From positions 1 to 64,000 of the forward strand of contig BTVV01000023.1 in assembly GCA_045863855.1 (NCBI GenBank): DNA of 64,000 nt. The letters are read 5' to 3'. How positions within the stretch are numbered: the stretch's first letter is position 1; every line of letters starts with the position of its first letter. The stretch is from Planctomycetota bacterium. GTDB lineage: Bacteria > Planctomycetota > SZUA-567 > H5-PLA8. The notes under the pieces are model-generated. The model did no database searches. It was not told the DNA's origin and saw only the letters and a program-made list of their open reading frames with translations. Shown piece after piece: positions 1 to 64,000 of this stretch. The position numbers and the translations under genes were made by a program.

Positions 1-258
1 GAAACCGCGCGGCTCGTCCTAGGCTAACCAAAATCGCGCCTTTGGCGCGAAGGCGAAACTACTCTTTAGAAAAAAACAACAGGACATCGCCGCGTGAAAC
101 CACACGGCTCGTCCTAGGCTAACCAAAATCGCGCCTTTGGCGCGAAGGCGGAACTGCTCTTTAGTAAAAAACCAACAGGACATCGCCGCGCGAAACCGCG
201 CGGCTCGTCCTAGGCTAACCAAAATCGCGCCCTTGGCGCGAAGGCGGAAAACCTCTTT
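1..258. repeat. Tandem array of ~95-96-bp palindromic (REP-like) units; ~2.7 copies visible, probably truncated by the window edge
   Basis: Near-identical units start at 1, 96 and 192 (gaaaccgcgcggctcgtcctaggctaaccaaaatcgcgcctttggcgcgaaggcg...). Each carries hairpins gccgcgcg-aaac-cgcgcggc and tcgcgcc-ttt-ggcgcga. Confidence 0.9.
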
Positions 259-284
259 GCGTGATCACCGCATGAATGCCCGCG

Positions 285-608
285 TTACCTTTGGCCTGCT
301 CGATATACCAATCCATTATCTTTGACATCCACTTTGTTAATGGGGTAACCCTTGTCGAAGGCATCGTCCGAGGTATGCCAGAATCGGCAGTCACAGTAAT
401 ACAACGGAAAGTAAACCTGCATCCGCGTGGCGTCCCATTTGAATTCGCTCACGAACCCCCGCGGCGCCCACCCGTACTGCTTGACTCCGTTGAGTCCAAT
501 GACAGCGGGTTCATACCGGCCTTGCAGCGAAAGAATGAAATAACTTGCGAGGTACGCGATGCACACGAGCGCGATACCGGCGCACAGCACAAACCTGCCG
601 CGAGACAT
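285..608 (-). CDS. Small hypothetical protein with N-terminal TM/signal segment
   Basis: 107-aa ORF with hydrophobic N-terminus (FVLCAGIALVCIAYLASYFIL), protein-like composition and an upstream gagagg RBS-like sequence. Confidence 0.6.
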   Translation of the reverse strand: MSRGRFVLCAGIALVCIAYLASYFILSLQGRYEPAVIGLNGVKQYGWAPRGFVSEFKWDATRMQVYFPLYYCDCRFWHTSDDAFDKGYPINKVDVKDNGLVYRAGQR

Positions 609-682
609 GACCGTAGCCTCTCCCGTTCACCGTTTACTGTTCACTGCTCTTACTACCCTTCTAAAATGTCCTCCGCCGAACC

Positions 683-1261
683 TCAATTCGATCGCTCCAC
701 CCGAATGTCCAGTTCTTTCCATTTCAGACGCGGCCGAATCCGCATGCGCTCCTCCCGGAATAAGGCCGGCCAATCGGGGGCAGGCGTTTCCACCCTGCGC
801 TCGACAAACGCCGCCTGTTCCGCTTCATCGAACTCCCATTCGACATGGTGTACACGAGCGGGCGAGACGGACAGACTCAAGCGTTCGAAGGGAATGCGTA
901 ATCGATTTGCTAGAAGCAGGACAAATAACTCGCCGATGGCCCTTGGCGTATACGCGCCTGCTAGGCTGACAGAGGCATGATGCTCATACCGGCCCCTATC
1001 GTTTCGTGAAATCGTGTACAGCATCGCAATCCCCGCATCGCTGATCAGGCGGCGGCGATCGTCTACCGCAAACACCAACGGCGCGTTCTCTGTGCCAATC
1101 TGTTCGAGCGCCGCGGCTTTAAGCAGGGATATCTGACCGGCCACCCAGAGGACATGCGCGTCATCAAATAGCTTGTCATAATTTGAACTGCGGCTGAGAA
1201 TCCAAATCACAAAAATAGGAAGTGCAATGCCAGCACAGATCGCCAACCACATAGGGGCCAT
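683..1261 (-). CDS. Hypothetical membrane-anchored protein
   Basis: 192-aa ORF with an N-terminal TM helix; gaaggag RBS-like sequence immediately upstream. Confidence 0.65.
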   Translation of the reverse strand: MAPMWLAICAGIALPIFVIWILSRSSNYDKLFDDAHVLWVAGQISLLKAAALEQIGTENAPLVFAVDDRRRLISDAGIAMLYTISRNDRGRYEHHASVSLAGAYTPRAIGELFVLLLANRLRIPFERLSLSVSPARVHHVEWEFDEAEQAAFVERRVETPAPDWPALFREERMRIRPRLKWKELDIRVERSN

Positions 1262-1476
1262 CTCCTTCTCTTCGCATTGACGCCTTAGATTAGCCCTTCC
1301 TAAACCGAAATTCGATACCCTTCACCACGCTCCGCTTGGCCACATCGGTCATTCTCTCGGAGAATCGGCCCGCGCGCGGTCACATCGGCTAGCCTTAAAC
1401 AGACTCGCTCTCCGACCCCCCGCTCGTACGCCCTCGAATTTACCGTGCACCGCCTCATACCCGCTCCACACACCCC

Positions 1477-1692
1477 TCACCCACCCGAATGCCGCCGCGC
1501 CTCCGCGTCCAGTTCGCGCTGCTTCTGCCGAGCTTTCCGGCGCTGCTCCAGCACCCGTTCCTCCTGCCGCAACGCCTCCAACTCTTGTTCGCTCAGCACC
1601 AACTCCGGCGGCAATACCCCTTGGCACGTGCTGCAATGCTTGAGCCGCCGCGTCGGAAGCATCACCTTGCAATGCGGACAATGGAACGCCAT
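1477..1692 (-). CDS. Small zinc-ribbon / coiled-coil protein
   Basis: Two CxxC pairs (CPHC, CSTC) followed by an E/R/Q-rich helix; 71 aa. Confidence 0.55.
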   Translation of the reverse strand: MAFHCPHCKVMLPTRRLKHCSTCQGVLPPELVLSEQELEALRQEERVLEQRRKARQKQRELDAEARRHSGG

Positions 1693-1932
1693 TGCACACC
1701 TCGCCCTGTCTTGACCGGCCCTGCCCTAACCCGGCCTTGGCCTCACCCGGCCCGCCCCACCCGCCGCCATCCTGTCATTATATTCTTCCTGCGCCCGCTT
1801 CCCTTTGCCGGACTCCGCTCGCTTTCCCTTTCCCCAACCCGGCCCGCTCCCCCTATCCCATGTCCTTCCGTTTAAGCGCCCTGGCGATTCCCGCCCAAGT
1901 TCTGCCACCACCCGGCCTCCCCTTCGCGTTCG

Positions 1933-2140
1933 CCCTTCACCATTCGCCCTTCACCATTCGCCCTTCACCATTCGTCATTCACCATTCGCCATTCGCCATT
2001 CGCCAGTCGCCATTCGCCAGTCCACCGATCCGCCGTTTCGACGTTTCGACGTTTCGACACTCTGCATTCTGCCGGTTCGACGTTTGCTTGGTTCTTGACG
2101 TTTGGTCTTACAGTTCACCGTTCACCACTCACCACTCACC
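1933..2140. repeat. Short tandem repeat tract (7-mers, then 8-mers, then 7-mers)
   Basis: 13 consecutive 7-mers (ccattcg/cccttca variants) at 1933-2023, (a/c)cgtttcg x3 at 2033-2056, and cagttca-ccgttca-ccactca-ccactca at about 2111-2138. Confidence 0.85.
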
Positions 2141-2516
2141 CCACCCCCACCATCGCTCTCGCCCCACCCTCGCCCTCGCCCGCCCCTCGCCTTCGCCCGA
2201 CCCCTCGTCCGACCCCTCGCCCGTCCTTCGCCCATCCCTCACCCGTCGTGCATAGCTTAAAAGCCCGCCATGCACCATGCGTTAAATAATACGCTTTGCG
2301 TGCGCTATTTATAGCAGTTTTATAGCACGATCAACATTTTGCACCGTGCAAAGCTATATGCATCACCACGCGCAACCCCCCATCCAAACCCACGCTGCAC
2401 CTCGGGCACACTTTTTCCACGTTATGCCTCGGCCAAATCCCGCGCCGCACCGTCCTATGCTCTGAAAAGCGCACCCAAGACAAGCGCTAAAGCCATCCAC
2501 CCCAGGAATTTAAGAC

Positions 2517-5500
2517 ATGGCGTTCGATCTCAAACAACGGCTCGAGACCCTAAAGGGTACGCTACGCCGCGCCTGCCTCATTCACGGCGCCGCGTTCGTG
2601 GTACTCACGGCGGTGCTTGGAGTTATGGCCGTCATCCTGCTCGACTACTTCTTCTTCCGCTGGGACAGCGGCGTGAACACCGCCTTCCGCCTCCTGCTGA
2701 CCCTCGGTCTGCTTGGTTCGGTCGCCTACTTCGTCTGGCGGCGAATCCTGCAACCCCTTGCGGTGCCTCTATCTATAGACGACATGGCGCTTTCGGTCGA
2801 ACGTGAGTTTCCCGAGCTTCAGGACAGCCTCATCTCCTCGATTCAGCTTACACGTATGATGAGCGACGACCGCCACATGAGCCAGGCGATGGTCGAGGAA
2901 ATCGCCCGTCAGGCACACCAAAAGTCGGCCACGCTTGACTTTGCAAGAGTGGTCAAGTTCGACAAGATCCGCCCGGTCCTGGCTTGGGCCGGCGGCGCGT
3001 TGCTCCTTTTCCTGGCTTTGGCCGTACCGCTGCGAGAGTACGTAGGCGTCGGCCTCCTGCGTATGTTTACGCTGCAGAACTTCCGCTACCCTGTCCGTAC
3101 CGATATCGCCTTGAAGCAGAAGGACTTAGTGGTCCCCAAGGGCGAATCCGTCGCGCTGGCGGTGGAGTGCTCCCGAGCGCTCCCGTCGCGCGCCTACATT
3201 CGCTTTAGTTCTGATGAGGGAAGGACTTGGAGCAAACCCGAACCGATCACCACCTCCACCGCCGGCGCCACGCCCAGCGGCGAGAAAACCATCGACTTCC
3301 AGTACGAGTACAACCCGGTCATTCAGAGCTTCATGTACTACATCGAAGCCGGCGACAATCAGTCGGAACCCCAGACGGTGAAAGCAGTTGAGCGGCCGAC
3401 GCTGAACGATCTGAAAGTCCAGTACCGCCAACCCGAGTACATCACCACCGATCTGAGCGAGCTGAAGCGCGAACGTTCTCTGCGTAACGTAACCGGAACC
3501 AAGGCCACACTTTACGGGACTGTCAACAAGCCCTTGAAGGAAGCCTTCATCCGCATCGGCGAGGTCGAAAAGATTCCCGTGCAGGAGTTGCAAGGCGATA
3601 AGTTCGCGCACACGCTGGAGATAGACAAGGTCAAGGACTACGAACTCTTCCTCGTCTGCGAAGACGGCTTCCAGAACAAGGACCAGATCCGCCACAAGAT
3701 CTGGGCGCTCCCCGACGACCTCCCCAAAGTACGCTGGACCGCGCCCGCTCAAGATTTGGAAGTCTCGCCCAGCGCAGTAGTTGCATTGGGCATCCAACTC
3801 GAAGACGACTGGGGCCTGCACCGCAGCGAAGTCAAGTATCGCATCCTAAAGGGTGCCGGCGCCGTCCCCGCCGAAGGCCAGCCCGCTCCGCGCGCCGCGC
3901 CCGACATCGAAAGTCCGGCCATCGAAGGCGGGTTCGAGCTTTCCACCGAAGGCTTTGGCAAGGGCGTTCGAAAGCTGGAAGTCCGGCACGATTGGTCACT
4001 TGTGGATTTGGCGCTGCAGCCCGGCGACGTGGTGGTCTACCAAGGCGAGGCCTACGACTTCTGTCCCACCCCGCGTTCCGGCGATGCGCCGCTGCAATTT
4101 CAACTGCGCATCTTAAGTAAGGAAGATATCAAGCAGAAACTGGACATCGAACGCCTCCGCCTGATCGACGATCTTAAGGAAATCATCCGGAAGCAGGAAG
4201 AAGACAAGAAATCGGTCGATGCCGTCGTCGAGCACCTTAAAGCCGGAAACGCCTTCGGGATGGGCGAACGGACACAGGTCACCGAGGCCGAGTCGCTGCA
4301 GCAGACCATCATTCGCAAAACCATCGAATTGGAAGGCCGCTTTGCGAATTTGCTGGAACGTTACAAAGCAAACGACCTGAATACGCCGGAAGACGAGACG
4401 CGTTTGCAGGCCATTATTTCCGTGCTTCACGACTGCGCGTCCGAAGGCATGCCCGCCGCCGCCAAAAAGATCGCCGCCTGCGGCATCGCCAAGCAGGACA
4501 GCGAACGGCAGGAACACTTGGGCGCGGCGTCGGTGCAGCAGCAGGAAGTGATCGACGAGCTTAAAGCGCTGCTCGAACAGATGCAGAAGTGGGCCGAGAC
4601 GGAAGAACTGATCCGCATGGCGCGCGCGCTCTTGGTCAAGCAGCGTGCGGTCACGAAGTCCACCGAAGGGCTCAAGGATAAGTTCGGCGGCAAGGCTCCG
4701 GCCGACGTGAGCAAGGACGAGAAGGCCGAAGTGAAGGTCGTCGAACGCGATCAGCGCGACTGCGGCGTGGACATGGACGCGTTGATGACGCGCATGCAGG
4801 AAGCGCTGGGCAAGATGAGCGCCGTGGACAAGTGGGTGGCCGGGAACATCGAGGACGCAATCAAGATCGCGCTCAACAGCGACGCGACGCCCGAAAACCC
4901 CGATCTCCCCGTGGGCAGCGACAAGTACCCGGGCATCAAGGACAAGATGTCCGGAGCGCAGACGGACATCGACCAGTTCCTCTTCGGCACCGCCAACGCC
5001 AAGCAGAAGGGCGTCGAGACGGGACTCGAACGCATCATCAAGGTCCTTGGCCGCCGGCGCGACTTGAACATGAAGGAACTGATGCGCGAGATCGAACAGC
5101 GCAAGCGCGAACTCCAGCGCGCGCTGGAGCAGCAGAAAGAGATCACGCGCCGCGCCGAAAACATCAAGGATAAGCAAGCGTTGCAGCGCGAAGTCGCGCA
5201 GGCGCAGCGCGATTTGCAGGACCTGCGCAAGCGCCAGGAGGCGCTCAAGCAGGAGACCGAGCAGTTCAAGCCGCAGCCCAACACCGAGGCCGACCGCTAC
5301 GAACGCGCCATCGAACGCGCGCGCCAGGAACTCGAGAACCTGCTGCAGCAGGAAAATAAGGTCCTGGCCGAGACCATTGGCGAGATGACCGATCCGGAAA
5401 AGATCCTCGCACGGTCGATCCACGAGCTTGAAATGCTGGAGAAAGAAGAGCGCGAGTTGCAGGCGCAAGCGTTGCAACTTTCAGCCGAGCAGCCGCAAAA

Positions 5501-8276
5501 AGCGCTCGACGAAGCCCTAGCCCGCGTCCGCGACGGGCTGGCCAAGAACGATTCGCTCAAGCTCAAGACCGCGACCGCACAGAGCGCCGGCGACGAAGCG
5601 CAGCGCCAGCAAGGACTTAAAGCGCTCCAGGAACCGCAGCTGCAGTTGGGCAAGGACCTCAAAGCGCTTACCGAAGCCCTCGATACCGCCGCGAAGTCGT
5701 TGGCCCAGCACCCCGAAGCGTCCGGCAGCGAAGCCGCTCGCGCCGCCGCGCAGCGTGCGCTCGAACGCGCCGCCGAAGCCTCGAAAGAAGCTCCGCAAGC
5801 GCTCGCCGAGGCCGCTGCAAAGCTAGGCGCTGGCGACAGTAAGGCCGCTCAGCAAGCCCAGCAGCGCGCCGCGGAAGCGCTCGAACGCGCCCGCGACGGG
5901 CTCGACCGCGCGCTCGCCGAAGAACGCGAACGGCTCCAGACCGGTATGCGTACCGTGGCCGACAAGCAAGCCGAAGGGCGCAACCGCGCCGACGAGATCG
6001 CCGGGCGCTTGGGCGGACTGGTTCGCGCGGCTGCGGAAAACCAAGCCGACGCAGCACTTAAGACGGCTTCCAGCGCCGCGCAGGCGGCTTTGGATCCGAT
6101 CGAAAAAGCCGGCACGCACATGGCCGAAGCCAGCGACCAACTCCGCCGCGGCAGCGAGCATGCCGAGACGCCCGCGGCCTCCCGCGCCGCAAGCGAGCAA
6201 GTCCAAGCCGCTGAAAAGCTTGCCGAAGCGCGCGCGACGCTCCAGAAAGCCGCCGACGCGCTCGCCCAAGCCAAAACCGATAACCACCGCGCGCTCGCGC
6301 AGACGCAAGGTCAAGTCCAGCAACAAGCTAAGACCCTGCAGCAGCAACTGAACGAACTCTCCCAAGCGATCGAATCCGCCCACTCCAAAGCCTTCCCCGG
6401 CGAAGCCCAGCAATCCGGCCAGCAGAGCGGCCAGCAATCCGGCCAGCAGTCCGGCCAGCAGAGCGGCCAGCAATCCGGCCAGCAGAGCGGCCAGCAGTCC
6501 GGCCAGCAGTCCGGCCAGCAGTCCGGCCAACAGAGCGGTCAGCAGGCCGGGCAGGAGGGCGGCGCGCCTAAGGCGGCGGAGAAACTAGGCGAAGCGGCCG
6601 GCCACATGGGGCAAGCTCAGCAGCAGCAACAAGTTCCCAATCCGACGCAGGCGACGACGCAGCAGGCTCAGGCGATCGAGAAGCTCGAGGAAGCCAAGGA
6701 AGCGCTTGCCTCGCTGCAACGCAAAGTCGCCGAGATGAAAGAGCCCGGCCGGCGGCTGGAGCGCATCCAGAAGAAGCTTAAGGACGAAGCCCGCTCCTTG
6801 GCGAACAAAATCGAAGATCTCCAAGTGCAGTTGCCCAACGCGCCTAAGGCCGACGAGAGCGTCCGCCAAGCCAGCAACCACATGCAGAACGCCCAGAACC
6901 AACTGGCCGGCGACCAACAGCAGTCCGGCCAGCAAAGCGGTCAGCAATCGGGCCAGCAGTCCGGCCAGCAAAGCGGTCAGCAATCGGGCCAGCAGTCCGG
7001 CCAGCAAAGCGGTCAGCAATCGGGCCAGCAGTCCGGCCAGCAGAGCGGTCAGCAGTCCGGCCAGCAGAGCGGCCAGCAATCCGGCCAGCAGAGCGGCCAG
7101 CAGAGCGGCCAGCAGTCCGGCCAACAGAGCGGTCAGCAATCCGGCCAGCAGTCGGGTCAACAATCCGGACAGCAATCGGGCCAACAGAGCGGGCAGAAGA
7201 GCGAGCCCAATGCGGAAGGAGCGGCGAAGGAGCAGGAGAAGGCGTTGAGCGAGTTGGAGAAGGCGCTGAAAAACTTGGAAGAGATGGCGAAGCTGGCCGA
7301 CCAGGAGAAGGATCCGCGGACGGGTGACGTGCTGAAGAAGCTGGCGGAAGTGCAGCGCGCGACCCGCGAGGAAGTATTGCGCCTGCAAAAGAAGCTCGAC
7401 GATCTGGCCGACAAGACGGGCAGCCGGCAGGCGCAGCAGGCGAGCAAGTCGAACCAGTCGGCGAGCCGAAATCAGTCGCAGGCGAGCAGTTCGATGAGCA
7501 GCGGGAGCCAGAGCGGTTCGCAGGACAGCAGCGAGGACGCCGAGGAAGACTTGCAGGAGGCGATGGACAACCTGGATCAGCTCCAGCAGCAGATGCAGCA
7601 GCAGGACCAGCAGGAGACGCTGTTCCAGATCGAACAGGAACTGAAGAAGATGCTGGGCGCGCAGAAGAAGCTCCTGGTGGACACGCAGGAGATCGAGAAG
7701 CAGCGCCCGTCGCCGACCGAGGCGCTGCCGCGCCGCGCGCGGCTGCAAGTACGCAAGGTCCACGACGATCAGCGCGGGTTGGCCGACGCCACGAAGGTGA
7801 TCGTGAAGAAGATGGAAGAAGAGGGCGTGATCGTCTTCCGTGAAGTCCTGCAATGGGCGGTGGATGACATGGGCGAGGCGGCGGTGCGGCTGGACAAGGA
7901 GCAGACCGGTACGCTGACGCAGAACATCCAGGAGGATATCCTGAAGCAGTTGAGCGATCTGATCGACGCGCTGCGCAAGGAACGCAATCGCAAGCAGCAG
8001 CAACAGCAGCAGGGCGGCGGAGGCGGGGGCGGCGGAGGCCCGCTGGTGCCGCCGCTGGCCGAATTGAAGATGCTGCAGATCATGCAGAAAGACGTCAATC
8101 GCCGCACGCAGCGGATCGATCAGGCGGTGGCGCAATCGGAAGAGAAGGATCTGACTGCGACTCAGAAGGACGAACTGCGGCGCATGGCGCAGAAGGAAGG
8201 CAAGATCGCGGGGCTGACCAAAGAGCTGGCCAACTCGCTGGAGCAGCAGGGCGGCGGCGGACCTCCGGACCACTGA
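2517..8276 (+). CDS. Very large membrane-anchored coiled-coil protein (DUF4175-like, planctomycete type) with QQSG repeats
   Basis: 1919-aa ORF with RBS aggaa. Three N-terminal TM helices, a beta-rich (Ig-like) region, a long E/Q/A/K heptad region, and C-terminal PLVPPLAELKML. Confidence 0.8.
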   Translation: MAFDLKQRLETLKGTLRRACLIHGAAFVVLTAVLGVMAVILLDYFFFRWDSGVNTAFRLLLTLGLLGSVAYFVWRRILQPLAVPLSIDDMALSVEREFPELQDSLISSIQLTRMMSDDRHMSQAMVEEIARQAHQKSATLDFARVVKFDKIRPVLAWAGGALLLFLALAVPLREYVGVGLLRMFTLQNFRYPVRTDIALKQKDLVVPKGESVALAVECSRALPSRAYIRFSSDEGRTWSKPEPITTSTAGATPSGEKTIDFQYEYNPVIQSFMYYIEAGDNQSEPQTVKAVERPTLNDLKVQYRQPEYITTDLSELKRERSLRNVTGTKATLYGTVNKPLKEAFIRIGEVEKIPVQELQGDKFAHTLEIDKVKDYELFLVCEDGFQNKDQIRHKIWALPDDLPKVRWTAPAQDLEVSPSAVVALGIQLEDDWGLHRSEVKYRILKGAGAVPAEGQPAPRAAPDIESPAIEGGFELSTEGFGKGVRKLEVRHDWSLVDLALQPGDVVVYQGEAYDFCPTPRSGDAPLQFQLRILSKEDIKQKLDIERLRLIDDLKEIIRKQEEDKKSVDAVVEHLKAGNAFGMGERTQVTEAESLQQTIIRKTIELEGRFANLLERYKANDLNTPEDETRLQAIISVLHDCASEGMPAAAKKIAACGIAKQDSERQEHLGAASVQQQEVIDELKALLEQMQKWAETEELIRMARALLVKQRAVTKSTEGLKDKFGGKAPADVSKDEKAEVKVVERDQRDCGVDMDALMTRMQEALGKMSAVDKWVAGNIEDAIKIALNSDATPENPDLPVGSDKYPGIKDKMSGAQTDIDQFLFGTANAKQKGVETGLERIIKVLGRRRDLNMKELMREIEQRKRELQRALEQQKEITRRAENIKDKQALQREVAQAQRDLQDLRKRQEALKQETEQFKPQPNTEADRYERAIERARQELENLLQQENKVLAETIGEMTDPEKILARSIHELEMLEKEERELQAQALQLSAEQPQKALDEALARVRDGLAKNDSLKLKTATAQSAGDEAQRQQGLKALQEPQLQLGKDLKALTEALDTAAKSLAQHPEASGSEAARAAAQRALERAAEASKEAPQALAEAAAKLGAGDSKAAQQAQQRAAEALERARDGLDRALAEERERLQTGMRTVADKQAEGRNRADEIAGRLGGLVRAAAENQADAALKTASSAAQAALDPIEKAGTHMAEASDQLRRGSEHAETPAASRAASEQVQAAEKLAEARATLQKAADALAQAKTDNHRALAQTQGQVQQQAKTLQQQLNELSQAIESAHSKAFPGEAQQSGQQSGQQSGQQSGQQSGQQSGQQSGQQSGQQSGQQSGQQSGQQAGQEGGAPKAAEKLGEAAGHMGQAQQQQQVPNPTQATTQQAQAIEKLEEAKEALASLQRKVAEMKEPGRRLERIQKKLKDEARSLANKIEDLQVQLPNAPKADESVRQASNHMQNAQNQLAGDQQQSGQQSGQQSGQQSGQQSGQQSGQQSGQQSGQQSGQQSGQQSGQQSGQQSGQQSGQQSGQQSGQQSGQQSGQQSGQQSGQQSGQQSGQQSGQKSEPNAEGAAKEQEKALSELEKALKNLEEMAKLADQEKDPRTGDVLKKLAEVQRATREEVLRLQKKLDDLADKTGSRQAQQASKSNQSASRNQSQASSSMSSGSQSGSQDSSEDAEEDLQEAMDNLDQLQQQMQQQDQQETLFQIEQELKKMLGAQKKLLVDTQEIEKQRPSPTEALPRRARLQVRKVHDDQRGLADATKVIVKKMEEEGVIVFREVLQWAVDDMGEAAVRLDKEQTGTLTQNIQEDILKQLSDLIDALRKERNRKQQQQQQGGGGGGGGGPLVPPLAELKMLQIMQKDVNRRTQRIDQAVAQSEEKDLTATQKDELRRMAQKEGKIAGLTKELANSLEQQGGGGPPDH
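6408..6539 (+). repeat. Coding tandem repeat (QQSG)x11
   Basis: 12-nt units (cagcaatccggc / cagcagagcggc / cagcagtccggc) over 132 nt. Confidence 0.95.
6918..7193 (+). repeat. Coding tandem repeat (QQSG)x23
   Basis: 276 nt of 12-nt units, including a 36-nt higher-order unit cagcaaagcggtcagcaatcgggccagcagtccggc x3 (6930-7037). Confidence 0.95.
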
Positions 8277-8328
8277 TGGGCGGGCTGGGATGGCAACGGC
8301 GCGGTTCACGAAAACAGGAATGCAAACG

Positions 8329-9540
8329 ATGCGATACGGAATCTGGGTGCTGGCGGTGCTGGTCTGCGCGGCGTGTCCGTTGACTGCTTCGGGCGAAGAC
8401 GGTCCCAAGCCCGAGATCAAAGCGTACGGCGAGGCTAAGAACGACCTGCCGCTGGAGTTGTACCAGAAGTTGCGCCGCCAACTCGACGCCTACCGCGGGC
8501 TGGAAGTCGCCGGCGAGAAGCTGACCAAAGGCGACGCGGAGAAGGCGCTCCAGGAAGACGCCAAAGCGAACCAGGAGAAGCTCGTCCAGGCTTTGCAGGC
8601 CAGCCAGGTGATTCACCGCGAACTGTCCGCGCGGGTTTTGCAGTTCGCCTCCGACAAGCAGGCGGCGGTGAAGGGGTTGGCGGCGGCGGTGGGCGCCGAT
8701 CCGGACACGGACGTGCGAACCGCGGTAGTCAGTTCGCTGGGCGAATTGGCCGACGCAACCGGCGTGGAGCCGCTGATTCAGGGGCTTGCCGACGGCGAAG
8801 AAGCCGTGCGCGCGCTGGCGGTGGAAGGATTGGGGAAGATCAAGGATCCGCGTGCGGCCGCGCCGCTGCTGAAGACGCTTTCGTCCGACGCCAAGCCGGC
8901 CGTGCGCATGAAGGCCGCGGGGGCCCTGAAGGAGATCAAAGACAGCAAGAGTCTGGAGGCTCTGGCGCAGGCGCTGAACGCGGAGCAGGACTACCGCGTG
9001 AAGATGGCGATCGCGAGCGCGATCCGCGATATCCGCGGGCAGGAAACGCCACACACCAAGGACGTACCGACCACGGAAGAGCACGGCGGCGAACTCTCGA
9101 AGCTCAGCCGCGAGATGCAGGAGATCGAGGAGAAGCTGCGCGCCGACCGCCACGACCAAGCCGTACAGGGTCAGCAGGAAGACGTGGCCAAGCAGCTTGC
9201 CGAGCTGATCAAGAAGGTCGAAGAGATGCAGCAGCAGGGCCAAGGCCAGGGACAGCAACAGCAGCAACAACAACAGCAGCAGCAACAGCAAGGACAGGGC
9301 CAGCAGAGCGGGCCCAAGCAAGCGAGCAGCCCGCTGGCCGATTCGCAGTTGGGCGGCAACGTGGCGCGGGGCGCCTTGCAGGAAGCGCAGGTCTCCGGGC
9401 ACCAGGACGATTGGGCGCAACTGCCGCCGGCGATGCGCGACGAGATGCTCCAGACCTACCGCGAAGGCTTCCCCGAACGCTGGCGCAAGCGCCTGCAGGC
9501 GTACTTCGCCTCGGTCGCGGCGGAAGAAGAGAAGCGCTGA
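8329..9540 (+). CDS. Exported HEAT-repeat protein with Q-rich linker and helical C-terminus
   Basis: Signal-like N-terminus; HEAT/PBS repeats (DPDTDVRTAVVSSLG, EEAVRALAVEGLGKI, PAVRMKAAGAL); poly-Q; WAQLPPAMRDEML...FPERW...YF tail. Start chosen from RBS aggaa (ORF track start 8290). Confidence 0.8.
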   Translation: MRYGIWVLAVLVCAACPLTASGEDGPKPEIKAYGEAKNDLPLELYQKLRRQLDAYRGLEVAGEKLTKGDAEKALQEDAKANQEKLVQALQASQVIHRELSARVLQFASDKQAAVKGLAAAVGADPDTDVRTAVVSSLGELADATGVEPLIQGLADGEEAVRALAVEGLGKIKDPRAAAPLLKTLSSDAKPAVRMKAAGALKEIKDSKSLEALAQALNAEQDYRVKMAIASAIRDIRGQETPHTKDVPTTEEHGGELSKLSREMQEIEEKLRADRHDQAVQGQQEDVAKQLAELIKKVEEMQQQGQGQGQQQQQQQQQQQQQGQGQQSGPKQASSPLADSQLGGNVARGALQEAQVSGHQDDWAQLPPAMRDEMLQTYREGFPERWRKRLQAYFASVAAEEEKR

Positions 9541-9648
9541 ACGCCGTAGCTGGGGCTCCGTGGCGGCGAGAGGCGCTTCCGGATCTAATGCAACGCCCTA
9601 TTCTGGCCTGACTTGCCCCCTTCGCCCGGCGCGCGTATCACTACAGGC

Positions 9649-10017
9649 ATGTCCGCCACGTCACCGCCCAATTCGTCCGCCGCGCAGCGTTTGGCCGCGG
9701 GCCAAGCGGAGTTCGAACGCAAATTCCGGCTTGAGCCCAAGCTGCCCAGTTCGGCGCTGCTGACCGGCGCCGTCGCGATGGCGACGGCCTTCGGCGCGAT
9801 GATGTTCCTGATGTTCGCCTGGTCGCGGAAGTTCGAAGACTGGATGGGCGGTTTTTACGTCTTCACGGCGCTGACGTTCTGCTTCGGAGCGGCCAACCGC
9901 TATCTGGCTTGGCGTTGGTTCAAGAAAATCGAGATCTGGAGCGCCGAACGCCAAGCGCTGCTGGCCGAGATCGAGGTGCTGCGGCGCGAAGCGGCGGGTG
10001 AAGGACCGCAAGGCTGA
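9649..10017 (+). CDS. Hypothetical two-TM membrane protein
   Basis: Two hydrophobic helices; ATG at 9649 in the 9613 ORF frame. Confidence 0.6.
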   Translation: MSATSPPNSSAAQRLAAGQAEFERKFRLEPKLPSSALLTGAVAMATAFGAMMFLMFAWSRKFEDWMGGFYVFTALTFCFGAANRYLAWRWFKKIEIWSAERQALLAEIEVLRREAAGEGPQG

Positions 10018-10105
10018 GTTCGAGTGCCGGACTTCAAACGCCAAACGGCAAGAACCAAACAATCTCCCAAGGGCAAAAGTTAAGAGCGGCTACGCCCTTA
10101 AGCAA

Positions 10106-10128
10106 ACTCCCCCTTATTCAGGGGGAGT
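10106..10128. terminator. Hairpin between convergent genes (possible terminator)
   Basis: Perfect 9-bp stem actccccct-tattc-agggggagt; no strong U-tract. Confidence 0.4.
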
Positions 10129-10173
10129 CGCGGGGCTCGTAGTGCGCGCGTGTCAGCCCACGGTACGGTCGGC

Positions 10174-11004
10174 TTAGGCGGGCTGCAGGACGCGTTCGTA
10201 GACGACGGGGAACTTCTCGCCTTCCAGCACTTCGCCCGGTTTGACGCGGACGTGCTTCTCGACGGGGTGTGCGGCGCGCGGCGCGTAGATGGTGTAGCCG
10301 GGCATGTAGTGGATCGCGAAGGCGCGGCGCGGCCGGTCGGTTTTGTTCTCGGGACTGCCGTGCCAGGTCATGCAGTGGTGGAAAGCGACTTCGCCCTTCT
10401 TCACCACCATCGGTTCGGGCTTGACGCTGACGCCCTCGGGAAGCAGCGCTTCGTCGAACTTCGGTTCGAAGTTATCGCCCGTGCGCAGCGGCACTTTGCC
10501 CCAGCGATGGCTGCCCGGCACCATCCACATCGCGCCGTTGTCGATCTCGGCGTCGTCGAGGGCCACCCAGGCGCTGATCAAGTCGGCCGGCTGCAGAATC
10601 GGCCAAGCCGGAAAGTCCTGGTGCCAGCCGGTGCGCCCACCGACGACCGGCGGCTTGAACTGGATCTGATCGTGCCAGATGCGGAGCTTTTCGGCGTGGT
10701 TGCAGAGCCGCGAGACGGTGGCCGTGATCTCGGGGTTGCGGCAGAGTTCCATGAAGGTAGGGCTGGCTTCCCAGATGTTGACGATCTGGACGACCACCTT
10801 CTTGCCGGGATCGGCCTGCGGACCGTACTCGCTGGCGCCGCCCAACAGGTTGCGGTTCAGGACCGGCTTCTCTTTGGATTTGCCTTCCATGACGAGCTGC
10901 ATTTCGGAGCGGAGGCGTTCGATCTCGGCGTCGTCCAGCACGCGGCGCCCCTTGGCGAAGCCGCGGAGGTGGAATTCATCGATCTGGGCCGAAGTGAGCA
11001 GCAT
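10174..11004 (-). CDS. Phytanoyl-CoA dioxygenase (PhyH) family Fe(II)/2-oxoglutarate dioxygenase
   Basis: LTSAQIDEFHLRGF start, WHQD (HxD), SAWVALDDA..DNGAM..VPGSH, and HGSPEN...RR motifs; RBS caggag. Confidence 0.9.
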   Translation of the reverse strand: MLLTSAQIDEFHLRGFAKGRRVLDDAEIERLRSEMQLVMEGKSKEKPVLNRNLLGGASEYGPQADPGKKVVVQIVNIWEASPTFMELCRNPEITATVSRLCNHAEKLRIWHDQIQFKPPVVGGRTGWHQDFPAWPILQPADLISAWVALDDAEIDNGAMWMVPGSHRWGKVPLRTGDNFEPKFDEALLPEGVSVKPEPMVVKKGEVAFHHCMTWHGSPENKTDRPRRAFAIHYMPGYTIYAPRAAHPVEKHVRVKPGEVLEGEKFPVVYERVLQPA

Positions 11005-11129
11005 GGCTGGCGGTCTCCTGGGCTTGAACCTGTTCTTTTCGTCACCTAAGCGGACTTGCATCCGCGGGTCACCGGGGGGAGAATACCTCTGAAGTCCGGG
11101 TGAAGGAATGGACGGAGCCGCACCTAAAG

Positions 11130-12104
11130 ATGGATATTTCATCACTTTCAAGTTCGCCCACTCACGTCGCCCTGCCGGATCGGCCGTTCAGTCCGTGGTT
11201 GCGGCTGGCGCACATGTCCACCTCATCGGCCGAAAACGCCACGCAGCGCGCACGAGTCCGCGAGCTGCTGGACTTCGAACTGGTGCTCCAATTGGACGGC
11301 GCGGGCTGGATCTGGGTGGACGAGCCGGCGGGGAGCGTGGAGATCCGGCCGGGGCAGCTCGCGTTCTTCCCGCCTGGATTCCGGCACGGCTGGGCCAACG
11401 CGCCGGGGTCGCATCTGGCGGTGCATTTCGACTTTCACGCTCAGCCGCAGTTGGAGCATCCCGCGCATATTCGCTATTACGATCAATCGCATCCCCCTGC
11501 GCCGCTGAACGTTAGGCCGGTTTTCGAGCTGGCACGTGAAAAGGACGCGCAGGAGCGCTGGCGCATTCCGATGGTCACGGATGTACGCGATCCGCGCGCT
11601 TGGCGTGAGCGCCTCGAACCGCTGTGTACGCTGTACAGCCTGCGCGCGCATAAGACTTTGGCGGCGCAAGCCCGCGTCGCCGAAGCGCTGGGCTGGGCGT
11701 GGCGAACCCTTGTGGAGGATGCTGCCTCCTCCGCCACAGAAGGCGCTCGTGGAGCCGCTGCCGACCCGCGTATCCTGGCGCTGCTGCGCGATTTGGATCG
11801 CCCGAACGGGCCTTTTCAAGCGCGGAGGCCAAGTGTCGAGGAACTGGCTGAGCGCACCGAACTGGGGCAGACGGCATTCCGTGCGGCCTTTCTGGAAGCA
11901 ACCGGTCGCAGCCCGCGAACGTACCTGGAAGAGCGGCGGATCGAACGGGCCGCTCGGATGTTGCTGGAGACCGAACGGAGTATCTACGCGATCGGGCGGG
12001 CGGAGGGCTACGACGATCCGTACCACTTCAGCCGGGCGTTCAAGCGCGTGCTGGGGACGAGTCCGCGGCAGTACCGGCGCCGCGCTCAAACCGTCGCACG
12101 ATGA
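11130..12104 (+). CDS. AraC family transcriptional regulator (cupin + HTH), divergent from the PhyH gene
   Basis: C-terminal GYDDPYHFSRAFKRVLGTSPRQYR; N-terminal cupin (PGQLAFFPPGFRHG). Start uncertain. Confidence 0.9.
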   Translation: MDISSLSSSPTHVALPDRPFSPWLRLAHMSTSSAENATQRARVRELLDFELVLQLDGAGWIWVDEPAGSVEIRPGQLAFFPPGFRHGWANAPGSHLAVHFDFHAQPQLEHPAHIRYYDQSHPPAPLNVRPVFELAREKDAQERWRIPMVTDVRDPRAWRERLEPLCTLYSLRAHKTLAAQARVAEALGWAWRTLVEDAASSATEGARGAAADPRILALLRDLDRPNGPFQARRPSVEELAERTELGQTAFRAAFLEATGRSPRTYLEERRIERAARMLLETERSIYAIGRAEGYDDPYHFSRAFKRVLGTSPRQYRRRAQTVAR

Positions 12105-12206
12105 AACAAGGAAGGCATAAAACGCTAAAAGAGTCAGTTTCGCGGTATTCACCTTGTGGTAAAAACTGAATGGTTGGTACGTTTTCTCGCCTTGGCGGAT
12201 CGATGT

Positions 12207-13049
12207 ATGCCGCAAGAGGAAGTTCTCGGATATTGGCTCGGCCACGGTCCTCGCCCGCTTCCACTCCGGAAGACGGACGTGGTGACCATGGGCCGGGAAC
12301 CGCAAAACGCGCTCCCGCTGGAGGATACGTTCGCTAGCCGGCACCACGCGGTGATCGAGGTGACGCCGGACGGACAGGTGTTGCTGAAAGATCTTAAGTC
12401 CAGCAACGGCACGTATCTGAACGAGAAGCGCCTGGACGCCAACGAGCCGACTCCGCTGCGCAGCGGCGACCTGATCCGGATCGGTGGCAAGGTGTTTACT
12501 TTCATCAGCAACCAGCCGGGCCTGGAACCGCGCAAGGTTGGGATGCAGGCGTACCGCGATCTGGCGCACATGCAGACGCGTTCGATGGACAAGCCGGATC
12601 TTCCTCCGCCGCCGGACGAAGGCACGAAAAAGCCCGGTCCGCGTTCGACGGAGGCGTTGCAGACGCTGACGAACATTCCGCGCGAGCAGCCCAAGGAAGC
12701 GATCCTGGCAGGGAGCCTGGAAGACCAGTCGCTGCCGCAGATCCTGCAATTCTTGAACAGTTCGGCGAAAACCGGCGAACTGGCCGTGAACGGAAAGTCC
12801 GAGGAAGGTAGGATCGCGTTTCAGGACGGCACGATATTTTATGCGACGACGTCGTCCCAACTGGGCGACGATGCGGTATATGCGTGCAGCCGGATCCGGT
12901 CGGGAACATTCCGCTTCACGCGGCAGGAATTTCCTCCGGACTTGAAACGCAACGTGAAAGAAAAGACGATACATTTGATTTTCGAGTGTTGCCGGCGCAT
13001 CGACGAAGAGAGCGGCAAGACGCCTCCGAGCGGATCGCCGCAGGCATGA
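12207..13049 (+). CDS. FHA domain + DUF4388 (PatA-N-like) protein
   Basis: FHA motifs GR, SRHHA, DLKSSNGTYLN; C-terminal LAGSLEDQSLPQILQFL...KTGEL. Confidence 0.85.
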   Translation: MPQEEVLGYWLGHGPRPLPLRKTDVVTMGREPQNALPLEDTFASRHHAVIEVTPDGQVLLKDLKSSNGTYLNEKRLDANEPTPLRSGDLIRIGGKVFTFISNQPGLEPRKVGMQAYRDLAHMQTRSMDKPDLPPPPDEGTKKPGPRSTEALQTLTNIPREQPKEAILAGSLEDQSLPQILQFLNSSAKTGELAVNGKSEEGRIAFQDGTIFYATTSSQLGDDAVYACSRIRSGTFRFTRQEFPPDLKRNVKEKTIHLIFECCRRIDEESGKTPPSGSPQA

Positions 13050-13059
13050 ACGCGCGAGC

Positions 13060-13869
13060 ATGAGCGACGAAGAACTGGTGGGATACTGGCTGGGCGCGGG
13101 CAGCCGCCCGTACCCGGTGCGGCCGGGCGAAACGATCACGCTGGGGCGTGAATCGGACAATACCGTCGTGCTCTACGACGCTCACGCCAGCCGCCACCAC
13201 GCCGAAGTCTTCTGCAGCGCACGCGGCGAAGTTTTCCTGATGGACCTGGGTTCCAGCAACGGGACGTACTTCAACGAAGCCCGCCTGACGCCAAACCAGC
13301 CGCAGCCGCTGCGCAGCGGCGATAACGTGCGCATCGGCGGGAAGGTTTTTACGTTCGTCAGCAATTTGCCGGGGCTGGAGCCGCGCAAGGTCGAAGCCAG
13401 TGCGCACCAGCAGATGGAATCGATGCAGACGCTGATGTTCAACAAAGCCGACGTGCAGCGCGAGACGGCTCAGCCGCCGACGCGCCCGCAGAAAGCCGTG
13501 AACAGCGAGGAGACGTGGTCGCCGCTCAAGGAAGGCGATTCGGCCATCGCGCTGGCGGGGAGCCTGAACGACCAGAACCTCGCGCAGATTATGCAGTACC
13601 TCAACGCCAACACCAAGACGGGCGAACTGTTGGTGAAGGGCGCGAGCGTGGACGGGACGATCTGCTTCGAGCGCGGGAACATCTTCCGCGCGCGCGCCGG
13701 GGTGCAGCAAGGCGACGACGCGATCTTCGCGTTCGGCCGCCTGCGCGACGGAACGTTCCAGTTCAAGAACCGCATCTTTCCGCCGGACCGGCAAGCGAAC
13801 GTGCAGACGCCGACGATCACGCTGATTTTCGAGTGCTGCCGGCTGCTGGACGAAGAGTCGCGGGCGTAG
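13060..13869 (+). CDS. FHA domain + DUF4388 protein (tandem paralog)
   Basis: GR, SRHHA, DLGSSNGTYFN; LAGSLNDQNLAQIMQYL...KTGEL. Collinear similarity to the previous gene. Confidence 0.85.
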   Translation: MSDEELVGYWLGAGSRPYPVRPGETITLGRESDNTVVLYDAHASRHHAEVFCSARGEVFLMDLGSSNGTYFNEARLTPNQPQPLRSGDNVRIGGKVFTFVSNLPGLEPRKVEASAHQQMESMQTLMFNKADVQRETAQPPTRPQKAVNSEETWSPLKEGDSAIALAGSLNDQNLAQIMQYLNANTKTGELLVKGASVDGTICFERGNIFRARAGVQQGDDAIFAFGRLRDGTFQFKNRIFPPDRQANVQTPTITLIFECCRLLDEESRA

Positions 13870-13954
13870 CCGGACCCAAAGCGCCCGTCGTGTTGAATCC
13901 TTCCACCCCCATGATAGCCTTGCGGGTCTATTGCACGCCCGTGGATGCTATCGA

Positions 13955-16900
13955 ATGGCCTCATCTTCCAGCTTCGATCCGGATGAAGTTTATCGCGTGC
14001 TTTTCGAACAGGCGCGCGACGGGATATTCGTAGCCGACGCGCAGGGCCGATACCTCACCGTCAACGCCAGCGGACATGCGCTGCTGGGCTACGCGCCCGG
14101 CGAGTTGATCGGAAAGACCATCCTGGACATCATTCGCCCCGAGGACGCGGCACGGCTGCGGGAGGAAATGGACTCCGTCCGCACCGGCGCGCTGGTGCGC
14201 GAGTGGACCTTGGTGCGCCGCGACGGCGGACGGATCGGCGTGGAGATCACCGAGCAGTTGCTCCCGAACGGGCTGCTGCTGGGCGTGGTGCGCGACCTCA
14301 CGGAACGAGAGCGGGACCGGCAGGCGCTGAGGGACTCCGAGGAACGCCTCCGCTCGCTGATCAACGCGCTCCCCGAGCCGGCCTTTATCCTGGACCGCGA
14401 TCTCCGAGTAGTCGTGTGCAACGAAGCGTTGTCCCGGTCGCTGGGCGTGCCGCTGCCACAGCTCGTCGGGGGCCGGATGCAGGACATGCTGCGCGATCCC
14501 ACGATCGCGCGTGAGCGCTTCCGACGGATTGGGGAGGTGTTCGATTCCCGTGGGCCACAAGTCTTCGAGGACCGTAATCATGGTCGCGACTACCGCAACT
14601 TCCTGTACCCGGTGCTGATGGGCGAACAGGTCAAAGGCGTCGCCGTCTTCGCGATCGACGTTACGGAAGCTCGCGCGGCTCAGGAAAAAACGCTGCATTT
14701 CGAGGCGCTGTACCGTTCGGTGCTGGAAACGGCCCCCGACTACATCCTGACCGTAGACCGCGACGGGAAGATCCTTTTTATCAATCGTACGGCCACGGCG
14801 CAGACGGTGGAGCAGATTGTCGGGACAAGCTGTTACGACCACGTACCCGATGAAGCGCGCGCCACGGTCCGCGACGCGCTGGAACGCGTCTTCACCAAGG
14901 GTGAGATCGTCGAGTACGACACGCAGGGGCCTGTACTGCCCAACGGGGAGCGGATCTGGAGCCACGTCCACGTGGGGCCGCTGGTGCGGGACGGCGCGAT
15001 CGTGGCCGCGACGATGTGCGCGGCCGATATCACTTCTCGGGTGAAGGCCGAACAGGCGTTGCGCGAGAGCGAGGCGCGACTGAGCGCCATCGTTGCCTCG
15101 ACACCCAACGTCGCGATCCAGACCTACGACCGGACGGGCCGCGTGCTTTCCTGGAACAAAGCCTCGGAGGGGATGTTCGGTTTCGGCGCCGAGGAAGCCT
15201 TGGGGCGCACGCTGGATCAACTGATTCATACGCCGGAAGAGTGCCGCTACTTTCGGGAAATGCTGGGCCGCATCCACACGACGGGCGAGGCCGTCGGACC
15301 GGCGGAGTACCAGTTCCGAAGGAAGGACGGCAGCCGCGGCTGGTGTCTGTCCACCACCTTCGGTATTCCAACCGGCTCCGAACCCGTTTTCGTCTGCATG
15401 GACGTGGACATTTCGGCGCGGAAAGCGACCGATGACGCGCTGCGGCTCAGCGAACAGCGCTACCGCACGCTCTTCGACCACGCGCCGGAAGCGCTGGTGA
15501 TCCTGGATTTGGACGCCGGGCATTTCGTGGAAGTGAACCCGCAGGCCGAAGCGCTCTTCGGGCTGCCCCAAGCGCAGCTGCTGAAGCTGAACCCCCTCGA
15601 CCTGAGCGCGCCGCTGACGCCGGACGGCCGGCATGCTCCGGAAGCCGCCCGGGAATATTTTCGCCAAGCCATGGAGAGTGGCGAGCCGGTCGTATTCGAG
15701 TGGACGCACCGTGACAGCGAAGGGTTCGACCTAGCCAGCGAAGTCCGGCTGGTGCGCATTCCCGATCCCGAGCGCAGACTGGTGCGCGGAAGCATCATCG
15801 ATATCCGCGAACGCAAACGCCTGGAGGAGCAGTTGCTGCAAGTCCAGCGCGTCGAGAGCATCGGACGATTGGCCGGCGGGGTTGCCCACGACTTTAACAA
15901 CCTGCTCACCTCGATCATGGGCTTCGCCGAACTGGCACGCATTGGCCTGCCGCCGGATACGAAGCCGGCTCGGCAATTGTCCCGCCTGCTGGAAGCTGCC
16001 GGCCGCGGCGCGAACCTCACGCAACAGTTGCTGGCCTACGCACGCAAGAAGATCGTCCGGCCCGAAGTCTTAGATCTGAACCGGGTCGTCGCGGGGATCG
16101 AGCCCATGCTCCGGCGGCTGATCGGAGAAGATCTGAACTTCGTATTCGTTCCCGCGCAAGATCTGAGCCCGGTCAAGGTGGACTTGGGCAGCATGGAGCA
16201 AGTCATCGTGAATCTGGCGGTGAACGCTCGCGACGCGATGCCCCACGGCGGCCAGTTGACCGTCGAGACGCAAAACGTCACCTTGGACGCTCGCTATGCG
16301 GCGGCTCACGCCGATGTGGCGCCGGGACCGTATGCGATGCTGGCCGTAAGCGACTCCGGCGTGGGGATGAGCGAAGCGGTAAGGAAGCAGGTCTTCGATC
16401 CGTTTTTCACTACCAAGCCGGTGGGCCAAGGCACCGGCCTGGGCTTGGCGATGTGCCACGGCATCGTGAAACAGGCCGGCGGACATATCGCCGTTTACAG
16501 CGAGGAAGGCCAGGGAGCCACGTTCAAGGTCTACCTTCCCGTTTGCAGCGAAAAAGGCGCCGCTCCGGCTCGGTCCGCCGCCACGGAACGGCTCACAGGC
16601 GGCACCGAAACCGTGCTCTTCGTGGAAGACGAGCCCCTCGTCCGCGATTTTGCCTGCCAATGCCTGGGGGATCTGGGGTACACGGTGCTCGATGCCTCGA
16701 ACGGCGTCGACGCGGTGGAACGCATCGCCCGGCACGCGAGCCCGGTGCATTTGCTGGTCACCGATGTGGTGATGCCGCGCATGAGCGGTTCGGAGCTGGC
16801 CCGCCGGCTTGCCCAGTCGCATCCGGGGCTCAAGGTGCTGTTTACGTCGGGGTACACCGAGAATGCGATCGTGCATCACGGAGTGCTGAACGCGGACGTG

Positions 16901-16975
16901 AATTTCCTGCAGAAGCCGTACAGTCCGATCGCGCTGGCGAAAAAGGTTCGCGAGGTGCTGGACAGAAGCATTTGA
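13955..16975 (+). CDS. Cytoplasmic hybrid sensor histidine kinase (about 5 PAS domains, HisKA, HATPase, receiver; CckA-like type)
   Basis: GRLAGGVAHDFNNLL H-box, NLAVNARDAMP N-box, DSGVGM, FFTTKPVGQGTGLGL, receiver LLVTDVVMP and QKPY. Confidence 0.95.
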   Translation: MASSSSFDPDEVYRVLFEQARDGIFVADAQGRYLTVNASGHALLGYAPGELIGKTILDIIRPEDAARLREEMDSVRTGALVREWTLVRRDGGRIGVEITEQLLPNGLLLGVVRDLTERERDRQALRDSEERLRSLINALPEPAFILDRDLRVVVCNEALSRSLGVPLPQLVGGRMQDMLRDPTIARERFRRIGEVFDSRGPQVFEDRNHGRDYRNFLYPVLMGEQVKGVAVFAIDVTEARAAQEKTLHFEALYRSVLETAPDYILTVDRDGKILFINRTATAQTVEQIVGTSCYDHVPDEARATVRDALERVFTKGEIVEYDTQGPVLPNGERIWSHVHVGPLVRDGAIVAATMCAADITSRVKAEQALRESEARLSAIVASTPNVAIQTYDRTGRVLSWNKASEGMFGFGAEEALGRTLDQLIHTPEECRYFREMLGRIHTTGEAVGPAEYQFRRKDGSRGWCLSTTFGIPTGSEPVFVCMDVDISARKATDDALRLSEQRYRTLFDHAPEALVILDLDAGHFVEVNPQAEALFGLPQAQLLKLNPLDLSAPLTPDGRHAPEAAREYFRQAMESGEPVVFEWTHRDSEGFDLASEVRLVRIPDPERRLVRGSIIDIRERKRLEEQLLQVQRVESIGRLAGGVAHDFNNLLTSIMGFAELARIGLPPDTKPARQLSRLLEAAGRGANLTQQLLAYARKKIVRPEVLDLNRVVAGIEPMLRRLIGEDLNFVFVPAQDLSPVKVDLGSMEQVIVNLAVNARDAMPHGGQLTVETQNVTLDARYAAAHADVAPGPYAMLAVSDSGVGMSEAVRKQVFDPFFTTKPVGQGTGLGLAMCHGIVKQAGGHIAVYSEEGQGATFKVYLPVCSEKGAAPARSAATERLTGGTETVLFVEDEPLVRDFACQCLGDLGYTVLDASNGVDAVERIARHASPVHLLVTDVVMPRMSGSELARRLAQSHPGLKVLFTSGYTENAIVHHGVLNADVNFLQKPYSPIALAKKVREVLDRSI

Positions 16976-16979
16976 ACCG

Positions 16980-17402
16980 TCACGCCACCACCGGAATGCG
17001 TTCGAGCCAAGCACGGAGTTGGGAGAGATCGAGCGGCTTGCGCAGCAGGGGTACCTGCCGGGCTCGAAGCCAGAGTTCCAGCGAGAGATCGAAATAGGCG
17101 GTCATCAGTGCCACGGGCATGCCGGGGGTCTCGTCGAGGCAGGCGCGTATGATGCGGCAGCCGGTGGCGTCGGGCAGCCGGTAATCGACGAGCAGCCCGT
17201 CGAAGGCCGCGCCGATGAAGCGCATGTCGCTGAGCAGTTCCATCGCTTCACGCGCATTCTGGGCCAGCACCGGGCGCAGGCCCTGTTTGCGCAGCCAGTG
17301 ATCGAGGAAGAAGCGGATATCCGCCTCGTCCTCGACGATCAGCAGGCTGGGCTTGCGTGGCGACTCGGCGCCACGCCGACTCGATGCAGCATCCAAGTCC
17401 AT
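16980..17402 (-). CDS. Single-domain response regulator
   Basis: LLIVEDE, LLVDYRLPD, LMTAY and LRKP receiver motifs. Confidence 0.85.
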   Translation of the reverse strand: MDLDAASSRRGAESPRKPSLLIVEDEADIRFFLDHWLRKQGLRPVLAQNAREAMELLSDMRFIGAAFDGLLVDYRLPDATGCRIIRACLDETPGMPVALMTAYFDLSLELWLRARQVPLLRKPLDLSQLRAWLERIPVVA

Positions 17403-17613
17403 AGCATTCCGGCTTTCGGCTTAGAGGATCGCATAGTCGCTTGTTAAGCAGACCTGACGGAACGGTACGCCTTGGGCGTGAACATTCGATAAAGCCGAAG
17501 GGAAGTTGAAGGGAATCGGCGGCCGGCGCAACGGCTCAATCTCCGCTGGCAGCGGCCGCGAATCGGTCCACAATGCGACACCTTTTGGGGCGAACGGAAC
17601 AGGAGTGCCGGAG

Positions 17614-19173
17614 ATGGCCAAGCAGCAGCAACAGCCGCAGCAGGGCGGGAACGATGCGAAGGGCATCGCGACGCGCGCGGCCGACTATAGCCAGTGGTAC
17701 CTCGATATCGTCAAGCGCGCGGAACTGGCCGAACATTCCAGCGTGCGCGGATGCATGGTGATCCGCCCGCAGGGTTACGCGATCTGGGAAAAGATGCAGC
17801 GCGAGCTGGACGACCGCTTCAAGGCGACCGGGCATGTGAACGCGTATTTCCCGCTCTTCATCCCGCTCAGCTTTTTGGCGCGCGAAGAGCAGCACGCCGC
17901 CGGTTTCGCCAAAGAATGCGCGGTGGTCACCCACCACCGGCTGAAGACCATCGACGGTAAGGTGCAGGTCGATCCCGACTCCAAGCTCGAAGAGCCGCTC
18001 ATCGTCCGCCCCACCAGCGAGACGATCATCTGGAACCAGTACAAAGGCTGGATCCAGAGCTACCGCGATTTGCCGCTCCTGATCAACCAGTGGGCGAACG
18101 TATGCCGCTGGGAGATGCGCACGCGGCTGTTCCTGCGCACGGCGGAATTTTTGTGGCAGGAAGGTCACACGGCGCACGCCAGCGAGCAGGAAGCACGGGA
18201 AGAGACGCACCGCATGCTGGGCGTATATGCCGACTTCGCCGAGAACGTGATGGCGATGCCCGTCGTCCAAGGCGCGAAGAGCCCGGGCGAACGCTTCCCT
18301 GGCGCCGTCGAGAGCCTCTGCATCGAAGCGATGATGCAGGACGGCAAAGCGCTGCAGGCCGGCACCAGCCACTATTTGGGCCAGAATTTCGCCAAGAGCG
18401 CGGAAGTCCAGTTCCTCAATAAGGAAGGTAAGCTGGAATATCCGTACGCGACGAGCTGGGGCGTGAGCACGCGGCTGATGGGCGCGCTGATCATGACGCA
18501 CAGCGACGACACGGGGTTGATCTGCCCGCCGAAGCTGGCGCCGATCCACGCGGTGATCGTGCCGATCTTCCGCAAGGACGACGAGAAAGCCAAGGTTTTG
18601 CCGGCCTGCGAGGCGCTGCAGCAGGAATTGCGCCAGGCGGGCCTGGCGGTGAAGCTCGACGACCGCGACCTGCATCCCGGCGCGAAGTATTACGAGTGGG
18701 AGATGAAGGGCGTGCCGGTGCGGATCGAGATCGGCCCGAAGGACCTGGAAAAGGACAGCGTCTGCCTCGTGCGGCGTTTCGTGATCGAACAGCCCGGCGA
18801 GAGCGAGGACGACCGGCGCAAGCGCAAGAAGAGTTTCATTCCGCGCGGCGAAGCGTTGGCGCAGATACGCGGGCTGATGGACTCGATGCAGAAAGAACTC
18901 TTCCAGCGCGCGCTGGCCTTCCGGGAGAGCCGCACGCGCGTCCTCAATACGCTCGACGATTTCGAAGCCTTTTTCAAGGGCGACGGCGGCTTCGCCTGGG
19001 TGCATTGGGCGGGGAATGCCGAACAGGAAGAAGAGTTGGCGAAACGCTTCGAGACGTCGATCCGGTGCATTCCGCTGGCGAGCCAGATTCCCGATGCCGC
19101 GCGCGGCGCGGGTACGTGTATTCTGACGGGCCAGCCGAGCGCGCAGCGGGTGGTAATGGCGAGGTCGTATTGA
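17614..19173 (+). CDS. proS: Proline--tRNA ligase (archaeal/eukaryote-like type, no editing insertion)
   Basis: DYSQWY, VRPTSET, RWEMRTRLFLRTAEFLWQEGHT, LQAGTSHYLGQNF, TSWGVSTRL, and C-terminal ARSY. Confidence 0.97.
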   Translation: MAKQQQQPQQGGNDAKGIATRAADYSQWYLDIVKRAELAEHSSVRGCMVIRPQGYAIWEKMQRELDDRFKATGHVNAYFPLFIPLSFLAREEQHAAGFAKECAVVTHHRLKTIDGKVQVDPDSKLEEPLIVRPTSETIIWNQYKGWIQSYRDLPLLINQWANVCRWEMRTRLFLRTAEFLWQEGHTAHASEQEAREETHRMLGVYADFAENVMAMPVVQGAKSPGERFPGAVESLCIEAMMQDGKALQAGTSHYLGQNFAKSAEVQFLNKEGKLEYPYATSWGVSTRLMGALIMTHSDDTGLICPPKLAPIHAVIVPIFRKDDEKAKVLPACEALQQELRQAGLAVKLDDRDLHPGAKYYEWEMKGVPVRIEIGPKDLEKDSVCLVRRFVIEQPGESEDDRRKRKKSFIPRGEALAQIRGLMDSMQKELFQRALAFRESRTRVLNTLDDFEAFFKGDGGFAWVHWAGNAEQEEELAKRFETSIRCIPLASQIPDAARGAGTCILTGQPSAQRVVMARSY

Positions 19174-19208
19174 ACGGCTGAAATCGCAGCGTAGTCGAGG
19201 ATGTCTCG

Positions 19209-19940
19209 ATGCACCCCATCGGGCTTTTCGCCGTTGTCTATGGAATTTGCCTGATCCTTTGCTTCGTCGCACAGCTGGTGACCATAAGACTTCTGGCCGT
19301 AAGGATTTACGAAGCTGCTCTGTTCATCGGCCCCAGTATTCTATCGTATAAGTGGGGAAGCGTTCGATTAACGCTCTGTTGCATCCCTTTGGGTCATTTC
19401 TTTCGGGTTTCACCCGAAGAGTCGGATCTGCCTGAGATATCAAAAGCGGAGTTCGAGCAAAAAAGGCATGAGGCGATGGAGCATTATACATCACTCCCTT
19501 TTGGGCAACGCTTTCTCCTGTCATCGGCCGGTCTGATCGCGCTCATGCTCTTGGCAATAATTCTTCTAGGCCCATCAGCGGCCTTTCAGGAGGCGGTCAA
19601 TGGATTCGTTGAAATTCCTAAGGGCCTCTTAGGTATCTCAGCTGGTTTAGAGCCTGCTCTATGCTGGCGGAAGATATTGGAGAACGCCAGTTTCATGACT
19701 TGCTTGGGGCTCCTGGCTACCAAACTAACAGCACTCAACTTGCTCCCATTACCTGGGATGACAGGCCTCACTCTGATTCAGCTATTAAAGGAAGGAGTAA
19801 TGGGTAAAAGTAAAAGTCTGCCATCAACCGGAGAAAAGTCGATAGGTCTATTCGAATTGGTGGGTCTAATGACAACAGTGCTACTTTATCTTAGCTGGGC
19901 GAAGCAGCTGTTTTACGCTTTTTCTATGGACTCTATGTGA
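19209..19940 (+). CDS. Site-2 protease (M50/RseP)-like membrane protein with degenerate catalytic motifs; low GC
   Basis: FIGP...IPLG and NLLPLPGMTG resemble RseP motifs, but HExxH and the LDG Asp are absent. AT-richer codons than flanking genes. Confidence 0.6.
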   Translation: MHPIGLFAVVYGICLILCFVAQLVTIRLLAVRIYEAALFIGPSILSYKWGSVRLTLCCIPLGHFFRVSPEESDLPEISKAEFEQKRHEAMEHYTSLPFGQRFLLSSAGLIALMLLAIILLGPSAAFQEAVNGFVEIPKGLLGISAGLEPALCWRKILENASFMTCLGLLATKLTALNLLPLPGMTGLTLIQLLKEGVMGKSKSLPSTGEKSIGLFELVGLMTTVLLYLSWAKQLFYAFSMDSM

Positions 19941-20034
19941 ATGAATCAAACTGAAATGCCGCTTGATTCAGCCTGAGATTCCGCACAATAATTTATTATA
20001 AGGGTAAGCCTCTTATCGAATGTCAGGGGGTCGC

Positions 20035-20988
20035 ATGACCGAAGAAAAAATCTACCGCCACTCGGGCATCATGGGCGCGGGGCCGGCGGCCATGCTCGTA
20101 GCGGGCCTGGTGACCACGGCGGTCCTGGGCATCGTGTACGGATTTCTGAACGTCTGGAATCCACTCCTGTACGTGCAGTTCTTCGCCACTTGGGGGTACG
20201 CCTTGGCGCTGGGCTGGATGGTGGGCCGCGCGGGCATCGCCTCGAAGTGCCGTTCGCCGCTCATGGCCACCGTGACAGGTGCGGTCGTGGGCGTGGCCGG
20301 GCTGTACGTGGCGTGGGCTTCGTTCATGTTTGCGCTGGTCCAAAAATTCGGAAGTCCGGGCGGCGGGTTCAGCCTGCTCGGTTGCCTGACTGCTCCCCTG
20401 AGCGTCCTGAATTTCGTGCCCACGCTCGCCGGATCGGGTTGGTTCAACCTGTTCGGATGGATGCCAACGGGCGTGGCGTTGTATGCCTTTTGGGTGATCG
20501 AGGCCGGCATGATCGTGGGCGGGGCAGTTCACTACGCAAGGCGGGAGTTGGACAAGCGAGTGTTTTGCGAATCGTGCAACGGATGGTGCGAAGTGAAGCC
20601 GGACGTGGCGCGCGCCGAGTTGCGGATCCTGCCCGAACTTCAACAAGCGCTCGGCGAGGGCGATCTGGCCGCGCTGGTGGATGTTCCGCCGCCAACGGCC
20701 GGCGAACGGTCATACTTGCGGGTCGATCAGCACCTGTGTCCGACCTGCGGCAATATGGGCACGTATAAGGTAGTCAGGTACGAGCTGGAATTGAACAAGG
20801 ACGGCAAGGAAGAGACGAAGGAAACCGATTTCACGCCGCACGTGCTGCTGACGGCGAGCAATATCGTTCATTTGGGCGAATTGGTGGCGCGCGGCAAAAT
20901 CCAGAAAATTCGGCGTCCTGCGAAGGATGCGCCAAGGACAAGCGCGGCGGAAAGCGATGCTGCGGCAGAGCCGCCGCAGGAGAGCTAG
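20035..20988 (+). CDS. Hypothetical multi-TM protein with C-terminal zinc ribbon
   Basis: Several TM helices, then FCESC and LCPTC; RBS aggggg. Confidence 0.7.
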   Translation: MTEEKIYRHSGIMGAGPAAMLVAGLVTTAVLGIVYGFLNVWNPLLYVQFFATWGYALALGWMVGRAGIASKCRSPLMATVTGAVVGVAGLYVAWASFMFALVQKFGSPGGGFSLLGCLTAPLSVLNFVPTLAGSGWFNLFGWMPTGVALYAFWVIEAGMIVGGAVHYARRELDKRVFCESCNGWCEVKPDVARAELRILPELQQALGEGDLAALVDVPPPTAGERSYLRVDQHLCPTCGNMGTYKVVRYELELNKDGKEETKETDFTPHVLLTASNIVHLGELVARGKIQKIRRPAKDAPRTSAAESDAAAEPPQES

Positions 20989-21006
20989 CTGAAAATCCTT
21001 TCACTC

Positions 21007-22719
21007 CTACTCACGCTCGAACATTAAATAATCCGGGCCGGGCGGGTGGGGATCTGCGGCGACCGGGCGCCAGCCGGGAAGGTCGAAGTTGGGCCAGCCG
21101 TTGGCTTCGCGCCGGAAATAGGGGCGCAGGAGCGGCTCGCGCTCGCGCCAGGAATGCAGCTCGATCAGCAAATAGCGCGCGCCGCGTTCGCGAGCGAACT
21201 CTTCGAACTCGCTCCAGGTCTCGTAGGGCGGTACGAGGTGAATCGCATACGGTTGCGGCAGCAGCCAGAGCAGATCGTAATGCGGGCGCATGTAGCTGGT
21301 CACAAGCGTGACGCGCCGGCGGTGGACGGGATTCTCGAGCAGCCAGTCGCGCAGGTACGCGAATTTGGGCGGCGCTTCGAGCGGCTCCCCAGGCGACCGC
21401 ACGCCCGCGCCGCGCACGCCTCGCGCGAGCAGCGCCGTAGCGGCGAGCGCCAGGACGAACGCGAGCGCGTAGCGCAGCTTATGGCGTTCGCGCCGCAGCA
21501 GGGCCGCGCGCGTGCGGCGCAGGCCGAAGGCTGCGCCTTGCACCGCGTACCACGCCAGCAGCGGCGTCAACACCGCGGTGAAGCGCAGGATCGAAGTGAA
21601 CTTTGCCCACCATGCAAAAAGAAACACGACCAGCAGCACGAAGAACAAAGCAAAAAGCTTGCGAAAGCGCCGGCGGTCGGTAAGCAGCCCCACGCAGGCG
21701 AGCACAAGCACGAGCGGCGCCAGGAGCGCCCAAGGCGCTGAGGATCCGCCGAATAGGCTCAGTAAAGTTCCGGCCTGCAAGACCAGCCCTTCGCCCAGGC
21801 GCGCGAAGATTTCGCCGACGCCTTGCTCTTCGATGAATCGCAACGGTCCGGCGGCACCGTCGTCGAGCAGCCGTGCGTCGTAATAGGGCAGCCAGAAAAA
21901 CTGCGCGTTGCGATTATGCAGTGGGCTGCCGTAACGCAGCGTGTTGTTGATCAGAACCGGCCAGGCCACCACGAGCGCGCCAAGGGCAAAGAGGCCGAGC
22001 GCGCGGAGGCGTTCGCGCCAAACGGCCGTCAAAGGCTCTGGGGTATTGCGCCAACGCTGCCACGCGCGATCGGCGATCCACGCCATGACACACGCGGCGA
22101 GCAGGACGGTGATCGTGGCTTTGAACATGTACGCGGCGCCGATGGCGAGCCCGGCCCAGAACGCGTGCGCGCGCGGCCGCCACGCTCCGGACAAGAGCAG
22201 CCACGCAACGAAGGTGAGTGCGTAGATCAACGGTTCGGCGGCGATCTTGGCCGCGAGGTGGGTCCACGGCATGCAGGCTGCGCAAAGCGTCGCGACGACG
22301 AGGCCCGCGCGCGGCGAGGCAGCTCGCGCCGCGCCGAAATAGACGAGCCCTACCGCCAGCGCTGCGAGCGCCGCCTGTAAGGCACGGAACGGATGCACGG
22401 CGTTCAAGCTGCGCTCGGCAAAGAAACTCCCCAGCAGCGGCAAACCCGGCGTGCGGTTGTCGAAGGGATACGCGCCGCGGAAGCAACTCGAAAGGAAGCC
22501 GGTCAGCCCGCCTTCTTCGGCGATGGAGCAGCTTTCGTGGAGGAAATTGCACTCGTCGCTGGCCGGGAGTTCGCCGTAGGCATTCGAATAGGCGTTGAGC
22601 GCGAGAGCCACGGCCAGCGCGCCCGCTAACGCGGCGCAGAGCGCATGCAGCCCGCGCCGCGCTCGGCGGAACCGGGCCAGGGATGTCGAAACAGGTAGGC
22701 CGGTCGAATCGTGAGCCAT
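21007..22719 (-). CDS. GT-C fold integral membrane glycosyltransferase (ArnT/PMT-like)
   Basis: First TM followed by a DE motif (ASDE), RTPGLPLL, AEPL, AGLAIGAAYMFKAT; many TM helices. Confidence 0.75.
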   Translation of the reverse strand: MAHDSTGLPVSTSLARFRRARRGLHALCAALAGALAVALALNAYSNAYGELPASDECNFLHESCSIAEEGGLTGFLSSCFRGAYPFDNRTPGLPLLGSFFAERSLNAVHPFRALQAALAALAVGLVYFGAARAASPRAGLVVATLCAACMPWTHLAAKIAAEPLIYALTFVAWLLLSGAWRPRAHAFWAGLAIGAAYMFKATITVLLAACVMAWIADRAWQRWRNTPEPLTAVWRERLRALGLFALGALVVAWPVLINNTLRYGSPLHNRNAQFFWLPYYDARLLDDGAAGPLRFIEEQGVGEIFARLGEGLVLQAGTLLSLFGGSSAPWALLAPLVLVLACVGLLTDRRRFRKLFALFFVLLVVFLFAWWAKFTSILRFTAVLTPLLAWYAVQGAAFGLRRTRAALLRRERHKLRYALAFVLALAATALLARGVRGAGVRSPGEPLEAPPKFAYLRDWLLENPVHRRRVTLVTSYMRPHYDLLWLLPQPYAIHLVPPYETWSEFEEFARERGARYLLIELHSWREREPLLRPYFRREANGWPNFDLPGWRPVAADPHPPGPDYLMFERE

Positions 22720-22960
22720 GCGCGCCGAAGGTTCAAGCGGCGCGAGCCCGAACGCCGCGCCGTGCGCAGCAGCCTACCATCTTTTCAAGGCGAATCGGCG
22801 GGACAATTCGAGTCACGCGAAACGATTTACCCTGCCGTTACTGCCCCTGCCGGCGCCAACAGGAGTTCTATCACGAAGCGCATGGCGAGCTCGGGCGTCC
22901 TTCCGATAGAGTTGAGGCAACGGGCGCCATGCGTCGATTATTTCCCGAACAGGATTCCCG

Positions 22961-23311
22961 ATGCGCTTTCCCGACGATGCTCCGGTGACACCGGCCAAGA
23001 AAGAGGGCCTCCGCGCGCAGATTATCCGGCTGGGTGTGGACCTCAATGCGGTGGACGAGCGCTTCGTCAAGGCGAGCGGTCCGGGCGGACAGAAAGTGAA
23101 CAAGACCGAGAGCGGCGTACAGCTTCGTTACGCGCCGCTGGAGCTGACGGTGAAATGGACCCGCGAGCGCAGCCGCGCGCTGAACCGCTTTCTGGCACTG
23201 AGGGAACTGGCCGAAGAGATCGAATTACGCCTATCGCCCGGGACAAGCACGCGCCTGAAAGAACAGGCGCGCGTGCGGAAGCAGAAGGACCGGAGACGCA
23301 GGCGCGGCTAG
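22961..23311 (+). CDS. Short GGQ peptidyl-tRNA hydrolase / release-factor-like protein (ArfB/C12orf65-like)
   Basis: FVKASGPGGQKVNKTESGV motif and basic C-terminal tail RVRKQKDRRRRRG; 116 aa. Confidence 0.85.
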   Translation: MRFPDDAPVTPAKKEGLRAQIIRLGVDLNAVDERFVKASGPGGQKVNKTESGVQLRYAPLELTVKWTRERSRALNRFLALRELAEEIELRLSPGTSTRLKEQARVRKQKDRRRRRG

Positions 23312-23322
23312 AGCGCCTTCGC

Positions 23323-23553
23323 TTACCCCAACTTTCCGGCGTACTTCAGCAGGTCGCCCACCGTATTTAGCGCGGCGGCGTCTTCGTCGCTGATCTCCAC
23401 CTTCAGCGCTTCTTCGAGATCGGCGAGCAACTGCAATCCCTTGGGCGAATCGATGCCCAGATCGGCGACCAGCTCTTGCTCGGGTTTCAGTTCGGCCTTC
23501 GGTTTCCCGCTGACCTTACTCAGCACATCCAGCACGGTGTCCTGCTTGCTCAT
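23323..23553 (-). CDS. Acyl carrier protein
   Basis: 76-aa acidic protein with DLGIDS phosphopantetheine site and LEEALKVEISDEDAAALNTVGD. Confidence 0.9.
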   Translation of the reverse strand: MSKQDTVLDVLSKVSGKPKAELKPEQELVADLGIDSPKGLQLLADLEEALKVEISDEDAAALNTVGDLLKYAGKLG

Positions 23554-23602
23554 CTGTCGCATCCTCGGTTGACCTTCGTGGTTCGCTTCAAATGCCGGAC
23601 CT

Positions 23603-25330
23603 TCACAGTCGTTCCAGTTCGCCGTCGATGTAGCGGCGGCGCAATTCGCGGCGCTGCACTTTCCCGCTGGTGGTGCGCGGAACTTTGCCACGCTTGACGA
23701 AGACCACGTCTGACAACGGCAGGCCGATCTGCCGGCCGATGCGCAAGCGGATCTCGCGCTCCAATTCGGCCAATGCTTCGCCTTCGCGCTCGGAGACTTC
23801 CATCACCAGCACGGCCTGCTCGCCTGCGGCATCTTTGGCGATGCTGAAGGCGCCGCAGCGTTCCGCGCCGCCGCCGTCGCCGCCGCCGCAGGCTTCGGCG
23901 ATCCATTCCAGTTCGTGCGGCATCACGTTATGCCCGTGGACGATAAGGAGATCCTTGGTGCGGCCGGTGAGGTACAGTTCGCCGTCGTGCAGGAAACCCA
24001 AGTCCCCGGTGACGAGCCAGCCGTTCTGAAGTCCTTCGCGTGTCCCTTCGGTGTCGTTGTAGTAGCCGGCGAAGACGCCCGGCCCTTTAACGCGCACTTG
24101 TCCGATGCCCCCTTCGGCAAGCGCCGAACCATCGGGCGCGGCGATCACGACCTCGGTATCGGTGACCGGGCGTCCGTTACAGACGACTTCGTTCAAGCCC
24201 ATCCCGGAATCGGCGCCTTTGGGCATGGGACGTGTACGCACGCCGCAGCATAGAACATCGAAGGTGACGGCGAGCGTCGCTTCGGCCAGGCCGTAGCAGG
24301 GGCGGAACGCCTCGGGGCGGAAGCCCGCCGCCGCGAACTTCTCGGAGAATGCGGCGCAGGTTTCGGGGCGAACCATCTCGGCGCCGGTCATGGCTCCGTA
24401 CCAGTTGCCTAAATTGACGCCCTTGAGGTGCTCGGGTTCGACGCGCTGCACACAAAGCTGGTAGGCGAAATTCGGCGCGGGCGCGAGCGTGCGGCCGTTG
24501 AGCCCGAGTTGTTGGAGCCAAAGTTGCGGGCGCATCAGGAACGTGGTGTCGGGGCGCATGAGCGTCAGATCGACGCCGTGCACGATCGCAAAGAGGAGGC
24601 ATCCGACCAGTCCCATATCGTGATTCAGCGGAAGCCAGGAGACGATGCCGTCGACCAGATCGTGGAGCAGGTGGCCGCTGGGCGCGCGCACGGATTCGGC
24701 GATGGCGCGCGGGTTGTGCACGGCGGCACGATGCGGGATCATCACGGCGCGCGGAATGCCCGTGCTGCCGCTGGTAAGCTGCAAGAACGCGAGTTCTTCA
24801 GGTTCGGGGTCGGCGATCCGCACGCCGCTCGCCGGCGTGGTTTTGGCAAAGGCTTCAGGCCCCAAGGCCAGACGCCGGGCGCGCGACATCCCCGCCGCTT
24901 CGACTTCCTGAACCAGGCTCTCGTCGCAGAGCATGCGCGCGGCGCCCAAACGTTCGACGATCCCCTCGAGTTTGCGCAGATGGGCTTCTTGCGATCCCAT
25001 CGCGCCGCCGGGCGCGACGCAGACTGGCCGAGCGCCCAGGAGCACCGCGCCCCACCACGCTTCGAGCAGGTTCCAGGAGGTTGGAAGGCAGACGACGACG
25101 CGGTCGCCGGGGCGCACGCCCAATGCGGCCCAGCGTCCGGCGGCTTCACGCGCGCTGGCCAGCACATGTGGGTACGCGCGGAACTCGCTCTCGCGACCGC
25201 GCCGGTCGAAGACGCGGATGCCGCGCGTGGGCGCGTTGCGCGCGGCATGCGCGAGCATCTCGGGCAGGGTCTGAGGCGTATCCAGCATGGTGGACATGGT
25301 ATCCGGCGCGTGCGATTCCGGCGAATGCAC
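23603..25330 (-). CDS. Fatty acyl-AMP ligase (FAAL)
   Basis: LQLTSGSTGIPR, WLPLNHDMGLVG, APNFAYQL, PCYGLAEATLAVT, TGDLG, GRTKDL and PRTTSGKVQR. Start could be 25297. Confidence 0.9.
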   Translation of the reverse strand: MHSPESHAPDTMSTMLDTPQTLPEMLAHAARNAPTRGIRVFDRRGRESEFRAYPHVLASAREAAGRWAALGVRPGDRVVVCLPTSWNLLEAWWGAVLLGARPVCVAPGGAMGSQEAHLRKLEGIVERLGAARMLCDESLVQEVEAAGMSRARRLALGPEAFAKTTPASGVRIADPEPEELAFLQLTSGSTGIPRAVMIPHRAAVHNPRAIAESVRAPSGHLLHDLVDGIVSWLPLNHDMGLVGCLLFAIVHGVDLTLMRPDTTFLMRPQLWLQQLGLNGRTLAPAPNFAYQLCVQRVEPEHLKGVNLGNWYGAMTGAEMVRPETCAAFSEKFAAAGFRPEAFRPCYGLAEATLAVTFDVLCCGVRTRPMPKGADSGMGLNEVVCNGRPVTDTEVVIAAPDGSALAEGGIGQVRVKGPGVFAGYYNDTEGTREGLQNGWLVTGDLGFLHDGELYLTGRTKDLLIVHGHNVMPHELEWIAEACGGGDGGGAERCGAFSIAKDAAGEQAVLVMEVSEREGEALAELEREIRLRIGRQIGLPLSDVVFVKRGKVPRTTSGKVQRRELRRRYIDGELERL

Positions 25331-25344
25331 GCGCCCGCGAACGG

Positions 25345-26184
25345 CTACTCGCGCCCGATGCGCGCGGCTTCCGCGGGATCGCTCGCGACGCTTTCCCGGG
25401 CCGCCACTTTTTGGCCGGCCTCGATGGACTTCTCCAGCCGGCGCATCGCATCCTTCTCCAGTTCGCCGAAGAGCGCTTCGGGGTCGAGCCCCACGCCGCG
25501 CATGTCGGGGCCTAGCGCCTCGAAAATCGGAAGAATCAACTGGAGCACCCGGTGCAGCCGCGAGCGCAGGTGTTCGCCGAAAGTCTGCCCTTCCTGCTGG
25601 GCTTTCCGAAAGAGCGTCGCGAAGCGTTCCTCAAGGTAAATGTGGTTAAAGCCAAGATGCCGCGCTTCGTCCACCAGAATGCCGTCGGCGATCTCGCTCA
25701 GCACCGGATCGAGGTCCAAGCGGCGGAAATCTTCCATCACCAGCTTGGCAAGCACTTCGCTGATCAGTACGCCGCTGAGCCATTCGCCCACGTCGTCGCT
25801 CACGATGGCGCTCTGAAAGAGGTACCCGGATGGGAATTTGCGAATCGGGAGCGGCTCGCGCCCGATGCGATGGTAATAGCGCGCAAACAACTCGGTATGC
25901 CGCGCTTCGTCGACGGCCCAGGTGGTGAGGTAAAATTGGCTCTCGACTTCGCAGGTTGCGCCGAGTTTCGGGATCAATCCGCTAACGCTGTACAGCGCCG
26001 ACTGCTCGCCCATGATGATCGGCGTCAGTACTTTGGCGAGCTGATCTTTGGAGACATCCTTGGTAATGCGCTGAGGCTTGCCCCAATCGAGATCCTCGGC
26101 CGACCACTGGCTGCGCAGGGCTTTGTGCCAGATGGACATGTGCCGCTGCCGTGACAAGTCCGGCAACACTTTGTAAATCTTCAT
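25345..26184 (-). CDS. Ferritin-like diiron-carboxylate enzyme (AurF / acyl-ACP desaturase / R2-like superfamily)
   Basis: Ligand pattern GE...DEARH...E...DEARH; QWSAEDLDW N-terminal motif. Confidence 0.8.
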   Translation of the reverse strand: MKIYKVLPDLSRQRHMSIWHKALRSQWSAEDLDWGKPQRITKDVSKDQLAKVLTPIIMGEQSALYSVSGLIPKLGATCEVESQFYLTTWAVDEARHTELFARYYHRIGREPLPIRKFPSGYLFQSAIVSDDVGEWLSGVLISEVLAKLVMEDFRRLDLDPVLSEIADGILVDEARHLGFNHIYLEERFATLFRKAQQEGQTFGEHLRSRLHRVLQLILPIFEALGPDMRGVGLDPEALFGELEKDAMRRLEKSIEAGQKVAARESVASDPAEAARIGRE

Positions 26185-26221
26185 CGCTGTAAGGCTCCGC
26201 CCACTAAAAGGAGGTCCAGAT

Positions 26222-26249
26222 ACTTTATTTTCGGTTCGAGCGCTGTCAA
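26222..26249 (-). promoter_or_regulatory. Sigma70-type promoter for the diiron-FAAL-ACP operon
   Basis: Minus strand TTGACA-N16-TAAAGT, about 38 nt upstream of the ATG. Confidence 0.6.
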
Positions 26250-26318
26250 GCCACCCCGCAACTTGCACCGATGCGGGAGCCCGGTAAGAATGGATCGCAA
26301 CGCACGGAGGCCGGTTCG

Positions 26319-26606
26319 ATGTCCATTACGCCCGATCAGGTTAGACACGTGGCGTTGCTCTCACGCCTGCAACTCGGCGAAGACGAAGTCGAACGCTACA
26401 CTAAGCAACTGGATGCGATCCTGGGGCACGTCGAGCAGCTCAATGCGCTGGATACCTCCAACGTCGAGCCGATGATCACTGCCACCGTTTCGGGGAATGT
26501 CTTTCGTCCTGACGAGCCGCGCCCGAGCCTGACGCGCGAAGAGGCGCTGCAAAGCGCGCCAAAGTCCGATGGCGAGTTTTTCGTGGTGCCCAAGGTCATC
26601 GAGTAA
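26319..26606 (+). CDS. gatC: Asp/Glu-tRNA amidotransferase subunit C
   Basis: MSITPDQVRHVALLSRL...LDTSNVEP...FRPDE...FFVVPKVIE; RBS ggagg. Confidence 0.95.
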   Translation: MSITPDQVRHVALLSRLQLGEDEVERYTKQLDAILGHVEQLNALDTSNVEPMITATVSGNVFRPDEPRPSLTREEALQSAPKSDGEFFVVPKVIE

Positions 26607-26617
26607 GCCAGAGCCGT

Positions 26618-27808
26618 TCAGCGGTTCTGGGCCGTCGCATCGCCGGCGGCCTGCGCTTTCGACGCCATTTCCTTTTCACGCCAAGCGTAGTGCTGCAGCA
26701 TGGCCTCCCGCGCGGCCACGGCATCCTGATAAGTTCGCGCAAGCGTCTTGAGCGCCACGTCCGCGCCCGCCTCGACGTACGGAGCTTCGGCAGGCGGACG
26801 CGTGTTAAGTCGCGCGTTGAGCTTGCGGTCGCTGCGTCGATCGACGATGCGCGCGTCGATCTGTTCGGGAATCGACGTGCCGTGCCAGTTCTCGCCGATC
26901 AGGACTTCCATGGGGTTCTTGGGCTGCACCGGCAACGCACGCAGATGCGCGCCAGCCAAGTCCACGAAATGGTTCTGTTCGATATGCAGCGCGTCGGCGC
27001 CGGGATTGGAACCCAAGACAATGCCTTCGCGACCGTGCTCGAAGAGGCAGCGCCGCGCCAACAGAGCCCACGGGCCGGCGTCGTACGTTGCCAGGACGCC
27101 CCCGCAGCGTTCGAAGGTGGTGTGCACGAACAGAGCGGCGCCGCGCGCCAACGCATAATGTTCCGCGCGCGTAAACCGGCAGCCAAGCCATTGGGCCGAA
27201 CCGCCACGCTGCGTAACGGCCACGTCCAACAGATCCGCTCCGCGCAATTCGCTGGCTTCGCGGCCGTATAGGAAAAGCGCGGCGTTACGCGCGCCCGATC
27301 CTTGCAGCGCCACGCGGTCTTTCGTGAGCCCATCGGTAAGCAGCCGGCCGTAAATCCAAAGCATGCCTTGCTGAGTGGGATCGGGAGCGCCGGCTTGCAG
27401 AGGCCGAGGCGCGAGTAAGTCCGGCTGCAGGTACAACTTCGCTCCTTCCTTGAGCAACAGCGTGCGGCCCGCGGGGACCACCAGGCTCCCTCGCACCAGG
27501 ACGGGGCTTTGATCGGCGGTGAGCGTGGTGTCACGCGTCAACGTGCCGCCGAGAACCATACGGTAACCGTCGATCTTGGGGCCGCTGTACGTGCTGGGAT
27601 TGTCCGTGTAGACGCCGAAACGCGGATCTTCCCAATCTTCAGGCAGTTCGATGACTTCTGCCGCCGTAGCGCCACCGGGCAATTGCGGCGGCGGCTTCAG
27701 CACCGAAAGCGGATCCGCAACGATCGATTGAAGCGTTTCTTGGCCGGCGCAGGTGCAAACCGTCCAGAAGCTCAACCAAAGGAGAAGCGATAGATACTTG
27801 GAAAGCAT
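26618..27808 (-). CDS. Exported protein with parallel beta-helix-like region
   Basis: Signal peptide; LGGTLTRDTTLT...SPVLVRGSLVVPAGRTLLLKEG and ENWHGT motifs typical of beta-helix passenger-like proteins. Confidence 0.6.
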   Translation of the reverse strand: MLSKYLSLLLWLSFWTVCTCAGQETLQSIVADPLSVLKPPPQLPGGATAAEVIELPEDWEDPRFGVYTDNPSTYSGPKIDGYRMVLGGTLTRDTTLTADQSPVLVRGSLVVPAGRTLLLKEGAKLYLQPDLLAPRPLQAGAPDPTQQGMLWIYGRLLTDGLTKDRVALQGSGARNAALFLYGREASELRGADLLDVAVTQRGGSAQWLGCRFTRAEHYALARGAALFVHTTFERCGGVLATYDAGPWALLARRCLFEHGREGIVLGSNPGADALHIEQNHFVDLAGAHLRALPVQPKNPMEVLIGENWHGTSIPEQIDARIVDRRSDRKLNARLNTRPPAEAPYVEAGADVALKTLARTYQDAVAAREAMLQHYAWREKEMASKAQAAGDATAQNR

Positions 27809-27952
27809 CGGTCCAGCGCCCCCACGCGCGTAAGGTTGGCTCCTTGGGAAAGAGTGCGGAGCCTCCACACCGGTTTCGGCTACTTAAAGGGGTGAGCTTG
27901 ACTCCTCATTAGGATTTCGGCAGGTTGATTGCCCAGAAAATATTTTTAAAAA

Positions 27953-27981
27953 ACAAGTAACTAAGTCACTAGTTGACTTGT
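27953..27981. promoter_or_regulatory. Palindromic operator-like site upstream of the GntR gene
   Basis: ACAAGTAACTAAGTCACTAGTTGACTTGT: outer ACAAGT/ACTTGT and inner AAGTCA-CTAGT-TGACTT dyads in AT-rich DNA. Confidence 0.55.
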
Positions 27982-27991
27982 ATGCAGACAC

Positions 27992-29104
27992 ATGAGCATC
28001 CACCGCGAGCCTTTACACGAGCAGATTGCCCAGACGCTCCGAGATGAGATTCGTGCGGGCTTACGCCCGGGTACTAAACTGGATTCGGAAAGTGCTTTAT
28101 CTAAACGGTTTACAACAAGCATCGTGACTGTTCGCGAAGCCTTGTTGCTGCTTGCTCGAGAAGGTTTGCTCATTCGAAAGCAAGGCAGCGGGACGTATGT
28201 CGCAGAACCTCCCAAGTCCTTGCACTTGGCCATTTTGACCGATGGACACCTATACAACGCCCAAACATCTCCCTTTTTCATGAGTGCCGCGATGGCAATG
28301 GTTCGGCTGTTCGCGGCCGCAGGATACGCTGCTCGCTGCTACATGGGTGCCCAGAAAGAATGCCCGGCGGACAAGGATCGCCCGGTGACGTACTGGTCGG
28401 ACGCAGTGAAAAAACAGGAGGTGCTCGGTGTGGCGGCGCTGGCCACGCAGCCGAACGCAACTTGGATGGAGCCGCTCACCGCTCGCCAGGTTCCAATAGT
28501 TGGCCCGGCGCATCGCTACGAGTACGGTGTCACGCACGATCACGCGAACTTCGCGCGCCGCGCGGTGGAATACCTCGTGGCGCGCGGCCGGCGGCGCATA
28601 GCGTTGCTGGGCTGGCACAGCCGCCAAGAACCTTCGGCCTACTACGACCGGACGCTCGACGAACTTCGCGCGGCGCACGGACTCCAGACGCCGCCCGATT
28701 GGGCGCCGCCGGCGGCGAGCCATTTACAGGTCGGTGAAACGTGGCGGCAGTTCCGGCGCTTATGGAGTGCGAGTCCTCTAAAGCCCGACGGCCTCGTGAT
28801 CGGAGACGACTGGCAGGCGCGGGAAGTCGTACCGGCGCTGCTGGAATGCGGGATTCGGATTCCCGAAGACCTGCTGCTGCTGGCGCATTCGAACAAAGGT
28901 TCTGGGTTGAGTTATCCGTTTCCGGTGGTGGAGTTGGAGCACGATCCGGAATCCTACGGCGAAGCGATGGGCAAACTGCTGCTGCAGCGCCTGCGCGGAG
29001 AAGCCATCGCCGAGCGGCGCGTGGTGTCCCCCTTCGCACTGGTGGAACCCGAGGTGCTGAAGCGTTCGCGCCCGGCCTCCTGGCACGACGGACAAGTCGC
29101 GTAA
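27992..29104 (+). CDS. GntR-HTH + LacI-type periplasmic-binding-fold regulator (AraR-like)
   Basis: LDSESALSKRFTTSIVTVREAL...RKQGSGTYV; C-terminal GRRRIALL, PDGLVIGDD, GIRIPEDL. Confidence 0.9.
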   Translation: MSIHREPLHEQIAQTLRDEIRAGLRPGTKLDSESALSKRFTTSIVTVREALLLLAREGLLIRKQGSGTYVAEPPKSLHLAILTDGHLYNAQTSPFFMSAAMAMVRLFAAAGYAARCYMGAQKECPADKDRPVTYWSDAVKKQEVLGVAALATQPNATWMEPLTARQVPIVGPAHRYEYGVTHDHANFARRAVEYLVARGRRRIALLGWHSRQEPSAYYDRTLDELRAAHGLQTPPDWAPPAASHLQVGETWRQFRRLWSASPLKPDGLVIGDDWQAREVVPALLECGIRIPEDLLLLAHSNKGSGLSYPFPVVELEHDPESYGEAMGKLLLQRLRGEAIAERRVVSPFALVEPEVLKRSRPASWHDGQVA

Positions 29105-29146
29105 CTGCTTTCGAACTGAAAAAGTATGCTTGCGGGGGATCGATCG

Positions 29147-32100
29147 ATGCGGAATAGGCTTCTCGTTGCCGGTTGGGTGGCGGCCTGCGCGTTTACGGCA
29201 GCCGTTGCGGCGGAGACGGTTTCGATCGAGCTGGCATTGCCGGCCGAGCGCGTCGGCGGATTCCGAAAAGAGGGCGAATACTGGGTTCCGCTCAGGGAGG
29301 CGCACGACCTCGACGGAGGCGCCTTGGCGCTCGACTCTGGCGCGACCGACGAGCGCTTGTGGGCGCTGGGCGGCGGAATGCAGCAGGAATCGGGCGGACC
29401 GGTGTATGCGGCGGGCTTCAAGCTGCTGCGCTGGTACGTTCAATCGGCTCAATCGCGCACGGTGGCCGTTTGGGCGCGCATGCGCCACAGCCCTCGGGAT
29501 CTGCGCCTTTACGTGAACGATGCCATCTGGAGTCCCGCCGATGAACTCAAGGCGGCCGGCCGCGACCTCAAAGATAAGGATGCGTGGAAAGATTTTGCGG
29601 ATACCTGGCGCTGGGTGAAGCTCGCCGAGGTGGAATGCGGCGCGGGCGTACAAGCGTTGCAAGTGATTCCCGATTGGCCGGGCTACAACCATTCGCCGTT
29701 GCTGCCGTGGCCGCATCATTTTCAAATCGAGAAGCTGGTGCTGGTCGAAGGCGATGCGGCACCCGAACAATCCGGGGCGCAGCCTCGAAAAGCCGCGGTG
29801 AAGGCGTATTGGATCGACACCGCCACGCACGAATTGCCACCGGGCAGCCGGCTAGAAAGCCTGAAGCCTGCTCAGCCCATGCGCGTAAAAGCGCTTCAGG
29901 TTTCGAACGACGGCGGAAAGACTTGGGTGGCCGCGGATACGCAACCGGCTACCGCGAAGCTGACGGTCCGCGCGGTATTCGATGCCGCCACGGTTCAGAC
30001 CATGCCGGCGCAGCGGGCCGATCCCGCTCAGCGCCACGCGCGACCGGTGCCGTCGGCCGAGGAAACCAGCCGCTTCGCGCACTTCTCCGCGCGCATCCAA
30101 GTACCCGCCGAACGCGTGCTGAAGCTCGAGAACGCGCTGCTGGAACTGGTGCTGGACACCTCGGCGCACGGCGTATTGAAGCTTACTCATCGCGGCGGCA
30201 AGGCCGAAGCCGCACCGGCCACCGTCCGGCCGCTCTTTACGCTGGAACTGAAGAAGCGCGGCGAACCGTGGCCGGAGCCGCGCCATGTGCTCGAGCCCAA
30301 ACAGGGGATGCTGAAAAGCGCGCGCGTGCGCGGTAAGGGCACGCAAGCCGAGTTGGAGTACCTCTTCCTGGACGGGAAGTTGAAGGCGAAGGTGAGCGTC
30401 GACCTGGGCACGGGCCTGGAGACGCAGTGGGCGCTGGAACTGGACAATAAGTCCGAGTGGGATGTGCTGACCTACACGTTTCCGCGCTTGAGCGGATTGC
30501 GCATCGGTTCGAGCGGCTACGACGACGCGTGGCTGAACACGAACTTTTACGGTCCCTGGATGCCGGGCAGCGCGTACTTCGCCGAGTTCCGCCCCGAAGA
30601 CCGCGAGTACCCGGGCTGGGGCGCACTGGGTTACGCGAGTCTGTACGACCCGGCCGCGGGCCTGACCGTCGCGACGCTGCAGCCGCGCGATGGCGCGACG
30701 CATTTCCTGTTGCGGCCCGAACGTCCGCGCTACGGAGAGACGGTGACGCTGGATGTGCAGAAAGAGCACTGCGTCGCCGGTGGAGAGAAGAAGACCTGGA
30801 GCTACGCGCTGTACTTCCACGACGGCGACTGGCACAGCGGCGCCGACTGGTACCGGGGCTGGTTCCGCAGCACCTTCGGCGTGGCGGATCACTTCCCCGA
30901 CTGGGCGCGCGACGGGCACGGCTGGCTGCAATACAACTCGGCTCTGAACGAAAAACATTTTAAATGGCCGCAGCTCTGGGACATCTACGAGAAAGCGCGG
31001 CGAATGGGGCTGAACCACGTCCAGGTGTGGGGCCAGTTCGGCGCGAATTCGTGCTCGGCGTTCTGGTGGCCTTCGCCAAACTACGGGACGCAGGAAGAGT
31101 TCGCGGCGATGAATCGCAAGATTCGCGATGCCGGCGGGCACATCGGCTACTACCTGATGTACGACCGCGAGAATCGCTACAACTATCTAGACGCGCAAAC
31201 CTACGAAGGCTATCTGCCCCGCAGCGCCTATCCTGAATCCGTCCCCATGTTGACGCTAGAGCAATTCAAGCGCGCGGCGTACGTGAAAGATCCCGCGGGC
31301 AAGCCCGACGCATGGCCCGCGAACGAGCAGCAGATGCAGGAATTCCGCGCCAACCTGAACCGCCTGCTGGCTGCGAAAGAACTGACCACCTGGGCCAAGG
31401 GCACGCCCGAGACGTGGCCGAAAAGCAGCATGATCAGCATGAACCCGCTCGACGAGACGTGGTACCGGCACCTCGAACTGTACACCGTGGATCTTTACGC
31501 CAAGCGTTGGAACTCGGATTCGCCTTACCAGGATGTGCTGGGCATCGGTCATCTGGGGCGCAGCTTCGATCTCGCGCGCGGCGACCACGGCCACGTGCAC
31601 AACTCGGAATACGAGACCGCCAAACGTTTGTTCGAGACCGGCCAGAAAGCGGACAAGCAATTTACGCTGCTGGCCGAAGGGAAATCGAATCTGGTCACGC
31701 GCTGGGCGGTGGGCATGACCAGCAACCAGCATTACGGCTGGCGCGATCTGCGCGCACTGCGCTACACCCATCCCGACCATATCCTGGCGCTGGGCGGCTC
31801 CAACGGCGGCTACCGCGACATGCGCCATAACTGCGAACTCGCGTACTTGTTCGGCACTTGGTTCGACATCATCCCCGCCGAGGATTTCAAGGAAGTCCAC
31901 AAGCTGGTGCGCTTCCGCACTGCGCTGAAGCGCTGGGCCACGCGCGGGGTCTATCGCGATACGGTGGGCGTGAAAGCCAGCGGCGGGCTGCTGGCCGCAC
32001 GCCACGACCGCATGGGCGAGGACGTGCGCGCCATCCTGATCCCGACCGTGCGCCCCGCGGGCGTGGAGCAGGGTCAGATCGAGGTGGACGTCGCCGCACT

Positions 32101-32917
32101 GGGCGAGCGCTACGGCGCATTCTGGCTCACCGAGGATGGGGAGGCAAAGGAAGCGACGATGTACACCTTCGAGCGCGGCTTTGGCGCAACGCAGGCGCCG
32201 GCGGCGGGAGCCAGCGCGCTGTTGTGCGTCGCGCAGGCGCCGGCCGGCGAAGACTTGCTGGGCGGTGTCGTCGTCGAACGCCGCCCGCAAGGACTCGCGG
32301 CGCGCGTCTGGATCGCCAACCTGACCGACGCACCACGCACGCTCGCGGTGCTGCTCGATGCACCCGGCGCGGCAACGCCCGTGCAGTCCGTGGCGCTCAA
32401 ACCGTTCGGCGTCTTCTCCCACCGCTACGAGATGAACCTGCCGAATCCCGGCGCGGCGCATGGCTTCGTCCGGCTGCTCGCCCAAGGCAAACCGATTGGC
32501 GAGAACTATCTGTATCCGCTCTTCGACGATCCGAGCTTCGAACGCCGCGGCACAGCCGAAGCCGCCGCTCCGGACGGACAGCGTATCTTGCGCCTCCCGC
32601 CGAAGGAAGGCTGGCAAGGACACGGTGGGCAACTCTGGCTCGAATCCGGACACCGCTACCGCATCGGCGTCAAAGCCCGTCGCGGCGGCGCCCAAGGTCA
32701 GATGCACGGGCTTGTGATTCTCAAGCTGGACTCGGGCAAGCAACAGCATGTCGGCCTGAACTTTCCCAAGGAACAGACCGACTTCTCCGCATGGCTGCAT
32801 CTAAGCGCCGAGTTCGAAACTCCGCCCGATTTGAAACAAGCGCAGTTCTACCTCTACAACTCGAACAGCAAGGAAACCGTGGACTACGACGACATCCGCG
32901 TCGAGATGCTCAGGTAG
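29147..32917 (+). CDS. Large exported putative glycoside hydrolase (DUF6259-like core) with C-terminal carbohydrate-binding-like domain
   Basis: Signal peptide; HDGDWHSGADWYRGW, W/Y-rich barrel region; C-terminal DPSFE...GHRYRIGVKAR...W.HLSAEFETP...YDDIRVE. Confidence 0.6.
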   Translation: MRNRLLVAGWVAACAFTAAVAAETVSIELALPAERVGGFRKEGEYWVPLREAHDLDGGALALDSGATDERLWALGGGMQQESGGPVYAAGFKLLRWYVQSAQSRTVAVWARMRHSPRDLRLYVNDAIWSPADELKAAGRDLKDKDAWKDFADTWRWVKLAEVECGAGVQALQVIPDWPGYNHSPLLPWPHHFQIEKLVLVEGDAAPEQSGAQPRKAAVKAYWIDTATHELPPGSRLESLKPAQPMRVKALQVSNDGGKTWVAADTQPATAKLTVRAVFDAATVQTMPAQRADPAQRHARPVPSAEETSRFAHFSARIQVPAERVLKLENALLELVLDTSAHGVLKLTHRGGKAEAAPATVRPLFTLELKKRGEPWPEPRHVLEPKQGMLKSARVRGKGTQAELEYLFLDGKLKAKVSVDLGTGLETQWALELDNKSEWDVLTYTFPRLSGLRIGSSGYDDAWLNTNFYGPWMPGSAYFAEFRPEDREYPGWGALGYASLYDPAAGLTVATLQPRDGATHFLLRPERPRYGETVTLDVQKEHCVAGGEKKTWSYALYFHDGDWHSGADWYRGWFRSTFGVADHFPDWARDGHGWLQYNSALNEKHFKWPQLWDIYEKARRMGLNHVQVWGQFGANSCSAFWWPSPNYGTQEEFAAMNRKIRDAGGHIGYYLMYDRENRYNYLDAQTYEGYLPRSAYPESVPMLTLEQFKRAAYVKDPAGKPDAWPANEQQMQEFRANLNRLLAAKELTTWAKGTPETWPKSSMISMNPLDETWYRHLELYTVDLYAKRWNSDSPYQDVLGIGHLGRSFDLARGDHGHVHNSEYETAKRLFETGQKADKQFTLLAEGKSNLVTRWAVGMTSNQHYGWRDLRALRYTHPDHILALGGSNGGYRDMRHNCELAYLFGTWFDIIPAEDFKEVHKLVRFRTALKRWATRGVYRDTVGVKASGGLLAARHDRMGEDVRAILIPTVRPAGVEQGQIEVDVAALGERYGAFWLTEDGEAKEATMYTFERGFGATQAPAAGASALLCVAQAPAGEDLLGGVVVERRPQGLAARVWIANLTDAPRTLAVLLDAPGAATPVQSVALKPFGVFSHRYEMNLPNPGAAHGFVRLLAQGKPIGENYLYPLFDDPSFERRGTAEAAAPDGQRILRLPPKEGWQGHGGQLWLESGHRYRIGVKARRGGAQGQMHGLVILKLDSGKQQHVGLNFPKEQTDFSAWLHLSAEFETPPDLKQAQFYLYNSNSKETVDYDDIRVEMLR

Positions 32918-32922
32918 CGCCC

Positions 32923-33426
32923 TCAGTCCACTTGTGCCGGCGCTTGGAACTTTACGTTCCCGATGCCGGCGAGCTTGCAGAGATCGATCACCTTGACCAC
33001 GTTAAAGAACGGGACAAGCTGGTCTTTGCCGCGCGGCTCGTCGTACAGCGCGATCAGCACGCTGGCTTCGGGGTTGGCCGCGACTTGCGACAAAGCCTGG
33101 TAAAGCTGGTTCACGTCTCGCACCGGCGTGGCGTCGCGGCTGGCGAGGTAATACGTCGCCTCACGCATCGCGCGCGTCTGGAAGTCGGCGCTCGCACGCA
33201 TGACCGCGTCGTCGCGCACGAAGACGGTCAACTCTTCCGGCCGGATAAGCTCTCTCTTTGTGGAGCACGGTCCGTCCGGCTCGGGCAAGAACGCATCCAA
33301 GCGCTGCTCGACTTGCTTGAACTTCGTCGCGCACATGAAAAAGATCAGGAGCAGGAATACCACGTCGATCATCGGCGTAAGGTCCTGCTTCACCTCGGCG
33401 GACAGCGTTTGCGCATGCTTAAGCAT
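32923..33426 (-). CDS. exbD: Biopolymer transport ExbD/TolR family protein
   Basis: DLTPMIDVVFLLLIFFM; VVKVIDLCKLAGIGNVKF; RBS ggaggg. Confidence 0.85.
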   Translation of the reverse strand: MLKHAQTLSAEVKQDLTPMIDVVFLLLIFFMCATKFKQVEQRLDAFLPEPDGPCSTKRELIRPEELTVFVRDDAVMRASADFQTRAMREATYYLASRDATPVRDVNQLYQALSQVAANPEASVLIALYDEPRGKDQLVPFFNVVKVIDLCKLAGIGNVKFQAPAQVD

Positions 33427-33428
33427 CT

Positions 33429-33884
33429 TCAGATCCCTCCCTCTTTTTGGGGTTCGGCGGCGATGGATATTCGGGCAATGCCTGCGCGCGCACAGGCGGC
33501 CAACACTTGCTGGACGCGCGCATACGGCGCGCGCCGATCGGCTCGGATGCGGACTTCGAGCGGGCGGTCGGCGTCCGGCGCGGTTTGCGCGCGCAACAGT
33601 TCGGTCAAGTCTTCGGTACGCCGGTAGGTCTTCTGCCGTACCAGAATCTCCGTCGCATCGTCGCGCCAAGCCACATTCACCACCACGCGCCGCGTGTGCA
33701 CGGGGACGTCTTCGGCGGCGGCAAGGGATTGGGGCAAGGTGAGCTGCACGTACTCTTGCTTGATCAGATCGGAGACGCACAGAAAGAAGACGATCAACAG
33801 GAAGACCAAGTCGATCATCGGCGTGAGGTCGCATTCGACCTCGCGGGCCAGGCTTTTCGATCGGTTGGGGGAGTCGGTCGGCAT
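33429..33884 (-). CDS. exbD: Biopolymer transport ExbD/TolR family protein
   Basis: DLTPMIDLVFLLIVFF; IRADRRAPYARVQQVL; RBS ggagga. Confidence 0.9.
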   Translation of the reverse strand: MPTDSPNRSKSLAREVECDLTPMIDLVFLLIVFFLCVSDLIKQEYVQLTLPQSLAAAEDVPVHTRRVVVNVAWRDDATEILVRQKTYRRTEDLTELLRAQTAPDADRPLEVRIRADRRAPYARVQQVLAACARAGIARISIAAEPQKEGGI

Positions 33885-34231
33885 GCGGGCAATCCTCCGC
33901 GGCACGGCGTTCGCACGCGCGCCTGGGGGTTTGCCGACCCACTTCAACAACGGCAGGGGTCTGCATTCCCGGCAGGAATTTTTCAAACCGACTTGAGCCA
34001 AAATCGCTAATGGTGCACGGCTTCACGCCTGCCAATTCGGCAAAGTTTCGCGAACAGTTCCCGAATGAAGCTACGAAACGAAGCCGAAATTGGCCTTAAA
34101 CCCTCGAATTCCAACGATTTACTTCAGGTTCGCCCCCCTACCCGCCCGATACCTCGACCAAGGACATTCCTGCGCATGCGGACGGTCAGGAGCCGCGACT
34201 TGAGCGGCGCTCTCGGGGGGGAGCGAAAGCC

Positions 34232-35548
34232 ATGCATTCGAACATCGGGGACGGCGACTTGGTACGGGTTTGGGCGAAGATCGATCTTGACGCGTACGTG
34301 TACAACGTCCGCAAGGTGCTGGCGTCGCTGACGTGCGGTGCGAGCCTCTGCGCGGTCGTGAAGGCCAACGCGTACGGGCACGGCCTGATCCCGGTGAGCC
34401 GCGCGTGCCTCTCGGCGGGCGCTTCGCGCCTCGCGGTGGTCTGCGTACGCGAAGGCCTGGAACTCCGCGAAGCCGGAATCGAAGCGCCGATCCAGTTGCT
34501 GGGTCCGTGCCTGCCCGAAGAAGTCCGCCCCGGCATCGAAGGCGACCTGACCTTCGGCGTCAGCAGCGAAGACGAGATCGAGTTGATCGCCGCACGCAGC
34601 CGGGCAGTCCACCAGGGCCGCCGCCGCGGGAACCGCACGAAGATCCACATGCTCGTGGACACCGGCATGGGCCGCGGCGGATTCGCGCCCGACGAACTCT
34701 GGCCGGCGGCCGCGCGCATCCTCGCCGAAAACACGCTGGAACTGGAAGGCCTTTTCACCCACTTCAGCAGCGCGGAAGAGCAGGACCGCAGCTTCAGCCT
34801 GCAGCAGATCGCGCTCTTCCGCGGTCTCGTGCGCGACCTGGAAGAGAAAGGCGTGCGCATCAAGGTGCGCCATGCCGCGAACAGCGCCGCGGCACTTTTC
34901 TATCCCGAATCGCAGCTCGATCTGGTCCGCATCGGCGCGCTCCTGCACGGCTGCCGCGCGTGGGATCATGCGCGCGACGGCTTGGAACTGCGCCCGGCGC
35001 TCTCGCTGCATACCCGCGTGGCGCATGTCGGCAAGCGGCCGGCCGGATGGACGGTGGGTTACAACCGCGTGCATACTTGCAGCCGCGAATCGATTCTGGC
35101 GACGCTGCCCATCGGCTACAGCGACGGCTACCGCCGCGCGCTGAGCGGGCGGAGCGAAGTGCTGATCCGCGGGCGGCGCTGCCCGGTGATCGGCACGATC
35201 TCGATGGATTTCGTGGTGGTGGACGTGACCGCGCTGGGCAACGCACCGCAGGGCTTGCCAAAGGTGGGCGACGAAGTCATCTTGATCGGGAGCGACCCGC
35301 TCGCCCGCGAGCGCATCACGGTGGAAGAACTCGCGCGCGCCAGCGGCACGATACCCTACGTGGTCACGACCCAACTCGGCGCGAAAGTCGAACGGCGCTA
35401 CGAAGGAAAGTTCGCGGAGTTCCTGCGCCAGGAGGCCGAACAAAAGGCCGCCGGCGAACCGCTCCCGCTGCCGGCATCGAACACGATCCCGCTTTCGTCG
35501 CTGCGCGAAGAGTCCGAATCGCCCGTGCGCATGGCCGCCGGAGCGTAA
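34232..35548 (+). CDS. alr: Alanine racemase
   Basis: AVVKANAYGHG PLP-lysine motif, VDTGMGRGG, FTHFS, HAANSAA, PIGYSDG and SMD. Confidence 0.95.
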   Translation: MHSNIGDGDLVRVWAKIDLDAYVYNVRKVLASLTCGASLCAVVKANAYGHGLIPVSRACLSAGASRLAVVCVREGLELREAGIEAPIQLLGPCLPEEVRPGIEGDLTFGVSSEDEIELIAARSRAVHQGRRRGNRTKIHMLVDTGMGRGGFAPDELWPAAARILAENTLELEGLFTHFSSAEEQDRSFSLQQIALFRGLVRDLEEKGVRIKVRHAANSAAALFYPESQLDLVRIGALLHGCRAWDHARDGLELRPALSLHTRVAHVGKRPAGWTVGYNRVHTCSRESILATLPIGYSDGYRRALSGRSEVLIRGRRCPVIGTISMDFVVVDVTALGNAPQGLPKVGDEVILIGSDPLARERITVEELARASGTIPYVVTTQLGAKVERRYEGKFAEFLRQEAEQKAAGEPLPLPASNTIPLSSLREESESPVRMAAGA

Positions 35549-35554
35549 GCGCGG

Positions 35555-36874
35555 CTACTCAACGCGGTACAGGAAGTATTCCTTCTTGCCCTTCCGCAGT
35601 ACGAGATACTTCCCGTGCAGCAAGTCGGCGGGCGTAACCTTTTTGTTCAGGTCGACGACGCGGACGTTGTTCAAGTTCGCGGCGCCCTGCGGCAACGCGC
35701 GCTTGGCTTCGCCTTTGCTTTTCCACAAGCCGCTCTCGGCCATCAGGTCCAAAAAGAGCGCGCCTTCTCCACCCAGCCGATCCTTGGAAAGCGTTCCGCC
35801 GGGCGCTTCTTTGACCAGTTCCAGCAACGTCGCTTCGTCCAAATCGGCTAGACCGGCGTCGCCGGATTTCGAGCCGCCGAACAGCGCCGCGGCGGCCTGC
35901 TCCGCTTTGGCGGTCTCATCGGGCCCGTGAATCAGGCGCGTCAGTTCGCGCGCCAGCACCTTCTGTGCTTCGCGCTTCCCGGGATCGGCGGCATGACGCG
36001 ACTCGAGCGCTTCGATTTCCTCGCGGGAAAGCTCCGTAAACCAGCGCAGCAGGCTCCCCGTGTCGGCGTCCGGGACGTTAATGAAGTACTGGTAGAAAGC
36101 GTAGGGCGTGGTTTTGTGCGCGCTGAGCCAGATCGCGCCTTCTTCGGTCTTACCGAATTTCTTCCCGTCGCTGCGGGTTAAAAGCGGCCACGTGAGGCCC
36201 ACGGCAACATGCTCGCGTTCTTCGCCATCGGCGGCAAGCCGACGGCGAATCAGTTCGCAACCGGCCGTGATGTTGCCGTACTGATCGCTTCCACCCACCT
36301 GCATTTGACAGCCGAAAGTCCGGTACAAATGCCAGAAGTCGTACGCCTGAAGCAGCATGTAGCTGAACTCGGTGAAGCTGATGCCGTGGTCGCGGTCTTC
36401 GAGGCGCGCGCGGACGGATTCTTTGGCCATCATCGCGTTAACGGTGAAATACTTGCCCACATCGCGCAGAAATTCGATCAGCGAAATTTTGCAAAGCCAG
36501 TCGGCGTTGTTGATCAGCTTTGCGTCGCCCGCGCCGGCGTGCTTGAAGACGCGCGAAATCACTTCCTGAATGCCGCGGCAATTCGCGTCGATCTGGGCGG
36601 CCGTCTGCAATCCGCGCTCGGCGCTTTTTCCGCTGGGGTCGCCGACGAAGCCCGTGCCGCCGCCGGCTATAGCGATGGCTTTATGCCCGGCCTTCTGGAA
36701 ACGCGCGAGGTTGACCAAGCCTAGCAAATTGCCGACGTGCAGGCTGTCCGCGGTGGGATCGAAGCCGCAATACACGGTGAGGCTTTCGCGTTTGAGCCGC
36801 TCGCCGAGATGCGGGTCGGTGGTCTGATGGACCAGTCCGCGCCATTGAAGTTCACCGAACACGTCGCCGGGCAT
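35555..36874 (-). CDS. tyrS: Tyrosine--tRNA ligase
   Basis: YCGFDPTADSLHVGN (HIGH), GDPSGKS, QVGGSDQYGNI, KFGKT (KMSKS), and S4-like C-terminus LRKGKK; RBS aaggaagg. Confidence 0.97.
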   Translation of the reverse strand: MPGDVFGELQWRGLVHQTTDPHLGERLKRESLTVYCGFDPTADSLHVGNLLGLVNLARFQKAGHKAIAIAGGGTGFVGDPSGKSAERGLQTAAQIDANCRGIQEVISRVFKHAGAGDAKLINNADWLCKISLIEFLRDVGKYFTVNAMMAKESVRARLEDRDHGISFTEFSYMLLQAYDFWHLYRTFGCQMQVGGSDQYGNITAGCELIRRRLAADGEEREHVAVGLTWPLLTRSDGKKFGKTEEGAIWLSAHKTTPYAFYQYFINVPDADTGSLLRWFTELSREEIEALESRHAADPGKREAQKVLARELTRLIHGPDETAKAEQAAAALFGGSKSGDAGLADLDEATLLELVKEAPGGTLSKDRLGGEGALFLDLMAESGLWKSKGEAKRALPQGAANLNNVRVVDLNKKVTPADLLHGKYLVLRKGKKEYFLYRVE

Positions 36875-36895
36875 GCAGCCTTCCTTTCGAAGCAC

Positions 36896-36928
36896 ACAAA
36901 AACGCCATGGGGAGCGCCCATGGCGTTT
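36896..36928 (-). terminator. Intrinsic-terminator-like hairpin in the dgt-tyrS intergenic region
   Basis: Stem aaacgccatggg/cccatggcgttt with a 5-nt loop; T5 tract on the minus strand about 25 nt before the tyrS ATG. Confidence 0.6.
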
Positions 36929-36984
36929 GTCGCGTATCCGGAGCGAAAAGTCTAGCGCGCGAAAGTCGGTCCTCAAGCAACGGG

Positions 36985-38133
36985 CTACTCGCCGCAATGC
37001 TCCGACCAGCGGCGCTCGGCGTAGCGGTCGGTCATCCCGGCGACGTAGTCGCAGACCACGCGATGCAGGGTCGCGCCCTCGGCTTCGACGCGGCGGCGGT
37101 GGTCGTCGGGCAGGCGCGCGGAATCGTCGACGTAGTACGCGAAGAGCTGCTTTAAGCGCCCTTGCCAGAGTTCCGCGTGCTCGCGCACGCGCGGGTGATA
37201 ATAAAAACGCGCGCGGAGAAAGCGTTCGAGTTCCACCTTCTTCGGCCGCAACTCGGCTCCGAATCCCACCAACTCCTGCGCACAAGCCCGCACCTCGGCC
37301 AGCGAGCCGATCTTCTGAGCGCCCAAGCGCCGCTCGGTCTCGGCGATCAGATCGCCGGCGAGGATACGGATCAGGCGCCGCACCGCCGAACGCCAGCGCA
37401 GGCGATGATCGTTCTTCAGCTCCGGATGCTCGTTCAGCACTTCGGCCACGGCCTGCCGCCATAGCGCCAGGCTCTCCAGGTCGGATTCTTCGAGCGTCCG
37501 CGATACGAGCGCGTCCTCGATGTCATGCGTGTCGTAAGCAATCTCGTCGGCATGCCCGACCAGTTGCACTTCAAGGGAAGGCCGGTCGTTCAGAAAGCCG
37601 AATTTCGCGCGCGACTCGGTGCTTAAATTTTTGGTGAACCCTTCGCGCGTCTCGTACGTGAGGTTCAAACCGGGAAATTCGGCGTAGCGGCGTTCGAAGA
37701 GATCGACGATCCTCAGGCCCTGCAAATTGTGGTTAAAGCCGCCGTGCCCGTGCATGGCTTCGTTCAGCGCGTCCTCGCCGCTGTGCCCGAACGGCCCATG
37801 GCCTAAATCGTGAGCCAGCGCCAGCGCTTCCACCAGATCCTCGTTGAGTCCCAGGGTTCGCGCCAACGTGCGGGCGATCTGCGTGACCTCCAGCGTGTGC
37901 GTCAATCGGTTGCGGTAGTGATCGTCCTCGAGCACGCTGACGAAGACTTGCGTCTTGTATTCCAACCGGCGGAATGCGGTGGAGTGTACGATGCGGTCGC
38001 GGTCGCGCTGGAAGCGCCCGCGGTAAGGCGGCTCGTCTTCGGCGACGCGCCGTCCTCGGCTGTCGGCGCTGCGCACCGCATAGGGCGCCAGCGCCATTTC
38101 CAGGTGCCGTTCGAGATTCGCGCGTTCACGCAT
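36985..38133 (-). CDS. dgt: Deoxyguanosinetriphosphate triphosphohydrolase (HD superfamily)
   Basis: FQRDRDRIVHSTAFRRLEYKTQV, RLTHTLEV, AHDLGHGPFGHSGE and DYVAGMTDRYA. Confidence 0.95.
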   Translation of the reverse strand: MRERANLERHLEMALAPYAVRSADSRGRRVAEDEPPYRGRFQRDRDRIVHSTAFRRLEYKTQVFVSVLEDDHYRNRLTHTLEVTQIARTLARTLGLNEDLVEALALAHDLGHGPFGHSGEDALNEAMHGHGGFNHNLQGLRIVDLFERRYAEFPGLNLTYETREGFTKNLSTESRAKFGFLNDRPSLEVQLVGHADEIAYDTHDIEDALVSRTLEESDLESLALWRQAVAEVLNEHPELKNDHRLRWRSAVRRLIRILAGDLIAETERRLGAQKIGSLAEVRACAQELVGFGAELRPKKVELERFLRARFYYHPRVREHAELWQGRLKQLFAYYVDDSARLPDDHRRRVEAEGATLHRVVCDYVAGMTDRYAERRWSEHCGE

Positions 38134-38182
38134 GCAGGAAAAGGTAGCGGGCCGCGTAGGTTTGTCCAAAACAGGGGCGGCT

Positions 38183-38620
38183 TCAAGCCAGCCGTTCCCA
38201 AACCAGCGTTCCGACGTAAGTCAAGCCATCGGCGACGGACAGCGGGTCGGTGGTGAGCGTCATGCGCTCGCCGTCGAAGCGGACGTTGCGAACGAGGTCG
38301 GTCCCGACCCAGTTGGGAAAGAGGCTGCCTTCCACGTGATGGACCAGTTTTCCCGCCGCTTCGTCGAAACGGTACGTGCCCCAGTAGGCCAGATAGCCCT
38401 CGAAAGCCGCGCGAACCTCCGCATCGCTGCCGCGCCGCGGGTTCTCGTCGCTGAACTTCGGCCGGTCGAGCCCCATCAACTGGCCGTTCATGCGCCCGCG
38501 GCCGTCGTAGAGCAACTGCCCCGCCGCGCGCGGGCCGACCGGATGAATCACCTTCCCGTCGCTGCGCTTGAATTCGCCCGAAACCAGCCGCCACGCGCCC
38601 GCGAATCGGTCCGTTGCCAT
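38183..38620 (-). CDS. Lipocalin-like domain protein
   Basis: GAWRLVS, G.LLYD..GRM, YLAYWGTY, HHVEGSLFPNWVG and LVWER. Confidence 0.85.
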   Translation of the reverse strand: MATDRFAGAWRLVSGEFKRSDGKVIHPVGPRAAGQLLYDGRGRMNGQLMGLDRPKFSDENPRRGSDAEVRAAFEGYLAYWGTYRFDEAAGKLVHHVEGSLFPNWVGTDLVRNVRFDGERMTLTTDPLSVADGLTYVGTLVWERLA

Positions 38621-38642
38621 GGCTTCGTTCCTTCGAATGGTC

Positions 38643-39209
38643 TTATTTTTTGAACGCGCGCCGCAGCTCTTCCCACAGCTCTTCGAGCGCCACCGGCACG
38701 GTTTGCGTCTGTCCGACGATGGGCAGGAAATTCGTATCGCCCAGCCAGCGCGGCATGGCGTGCATGTGCAGGTGGGCTTCGATCCCCGCACCGCCGGCTT
38801 TGCCGAGATTCATGCCGACGTTGAAGCCCTGCGGGCGCATCACCTTGCCCAACACGTCCACGCAGCGGCGGGCATGCGCCCACAGCGCTCCGCTTTCGGC
38901 CTCCGAAAGCCCCGGCAGATCGCACGTGTGCCTCAGCGGCGCGGCCAGTAGGTGCCCGCCAATATAAGGATAGCGGTTCATGATGATCAGAGCGTGCTTA
39001 TCCCGGTGCAGCAGCAGCAGTTCCTTCCAGCGCGCTTCGTCTCCGGCCTTCGCACGGGCCGCTTCGCATAGGAAGCAGCCTTGATCTTTGGGTCCCAGCA
39101 GAAAGGCCATCCGCCACGGCGCGAATAAGACTTTGCGCTTGGGCACTCCGGCCTTTGCAGACCGTGAAGTTCCTGCACGAGGGGGCGTCGATTTGCGTGA
39201 GCGAGCCAT
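38643..39209 (-). CDS. HIT family nucleotide hydrolase
   Basis: LFAPWRM, CFLC, NRYPY..GHLL, GFNVGMNLGKAGGAGI and HLHMH. Confidence 0.92.
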   Translation of the reverse strand: MARSRKSTPPRAGTSRSAKAGVPKRKVLFAPWRMAFLLGPKDQGCFLCEAARAKAGDEARWKELLLLHRDKHALIIMNRYPYIGGHLLAAPLRHTCDLPGLSEAESGALWAHARRCVDVLGKVMRPQGFNVGMNLGKAGGAGIEAHLHMHAMPRWLGDTNFLPIVGQTQTVPVALEELWEELRRAFKK

Positions 39210-39380
39210 GGCGGGAAGCTTCCGCTCGAGGGCCTCGGGGGTCAAGTCCACGGGACGCGTGCCCCATCATCGACCGAAGATCGTCCTTCGATTTGAGTGC
39301 TAAACAAACATGACGCCAGCGGGCAAAGAGGATAAACTGCACAGCACGTGTACAAATTCCAGGCAGTTGCACGAGCACTC

Positions 39381-40061
39381 ATGAATAAATCAAACGCGAC
39401 CTCGTCGGAATCTCAGAGCACCCCGGTGCAAGGTTCCGCCGTATCGGCGGGCCCGCCGGTGGACCCGGAGGACGGCCCGCTGGTGGAGCGTGCTCTGGGC
39501 GGCGACGCGGAGGCGTTCGAGCGACTGTTCGTGAAGTATCGCCAGCGCGTGTACGCGGCGGCGTGGCGAGTGCTGCACGACGAAGAGGCGGCGCTGGACG
39601 TGGTTCAGGATGCGTTCGTGAAGGCGTACGAGCGCTTGGGGGATTTGCGCGGCGAGAGCAGGTTCTTCCCTTGGCTGCGGCGGATCGCGGTCAATTTGGC
39701 CATCGACCGCGTGCGGCACATCAAACGGGGGGTGGAAGTCGGGTTCGACGAAGCGCAGTTCGGGCGGGGCGAGGAAGCGGACGGCGACCGGTTGCCGGGC
39801 GATCCCGACGAACGAGCCCGCCGCGAGAGCCCTTTGCGCAAGGCGGAGTTGTCCGAGTTCGGCTCTAGCTTAGAACAGGCGCTGGGCAAGCTGACCGAGG
39901 CGCACCGGACGGTCTTCCTGCTGCATGCCGCCGAAGGGATGTCGTACCGCGAGATTGCCGATGCGATCGGGTGTAACATCGGAACCGTGATGTCGCGCCT
40001 GTTTTATGCGCGCAAGAAGTTGCAGGAACTGCTGGCTCCGCACCTGGAAGGCGAGAGCTAG
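39381..40061 (+). CDS. ECF RNA polymerase sigma factor
   Basis: GDAEAFERL, DVVQDAFVKA, WLRRIAVN and SYREIADAIGCNIGTVMSRLFYARKKL. Confidence 0.95.
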   Translation: MNKSNATSSESQSTPVQGSAVSAGPPVDPEDGPLVERALGGDAEAFERLFVKYRQRVYAAAWRVLHDEEAALDVVQDAFVKAYERLGDLRGESRFFPWLRRIAVNLAIDRVRHIKRGVEVGFDEAQFGRGEEADGDRLPGDPDERARRESPLRKAELSEFGSSLEQALGKLTEAHRTVFLLHAAEGMSYREIADAIGCNIGTVMSRLFYARKKLQELLAPHLEGES

Positions 40062-40154
40062 CTGCTAAAAGGACGGGCCGAACGGGCCCGGCGTGACGAA
40101 TAAGAAAGAGAGGCCTCTCTGCGGCGGGCGAGCCGCGCGGGAAGCGGGTGTAAA

Positions 40155-40967
40155 ATGGCCAACGAATCGCTGCTGGAAAAACTCTCCGCGTACGCGGACG
40201 GCGAGCTGGACGCCGCGGGGGTGGCTGAAGTCGAAGCCGCCCTGGCGCGCGATGCGGCTCTGGGCCGTACGCTCGCGCAGTTCAAGCGCCTCCAGGCCGA
40301 AGCCGCCCGCCTGCCCGTCCCGAGCCTCGACGAAGACACCGGCGCGACGCTTTGGGCGCTGGTCCAGGAACGCACCGTCGCTCAGTCGGCCCAGGCCGGA
40401 ACCCTCAGCCACGAAGCCTGGAAGAAGGTTTCCGGCCGGCTCCCGGAAGTACCCCAAGTCGACCCCGAACGCTGGGGCCGGGTGTGGGAGGGCATCAGCC
40501 GGCGCACGGTTGCTGCCGCCGCGGTGCACGAGACGGCCGTGCTGCACAAGCGCGACGAAGCCAGCGAACGGCACGAGCCGCTGATGGCCGATCTGACCCC
40601 CGGCGAGATGCCTGCCCTTCAGGACTTTCGTGCCATGCCGAAGGCGCCCCGTAAAGCGGTCTCGATCTGGCCGGCCGCGGCGTTCCTCGCGGCGGCGGCG
40701 CTGGTGATCGTGGCGGCGACGGCCGGTCTGGTCGGCCTGCCGCAGCATCCCGGTCCCTCCAGCACCCCGGATCCTCGCATCGTTCAAGGTTCGCCCCACG
40801 GCAAAGGCACCGGACCGATCCAAGTGGCTCACGTCGAATACGATCCGCTTCCCGAGGTGCTCGACAACCGCTACCTTATGGTGGTCAAGCATGTGCCGGG
40901 GCTGGAAGAGCCGGTGGTCTGTTTCTTCTTGCAAGAACCGGAAGGGCGCGTAGACCAGCGGAAGTAA
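40155..40967 (+). CDS. Putative transmembrane anti-sigma factor
   Basis: Follows the ECF gene; LSAYADGELD N-terminus and one TM helix (WPAAAFLAAAALVIVA). Confidence 0.75.
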   Translation: MANESLLEKLSAYADGELDAAGVAEVEAALARDAALGRTLAQFKRLQAEAARLPVPSLDEDTGATLWALVQERTVAQSAQAGTLSHEAWKKVSGRLPEVPQVDPERWGRVWEGISRRTVAAAAVHETAVLHKRDEASERHEPLMADLTPGEMPALQDFRAMPKAPRKAVSIWPAAAFLAAAALVIVAATAGLVGLPQHPGPSSTPDPRIVQGSPHGKGTGPIQVAHVEYDPLPEVLDNRYLMVVKHVPGLEEPVVCFFLQEPEGRVDQRK

Positions 40968-41033
40968 ACACGCACGTTTAACGGGCACCGGACGAGCCAG
41001 CAGCTCGGCGCCGGTCAAGCACGAGGCAGGCAT

Positions 41034-41498
41034 ATGAAGGCGTCACGAGCGTACCGGCTGGCTCCCCACCTTACGCTCACCCTGCTGCTCCTGGGTCTGC
41101 TTCACGCCCCCGCGCAGGCCGCGGAAAAGGTCACCATCAAAGTTACCGTCGCCCAAGCCTCGGGACCGAACGCCGAAAACCCCAAGGTCGATCCGCAGCT
41201 CGCGCCGTACAAGAAGGTCTTGAGCGCGCTGGGCGGCTTTGGCCAATTCTCGTTCGTGGGCCGGGACTCCAAGCAAGTGGGCGAAGGCGAGCAGGCCACG
41301 CTCAACGCCGGCGCGTACCAGTGCGAAGTGACCGTCGCCAAGATCGAGGACGGCGCCGCGTCGGTGAACTGGGTGCTGAAGAAGGGCGGCGAAGAAGTCG
41401 GCAAGGGCGGCTTTAAGCTCAAGGCCGGCAGCGTGGTGCCCCAACAGCTTGGCGACCCCAAAGCGCCGCTCATCCCGCTCTTCGAGCGCGGAAACTAA
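41034..41498 (+). CDS. Exported hypothetical protein
   Basis: Signal peptide ending AQA-A; 154 aa with GC3-biased codons. Confidence 0.7.
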   Translation: MKASRAYRLAPHLTLTLLLLGLLHAPAQAAEKVTIKVTVAQASGPNAENPKVDPQLAPYKKVLSALGGFGQFSFVGRDSKQVGEGEQATLNAGAYQCEVTVAKIEDGAASVNWVLKKGGEEVGKGGFKLKAGSVVPQQLGDPKAPLIPLFERGN

Positions 41499-41502
41499 AA
41501 GG

Positions 41503-41530
41503 CCAGTTTCCAGTTTCCAGTTTCCAGTTA
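41503..41530. repeat. Heptamer tandem repeat (ccagttt)x4
   Basis: ccagttt ccagttt ccagttt ccagtta, just after a stop codon. Confidence 0.85.
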
Positions 41531-41650
41531 AAGGCTAACCCGAATCGGGCGCGGCGATTGGCCATTCCAGCTTCTTCCTTATTTCGCTAAACTTAATCCC
41601 CTGCTTGAGTCGATATGCGTTCGGCATCGGGCGATCGGGAGGAGTACGTC

Positions 41651-42469
41651 ATGCGCGTGCTGCTGGGAATGCTGCTGGGTGCGGGGTTGTTGCTGAGTTC
41701 GAGCGGTTGCCGGAAGGTCGAAGGCACCGATCGGCGGCAACTGGTGCTGACCACCGAAGGCTACGAGAACAAGCTGGGCGCGCAGAGCTACCAGGAAGTG
41801 CTGGGCACGGAAAAGCGTTCGACGGACCCGGCGCTGATCGCGCTGGTGGAGCGCGTGGGCAAGCGGATCGCGGCGGCGGCGCCCGACCAGGGGTTCAAGT
41901 ACGAGTTCACGGTGCTGGAGTCGCCGACGGCCAACGCCTTCTGCCTGCCCGGCGGGAAGGTGGCGGTCTACACGGGCATCCTGAAGTACATGGAGAACGA
42001 GGCGCAGCTTGCCGCGGTGGTGGGCCACGAAGTGGCTCACGCGATCGCGCGGCACGGCGGCGAACGGATGAGCCAGGGGATTCTGGTGCAGGGCGCGGCG
42101 GTGGGGCTCTCGGCGTACCTGAAGTCCAAGGGGGTCGAACCGACGACGCAAAACATCGCCATGGCCGCCTTCGGCGCCGGCGCGCAGGTGGGCATCCTGC
42201 TTCCCTACAGCCGCACGCACGAAACGGAGGCCGACGAGCTGGGGCTGTACTACATGGCCAAGGCCGGCTACCACCCGGCGGAAGCGGTCAAGTTCTGGCA
42301 GAGTTTCGGGTCGTCGGGCGGGCAGCCCGAGTTTATCAGCACGCATCCCAGCGGCGATACGCGCGTCAGCCAGCTTCAACAGCTTCAGGGCAAGGCGCTG
42401 ATGTTGTACGAAAACTCGAAAACCAAAGTGGGCGCCGGCGAGGCGATTCCCGCGCGCTACCGCAAGTGA
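41651..42469 (+). CDS. M48 family zinc metallopeptidase (lipoprotein)
   Basis: Lipobox-like LSSSGC; NAFCLPGG, HEVAH, ETEADELG and STHPS. Confidence 0.92.
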   Translation: MRVLLGMLLGAGLLLSSSGCRKVEGTDRRQLVLTTEGYENKLGAQSYQEVLGTEKRSTDPALIALVERVGKRIAAAAPDQGFKYEFTVLESPTANAFCLPGGKVAVYTGILKYMENEAQLAAVVGHEVAHAIARHGGERMSQGILVQGAAVGLSAYLKSKGVEPTTQNIAMAAFGAGAQVGILLPYSRTHETEADELGLYYMAKAGYHPAEAVKFWQSFGSSGGQPEFISTHPSGDTRVSQLQQLQGKALMLYENSKTKVGAGEAIPARYRK

Positions 42470-42596
42470 CCTCCATCCATACGCTTTCGGTTAGCTTGCG
42501 GCGTGTTGCAGGCACGCCGGAGGCCTCCTACACTGTGCGGCATTCGTCGATACCGTGAAGGTCTCGCCATGCCGGTGCGGAGCTTGCGTTTTCGCC

Positions 42597-42872
42597 ATGT
42601 CCGACAGCTCCTGCCATCGCGCCGAAGTCCTGATCAACCACTACCTCGATGACGAGTTGACCGCGGAGGAGGCGAAGGAGCTTTCCGCGCATCTCAAAGC
42701 CTGCGCGGCCTGCCGCAAGGAATTCGCCGAAGCGCGCGCCGTCGAACTGCTGCTGGGCGGCGTGGTTTCCGAAGAGCCCCAGCCCGGCACATCCGTTTCG
42801 GAAGCGCCGCCGGAAGACGAATCGGACGGCCAGCCCAACAAAGACACGCCGCAATCCATGCAGGCAGTCTGA
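42597..42872 (+). CDS. Small zf-HC2 (ZAS) domain protein
   Basis: C...YLDDEL...HLKACAAC (HxxxCxxC) with an acidic tail and no TM. Confidence 0.7.
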   Translation: MSDSSCHRAEVLINHYLDDELTAEEAKELSAHLKACAACRKEFAEARAVELLLGGVVSEEPQPGTSVSEAPPEDESDGQPNKDTPQSMQAV

Positions 42873-42927
42873 GCGGCCGGAATCGGTCGGCCAGCGTCCC
42901 GCAAGACTCAAACCTAAGCGAAATCGA

Positions 42928-43869
42928 TCAGTGCGCGCCGCGGCCGGAGTCGGCGAGGACCTGCTCGGCCTGGTAGCTGCTGCGCACGAACGGCCCGCAC
43001 GCGGCGGACTTGAAGCCGATCGAGCGGGCGTAGGTTTCGTAGCGCTTGAAGGTATCGGGATGGACGAACTCGGCCACGGGGAGGTGTTCGGGGCTGGGCC
43101 GCAGGTACTGGCCGACGGTCAGGATGTCGACCTCGGCGGCGCGCAAGTCGTCGAGCACGCGCAGGACTTCGTCGGGCGTCTCGCCGAGGCCGACCATCAG
43201 GCCGCTCTTGGTGGTCATGCCCGGATCGAGGCGTTTGACGGTGCGCAGCACGTCGAGCGTGCGGCGGTAGTTGCCTTGCGGCCGGACCGGCGGATGCAGC
43301 CGCTCGATGGTCTCGGTGTTGTGGTTGAAGACATCGGGCCGGGCTTCGACGACCGCGCGCAGGCAGTCCTCACGCGCGTGGAAGTCCGGCGTGAGCACCT
43401 CGACGACCAGCTCGGGTCCGCAGTAGCGCTTCAAGGCCGTGATCGTGCGGGCGAAGTGGCCGGCGCCCTCGTCGGGCAGGTCGTCGCGCGCGACGCTGGT
43501 GACGACCACGTGCCGCAAGCCCAGTTGCTTGGTGGCCTGCGCGACGCGCGCGGGCTCGTCAGCAAGGCTCTCGAGCGATTCGCCGCGCCCGGTCTTGACC
43601 GCGCAGAAGTGGCAGGCTCGCGTGCAGTGTTCGCCCAGGATCATGAACGTCGCCGCGCCGCGGTTCCAGCATTCGCCCAGGTTGGGGCATTCGGCGGACT
43701 GGCAGACGGTGTTGAGCTTGAGGCCTTCGAGGATGTCCTTGGTGCGCGTATCGTACTGCGCGGGCCAGGGTTTCTTGAGCCACTCGGGAAACTCGCGCGC
43801 GCGGCGTCGTTCGGGCTTCGGGTAGAAGCTCCCGTCGCGTCCGGCGTTCGGTTCGTTCGGCGTCTCCAT
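42928..43869 (-). CDS. lipA: Lipoyl synthase
   Basis: TVCQSAECPNLGECW, CTRACHFC, TKSGLMVGLGE, GQYLRPS and PFVRSSY. Confidence 0.97.
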   Translation of the reverse strand: METPNEPNAGRDGSFYPKPERRRAREFPEWLKKPWPAQYDTRTKDILEGLKLNTVCQSAECPNLGECWNRGAATFMILGEHCTRACHFCAVKTGRGESLESLADEPARVAQATKQLGLRHVVVTSVARDDLPDEGAGHFARTITALKRYCGPELVVEVLTPDFHAREDCLRAVVEARPDVFNHNTETIERLHPPVRPQGNYRRTLDVLRTVKRLDPGMTTKSGLMVGLGETPDEVLRVLDDLRAAEVDILTVGQYLRPSPEHLPVAEFVHPDTFKRYETYARSIGFKSAACGPFVRSSYQAEQVLADSGRGAH

Positions 43870-44115
43870 GCCGATCTTCTATCATGCGCCGCGGCGGGAC
43901 GAAAGCGCGTCGGAGGCGTTGAATCAGGCCAGTCGCCCCTGGGCAATGTGCGGACGCCGCCATTCCCGGCGAGGCATGGTCTTGCCTTTTGCATCTTGGT
44001 TGACCTGAAGACGTGAGCAATTAGCTTGCTGGAACAGACAGAAATGGGCTCTGGCTAAGCACTCCGAGCGTCATGAAACAGAGATGTCTTGCTTGCGGTG
44101 TTGAGGAGGTCCGTC

Positions 44116-44601
44116 ATGCCGAAGATCGCAAAGAACACGATTTGCCTTTGGTACGAACGCGATGCCGAGAAGGCGGCGCATTTCTACGCCAAGACCTTTC
44201 CCGATTCGTCCGTCGGCGCGGTGCATCGCGCACCCGGCGACTTTCCGTCGGGTAAGCAAGGGGACGTATTGACCGTCGAGTTCACGGTGCTGGGGATTCC
44301 CTGCCTGGGGCTCAACGGCGGGCCCGCGTTCAAGCACAATGAAGCGTTCTCGTTCCAGGTTGCCACGGAAGACCAGGCCGAGACCGATCGGTACTGGAAT
44401 GCGATCGTCGGCAACGGCGGCCAAGAGAGCGAGTGCGGTTGGTGCAAAGACCAATGGGGTATCTCCTGGCAAATCACGCCCATCGCGTTGATCAAGGCGT
44501 ATACCGGCTCCGATCCCTCCGCCGCCAAGCGGGCGTTCGATGCCATGATGACGATGAAGAAAATAGACGTCGCCGTGATTGAGGCGGCGGTTCGTGGCTA
44601 G
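44116..44601 (+). CDS. VOC family protein (PhnB / 3-demethylubiquinone-9 3-methyltransferase-like)
   Basis: ICLWY..DAEKAA.FY, LNGGPAFKHNEAFSF and CGWCKDQWGISWQI; RBS gaggagg. Confidence 0.92.
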   Translation: MPKIAKNTICLWYERDAEKAAHFYAKTFPDSSVGAVHRAPGDFPSGKQGDVLTVEFTVLGIPCLGLNGGPAFKHNEAFSFQVATEDQAETDRYWNAIVGNGGQESECGWCKDQWGISWQITPIALIKAYTGSDPSAAKRAFDAMMTMKKIDVAVIEAAVRG

Positions 44602-44610
44602 CACCCGTCG

Positions 44611-44670
44611 ATTGAACAACAGTATTCAGCGGTTGGCGCTACGCACCGCCGCTGATGCTGAACGTTAGGC
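44611..44670 (+). mobile_element. Integron attC-like recombination site (59-base element), solitary
   Basis: ATTGAAC-AACAG-TATTCAGC-(20 nt)-GCTGATG-CTGAAC-GTTAGGC: 7/5/8/20/7/6/7 layout, extra base in L'', canonical GTTRRRY, 9 nt after a stop codon. Confidence 0.75.
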
Positions 44671-44864
44671 GGCCTTCGAGCTTCGAGTATTCACACTCGC
44701 CGCATTCGGCTCGTTCGACTTACTCTTCGCATTCCCTGTAGTTCGGCCCTGCACCTTGTCCTCCGCACAATTCCGGCAGCAGCGGCGGGCTCCAAGGCTC
44801 CCCTTAGATATCTGCGGTTACAATCGCACGCCCGGCTGCGTCTATAAGAAGCGGACCCAGGAGC

Positions 44865-45986
44865 ATGACTATGAGACTGCGCAACGCGCTTCAGGTACTG
44901 GTCCTGTTCCTGGCGGCCGGCGGTTTGGGCGCTCAGGAGCCCCAGCGCCAGCAGGTCATGCGCATAAGCCGCGAGCTGCACCAGGCGTTTGCGCAGAAGG
45001 ATTACGCGACCGCCGAAGCCAAGTGCCGCGAGTTGCTGGCGCTGGCGCCGGACGAACCGAACGGGCATTACAACCTCGCATGCGCGCTGGCGCGGCAGGC
45101 CAAGCCCGACGCGGCGCTGGCCGCGCTGGGGGCGGCCGTCGAGAAGGGCTACAACGATCCGGCGCATCTGAAAGCCGACGAGGACCTGGCGTCGCTGCGC
45201 GAGTTGCAGGGCTTCAAGGATCTGGCGGCAAAGGCGCGCGAGAACGAACAGAAAGGCAACTACGAAAAAGGCCCTGAAATTCCTGGCCTCAAATCGATCG
45301 AGGACTTTCCCGAAGGCGGGCTGCGCTACCGGTTGCGGCTGAGCGCGGAGGCGACGAAAGAGAAGCCGCAGCGCCTGATGCTGTGGCTGCATCCCAGCGG
45401 CGGCTCGATGAACCAGGTCGCCGAGAACATGGCGCCGCTGCTGGCGAAGCACGGCTGCGCGCTGGCGGTCTTCACGCAAAAAGCCTGGGCGGGCTGGAGC
45501 AGCGAGGACGCGGCGAAGCTGGCCCCGACGCTGGAAGCGCTGGGCAAGGTCGAAGGCCTGGACGCCGCGAAGCCGATCCTGTTCGGGTACTCGGCCGGCG
45601 GGCAGATGGCGCTGACCTTGTGGGCGGAAAGCCCCGGTCGCTACGGCGGACTGGTGATCGACGCGGCCTACCCGCTCGACACGAACGCCTACGCACGAGG
45701 GCAAGTGCAGGCCATGGATCTGCCCAAGGACGAAGCCATTAAAACCGTACCGATCTTTTCGCTGGTCGGCGAAGCTGACGGCGGGCACCAACTCTGGACC
45801 CAAATCAAACCTAAATGGCTGGAAGCGGGCATCCCGCTCGTATACCGCACCGTACCTGGCAAAGGGCACGCGTGGCTCTTTGGCGTCGAACAACGCGCCG
45901 AACTGGCGGCGTGGCTGGATGCGGTAACTAACGGCAAACGCCCCAGCGATCAGCCGATTGCGCCCGAGCCGCAGGCTGCGAAATAA
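44865..45986 (+). CDS. Exported TPR + alpha/beta-hydrolase (esterase-like) protein
   Basis: Signal peptide; YNLACALAR...KGY....LKADEDLASLR TPR cap; GYSAGG nucleophile, GEAD and GKGH. Confidence 0.8.
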   Translation: MTMRLRNALQVLVLFLAAGGLGAQEPQRQQVMRISRELHQAFAQKDYATAEAKCRELLALAPDEPNGHYNLACALARQAKPDAALAALGAAVEKGYNDPAHLKADEDLASLRELQGFKDLAAKARENEQKGNYEKGPEIPGLKSIEDFPEGGLRYRLRLSAEATKEKPQRLMLWLHPSGGSMNQVAENMAPLLAKHGCALAVFTQKAWAGWSSEDAAKLAPTLEALGKVEGLDAAKPILFGYSAGGQMALTLWAESPGRYGGLVIDAAYPLDTNAYARGQVQAMDLPKDEAIKTVPIFSLVGEADGGHQLWTQIKPKWLEAGIPLVYRTVPGKGHAWLFGVEQRAELAAWLDAVTNGKRPSDQPIAPEPQAAK

Positions 45987-46217
45987 ACCCCAAGCCTATT
46001 TAACTTCTTATAGTGCCTGAATTAGCGTTATTGCACCCGCTTCCGGCCACCTTTCGGCCTAAGCGCCTTAAACGCACAGAAGCCTGCGGGGTAAGTCGGG
46101 TTGGACAATCGGGCCGAATTTACGACGCAAGCCATCGAGAATTAACATCGTACCGGTAGCAAAAGGGTAGACCGGCTCAGGGCGAGCGGGCTTGCCTTTT
46201 GCGTTCGCGGAACTTCC

Positions 46218-47417
46218 ATGCACTCCTTGAAGAGCGGTTGCGCGGTCCTGGCGGCGGCGTGCTGCATCGCGTGCGCGGGCGCAGAGCCTGTGCCGGGGTT
46301 CGATCCCGAGCGCGTGCGGAACGCGCAGCAGGAGATCGCGCGGCGGTTCCAGGCCGCGTTCGAATCGGGCGATTTCCGCGCCGCCGAATCGTACGCGCGG
46401 CAGGCCATCGCCTTGCAGCCGGATCTGGCGGTGCCGTATTGCGCGCTGGCTCGAGCGCGGGCGCGCATGGGCCAGCCCGCGGCGGCGCTGGAAGCGCTGG
46501 CGCAAGCCGCCGCGCGCGGCTTCGACGATCCATACGCCTTGCGTCATGACCCTCATTTCGCCGCGCTGCGCGAGGACGCCCGTTTCGCCGAGGTGCTGAA
46601 GACCGTCCGCGCGTCCGAAGAACGGCGCGGCGAACCCGCGCCGGCGGCGGTGCGCATCGATGGCGTGCGGACGCAGGAACACTTTCCCGAAGGCGGCCTG
46701 CGCGTGCGGCTGCATCTGCATCCGGATGCCGCGCCGGGCAAACCGCAGCGGCTGGTGATCTGGCTGCATCCCACGGGCGAGTCGATGGTCGAACGCATCG
46801 AGGCCTTCGCGCCGATGCTGGCCAAGTATAACCTCGCGCTGCTGGTCCCGGTGCAGCTCGACTGGACGCAGGGCTGGAACGGCGAAGACCTGGCGCGCCT
46901 GTTCGAGCGCACGCTCCCGGCTTTGGCCGAAGTGCGCGGGGTGGACATCACGCGCCCCATCTTGTGGGGCCATAGCGCGGGCGGGCAAGCGGCCTTGGCG
47001 CTATGGAGCGACGCGGCGGGACCGTACGGAGCGCTGATCGTGAGCGCCGCGCGCCCCGCCGACATGCGCATCTGGCACGCGAAAGGCGAGATCGCTCCGT
47101 TGGCGCCGCCGGCCGAACCGCACCGCGGGACGCCGATCTACGTGCTGGTGGGCGAAACCGACGATTGCGCGCCGCTGTGGGCCGACGTGCTGCCCGCCTG
47201 GAAGCGCGCGTACGTGCCGGTGGAGTTCACGCAAGTCTCTGGGCGCGGGCACGAGTGGCTCTTCGATGGCGCGCGGCTGGAGGCCTTCGAGCGCTGGCTG
47301 GGCGCGGCGGCGAAGCGTATCCGCATGCCCACCGCCGCCGATGCACCGCTGCCGGAAGGCGAAGAGCCGAAGTTGATGCCCTCCCCCGGCCTGCCGTCGC
47401 CCGAACGACCCTATTGA
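46218..47417 (+). CDS. Exported TPR + alpha/beta-hydrolase protein (tandem paralog)
   Basis: Signal peptide; TPR region; shared FPEGGLR.RL and KPQRL..WLHP motifs; GHSAGG, GETD and GRGH. Confidence 0.8.
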   Translation: MHSLKSGCAVLAAACCIACAGAEPVPGFDPERVRNAQQEIARRFQAAFESGDFRAAESYARQAIALQPDLAVPYCALARARARMGQPAAALEALAQAAARGFDDPYALRHDPHFAALREDARFAEVLKTVRASEERRGEPAPAAVRIDGVRTQEHFPEGGLRVRLHLHPDAAPGKPQRLVIWLHPTGESMVERIEAFAPMLAKYNLALLVPVQLDWTQGWNGEDLARLFERTLPALAEVRGVDITRPILWGHSAGGQAALALWSDAAGPYGALIVSAARPADMRIWHAKGEIAPLAPPAEPHRGTPIYVLVGETDDCAPLWADVLPAWKRAYVPVEFTQVSGRGHEWLFDGARLEAFERWLGAAAKRIRMPTAADAPLPEGEEPKLMPSPGLPSPERPY

Positions 47418-47469
47418 TTCGCTTGCTTTGAGCTTTTCGGCCTCCCGCATCGCGCTACAGTACCTGCTC

Positions 47470-47646
47470 GGCGTCCGGCGCCGGGGACAGGTCAAGCGAA
47501 CGAGCGCAAGCTCGGGCCGCGGGGTTACCCCGCGGGCGAAGACACGGCTTGGATCCGTCGTATGAGCTAGACGCGCGATGGGCGCGGACGCGCCATCGCG
47601 CGCTAGCTCCACACAGGTGCTGTTGATTTCCCCCGGCGCCGGCGCC
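47470..47646 (+). ncRNA. Putative retron msr-msd non-coding RNA
   Basis: Terminal inverted repeats ggcg-t-ccggcgccgggg (47470-47486) / ccccggcgccgg-cgcc (47631-47646). Hairpins cgagc-GCAA-gctcg (47501-47514) and ccgcgggg-tta-ccccgcgg (47517-47535), and a ~20-bp hairpin at 47564-47609. Lies 30 nt upstream of a retron-type RT. Confidence 0.8.
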
Positions 47647-47676
47647 CTGTTTTCGACCGCTCAGGGGTAAATCGGG

Positions 47677-48963
47677 ATGGGTTTGGGTTTCCTGAGACGC
47701 CTCTTCGGCGGGGGATCGGACGAGGCATCGCGGCCTCCGAAGCCCAAGCGCAAGCCATTCGCGCGCAAGCCGACCACGGTGCGCGGCGCGCACCGGGCGG
47801 CGCCGACGAATCTGCCCATTCCGGCCACCGGCAAGCCCTACGCCTTCCCGCTCTTTGCACCAGACTCGTTGAAGGAACCCCGAGCTTGTTTTCTGGACGG
47901 CCGCGTGGGAGAGAAGCACGAGCGCCAGAGCAGATGGAACCTCCCGCGGCTCGAGACGCCCGATAACCTCGCGAAGCTGTGCGGTGTGCCGCTCAAGACG
48001 CTGGCGTGGCTGTGCGATTACCATCGCCGCAACGCCGACGAGAAGATCAAGAAGAAGCAACACTACCATTATGTCTGGAAGCAGAAGAAGGCCGGCGGCT
48101 GGCGCCTGATCGAAGCGCCCAAGCCGCTCTTGAAGCACTGCCAGCAGCGCGTGCTGCGCGAGATTCTGGACCGCGTCCCGCCGCACGGAGCTGCGCATGC
48201 GTTTCGCGCGGGCCGGTCGATCAAGACCAACGCCGCCGCTCACGCGGGGAAGTACGCGATCGTGAAAGCCGATCTTTCGCACTTCTTTCCCAGCATCCGC
48301 TTCAAGCGCGTGGTCTCGGTCTTCCGCGGGCTGGGCTACAACGTCGAAATCTCGAAGTGGCTGGCGCGGCTGTGCACGAACCGGCTGCCGCCGGGCCTGA
48401 GCATCCCGGGCACTAACAACACTTGGGCGCTGTATTCCATCGTGGGTAACACCTCCACGCTTTTGGGCCGGCACGTGCCGCAAGGCGCGCCGACGTCCCC
48501 GGCGCTCGCGAACCTCTGCGCCTGGGCCATGGACGTGCGGCTGAGCGGTCTGGCGAAGAAGTTCGGCGCGGTCTACACGCGCTATTCCGACGACCTGACC
48601 TTCAGCGGCTCCGCCGAACTGATGGGCAAGCGGCGGATCAACTACTTCGTCCGCTACGTGCGCGGCATCGTGCGCAACGAACGCTTCAAGTGGCATCCGA
48701 AGAAAGTCCGCGTGGTCCGCCGCGGCTCGCGGCAGGTCGTGACCGGCCTTACGGTGAACGAGAAGCCCAACGTCGGCCGGGCGGAGTTCGAGACGCTGAA
48801 GGCGATCCTGCACAACTGCGTGAAGCAGGGACCGGCCTCTCAGAACCGTTCCGGACACGCGGATTTCCGGGCGTACCTGTCGGGCAAGCTCGCGTTCGTA
48901 AAAAGCGTGAATCCTCAGAAGGCCGCGCGGTTGGAGCGGGACTTCGCGAAGATCAAGTGGTAG
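47677..48963 (+). CDS. Retron-type reverse transcriptase
   Basis: KKAGGWRLIEAP, AHAF, NAAAH (retron region X NAxxH), DLSHFFPSI, PQGAPTSPALAN, YTRYSDDLTFSG and QVVTGLTVN (region Y VTG). Confidence 0.95.
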   Translation: MGLGFLRRLFGGGSDEASRPPKPKRKPFARKPTTVRGAHRAAPTNLPIPATGKPYAFPLFAPDSLKEPRACFLDGRVGEKHERQSRWNLPRLETPDNLAKLCGVPLKTLAWLCDYHRRNADEKIKKKQHYHYVWKQKKAGGWRLIEAPKPLLKHCQQRVLREILDRVPPHGAAHAFRAGRSIKTNAAAHAGKYAIVKADLSHFFPSIRFKRVVSVFRGLGYNVEISKWLARLCTNRLPPGLSIPGTNNTWALYSIVGNTSTLLGRHVPQGAPTSPALANLCAWAMDVRLSGLAKKFGAVYTRYSDDLTFSGSAELMGKRRINYFVRYVRGIVRNERFKWHPKKVRVVRRGSRQVVTGLTVNEKPNVGRAEFETLKAILHNCVKQGPASQNRSGHADFRAYLSGKLAFVKSVNPQKAARLERDFAKIKW

Positions 48964-48989
48964 CGCGCGGAGCCTTTCGCGGCCTTGGC

Positions 48990-49018
48990 TTGTCTGCCGC
49001 GATGGCGGCGCGCATAAT
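48990..49018 (+). promoter_or_regulatory. Sigma70-like promoter for the nucleotidase gene
   Basis: TTGTCT-N17-CATAAT between the RT stop and the GTG start at 49048. Confidence 0.5.
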
Positions 49019-49047
49019 GTTTGCCGCTACAAGCCGAGGAACGCCGC

Positions 49048-50034
49048 GTGAGCCAGCCTTTCGACCAGGAGTGGGATGTCGCCGTAGCCGCGGTGCGCCA
49101 AGCCGCGGCGCTGTGCCGGGACGTGCAGCGCGAATTGAAGGGCGCGGTGCTGGAAAAAGACGACAAGAGCCCCGTGACGATCGCGGACTTCGGCAGCCAG
49201 GCGCTGATCTGCCGCGCGCTCCAGGAAGCGTTCCCGTCCGATCCGGTGATCGGCGAGGAAGACGCGGCGGCGCTGCGCGAAGCGGGCCAGTCGAAGCTGC
49301 TGGCACGAGTGGCCGAACACGTGAGCCGCCACGCACCCGGCGCATCGGCCGAACGCGCCTGCGCGTGGATCGACCGCGGCGGCGCTCAGACGTTCAGCTC
49401 GCGCTTCTGGACGCTCGATCCCATCGACGGGACCAAGGGATTTCTGCGCGGCGAACAGTACGCGGTGGCGCTGGCGCTGCTGGTGGACGGTCAAGTGACG
49501 GTGGCGGCGGTGGCGTGCCCGAATCTGCCTCCTCAGGCCGGCCCCGAAACGGGCGAAGGGGTGATTTTTTCGGCGGTGCGCGGACGCGGCGCGTGGACGG
49601 AACCGCTTTCCGGCGGCCCGCGCGGCGCGATTCGCGCTCGAACTTCGAGCGATGCGGCGCAGGCGCGCTACTGCGAGTCCGTCGAATCGCGGCACAGTTC
49701 GCAGAGCGACGCGGCGCGCGTGGCGGAAGCGCTGGGCATCGTGCTCCCGCCGCGGCGGCTGGACAGCATGGCCAAGTACGCGCTCGTTGCGCGTGGCGAA
49801 GCCGACCTGTACATGCGCCTGCCCACCGGCGCGAAGTACCAGGAAAAGATCTGGGACCACGCCGCGGGGGCGCTGGTGGCGACGGAAGCCGGCGCGACGG
49901 TGAGCGACATCGAGGGCAAGCCGCTCGATTTCACGCACGGGCGCGAGTTGCTTAAGAACCGCGGCATTCTGACAACCAACGGCCCGCTGCACCGGCGGGC
50001 GTTGGACGCGATTCGCAATCTCCCCCGGGCCTGA
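49048..50034 (+). CDS. 3'(2'),5'-bisphosphate nucleotidase (HAL2/CysQ-like, inositol monophosphatase superfamily)
   Basis: KDDKSPVTIADFGSQ, GEED, WTLDPIDGTKGFLRGEQYAV, DSMAKY and EKIWDHAAG; RBS gagga. Confidence 0.93.
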   Translation: MSQPFDQEWDVAVAAVRQAAALCRDVQRELKGAVLEKDDKSPVTIADFGSQALICRALQEAFPSDPVIGEEDAAALREAGQSKLLARVAEHVSRHAPGASAERACAWIDRGGAQTFSSRFWTLDPIDGTKGFLRGEQYAVALALLVDGQVTVAAVACPNLPPQAGPETGEGVIFSAVRGRGAWTEPLSGGPRGAIRARTSSDAAQARYCESVESRHSSQSDAARVAEALGIVLPPRRLDSMAKYALVARGEADLYMRLPTGAKYQEKIWDHAAGALVATEAGATVSDIEGKPLDFTHGRELLKNRGILTTNGPLHRRALDAIRNLPRA

Positions 50035-50071
50035 ATGCTGGCCGGGACGAGCGGTGTACAAGGAGCCTGAC

Positions 50072-50962
50072 ATGAAGATCGAAAAGATCGCCGACTACGC
50101 ATGCAACACGGGCGAAGGCTGCATCTGGCACCCGCTCGAAAAGGCCGTGTACTGGACCGATATCCCGGCGGGAAAATTCTTCCGCTACGATCCGAAGACG
50201 AACACCCACAAGCAGGTCTACGAAGGCCGCCAAGTGGCGGCGTTCACCATCCAGGCCGACGGGAGCATGCTCCTTTTTCAGGACAAAGGCACGGTATCGC
50301 TCTGGAAGGATGGGAAGATCGCCAAGACGATCGTCGAAGACATTCCGCTGGAGCGCGATACGCGATTCAACGACGTCTGCGCCTGCCCCGAAGGGCGCGT
50401 CTACTGCGGAACGATGCCGGTGCGAACGCCGGAGAAAGTAATCCTCCGCGACGCCAAGCTGTACCGCCTCGACCGCGACGCTTCGATCCATCAGGTTCTG
50501 GCGGGGATTCACAATTCCAACGGGAGCGGCTTTTCGCCCGACCAGAAAACCTTCTTCTACACCGACACGGGCATGGGGATTATCTACCGCTTCGATTACG
50601 ACCGCGCTTCCGGCGAACTGACGCGGCAACGGAACTTCACGATGGTGCCGCCCGCGCCGGCCAGCGAAGGCAAGCCCGATGGCATGACGGTGGATGCCGA
50701 AGGGAATGTATGGGGCGCGCGATGGGGCGGCGGTTGCGTCGTCTGCTACGGACCCGACGGCGTCGAGAAGTTCCGCGTCAAACTTCCCACGCCGCATACG
50801 AGTTGCCCGTGCTTCGGCGGCGAAAATCTGGATGAACTCTACGTCACCACCGCGGGCGGGCACGAGCGCGATAAGCTAGGCCCCGACGCAGGCGCTCTTT
50901 TCCGCATCACCGGCCTGAACGCGAAGGGCAAACCGGAACACTTCTCACGCGTAGGAATCTAA
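50072..50962 (+). CDS. SMP-30/gluconolactonase/LRE family protein
   Basis: GEGCIW, YWTDI, RFND, SNGSGFSPD, PDGMTVDAEG and FGGENLDELYVT. Confidence 0.93.
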   Translation: MKIEKIADYACNTGEGCIWHPLEKAVYWTDIPAGKFFRYDPKTNTHKQVYEGRQVAAFTIQADGSMLLFQDKGTVSLWKDGKIAKTIVEDIPLERDTRFNDVCACPEGRVYCGTMPVRTPEKVILRDAKLYRLDRDASIHQVLAGIHNSNGSGFSPDQKTFFYTDTGMGIIYRFDYDRASGELTRQRNFTMVPPAPASEGKPDGMTVDAEGNVWGARWGGGCVVCYGPDGVEKFRVKLPTPHTSCPCFGGENLDELYVTTAGGHERDKLGPDAGALFRITGLNAKGKPEHFSRVGI

Positions 50963-50991
50963 CGAGCATTCAAACGCATCGGTTGCTTTCC

Positions 50992-51025
50992 AAGCCGTCG
51001 CGGGGCCTCCTCGCGGCGGCTTTTT
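50992..51025 (+). terminator. Rho-independent terminator
   Basis: aagccgtcgcgggg-cct-cctcgcggcggc followed by ttttt. Confidence 0.7.
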
Positions 51026-51146
51026 CGTCGGCCGCGAGAAACCTGCGACGATTGCTTTCAAAGCTGATGATATTGAGCCACTAGGGGTGTAATTAACAGC
51101 GGTAAGTAAGACTTGAAATTCGCAAATAGCGGTAAGGAGCATTGCC

Positions 51147-53834
51147 ATGGATGGTTACATAAAGTCCTGGAAACGAGTCGTTGTAAAAAGCCTCCTTTGG
51201 GGAGTCTTGTTTCTGAGCGCTACCCACGTGCGGGCCGAACATATTTGGGTCGAAGGCGAGAAGCCGACGAAGAGCACCTTCTTAAAGCACAGCTGGTACG
51301 ACGGGGTCTTGAAAGATCGCCTTTCGGGCGCCAATTGGCTCAGCCACTACGGCAAAGAGCCGGGGGAGGCCTCCTATACTCTCGACGTCAAGGAAGGCGG
51401 CGACTACACGCTCTGGGTGCGCTGCAACAACCTTCAGGTGACCCAACACTACAAGTTCGACGGCGGCGAATGGAAAGACTGCGAGTTGACGAAGGATCCG
51501 CGCGAAACGTCGATGATCTCGCCGAAGCCCGATCATCGCACGATCGGGTGGCACTCGCTGGGAGCGCATAAGCTCGAAAAGGGCGCGCATACCCTGGCCT
51601 TCCGGCTGTCGAGCAAGCTCCAGAACCACGGCGGGATCGATTGCTTCGTGCTCTCGAACGTGCCCTTCACCCCTTCGGGCACGATCCAGCCGGGTGCGGC
51701 CGCGAAGGAAGGCGCGCCGGATGAGTGGTTCCCGTTCCTGCCCACGCAAGATCCGTTCAGCGCCGATTCGGTCATCGACATGCGCAAGCTCTGGCACGCG
51801 CCGGCCGGCAAGTTCGGCTTTGTGAAGCGTGAGGGCGCGAACCTGATGATCGACGGGAAGCCGGTGAAGTTCTGGGGCTGCGGCGCGAACGTACAGGAAG
51901 ACAAGCCGCGCGAGACGCAGTCGGCTTGGGCGAAGTATCTCGCCAAGTACGGCGTGAACATCGTCCGCCAGCACTCGGTCCAGGCCCACGTCGGCGTGCT
52001 GGTCAAGAACGAGAAGGGCGAACGGGTCCTCGATGCGGCCAAGCTGGAGCAATACGACTGGTGGTTCGCCGAACTGAAAAAGCAGGGCATCTACACCGCA
52101 TGGTCGGTCTTCTATCCGCACTTAGTTTCCGCCGACGACGGTTACGACCTCTTCGACGACTTGCCGGCCGGGAAACGCGACAAGAGCGGCGAACTGCGCA
52201 GCAGCAGCGGCGTAGTGGCGATCGAAGAAGGCTTGCAGCAGTCGGAGTGGACGTATCTCAAGACCCTGTTGGAACACAAGAACCCCCACACGGGGCTGCG
52301 CTACGTGGACGACCCGGCGCTGGCGATCGTCGAAATCCACAACGAAGACAGCGTCTTCTGGCACAGTCCGCTCAACACGCTGGAAAGCGGGAAAGGCTAC
52401 CCGAAGATCGCCGCGCGGCTGAAGCAGCGCTGGGCGGCGTGGCTGAAGGCGCGCTACGGCACCGACGAGAAACTCAAAGCCGCCTGGGGCGAAGGATTCA
52501 GGGAAGGCGACGGCGTCGACAGCCCGGCGATGGGCATCTACGGTGCGTGGGAGATGACCGCCGAAGGACCGAAGCGCAACGCGAAGGAAACGCAGCGCAT
52601 GGGCGACTTCATCCGCTTCCTGGCCGAACAGCAGCGCAGCTACTACGAACGCCGCGAAAAGCAGCTCCGAGAACTGGGCTTCAAGGGCGTCACGATCACC
52701 ACGGCGTGGAAGGCCGGCGGACCGGCAGCCGATCCGGCGAACCTGTGGTGCGACGACGCGATGGATATGGTCAACCGGCATAACTACTTCGGGGGCGGAG
52801 AAGGCGGGCACAACATCGCCCCCGGCAAGGTCAACGCCGCGACGCATATGGGCAGCCCCGGCGGCGGACTCCTCTCCACGAGCCTCTACCAGATCGAGGA
52901 TAAGCCCTTCAGCACCACCGAATGGACCAGCAAGCCGCCGAATCCCTGGAAGGCCGAGGCCGCGCCGCTCTTCGCGCTGTACGGTTTGGGTCTGCAAGGT
53001 TGGGATGCGAGTTTCCACTTCCTCTCGTCGCGCCCGCATCTGAGCGGCGGCTGGCCGAGCCTTTCCAGCTACGTAACGGACACGCCACACTACGCCGGAC
53101 AGTTTCCGGCGCTGGCCTTCGCGCTGCATAAGAAGCACATCCAGGAAGCCCCGATCGCCGCCGCGCGCAGGCTCGATCCGGAGCAGATCTTCAAAGGCGT
53201 CGATGCGCTTAGCCAGGATTTGACCGGAGGAACGGACGAGAAGGACGTGCAGGGAAACCTCGCCACGCCAGCCGAGGTGCTCGCGATCGGGCGCGTCACC
53301 GTCAAGTTCGGGAAGGACCTGAAGAGCGAGAAGGCCGAATGGACCAAGTACTGGGATCGGGAGAAGAAGATCGTCACGAGCCTGACCGGCGAACTGGTCT
53401 GGGACTACGGGCATCGCTTCGTCGCCGTCCGCGCGCCGAAGACGCAAGGGCTGATCGGCTTCGCCGGCGGGCGCACGCACGATCTGCCCGGCGCGACGGT
53501 GGAACTCAAGACGCCATTTGTCAGCTTGCTCCTGACCGCGCTGGACGACCAGCCGCTGGAACAATCGAAGCAGATCCTGATCACCGCGCTGGCGCAAGAT
53601 AAACAGACCGGGGCCGAGTACAGCCCCGATTACACGCAGCTCAAGCAGACCGGGAGCCCGCCGCTCCTGCTGGAGCCCGTGCAAGCCACGATCACGCTGA
53701 AAGGCGCGCCGCCCAAGGAAGTGAATGTGGTGGACATGTACGGCGACCGGACCGGCAAGCAGGCGCCGGTGAGCGGAAACGCCATCACCATCGACGGGCG
53801 GTTCAAGACGTACTACTACGAGGTTAAACGCTGA
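51147..53834 (+). CDS. Exported glycoside hydrolase (clan GH-A-like) with N-terminal CBM-like domain
   Basis: Signal peptide; WVEGE...YTLWVR...GAHTL...DCFVL; GVNIVRQH, NPHTGLRYVDDPALAIVEIHNEDS and KPFSTTEW; RBS aaggag. Confidence 0.75.
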   Translation: MDGYIKSWKRVVVKSLLWGVLFLSATHVRAEHIWVEGEKPTKSTFLKHSWYDGVLKDRLSGANWLSHYGKEPGEASYTLDVKEGGDYTLWVRCNNLQVTQHYKFDGGEWKDCELTKDPRETSMISPKPDHRTIGWHSLGAHKLEKGAHTLAFRLSSKLQNHGGIDCFVLSNVPFTPSGTIQPGAAAKEGAPDEWFPFLPTQDPFSADSVIDMRKLWHAPAGKFGFVKREGANLMIDGKPVKFWGCGANVQEDKPRETQSAWAKYLAKYGVNIVRQHSVQAHVGVLVKNEKGERVLDAAKLEQYDWWFAELKKQGIYTAWSVFYPHLVSADDGYDLFDDLPAGKRDKSGELRSSSGVVAIEEGLQQSEWTYLKTLLEHKNPHTGLRYVDDPALAIVEIHNEDSVFWHSPLNTLESGKGYPKIAARLKQRWAAWLKARYGTDEKLKAAWGEGFREGDGVDSPAMGIYGAWEMTAEGPKRNAKETQRMGDFIRFLAEQQRSYYERREKQLRELGFKGVTITTAWKAGGPAADPANLWCDDAMDMVNRHNYFGGGEGGHNIAPGKVNAATHMGSPGGGLLSTSLYQIEDKPFSTTEWTSKPPNPWKAEAAPLFALYGLGLQGWDASFHFLSSRPHLSGGWPSLSSYVTDTPHYAGQFPALAFALHKKHIQEAPIAAARRLDPEQIFKGVDALSQDLTGGTDEKDVQGNLATPAEVLAIGRVTVKFGKDLKSEKAEWTKYWDREKKIVTSLTGELVWDYGHRFVAVRAPKTQGLIGFAGGRTHDLPGATVELKTPFVSLLLTALDDQPLEQSKQILITALAQDKQTGAEYSPDYTQLKQTGSPPLLLEPVQATITLKGAPPKEVNVVDMYGDRTGKQAPVSGNAITIDGRFKTYYYEVKR

Positions 53835-53855
53835 GTCGGATGTGGCGGCGAGGAA

Positions 53856-54341
53856 TTACTCGGCCGTAACCGGCTTCACGATCGCCGCGCGTACTTCGTC
53901 CTTGGCGCGATCGGGCTTGCGCATCTTCGAGGCCGGCTTGAGCGCCGGCTTCGAAGCAGGCTTGGCCAGGGTCTTAGCTGGCGGAAGGTCGGCTTTCTCG
54001 GCCGGGCTGGACGTACCGTTGGTGCGCTTGTACCGCGCTTCCAGATACAGGTTGTACGCCGCGACGAAGACCGGGAAGACGTTGCTCCAGATTCCTACGC
54101 TGTCCTGCTTGGGGCTGAAAAGAAAGTACGAGCAGAGCATCAAGCTGCCCGACATGCGGCTCAACCAGAACCACTTGCTGATCACCGGCCGGCCCGCCGC
54201 GCGGCTCTGCAATAGCTGAATCAGCCAACTGCCCGCGAACAGGATGATCCCGACGTATCCGAACAACTTCCAAGCGGTGAGCACGAAATTGAACGGATAG
54301 CCCAGAAACTCACCGTGCGCACTGAAAATCGGTGTGTCCAT
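53856..54341 (-). CDS. Lipid-A-disaccharide synthase N-terminal (LAB_N)-type membrane protein
   Basis: WKLFGYVG..LF..SW..Q...S...GRPV....FW..RMSGSLM...YF; RBS gaggtg. Confidence 0.8.
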   Translation of the reverse strand: MDTPIFSAHGEFLGYPFNFVLTAWKLFGYVGIILFAGSWLIQLLQSRAAGRPVISKWFWLSRMSGSLMLCSYFLFSPKQDSVGIWSNVFPVFVAAYNLYLEARYKRTNGTSSPAEKADLPPAKTLAKPASKPALKPASKMRKPDRAKDEVRAAIVKPVTAE

Positions 54342-54380
54342 TTAAGCCACCTCTCCGCACGTGAGCATGAAACCGCGATT

Positions 54381-55124
54381 CTACAGTTCTTTAGACCGAT
54401 AAAGCAAGTATCTCGTTTGCATCCAGCGCACAGCGCGGGCATCGCGCAGGGCCCTGAACGTGCGACCTAAACCTTGTCCGTACTTGGGTTTGCCCATGGT
54501 GCGTGGCCGGTGATTCACATCCACCTCCACCACTGTACCGCCTTCCATCCGGATCAGGGTCGTGAAAAACCGATGCATTCCGTTGTACAGCTTGACCCGC
54601 TTAAGCACCTCGGCCTTGAAGAGCTTGAGGCTGCAGCCGGTATCGCGAATGGGGTCTTTGGTGATCCAGATGCGTACCGCATTGGCGATCTTCGAACTGA
54701 TTTTGCGCAACCAATTGTCCTGCCGATTCGCGCGCCGGCCGGCCACGCAGGTGGGCTGGCCCGGGCCTTCGTACAGGGCCAGCATCTTCGCGATGTCCGC
54801 AGGATCGTTCTGCAGGTCGGCGTCGATCAGGGCAATGACTTCCCCATGAGCGGCTTGTATGCCCGCCGCGAAGGCAGCCGACTGCCCGTGATTCCCTTCC
54901 AGCCCCACCACCCGCAAGCACGGATACTTCTTTTTTAACTCGATCATCAGTTCGCGGCAGCCGTCCGTCGAGCCGTCGTCGGCGCAGACAATCTCGAAGG
55001 GTTTGCCGAGCTTCTTCAGTTCCCGATCGGCTTCGGCGATGAATTCTTCGATGCACTCCCGCTCGTTGTAAACGGGGGCCACGAGGCTCAAATAGGGAGC
55101 TTTTGAGGCAGACGGGTCGGGCAT
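54381..55124 (-). CDS. GT2 polyprenol-phosphate glycosyltransferase (DPM1/ArnC-like)
   Basis: PVYNE, DDGSTD, NHGQSAA, DADLQNDP, DTGCSLK, GMHRF and VNHRPR. Confidence 0.92.
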   Translation of the reverse strand: MPDPSASKAPYLSLVAPVYNERECIEEFIAEADRELKKLGKPFEIVCADDGSTDGCRELMIELKKKYPCLRVVGLEGNHGQSAAFAAGIQAAHGEVIALIDADLQNDPADIAKMLALYEGPGQPTCVAGRRANRQDNWLRKISSKIANAVRIWITKDPIRDTGCSLKLFKAEVLKRVKLYNGMHRFFTTLIRMEGGTVVEVDVNHRPRTMGKPKYGQGLGRTFRALRDARAVRWMQTRYLLYRSKEL

Positions 55125-55497
55125 CGAACGGTTCCTGCTAGGGGCCTGGGGATGCCTTGGGTATCGGCCAAGCCCCACATCGGCGTCATCGATTCACATG
55201 TGCATGCCGACCGACAAGACGCCAGCCCTAGGATCGAGCTTCATACCGGTCGCTGCAGACGCTTCGTTCTTACCACCTAACACCTTTAATTCAAATTAGT
55301 TATGAGTTTTCTGGCGACCCGGCCCAAAATTGCACGCGTGCAATAAATCCGGAAACCTCAACGCCTTCCAAGGACACTCATGCTTTGCAGCGCACCCTTG
55401 AGGTGGTAGCATACGCCGGGTTCGATATTAAGGTCTCTGGAGGTCGGTGGCTGTCGCGCCGGACGGTGAGTTCCCTAAGGCGTGGCTGTTTTGGACA

Positions 55498-57051
55498 ATG
55501 GACGTAAGCATAGGTTTTATCGCGGCGGCGGCCCTCCTCCTTTTGGCCAATGCCTTATTCGTAGCCGCCGAGTTCGCGCTCGTCGGCCTGCGACGGACCA
55601 AGATCGAGCAGATGATCGACGAGGGCAGCAAGGGCGCCCTGGCGGTCAAGGCGATCTTGGCACACCTCGACGCCTACCTTTCCACCTGTCAGGTCGGGAT
55701 CACCTTGGCCAGTTTGGGCCTGGGCTGGATCGGCGAAGACACGTTCGCCAAGATCTTCGAATGGATCTTCACGCTCGTAGGCTTCGAAGCCGGCATCGCG
55801 ACCCTGAGTTCCCATGTCGTGGCGGTCGTATTGGCCTTCGGCATGGTCACGTTTCTGCATGTGGTCATCGGCGAGATGATGCCCAAGACGCTCGCGTTGC
55901 AGTTCCCCGAGGTCCTCGCGCTGTACATCGCCTGGCCGATGCGCTTCTTTCACCGCTTGTTCTTCCCGGTCACGTGGCTGCTCAATGCCAGTTCGTTGGG
56001 GCTGATCAAGCTCATGGGCCTGAAGCCCCCGCACGGGCATTCGCGCGTGCACAGCGAAGAAGAGCTGTCCATGATCCTGGCCGAATCCCGCGGCGCCGGC
56101 GTCCTGACCGATCAGGAACATGCGATGCTGGAGCGCGTCTTCCGCTTCCACGACAAGACCGTCCGCGAAATCATGATCCCGCGCCCCGATATCGTCGCCC
56201 TCGAATTGCATTCGACGCAGACCGAGGTCGTGGAAGTCGCGCATAAGTCCGGCTACAGCCGCCTGCCCGTCTACGACGGCGAACTCGACGAGATCGTCGG
56301 CATCGTGTACGTGAAGGATCTGATCTACTCGCTGCACCATCCGCAGCTCATTAAGCTGCCCGACTTGCTCCGCCCGGTCCTGGAGTTCCCCGAAACCAGC
56401 AACCTGGGACACGTGCTGCGCGAATTCCAGCGCCGCCGCATCCACCTCGGCGTCGTCGTCGACGAGTTCGGAGCGACCACCGGGCTGGTGACGCTGGAAG
56501 ATATCGTCGAAGAGATCGTCGGCGAGATTCAGGACGAGACCGACCAGGAACCCGCCGAAGTGGAGGAACTGGCCGGCGGCGTGTACCTCGTCGAATGCAA
56601 AGCGTCGGTCGAGCGCCTGGAAGATCTGTTCCCCGATATCGAATGGCCCGAAGGCGATTTCGATACGGTGGGCGGGCTGGTGCTGCATCTGGCCGGCAAG
56701 CTGCCGCGCGAAGGCGATACGTTCCGTGTGGGGCAGGTGATCATCCGCGTGGTCAAGCGCGAAGGCCGGCGCGTGCGCAAGGTCAGCCTGCGCCGCGTCC
56801 CGCCGGGCAAGACGCAGCACTTCAAACCCCTGACCGAGGCCGCCGTGCAGGCCGCCGAAGACCGCGTCAAGACTCCGCCGCCTATCCACACCGTCGCGGC
56901 GGAAGACGATCCCATCCAGCCGGCGGTCTACAAACCCGAATCGGCGGACGATCTGCCGCCCGTGGACGATGCGCCCGGACCCGCCTCCGAAGGCGACGGC
57001 TCGTCCGCCGACGACCCCGCCGAAGTCCCGGCGCAGCACAGGCAGGCGTAA
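55498..57051 (+). CDS. Hemolysin family / CNNM-CBS-CorC transporter-like protein
   Basis: NALFVAAEFALV, CQVGITLASLGLGW, GEMMPK, YSRLPVY, VVDEFG..TGLVTLED and DTVGG; acidic low-complexity tail. Confidence 0.93.
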   Translation: MDVSIGFIAAAALLLLANALFVAAEFALVGLRRTKIEQMIDEGSKGALAVKAILAHLDAYLSTCQVGITLASLGLGWIGEDTFAKIFEWIFTLVGFEAGIATLSSHVVAVVLAFGMVTFLHVVIGEMMPKTLALQFPEVLALYIAWPMRFFHRLFFPVTWLLNASSLGLIKLMGLKPPHGHSRVHSEEELSMILAESRGAGVLTDQEHAMLERVFRFHDKTVREIMIPRPDIVALELHSTQTEVVEVAHKSGYSRLPVYDGELDEIVGIVYVKDLIYSLHHPQLIKLPDLLRPVLEFPETSNLGHVLREFQRRRIHLGVVVDEFGATTGLVTLEDIVEEIVGEIQDETDQEPAEVEELAGGVYLVECKASVERLEDLFPDIEWPEGDFDTVGGLVLHLAGKLPREGDTFRVGQVIIRVVKREGRRVRKVSLRRVPPGKTQHFKPLTEAAVQAAEDRVKTPPPIHTVAAEDDPIQPAVYKPESADDLPPVDDAPGPASEGDGSSADDPAEVPAQHRQA

Positions 57052-57075
57052 ACCCGCTCGATCGCTTTCAACCTC

Positions 57076-58398
57076 TTACTTCGATCCCTCTTGCTTCAAT
57101 ATCCACTCCGCCGCCGCACGCAGATCGGCGGCGACGAAGGCCGCGGCGCCCGGCGCCAACTCGGCTTCCACCCGCGCGCCGTGGCCGGTACGCACCAGAA
57201 TACTCTGCCCGCCGGCGCGGCGGCCGGCCTCCAGATCGGTCGCGCTGTCACCGATCATCCAGCAGCCCTGTAATTCCAGATGCAAATCGTGCGCGGCGCG
57301 CTCCAGCAGTCCCGTGTCCGGCTTCACGTCCCGGTGCGAGCCGCGAAACTCCGGCAGCACCGCGTGATCTCCGGCATGGTACGAGGCGTACACGCCGTCC
57401 AGCTCCACCCCGGCCGCTTCCTTTAACAGGCGCGCCATTTTGTCGTGCACGGCATTCACCGTCTCGGCCGTCACGTAGCCTTGCCCCACGCACGACTGGC
57501 TGGTGACGACGACCAGCGCGTAACCCGCCGCTTGCAGGTCGCGCAGCGCTTCCGCCGCGCCGGGCAGCAACTCGAACGGTTCCGGCCCCCAGCGGTACGA
57601 AGGCTGCGGATTGATCGTGCCGTCGCGGTCCAGGAAAACCGCGCGCCGCCGCGGCGCGGAGGCGCTCTGCACGGCCTGCTCGATCGCCTCGACGCCGTTC
57701 GCGCCGACCTCGTACAGCCGCCAGCGATGCGGGAACTCGCAGAAGGCCGGCGCGGCGGCGTAGGTGACTCCGCTTTGCGTATCGGGCACGGTCCCGGCGT
57801 GCAGGTGTCCGCTGAGCACCAGCTTGACGCGCGCGCTGGCTTCGATGGCCGCGCGAAGCGAGGCGCTTTCGCGATACGTGTGCGGGTATCCGGCGTTTCG
57901 CTCGGGGTGAACCAGGTAATGCTGGACGTGAATCTGCGGCGCGGGGTCGCCGTCGCGCAGCGCTTCCAGAAAGCGCTCGCGCTGCGCACCCAGGCGCCGC
58001 GGGAAATGCCCGTCGCCTTCGTCGTCGTGAAAGCAGAGCACGCGGTGCCCGGCGCACGCAAAATCGGAGGAGAGCGTGCCGTAGACGCGGCGCTGGACTT
58101 CCGCGTGATCGTGGTTGCCGTGCACGACGGCCTTGGGACAGAGTATCGCTTCGAGCTTCTGCGCGATCAGGCGCAGATCGCGTTCGGCCAGCGCTTGCAT
58201 CTCCGGGTCGTGCATCGCGTAGGGCGGATAGTCGAGCAGATCGCCGCTCAGCACCAGCAGATCGGGGCGCGCGTCCTGGATGGCTTTCGCCGCCCGCTCC
58301 AGGAACTCCGGCATCCGGCGGCTGCGCCGCGCGGGCACTTGCGCCGTACCCGGCACGTGATGCCGCAGATGAAGATCGGTCAGGTGAGCGATACGCAA
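57076..58398 (-). CDS. Fusion of calcineurin-like metallophosphoesterase and HAD IIIA phosphatase (GmhB-like)
   Basis: N-half DLH, SGD, GNHD, SGHLH; C-half FLDRDGTIN, VTSQS, KPDTG and MIGDSATDLEAG. TTG start. Confidence 0.85.
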   Translation of the reverse strand: MRIAHLTDLHLRHHVPGTAQVPARRSRRMPEFLERAAKAIQDARPDLLVLSGDLLDYPPYAMHDPEMQALAERDLRLIAQKLEAILCPKAVVHGNHDHAEVQRRVYGTLSSDFACAGHRVLCFHDDEGDGHFPRRLGAQRERFLEALRDGDPAPQIHVQHYLVHPERNAGYPHTYRESASLRAAIEASARVKLVLSGHLHAGTVPDTQSGVTYAAAPAFCEFPHRWRLYEVGANGVEAIEQAVQSASAPRRRAVFLDRDGTINPQPSYRWGPEPFELLPGAAEALRDLQAAGYALVVVTSQSCVGQGYVTAETVNAVHDKMARLLKEAAGVELDGVYASYHAGDHAVLPEFRGSHRDVKPDTGLLERAAHDLHLELQGCWMIGDSATDLEAGRRAGGQSILVRTGHGARVEAELAPGAAAFVAADLRAAAEWILKQEGSK

Positions 58399-58460
58399 CG
58401 CGGCGGTCCTCCCGAGTCTGGAGGCCTCATCCTACGCCCGCGCTCTCCACTCGCCACCGC

Positions 58461-58811
58461 CTACACCAGCACCTCCACCATGCCTTCGACGACGCGCGTC
58501 GGAAACGTCTTGAGCCGTTCGCGGATCGGCGTGACCGCGCGGCCGGACGACAGATCGAACTCCCAGCGATGCCACGGGCAGCGCAGCGTCGCGGCCTGCG
58601 CGTCGTATCCGACGCGGCCCCGCTCGTCGCAGGTGACTCGCCCGGTCACGTCTCCGCGGCAGACGGGCGCGCCCGCGTGCGGGCAGAAGTTCAGCACCGC
58701 GTGGTATTCGCCGCCTCGGCGCAGCAGCCCGATGGGTTTGCGCTCCACCGTGACCATCGTCCAGGCGTTTTCGGCAAGTTCCTCGTGGCGAACGACGCGA
58801 TGCCAGTTCAT
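58461..58811 (-). CDS. Rieske [2Fe-2S] ferredoxin
   Basis: CPHAG and CPWH..EFD motifs. Confidence 0.92.
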   Translation of the reverse strand: MNWHRVVRHEELAENAWTMVTVERKPIGLLRRGGEYHAVLNFCPHAGAPVCRGDVTGRVTCDERGRVGYDAQAATLRCPWHRWEFDLSSGRAVTPIRERLKTFPTRVVEGMVEVLV

Positions 58812-58831
58812 GCCGGTTCCCCTTTCGAAAT

Positions 58832-59911
58832 TCAAGCCTGCGCGGCCAGCGCTTCCGGCCGGCACGTCGGCGCGAACGCGCCTTGCGGCCAGCGGAAGAA
58901 GCCCGCGGCATTATCGTGCAGGATGCGGCGCAGCGAAGACTCGCCCAGACTCTTGGGCAGGACGCTGGGCGGATCGAAATCCCAGTGCGGGAAGTCGGTG
59001 GCGAACATCAGCATCTCGTCGCCGCCAAGCATGTCGATCAACTGCGGCAGGTGCGCGGCCTTCTGCGGCTCTTCGATGGGCTGCGTGCCGAACTTGACGT
59101 GGTCGCGCAGGTACGCGCTGGGCAGGCGCTTCAAGCGCGGCGCCTGCTGGCGCAAGCCCTTGTATTCCTTGTCCATGCGCCACATCAGATGCGGCGCCCA
59201 GCCGAAGCCGCCCTCCACCAGCGCGAATTTTAACGCCGGAAAGAGCTCGAAGACGCCCTCGAAGATCAGGCTCACCGTGTTGGCCATGTAGTACTGCGGC
59301 AAACAGGTGTGCATCTCCAGGTACGTCGTCGCCATGCCGGCGGGCGTAGTGCTGTGATTTAAGACCGCCGTGGTGGTGGACGGATGCACGTGGATGGGCA
59401 GCCCCTTGCGCACGCAGGCTTCGTAGATCGGCCAGAAGTAGCGCTGCCCATACGGAATGCGGTTGCTCGCACCCCAGAACAGGACGCAAACGACGCGCGG
59501 GTGGTCGCCCAGGCGTTCGATCTCCTGCACGGCCAGCAAAGGATCCTGCATCGGAACGGCCAATCCCATGACGAAGCGGTCGTCCTGCGGCAGCCAATAC
59601 TTGATCACCGCATCGTTGTAGGCGCGGCATACGGCGGCGGCGTACTCGGGATCGTTCGTCGCGGCCGCGAAGCCGTAGGTGCCAGTCAGGATCGCGTAGC
59701 GGTGGCCGTAGACGTCGAGCAACTGCTCCTTTACCGACTGCGGCGTGCGCGCATCGGCGTCGAGCCGGCTGCCGCCCTCGCCTCGCAAGCCGCTGTACGT
59801 GTGGCGCAACCCTTTCCAGCGCGCCACCTCGCTGCGGTACGGCTCGTCCAGAAACTCCAGCCATTGGTCCAGCGACGGGGGATGGTTGTGTACGTCGCAG
59901 TCGATCAGCAT
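58832..59911 (-). CDS. Amidohydrolase 2 family protein
   Basis: IDCDVH, HVHP, EGGFGW, TQPIEEP and FATDFPHWD. Confidence 0.92.
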   Translation of the reverse strand: MLIDCDVHNHPPSLDQWLEFLDEPYRSEVARWKGLRHTYSGLRGEGGSRLDADARTPQSVKEQLLDVYGHRYAILTGTYGFAAATNDPEYAAAVCRAYNDAVIKYWLPQDDRFVMGLAVPMQDPLLAVQEIERLGDHPRVVCVLFWGASNRIPYGQRYFWPIYEACVRKGLPIHVHPSTTTAVLNHSTTPAGMATTYLEMHTCLPQYYMANTVSLIFEGVFELFPALKFALVEGGFGWAPHLMWRMDKEYKGLRQQAPRLKRLPSAYLRDHVKFGTQPIEEPQKAAHLPQLIDMLGGDEMLMFATDFPHWDFDPPSVLPKSLGESSLRRILHDNAAGFFRWPQGAFAPTCRPEALAAQA

Positions 59912-60044
59912 CGCGCATTCCTCGGGGTTCGCTCGTCCGCGTATGCCGAACTCTACCTTGCAGCGGAATCGCGAACTTGGCGGCGCTTGATCGTGCTTTT
60001 GCCGAAAATTGATCTGAGCCCGGGCTATCTTCGAGCGGAAGAGC

Positions 60045-60917
60045 TTAAGCCTCGAGGTCGGCGACGCCGGCGCGGTACTGCGAGGGGGTGGAGCCGGCCC
60101 ATTGCCGGAAAACGCGGCTGAAGTGGGCCGAAGACGCGAAACCGCAGCGCAGGGCGATCTCGGTCAAGCTTGCCGAACGGTCCTCGCGCAGCATGGTCTG
60201 CGCCAAGGCGACGCGCATGCGCAACACCCAGCGATGAAACGGAACGCCGTACTCGACCCTAAACGCGCGCGTGAGGTGCTCGGGCGAAACGTGGAATTTG
60301 CCCGCGACCTCGGTGAGCCGCAGCGGCTGGTCGAGCCGCCCCGCGGCGTAACCGGCGGCCAGCGAGGTGAGCCGCGCGGCGCTTTCGTCGCTGCGCGGCT
60401 CTTGAACCCCGGCGGTCTGCCGGCGCAGCAAGACGACGATCTGGGTCAGCAGCGCACGCGTTAGCGGCTCCCACTCCGTCCCGCGCACGAGCGCTTCGAA
60501 CTGGAGCGCGCCGCAGTATTCGTCGAGCTTCCCGTACGCTTCTTTCGTCAGGCAGGCCGTCAGAGGCGGCCCGCCGCCGATCCAAGTCAGATCGAGTTCG
60601 CGCAGCTTGCCGGGGTCCAGGCAGAGCACCGTGCGACGGTACGGCTGCGGGCGGTCGAGCGTCAGACGGTGGGGCCGGCGCGCATCGAAGAGCACGACGC
60701 AACGCGGCGAGACCGGGATCGGACGGCCGGAGATCCAGAGCGTCCCCCGGCCTTCGTGCGTGAAGTTCAATTCCAGGCCGGGCTGCGTATGGAAGCTCGT
60801 ACCGGGCATCGGCTGCCGAAGCGTGAGGTACCAACCGCGTTCGGCGAGCCGATCGGCGATGGGCGCGTTAAACCTGGGCTGAAGGTTCGGCCGCACGGCG
60901 CGGGGAGTCCTGGGCAT
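60045..60917 (-). CDS. AraC family transcriptional regulator
   Basis: Cupin N-terminus; SLTEIALRCGFASSAHFSRVFRQWAGSTPSQYR. Confidence 0.9.
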   Translation of the reverse strand: MPRTPRAVRPNLQPRFNAPIADRLAERGWYLTLRQPMPGTSFHTQPGLELNFTHEGRGTLWISGRPIPVSPRCVVLFDARRPHRLTLDRPQPYRRTVLCLDPGKLRELDLTWIGGGPPLTACLTKEAYGKLDEYCGALQFEALVRGTEWEPLTRALLTQIVVLLRRQTAGVQEPRSDESAARLTSLAAGYAAGRLDQPLRLTEVAGKFHVSPEHLTRAFRVEYGVPFHRWVLRMRVALAQTMLREDRSASLTEIALRCGFASSAHFSRVFRQWAGSTPSQYRAGVADLEA

Positions 60918-61019
60918 GCGACGCTTATAGCATGCCGCCGCCAAAATGGGATTGGCCGGCCGCTGCGAGGTTTCTTAGAGTGGAAAAACTGTCGAAACGG
61001 TACGCCGCGAGGACTCGGC

Positions 61020-61994
61020 ATGAAGAAGTCCGACCACAAATCCAGAGCATTCTGGGCTGCGCTGATTCGGAGCCGCGAAACCGAACTGGCGAAGCTCTTG
61101 AGAGCCGGGTATCCGCCGGATGCGCCGTTTCCCGTAAATAAAAATAGCGCCTCGCACGGACTCCTTATTCCGCTGCGCGCCGCCGCGAGCATGAACCATT
61201 GCGCGGCCGCCGAACTCCTGCTGCGCCACGGCGCGGACGTGGAAGGGGGACAGCGCTACCTGACGCCCCTGCTTGCCGCAACTGCGGCTGGGCACACCCG
61301 GATGGCCGCCCTTCTGCGCAAGCACGGCGCTCGTTCCAACTTCTTCGTTACCGCCGCATCCGGCACGTCCAAAGCCCTCGCCACGGCGCTCAAGACGAAC
61401 CCCGCACACGCAACCTTGCGCGACGAGGCGAACTCGACGCCGCTGCATTACGCGGCGTGCGCGTTGCGTGCGGATCACGTCAAGCTGCTGCTCAAGCACG
61501 GCGCCGACGTGAACGCCGCCGACGCGCAAGACCGCACGCCCTTGATGTGCGCCAGCGACCTGCGCTTCGCGTCCGGCCCCGCGTACGCGGCCACGATCCG
61601 CCTGCTGCTCGAACACGGCGCGAACGCGAACGCGCGGGATAGGCTTGGCGTTACCGCTTTGCACCGCGCCGTCCGGGCGCGGCAGCCAGCGGCCGTCAAG
61701 CTGCTGCTCGAACACGGCGCCGCGGTGGACGCCGAGGACAAGGGGCGCGGCTCCACGCCGCTGCGCCGAGCGGTCACCAACACCGGCGCCGGCGGCACCG
61801 CGGGCAAGCAAAACGCGGCACTGGAGATTGCGCGGCTGCTCCTGAAGCACGGCGCAGACCCTCTGCGCAAGGACGCGCGGGGGCGCACGGTCGTCCAGTC
61901 GGCGCGCGGTCGGGAGATGGTGGCGTTGCTGGAAGAAGCCGCTGCGAACGGAGCGAACCGGCACGGTTCCAAGAAAAAAGCCGCTAAGGCTTGA
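61020..61994 (+). CDS. Ankyrin repeat protein
   Basis: Repeated TPLH/TALH...LLLKHGADVN units. Confidence 0.9.
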   Translation: MKKSDHKSRAFWAALIRSRETELAKLLRAGYPPDAPFPVNKNSASHGLLIPLRAAASMNHCAAAELLLRHGADVEGGQRYLTPLLAATAAGHTRMAALLRKHGARSNFFVTAASGTSKALATALKTNPAHATLRDEANSTPLHYAACALRADHVKLLLKHGADVNAADAQDRTPLMCASDLRFASGPAYAATIRLLLEHGANANARDRLGVTALHRAVRARQPAAVKLLLEHGAAVDAEDKGRGSTPLRRAVTNTGAGGTAGKQNAALEIARLLLKHGADPLRKDARGRTVVQSARGREMVALLEEAAANGANRHGSKKKAAKA

Positions 61995-63729
61995 CCTCAA
62001 GCACCCACTGCGCGAGCGGAATTTCCTGTCGATTGGGCAGCACCGCGACCAAGGCTAGGTCGTAGCGGCCCAGATAAGCCGCGCTGGGCAGCCAGGTCAC
62101 CGAACCGGTCGCGGCATCGACCTGCACCCCTTTGGGGCCCGCGGCCAGCTTGAAAACGATGGCCATACCGGCCGGCTCGTTCTCGAATCGCGGGTCGAAG
62201 CGATAGGGCGCATTCACGTTCGCCCGGGTGGGCGGCGAGTTCTTCAACGTCAGGAAGGGATCGGCCGGTTCGTCCTGGAGCCCATCGGGCAACCCGCACG
62301 GAATGGCCAGCACCTTCTGTTCGGCTTCGCCGCGGTGCGGTTCGAAGAAAAGCACACGTTCGCCTTCCGGCACGAAGACGATCCCGCCCATGCCCGCGCA
62401 GCGCAGAAACTGCGTCGGGTGGACGTACGCTTTCTCTGGCTGGACGATACGGACGATGCGTCCGGTCGAGCGGCTTACGTACAGAATCTGGATCGCGTCG
62501 CGCTTCTTCTCGTCCGGATCGGGGCGCCAGGCGATCACTAGCCCGCGCTCGGGCCATTCGGCGAACGCCGCACCGGGCAACGTCTGCGCCAGGCGCTGGA
62601 GATCGGGCGTCAGCAGATACGTGATCAACTCATGCGGCTCGGCATGGCGGGTGGTGGGCAGCGCAAGGTGCCGGCCGCGGGCGAGCGCGAAAATGCGGCC
62701 GGTGTCGCGGTGCCAGTTCGCTCGCGGACCCAAAGCGGGGGCTTCCTCAAGCCGCAGGTTGCGCCCGGTTTCGTCGCGCACATCCGGCGCGCCGCACGGA
62801 CTGCCGCGAAAGCTCGATTGGGTCAGGATGCGGAGCGGATCGGTCAACCAGACGGCGTTTTCGGACGCGGCGCGCATCTTGCGCTCGTACGTGCCGTCGC
62901 CGCGCAAGTGGTACAGGTAATCGGCGTCATGCGTTTCGTGATGCAGGCGCAGCATGAGTTCGCCGCCGGGCGTGCGCCCGAAGACGCGCACCGGCACGAG
63001 CGGCTCGCCGTCTTGCTTGAAGGTGACGGAGCGCTTCAGTTCCTGCGCCGCCGGATCGGCAAAAACGAGCACCTTCGATTCGCCGCAACAGACGGCCACC
63101 TCCGCGCCTTCGCACCACAGATGGTCCGGGAAACGCGGCGTGACGATCTCTCCGGCCGGCGCCAGCGTCGCGGCGTCGAAAAGTCGCACGCGCGCCTGGC
63201 CTTCGTGCCGCGCAAAGACCTGCTTGCCGTTCGCCGCGACCGCCAGTTGCCTCAAGCCGGCGCCCAAATCCGCCGGACGCGGCGCGCAACGGACCTCGAC
63301 GTAGCGCAAGCCCTGGGCATCGTGCTTGGCCTCGGCTTCGTGCCGTGGCGGGGCGGGCGGCGGCTCGAAGGCCGGCGGCCGTTCGGGCGTGGACGGCTGT
63401 TCTTCGGCGCTGGGTGCGGCGGGCGCGGGGCGCGCGGGCTCCGGCGTGCGCGCCGCTTCTTCGGATAACCGTTGCTCCGCCGCCAGCGCCAACTCTTCGC
63501 GCCGGACCTGCTCTTCCAGCATCTGCGCCTGTTCTTCGACTTCGCGCGCGTACTGCTCCATCAATCGGCCCTGCTCGATGGACGACGTGTAGGCGAACCA
63601 CCCCGGAAGCACGACGCCGATCAGGAACATCGCGAATAGCAACAGCCAGACCTTGGCTCCGGCTTTGCGCGGCGCGTCGGCTTCGGGTGCGTCAGGCTCG
63701 AAAGGCACGGGGCGATATCCGCGAAACAA
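61984..63729 (-). CDS. Membrane-anchored protein with beta-propeller-like region and C-terminal putative Ig domain
   Basis: TM helix, coiled coil, Pro-rich linker, beta-rich body, and C-terminal GPKGVQVDAATGSVTWLP. Start uncertain. Confidence 0.65.
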   Translation of the reverse strand: MFRGYRPVPFEPDAPEADAPRKAGAKVWLLLFAMFLIGVVLPGWFAYTSSIEQGRLMEQYAREVEEQAQMLEEQVRREELALAAEQRLSEEAARTPEPARPAPAAPSAEEQPSTPERPPAFEPPPAPPRHEAEAKHDAQGLRYVEVRCAPRPADLGAGLRQLAVAANGKQVFARHEGQARVRLFDAATLAPAGEIVTPRFPDHLWCEGAEVAVCCGESKVLVFADPAAQELKRSVTFKQDGEPLVPVRVFGRTPGGELMLRLHHETHDADYLYHLRGDGTYERKMRAASENAVWLTDPLRILTQSSFRGSPCGAPDVRDETGRNLRLEEAPALGPRANWHRDTGRIFALARGRHLALPTTRHAEPHELITYLLTPDLQRLAQTLPGAAFAEWPERGLVIAWRPDPDEKKRDAIQILYVSRSTGRIVRIVQPEKAYVHPTQFLRCAGMGGIVFVPEGERVLFFEPHRGEAEQKVLAIPCGLPDGLQDEPADPFLTLKNSPPTRANVNAPYRFDPRFENEPAGMAIVFKLAAGPKGVQVDAATGSVTWLPSAAYLGRYDLALVAVLPNRQEIPLAQWVLEVKP

Positions 63730-63836
63730 GTCGGTGCGCTAGGGGCCGTTTCCGCCTACTTGAAGGCGGGAATCGGGATCGAGACCGGCGTAATCTGAGA
63801 AGGTCCGGACGAACCGTCCGGACAGCCGGAAGGCCC

Positions 63837-64000
63837 TCACGTGAATCCACTGAGGGTGCGCGGCACAAGTTTGGGCTCGGTCGCCGCAACCGTGCCTTCC
63901 GTGCGCAGGATATGCTTCTCGGGGGATTCGATCATGCGGCCGGCTTCGTCGCGATAGCGGTAGGTCCTGGCCCCACGGTCGTGATAAATCCATTCGCAGG
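63837..64000 (-). CDS. Possible 3' end of a gene entering from the right edge
   Basis: Open frame CEWIYHDRGARTYRYRDEAGRMIESPEK...SGFT* with TGA at 63837-63839, followed by hairpin gtccggacg-aac-cgtccggac. Confidence 0.4.
   Translation of the reverse strand, partial: CEWIYHDRGARTYRYRDEAGRMIESPEKHILRTEGTVAATEPKLVPRTLSGFT

What the first reader, a model, noticed from the sequence alone, without database searches (positions are those of the whole stretch)
47456..47646. Predicted msr/msd architecture and msDNA product
Seen: a 12-bp perfect inverted repeat (47475-47486 / 47631-47642) extends to 16 bp across one bulge. Inside are a GCAA (GNRA) tetraloop hairpin, an 8-bp GC hairpin, and a long hairpin gagctag-a-cgcgcgat-g-ggcgc-ggac-gcgcc-atcgcgcg-ctagctc (20 bp, two single bulges). 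This order (short msr stems, then long msd stem) matches known retron RNAs. A -10-like TACAGT at 47456-47461 would start transcription just before the 5' arm. Inference: the branching G is near 47490-47496 and the msDNA is roughly 65-85 nt, copied from about 47630 back across the long hairpin. Caveat: the repeat core ccggcgccgg is self-palindromic in a GC-rich genome.
Basis: partly seen in the sequence, partly recalled or inferred. Interest (0 to 1): 0.75.

Follow-up and report, generated by a model that had tools for sequence, protein, structure and literature searches.

The report
Effector-less retron RNA in a planctomycete
The flagged stretch is a real, conserved template RNA gene of a bacterial retron (an RNA that its neighbouring reverse transcriptase copies into a small single-stranded DNA), from a known partner-less group whose planctomycete branch looks like a settled, possibly membrane-attached cell component rather than a mobile anti-phage cassette.

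Summary
Confirmed. 47470-47646 is the msr/msd RNA gene of an intact retron RT (47677-48963). It folds far better than shuffles (z -6.2). It is 177/177 identical in a sister species whose RT third positions are 80% identical, and its stems covary across homologues.

One correction: the closing stem runs on past the 12-bp repeat to an invariant AA-G / G-UU junction. The branching G is therefore predicted at 47496, opposite G47622, and msDNA should start near 47621, not 47630 (about 59-86 nt).

No effector gene lies beside it. HMMs, tree and RNA motifs place it with the stand-alone clade 11 retrons, already catalogued in Planctomycetales; a type XIII grouping is disfavoured but not rejected (AU p 0.057).

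Not found in the papers searched: most close RTs begin with an amphipathic or transmembrane-like segment; in a sister family about two thirds of genomes keep the element, three keep RNA and RT at separate loci, and three have tandem RNA genes with different msd hairpins. That points to a domesticated, possibly membrane-tethered retron of unknown output. msDNA production, branch point and function are inferred, not shown.

The parts
47434..47461 (+). Weak sigma-70-type promoter (-35 at 47434-47439, 16-nt spacer, -10 TACAGT at 47456-47461); start site inferred near 47467-47468
   Evidence: 7/12; not called at the 9/12 threshold; same position as strong promoters in 14 of 27 homologues
47470..47495 (+). 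5' arm (a1) of the closing stem: outer 4 bp, 12-bp core 47475-47486, internal loop, inner 7 bp 47489-47495
   Evidence: covariation in 11 of 15 consensus pairs of the closing stem
47496..47496 (+). Predicted branching (priming) guanosine, in a CAAGC context
   Evidence: A-A-G invariant in 23 of 23 aligned sequences; priming G lies in AGC at the inner end of the stem in known retrons (PMC6868368 passages); inference, not mapped
47501..47514 (+). msr hairpin 1 (5 bp, GCAA loop); variable across the family
   Evidence: 3 of 5 pairs with double-sided change in 4 close homologues; length and loop vary in alignment A1
47517..47535 (+). msr hairpin 2 (8 bp, 3-nt loop), the most conserved element; likely RT recognition stem
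   Evidence: 100% of cells paired in 23 sequences, C-G/U-A swap in 10; Ec86 RT region Y binds an 8-bp stem with a 3-base loop (PMC6868368); role inferred
47536..47563 (+). Linker in which reverse transcription is expected to stop (msr/msd overlap)
   Evidence: inference from retron anatomy; candidate stops at 47565-47536 give 57-86 nt; the stop point can only be found by experiment (PMC10849725)
47564..47609 (+). msd hairpin (20 bp, two single bulges): template of the msDNA stem, sequence-variable and structure-conserved
   Evidence: 12 of 20 pairs with double-sided change, 93.5% of cells paired
47613..47622 (+). Conserved ACAGG motif (47613-47617), predicted first template base 47621, opposing G47622
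   Evidence: ACAGG invariant or nearly invariant and G47622 invariant in 23 sequences; start position by analogy to Ec86 (recalled)
47623..47646 (+). 3' arm (a2) of the closing stem
47677..48963 (+). Retron reverse transcriptase, 428 aa: region X NAxxH (aa 185-189), YSDD (303-306), region Y VTG (355-357)
   Evidence: Pfam RVT_1; PADLOC RT_other 430.6, RT_outgroup 409.9, RT_XIII 353.8 bits; motifs; best Foldseek match Ec86 RT 7v9x, E 2.8e-20
47677..47715 (+). N-terminal amphipathic-helix-like segment of the RT resembling the E. coli MinD membrane-targeting sequence, followed by a low-confidence basic linker
   Evidence: sequence; MinD sequence as printed in PMC5471200; 96 amphipathic-pattern plus 9 transmembrane-like starts among 121 proteins; membrane binding not tested

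Best explanation
The region is the non-coding RNA gene of a two-part (RNA plus RT) retron. SHOWN by sequence and comparison: a conserved fold of closing stem, two msr hairpins and a long msd hairpin lies directly upstream of an intact retron RT, with no conserved neighbour gene. INFERRED from known retron biochemistry: a transcript starts near 47467 and runs into the RT gene. The RT binds hairpin 2 through region Y and uses the 2'-OH of G47496 as primer. It copies from about 47621 back across the msd hairpin and stops in the linker 47536-47563, and host RNase H removes the template. The product is a branched RNA-DNA with about 59-86 nt of DNA holding a 20-bp hairpin. For what the product does, my most likely reading (about 45%) is a domesticated, chromosome-resident RT-msDNA complex tethered to the membrane by the RT's N-terminus, acting on a partner encoded elsewhere and not as a local toxin-antitoxin cassette. 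The confidence figure is for identity and synthesis geometry, not for this last step.
For: Fold z -6.24. 177 of 177 identity against 80% at RT third positions. Covariation with shuffle and slide controls. Invariant AAG / G-UU junction. Retron motifs and fold. A model built from 23 homologues finds one hit in the genome, at 47470-47646. In family f10 the RNA and RT co-occur: RNA in 68 of 101 genomes, close RT (E below 1e-100) in 67, both in 63, linked within 1.2 kb in 57. RNA-library contigs of 3 of 4 studies laid cover about 47483-47656 or further and stop at 47482-47484; one bridges RNA and RT to 48211 (weak). For domestication: no neighbour family in more than 6 of 25 loci; no PADLOC hit in 15 non-RT window proteins; 8 of 132 neighbour ORFs of 16 loci hit PADLOC, none a retron effector; best viral relative only 36% identical; RNA and RT kept at separate loci in 3 genomes.
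Against: No msDNA, branch point or start site was observed. The RNA contigs carry sister-species variants, are unstranded and may include DNA. The window's promoter is weak (7/12). The catalytic motif is YSDD rather than the usual YADD. The element is not universal: 6 of 17 genomes of the own family have the RNA and 33 of 101 f10 genomes lack a hit, so it is dispensable. The N-terminal pattern was derived from the homologues it was counted on, kin are not independent, and planctomycete type XIII RTs L022-L024 start the same way. The AU test did not reject grouping with type XIII (p 0.057).
Confidence: 0.88

Rival explanations
1. Same RNA and msDNA, but the job is anti-phage defence: the msDNA senses a phage protein, and killing comes from an effector encoded elsewhere or from the RT's own membrane-active N-terminus.
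For: Most studied retrons are defence systems (10.1101/2020.06.21.156273 passages). Mestre et al. raise trans effectors for orphan retrons (PMC7736814). The msd sequence varies freely while its structure is kept, and tandem copies carry different msd hairpins, as expected of a sensor under phage pressure. Distribution is patchy.
Against: No defence-island context. Single copy among housekeeping genes, and no close viral relative. Millman et al. note two retron RT clades rarely near defence genes (which clades was not seen).
Confidence: 0.3
2. A type XIII (clade 10, Mx162-like) retron that has lost its SWIM and ARM effector genes.
For: RT_XIII is the third-best PADLOC profile (353.8 bits). The AU test does not reject a clade of this lineage plus type XIII (log-likelihood 19.6 lower, p 0.057). 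The N-terminal pattern is shared with L022-L024.
Against: True type XIII RTs score 510-538 bits on RT_XIII and lower on RT_other, the reverse of this lineage. The free tree joins it with Actinobacteria and Burkholderia stand-alone RTs (support 92; 94 for the split from XIII plus outgroup). The RNA model does not hit 5 type XIII loci above 13 bits but hits 53 of 80 metagenome loci of the clade-11-like RTs at E below 0.01. No SWIM domain was found in the genome (93.9% complete).
Confidence: 0.1
3. One reading: the stem ends at the 12-bp repeat, a G at 47490 or 47491 primes, and copying starts near 47630.
For: The perfect repeat does end there, and the inner 7 bp contain two G-U pairs.
Against: G47490 (alignment G25) is kept but paired with C or U in 23 of 23 sequences. 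The stem runs to A-U, A-U next to the invariant G47496 and G47622. In family f10 the stem is continuous up to that junction.
Confidence: 0.06
4. A chance GC-rich fold, a cis-regulatory leader, or a decaying relic that no longer makes msDNA.
For: GC 68% locally; a second 12-bp inverted repeat occurs in the window; YSDD variant.
Against: Covariation; complete conservation against diverged silent sites; the RNA persists with intact structure when moved away from the RT gene, which a cis leader would not.
Confidence: 0.03

Closest known systems
Stand-alone (msr-msd)-RT retrons of RT clade 11 (Mestre et al. 2020, PMC7736814; 'clade11-A/-B', OutgroupA/B RNA models in PMC13712802; PADLOC RT_other / RT_outgroup)
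   Same: Best HMM scores; sister position in the tree to Actinobacteria and Burkholderia stand-alone RTs; no accessory gene; the same hairpin 2 and AAG / G-UU junction seen by eye in Burkholderia L236 and metagenome loci L093 and L149, and a hairpin-2-like stem in Tsukamurella L235 and Dietzia L237. Planctomycetales members are already listed (11 clade11-B, 6 clade11-A in a supplement table of PMC13712802).
   Different: A separate Planctomycetota branch (support 97-98). The RT starts with a short amphipathic or transmembrane-like segment and a basic linker, not the roughly 100-aa N-terminal region seen in the Burkholderia and metagenome RTs. High prevalence in one family, with split and tandem RNA genes. 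No Planctomycetota retron is in the Khan et al. test table.
Retron type XIII / clade 10 (Mx162, Mx65, Sa163, Ne144)
   Same: Next-closest RT clade; long N-terminal extension; similar small msr hairpins; reported vertical inheritance (PMC7736814).
   Different: No SWIM or HEAT/ARM/WGR genes nearby, no SWIM found in the genome; reversed HMM ranking; different RNA family.
Retron-Eco1 (Ec86)
   Same: Top structural match of the RT model; opposing-G geometry at the stem end (recalled; priming G context in PMC6868368); 8-bp stem with a 3-nt loop as RT-binding site; similar product size (about 85 nt, PMC8989520).
   Different: Ec86 has an effector gene and defends against phage; 28% identity; no membrane-type N-terminus noted.
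Retron-Eco5 (Ec107) and the effector-less clade 2 branch
   Same: Two-part cassette without effector, function open (PMC7736814).
   Different: Different RT clade (RT_Ec107-like only 191.8 bits).

Membership tests
Retron (general) | RT with region X NAxxH, catalytic YxDD and region Y starting at VTG | tested here: met
   N185, A186, H189 invariant in 30 close RTs; YSDD 303-306 and VTG 355-357; definitions from PMC6868368
Retron (general) | Adjacent ncRNA with terminal inverted repeats, 1-3 msr hairpins and a long msd stem | tested here: met
   definition in PMC7736814 section 16
Retron (general) | Priming G in an AGC-type context at the inner end of the closing stem | tested here: met
   G47496 in CAAGC, invariant in 23 of 23 aligned sequences, opposite invariant G47622
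Retron (general) | The ncRNA is transcribed | tested here: inconclusive
   RNA-library contigs of 3 of 4 studies cover it, but they are unstranded assemblies of sister-species variants
Retron (general) | Produces 2'-5' branched msDNA | not testable with these tools
   needs expression and RT-DNA sequencing
Clade 11 stand-alone retrons | RT falls in clade 11 | tested here: met
   RT_other and RT_outgroup outrank RT_XIII in the window RT and 12 relatives of 17 proteins scanned; groups with Actinobacteria stand-alone RTs, support 92.
Clade 11 stand-alone retrons | No associated effector gene | tested here: met
   no neighbour family in more than 6 of 25 loci; no retron effector among 132 neighbour ORFs or 15 window proteins
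Clade 11 stand-alone retrons | ncRNA matches the published OutgroupA or OutgroupB covariance model | not testable with these tools
   the models are in a supplement that could not be read and are not in Rfam
Type XIII retrons | Associated SWIM zinc-finger and HEAT/ARM/WGR genes | tested here: not met
   flanks are an esterase-like TPR gene and a bisphosphate nucleotidase; no SWIM hit in the genome
Type XIII retrons | RT in clade 10 | tested here: inconclusive
   the free trees and HMM ranking say no; AU p 0.057 does not formally reject it
Anti-phage retron systems | Protection against phage through a toxic effector | not testable with these tools
   no effector adjacent; needs phage challenge

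The most novel reading that the evidence does not exclude
A Planctomycetota branch of clade 11 retrons has been domesticated into a membrane-tethered msDNA-making complex. The RT carries a MinD-like amphipathic anchor, swapped for a transmembrane helix in some members. The RNA has become an independent gene that can sit elsewhere on the chromosome or be duplicated with different msd hairpins, so one RT serves one or several DNA products in trans, for a cellular role other than abortive infection.
Probability: 0.3. Interest if true: 0.75.

Novelty: new variant of a known kind. Interest (0 to 1): 0.42.

Why it matters
The RNA itself is one more member of a catalogued class. Its value lies in the open question of what effector-less retrons do: Mestre et al. 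(PMC7736814) leave open whether they use effectors in trans or have another function. This lineage makes that testable. It gives a precise RNA model with a predicted branch point, occurs in cultured Planctomycetaceae (Planctomicrobium sp. SH664 by locus; Stratiformator vulcanicus and Calycomorphotria hydatis by RT hit), has natural split and tandem RNA arrangements, and has an RT with a candidate membrane anchor. A freely variable msd stem on a compact RNA may also suit retron editing tools.

Tried and rejected
Rfam: no meaningful hit.

Promoter scan of the window at the standard threshold: nothing upstream of the RNA.

A lower msd stem between the linker and the ACAGG junction was suggested by RNAalifold. 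It was not supported across the family: only 2 of 27 loci beat shuffled linkers at p 0.1 or less, and the window scored 0.725.

Universality: one search showed 20 of 20 f10 genomes with the RT, but the larger draw gave 79 of 101 at E 1e-70 or less, 67 of them close, and 68 of 101 for the RNA.

Apparent RNA-RT splits in G497, G499, G504, G492 and G466 lie at or near contig ends and are treated as assembly breaks.

A genomic target for the msDNA: no match above 17 nt perfect elsewhere in the genome, best E 0.057.

Phage-borne relatives: best 36% identity among 80 loci kept.

ESM Atlas search of residues 1-125: one hit at 0.75, uninformative.

The careful tree did not finish; quick trees were used. 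L031 was a very long branch and was left out.

Run X5 covered only part of the RT, not the RNA. The lack of cover over the upstream gene proves nothing.

Khan et al. supplement table 1 (parts 1, 3, 4 of 4, plus a search of the whole file) has no ncRNA sequences and no Planctomycetota, so the branch point could not be transferred from a tested clade 11 retron.

Own-scan look-ups by place and by sequence returned nothing.

Full report
OBSERVATION. But 47470-47646 folds at -115.1 kcal/mol, z -6.24, with 0 of 200 shuffles as stable. It is 177 of 177 bases identical in the sister genome G002, where 228 of 286 RT third codon positions and 148 of 168 third positions of the upstream gene match. Rfam has no family for it.

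SETTING. The closest named relatives are Planctomycetota MAGs. The RNA lies between a TPR/esterase-like gene ending at 47417 and a 428-aa RT (47677-48963), which is followed by a bisphosphate nucleotidase and a gluconolactonase-like gene. The RT has NAxxH (185-189), YSDD (303-306) and VTG (355-357). It scores best on PADLOC RT_other (430.6 bits), RT_outgroup (409.9) and RT_XIII (353.8), and its model (pLDDT 83.5) matches Ec86 RT first. It is the only match in its genome.

COMPARATIVE STRUCTURE. I examined 37 RT loci. 31 had the hairpin-2 and 3' junction motifs; the 6 without were 5 type XIII loci and L032. I aligned 23 of the 31, leaving out the duplicate L006, the long-msd L010, and L011, L012, L034, L052, L053 and L054. 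These windows were cut around the motifs, so the presence of the motifs is partly by choice; the pairing is not. In that alignment the AAG ending at 47496, the G-rich/C-rich hairpin 2 and G47622 with the following U are invariant. 19 of 29 consensus pairs have double-sided changes, and 87.3% of cells pair against 42-47% when slid. On 4 close homologues with the window's own structure, 18 of 56 pairs do so, 12 of 20 in the msd hairpin. The closing stem therefore ends at A47495-U47623, leaving G47496 opposite G47622. Known retrons prime from a G in an AGC-type context at this end of the stem (PMC6868368, passages). I predict branching at G47496 and first templating at about 47621 (the Ec86 analogy for the first base is recalled). 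The stop must lie past the hairpin and before hairpin 2, giving about 59-86 nt; it can only be fixed by experiment (PMC10849725, passages). Hairpin 2 has the shape (8 bp, 3-nt loop) that Ec86 region Y binds. Promoters scoring 9/12 or more end 26-34 nt before the branch G in 14 of 27 homologues and in 0 of 27 control windows; the window's own scores 7/12 at -34.

EXPRESSION. Seven runs on record as RNA held 6-13% of the words. Of 4 runs from 4 studies laid, 3 have contigs over the RNA that stop at 47482-47484, and one 729-nt contig spans from there to 48211 in the RT; the fourth covers only part of the RT. The variants match the sister species, and the data are unstranded contigs that may include DNA. 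This is a weak hint of a transcript beginning at the RNA and reading into the RT.

CLASSIFICATION. Quick trees place the window's RTs (support 100) as sister to a Planctomycetaceae group (98-99), together 97-98. These join Actinobacteria, Burkholderia and metagenome stand-alone RTs (92), apart from type XIII and other retrons (94). An AU test forcing them with type XIII gave p 0.057, not a rejection. HMM ranking separates the groups cleanly. My RNA model hits 53 of 80 metagenome loci of related RTs at E below 0.01 (8 above 85 bits) and none of 5 type XIII loci above 13 bits. No SWIM domain was found in the genome. Mestre et al. describe stand-alone cassettes in clade 11, essentially Actinobacteria (PMC7736814; passages and section 16; supplement unreadable). 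The SPIRE survey lists Planctomycetales in clade11-A and -B and rates them low novelty (PMC13712802; passages and supplement rows). So the kind is known. The unread supplements may already contain this RNA family as OutgroupA or B.

NO EFFECTOR. Among 25 loci of about 9-14 kb, no neighbour family occurs in more than 6. 0 of 15 non-RT window proteins and 8 of 132 neighbour ORFs from 16 loci hit PADLOC, none a retron effector (132 of 170 called ORFs were sent, leaving out RT frames, their antisense shadows and L071/L072). An effector in trans is not excluded.

WHAT IS UNUSUAL IN THE LINEAGE. (1) The RT begins with a segment nearly matching the E. coli MinD membrane-targeting sequence (as printed in PMC5471200, passage). 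Among 121 proteins, 96 start with an amphipathic-type pattern, 9 with a transmembrane-like stretch and 16 with neither; by eye, six of those 16 have a looser form and several are truncated calls. A stricter pattern fits 88 of 121 against 38 of 3696 ORFs of the genome. The patterns were drawn from these homologues, kin are not independent, and three planctomycete type XIII RTs start similarly, so it may be a phylum habit. (2) In family f10 (taken to be Planctomycetaceae from the tree; the name is inferred) the RNA is found in 68 of 101 genomes and a close RT in 67. Both occur in 63, and they are linked in 57. The own family has the RNA in 6 of 17. (3) In G063, G440 and G522 the RNA lies mid-contig before the same membrane-protein gene (also in G471, where the RT was not found; 79% complete). 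Their RT genes are on other contigs with no RNA hit even with filters off, and the four RNAs keep the fold, with 13 of 58 pairs showing double-sided change. (4) G453, G487 and G497 have two tandem RNA genes, each with its own promoter and a different msd hairpin. I found none of these features in print with searches (listings only, apart from the papers named) or with term searches inside PMC13712802. The library lacks most subscription papers.

MECHANISM AND ODDS. Retron RNA with the geometry above: about 0.88. Downstream role: a domesticated non-defence complex, probably membrane-tethered, about 0.45; defence through a trans or N-terminal effector about 0.3; the remainder is unresolved. Millman et al. 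(10.1101/2020.06.21.156273, passages) and Mestre et al. both suggest non-defence roles for some clades. PMC8989520 (passages) supports the RNase H step, and PMC8867640 (passages) adds only general context.

VERDICT. The element belongs to a catalogued effector-less class, but its branch shows features that make the class's open question testable. Novelty: new variant of a known kind. Interest 0.42.

Noticed in passing
window 47677-47715: The RT N-terminus nearly matches the E. coli MinD membrane-targeting sequence; most close homologues have an amphipathic start and 9 of 121 a transmembrane-like stretch instead.
   Followed up: partly
L245:2119-2293, L247:2466-2641, L249:2129-2313, L257:2148-2333 versus RT loci L246, L248, L057: msr/msd gene unlinked from its RT in G440, G522 and G063, always before the same roughly 510-aa membrane-type gene with no Pfam hit.
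   Followed up: partly
L250:545-705 and 888-1045; L251:1630-1788 and 1949-2107; L252:645-805 and 886-1045: Two tandem msr/msd genes, each with its own promoter and a different msd hairpin, before one RT.
   Followed up: partly
window 47487-47492 and 47613-47618: A 6-nt direct repeat (ACAGGT) sits just 5' of the branch G and near the start of the msd template in the window's subfamily, so the 5' end of the msDNA could pair back to the RNA arm once the template is removed. Not seen in family f10.
   Followed up: no
L010:961-1222: A close homologue has an msd hairpin about 60 nt longer (branch-to-opposing-G distance 186 against 126), so msd length is flexible.
   Followed up: no
window 48583-48594: Catalytic motif is YSDD in the window and the sister genome; the other relatives inspected have YADD.
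   Followed up: no
L057, L062, L064, L068, L069, L072, just downstream of the RT: A co-oriented 240-300 aa membrane-type gene without Pfam hit follows the RT in 6 of 25 loci; the most frequent neighbour, probably ancestral synteny, but the best candidate partner.
   Followed up: partly
L052/L073 and L053/L074 (family f60): A separate planctomycete branch has the same hairpin 2 but a different junction (no AAG / G-UU) and scores nearly equally on clade 11 and type XIII profiles.
   Followed up: no
L022, L023, L024: Planctomycete type XIII RTs also begin with the amphipathic pattern, unlike L013, L014 and L238.
   Followed up: no
window 44865-45986 and 46218-47417: Two paralogous secreted-looking TPR plus alpha/beta-hydrolase-like genes in tandem upstream of the retron.
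   Followed up: no
window 48990-49018: A 9/12 promoter-like site right after the RT stop, so the downstream nucleotidase gene is probably transcribed separately.
   Followed up: no
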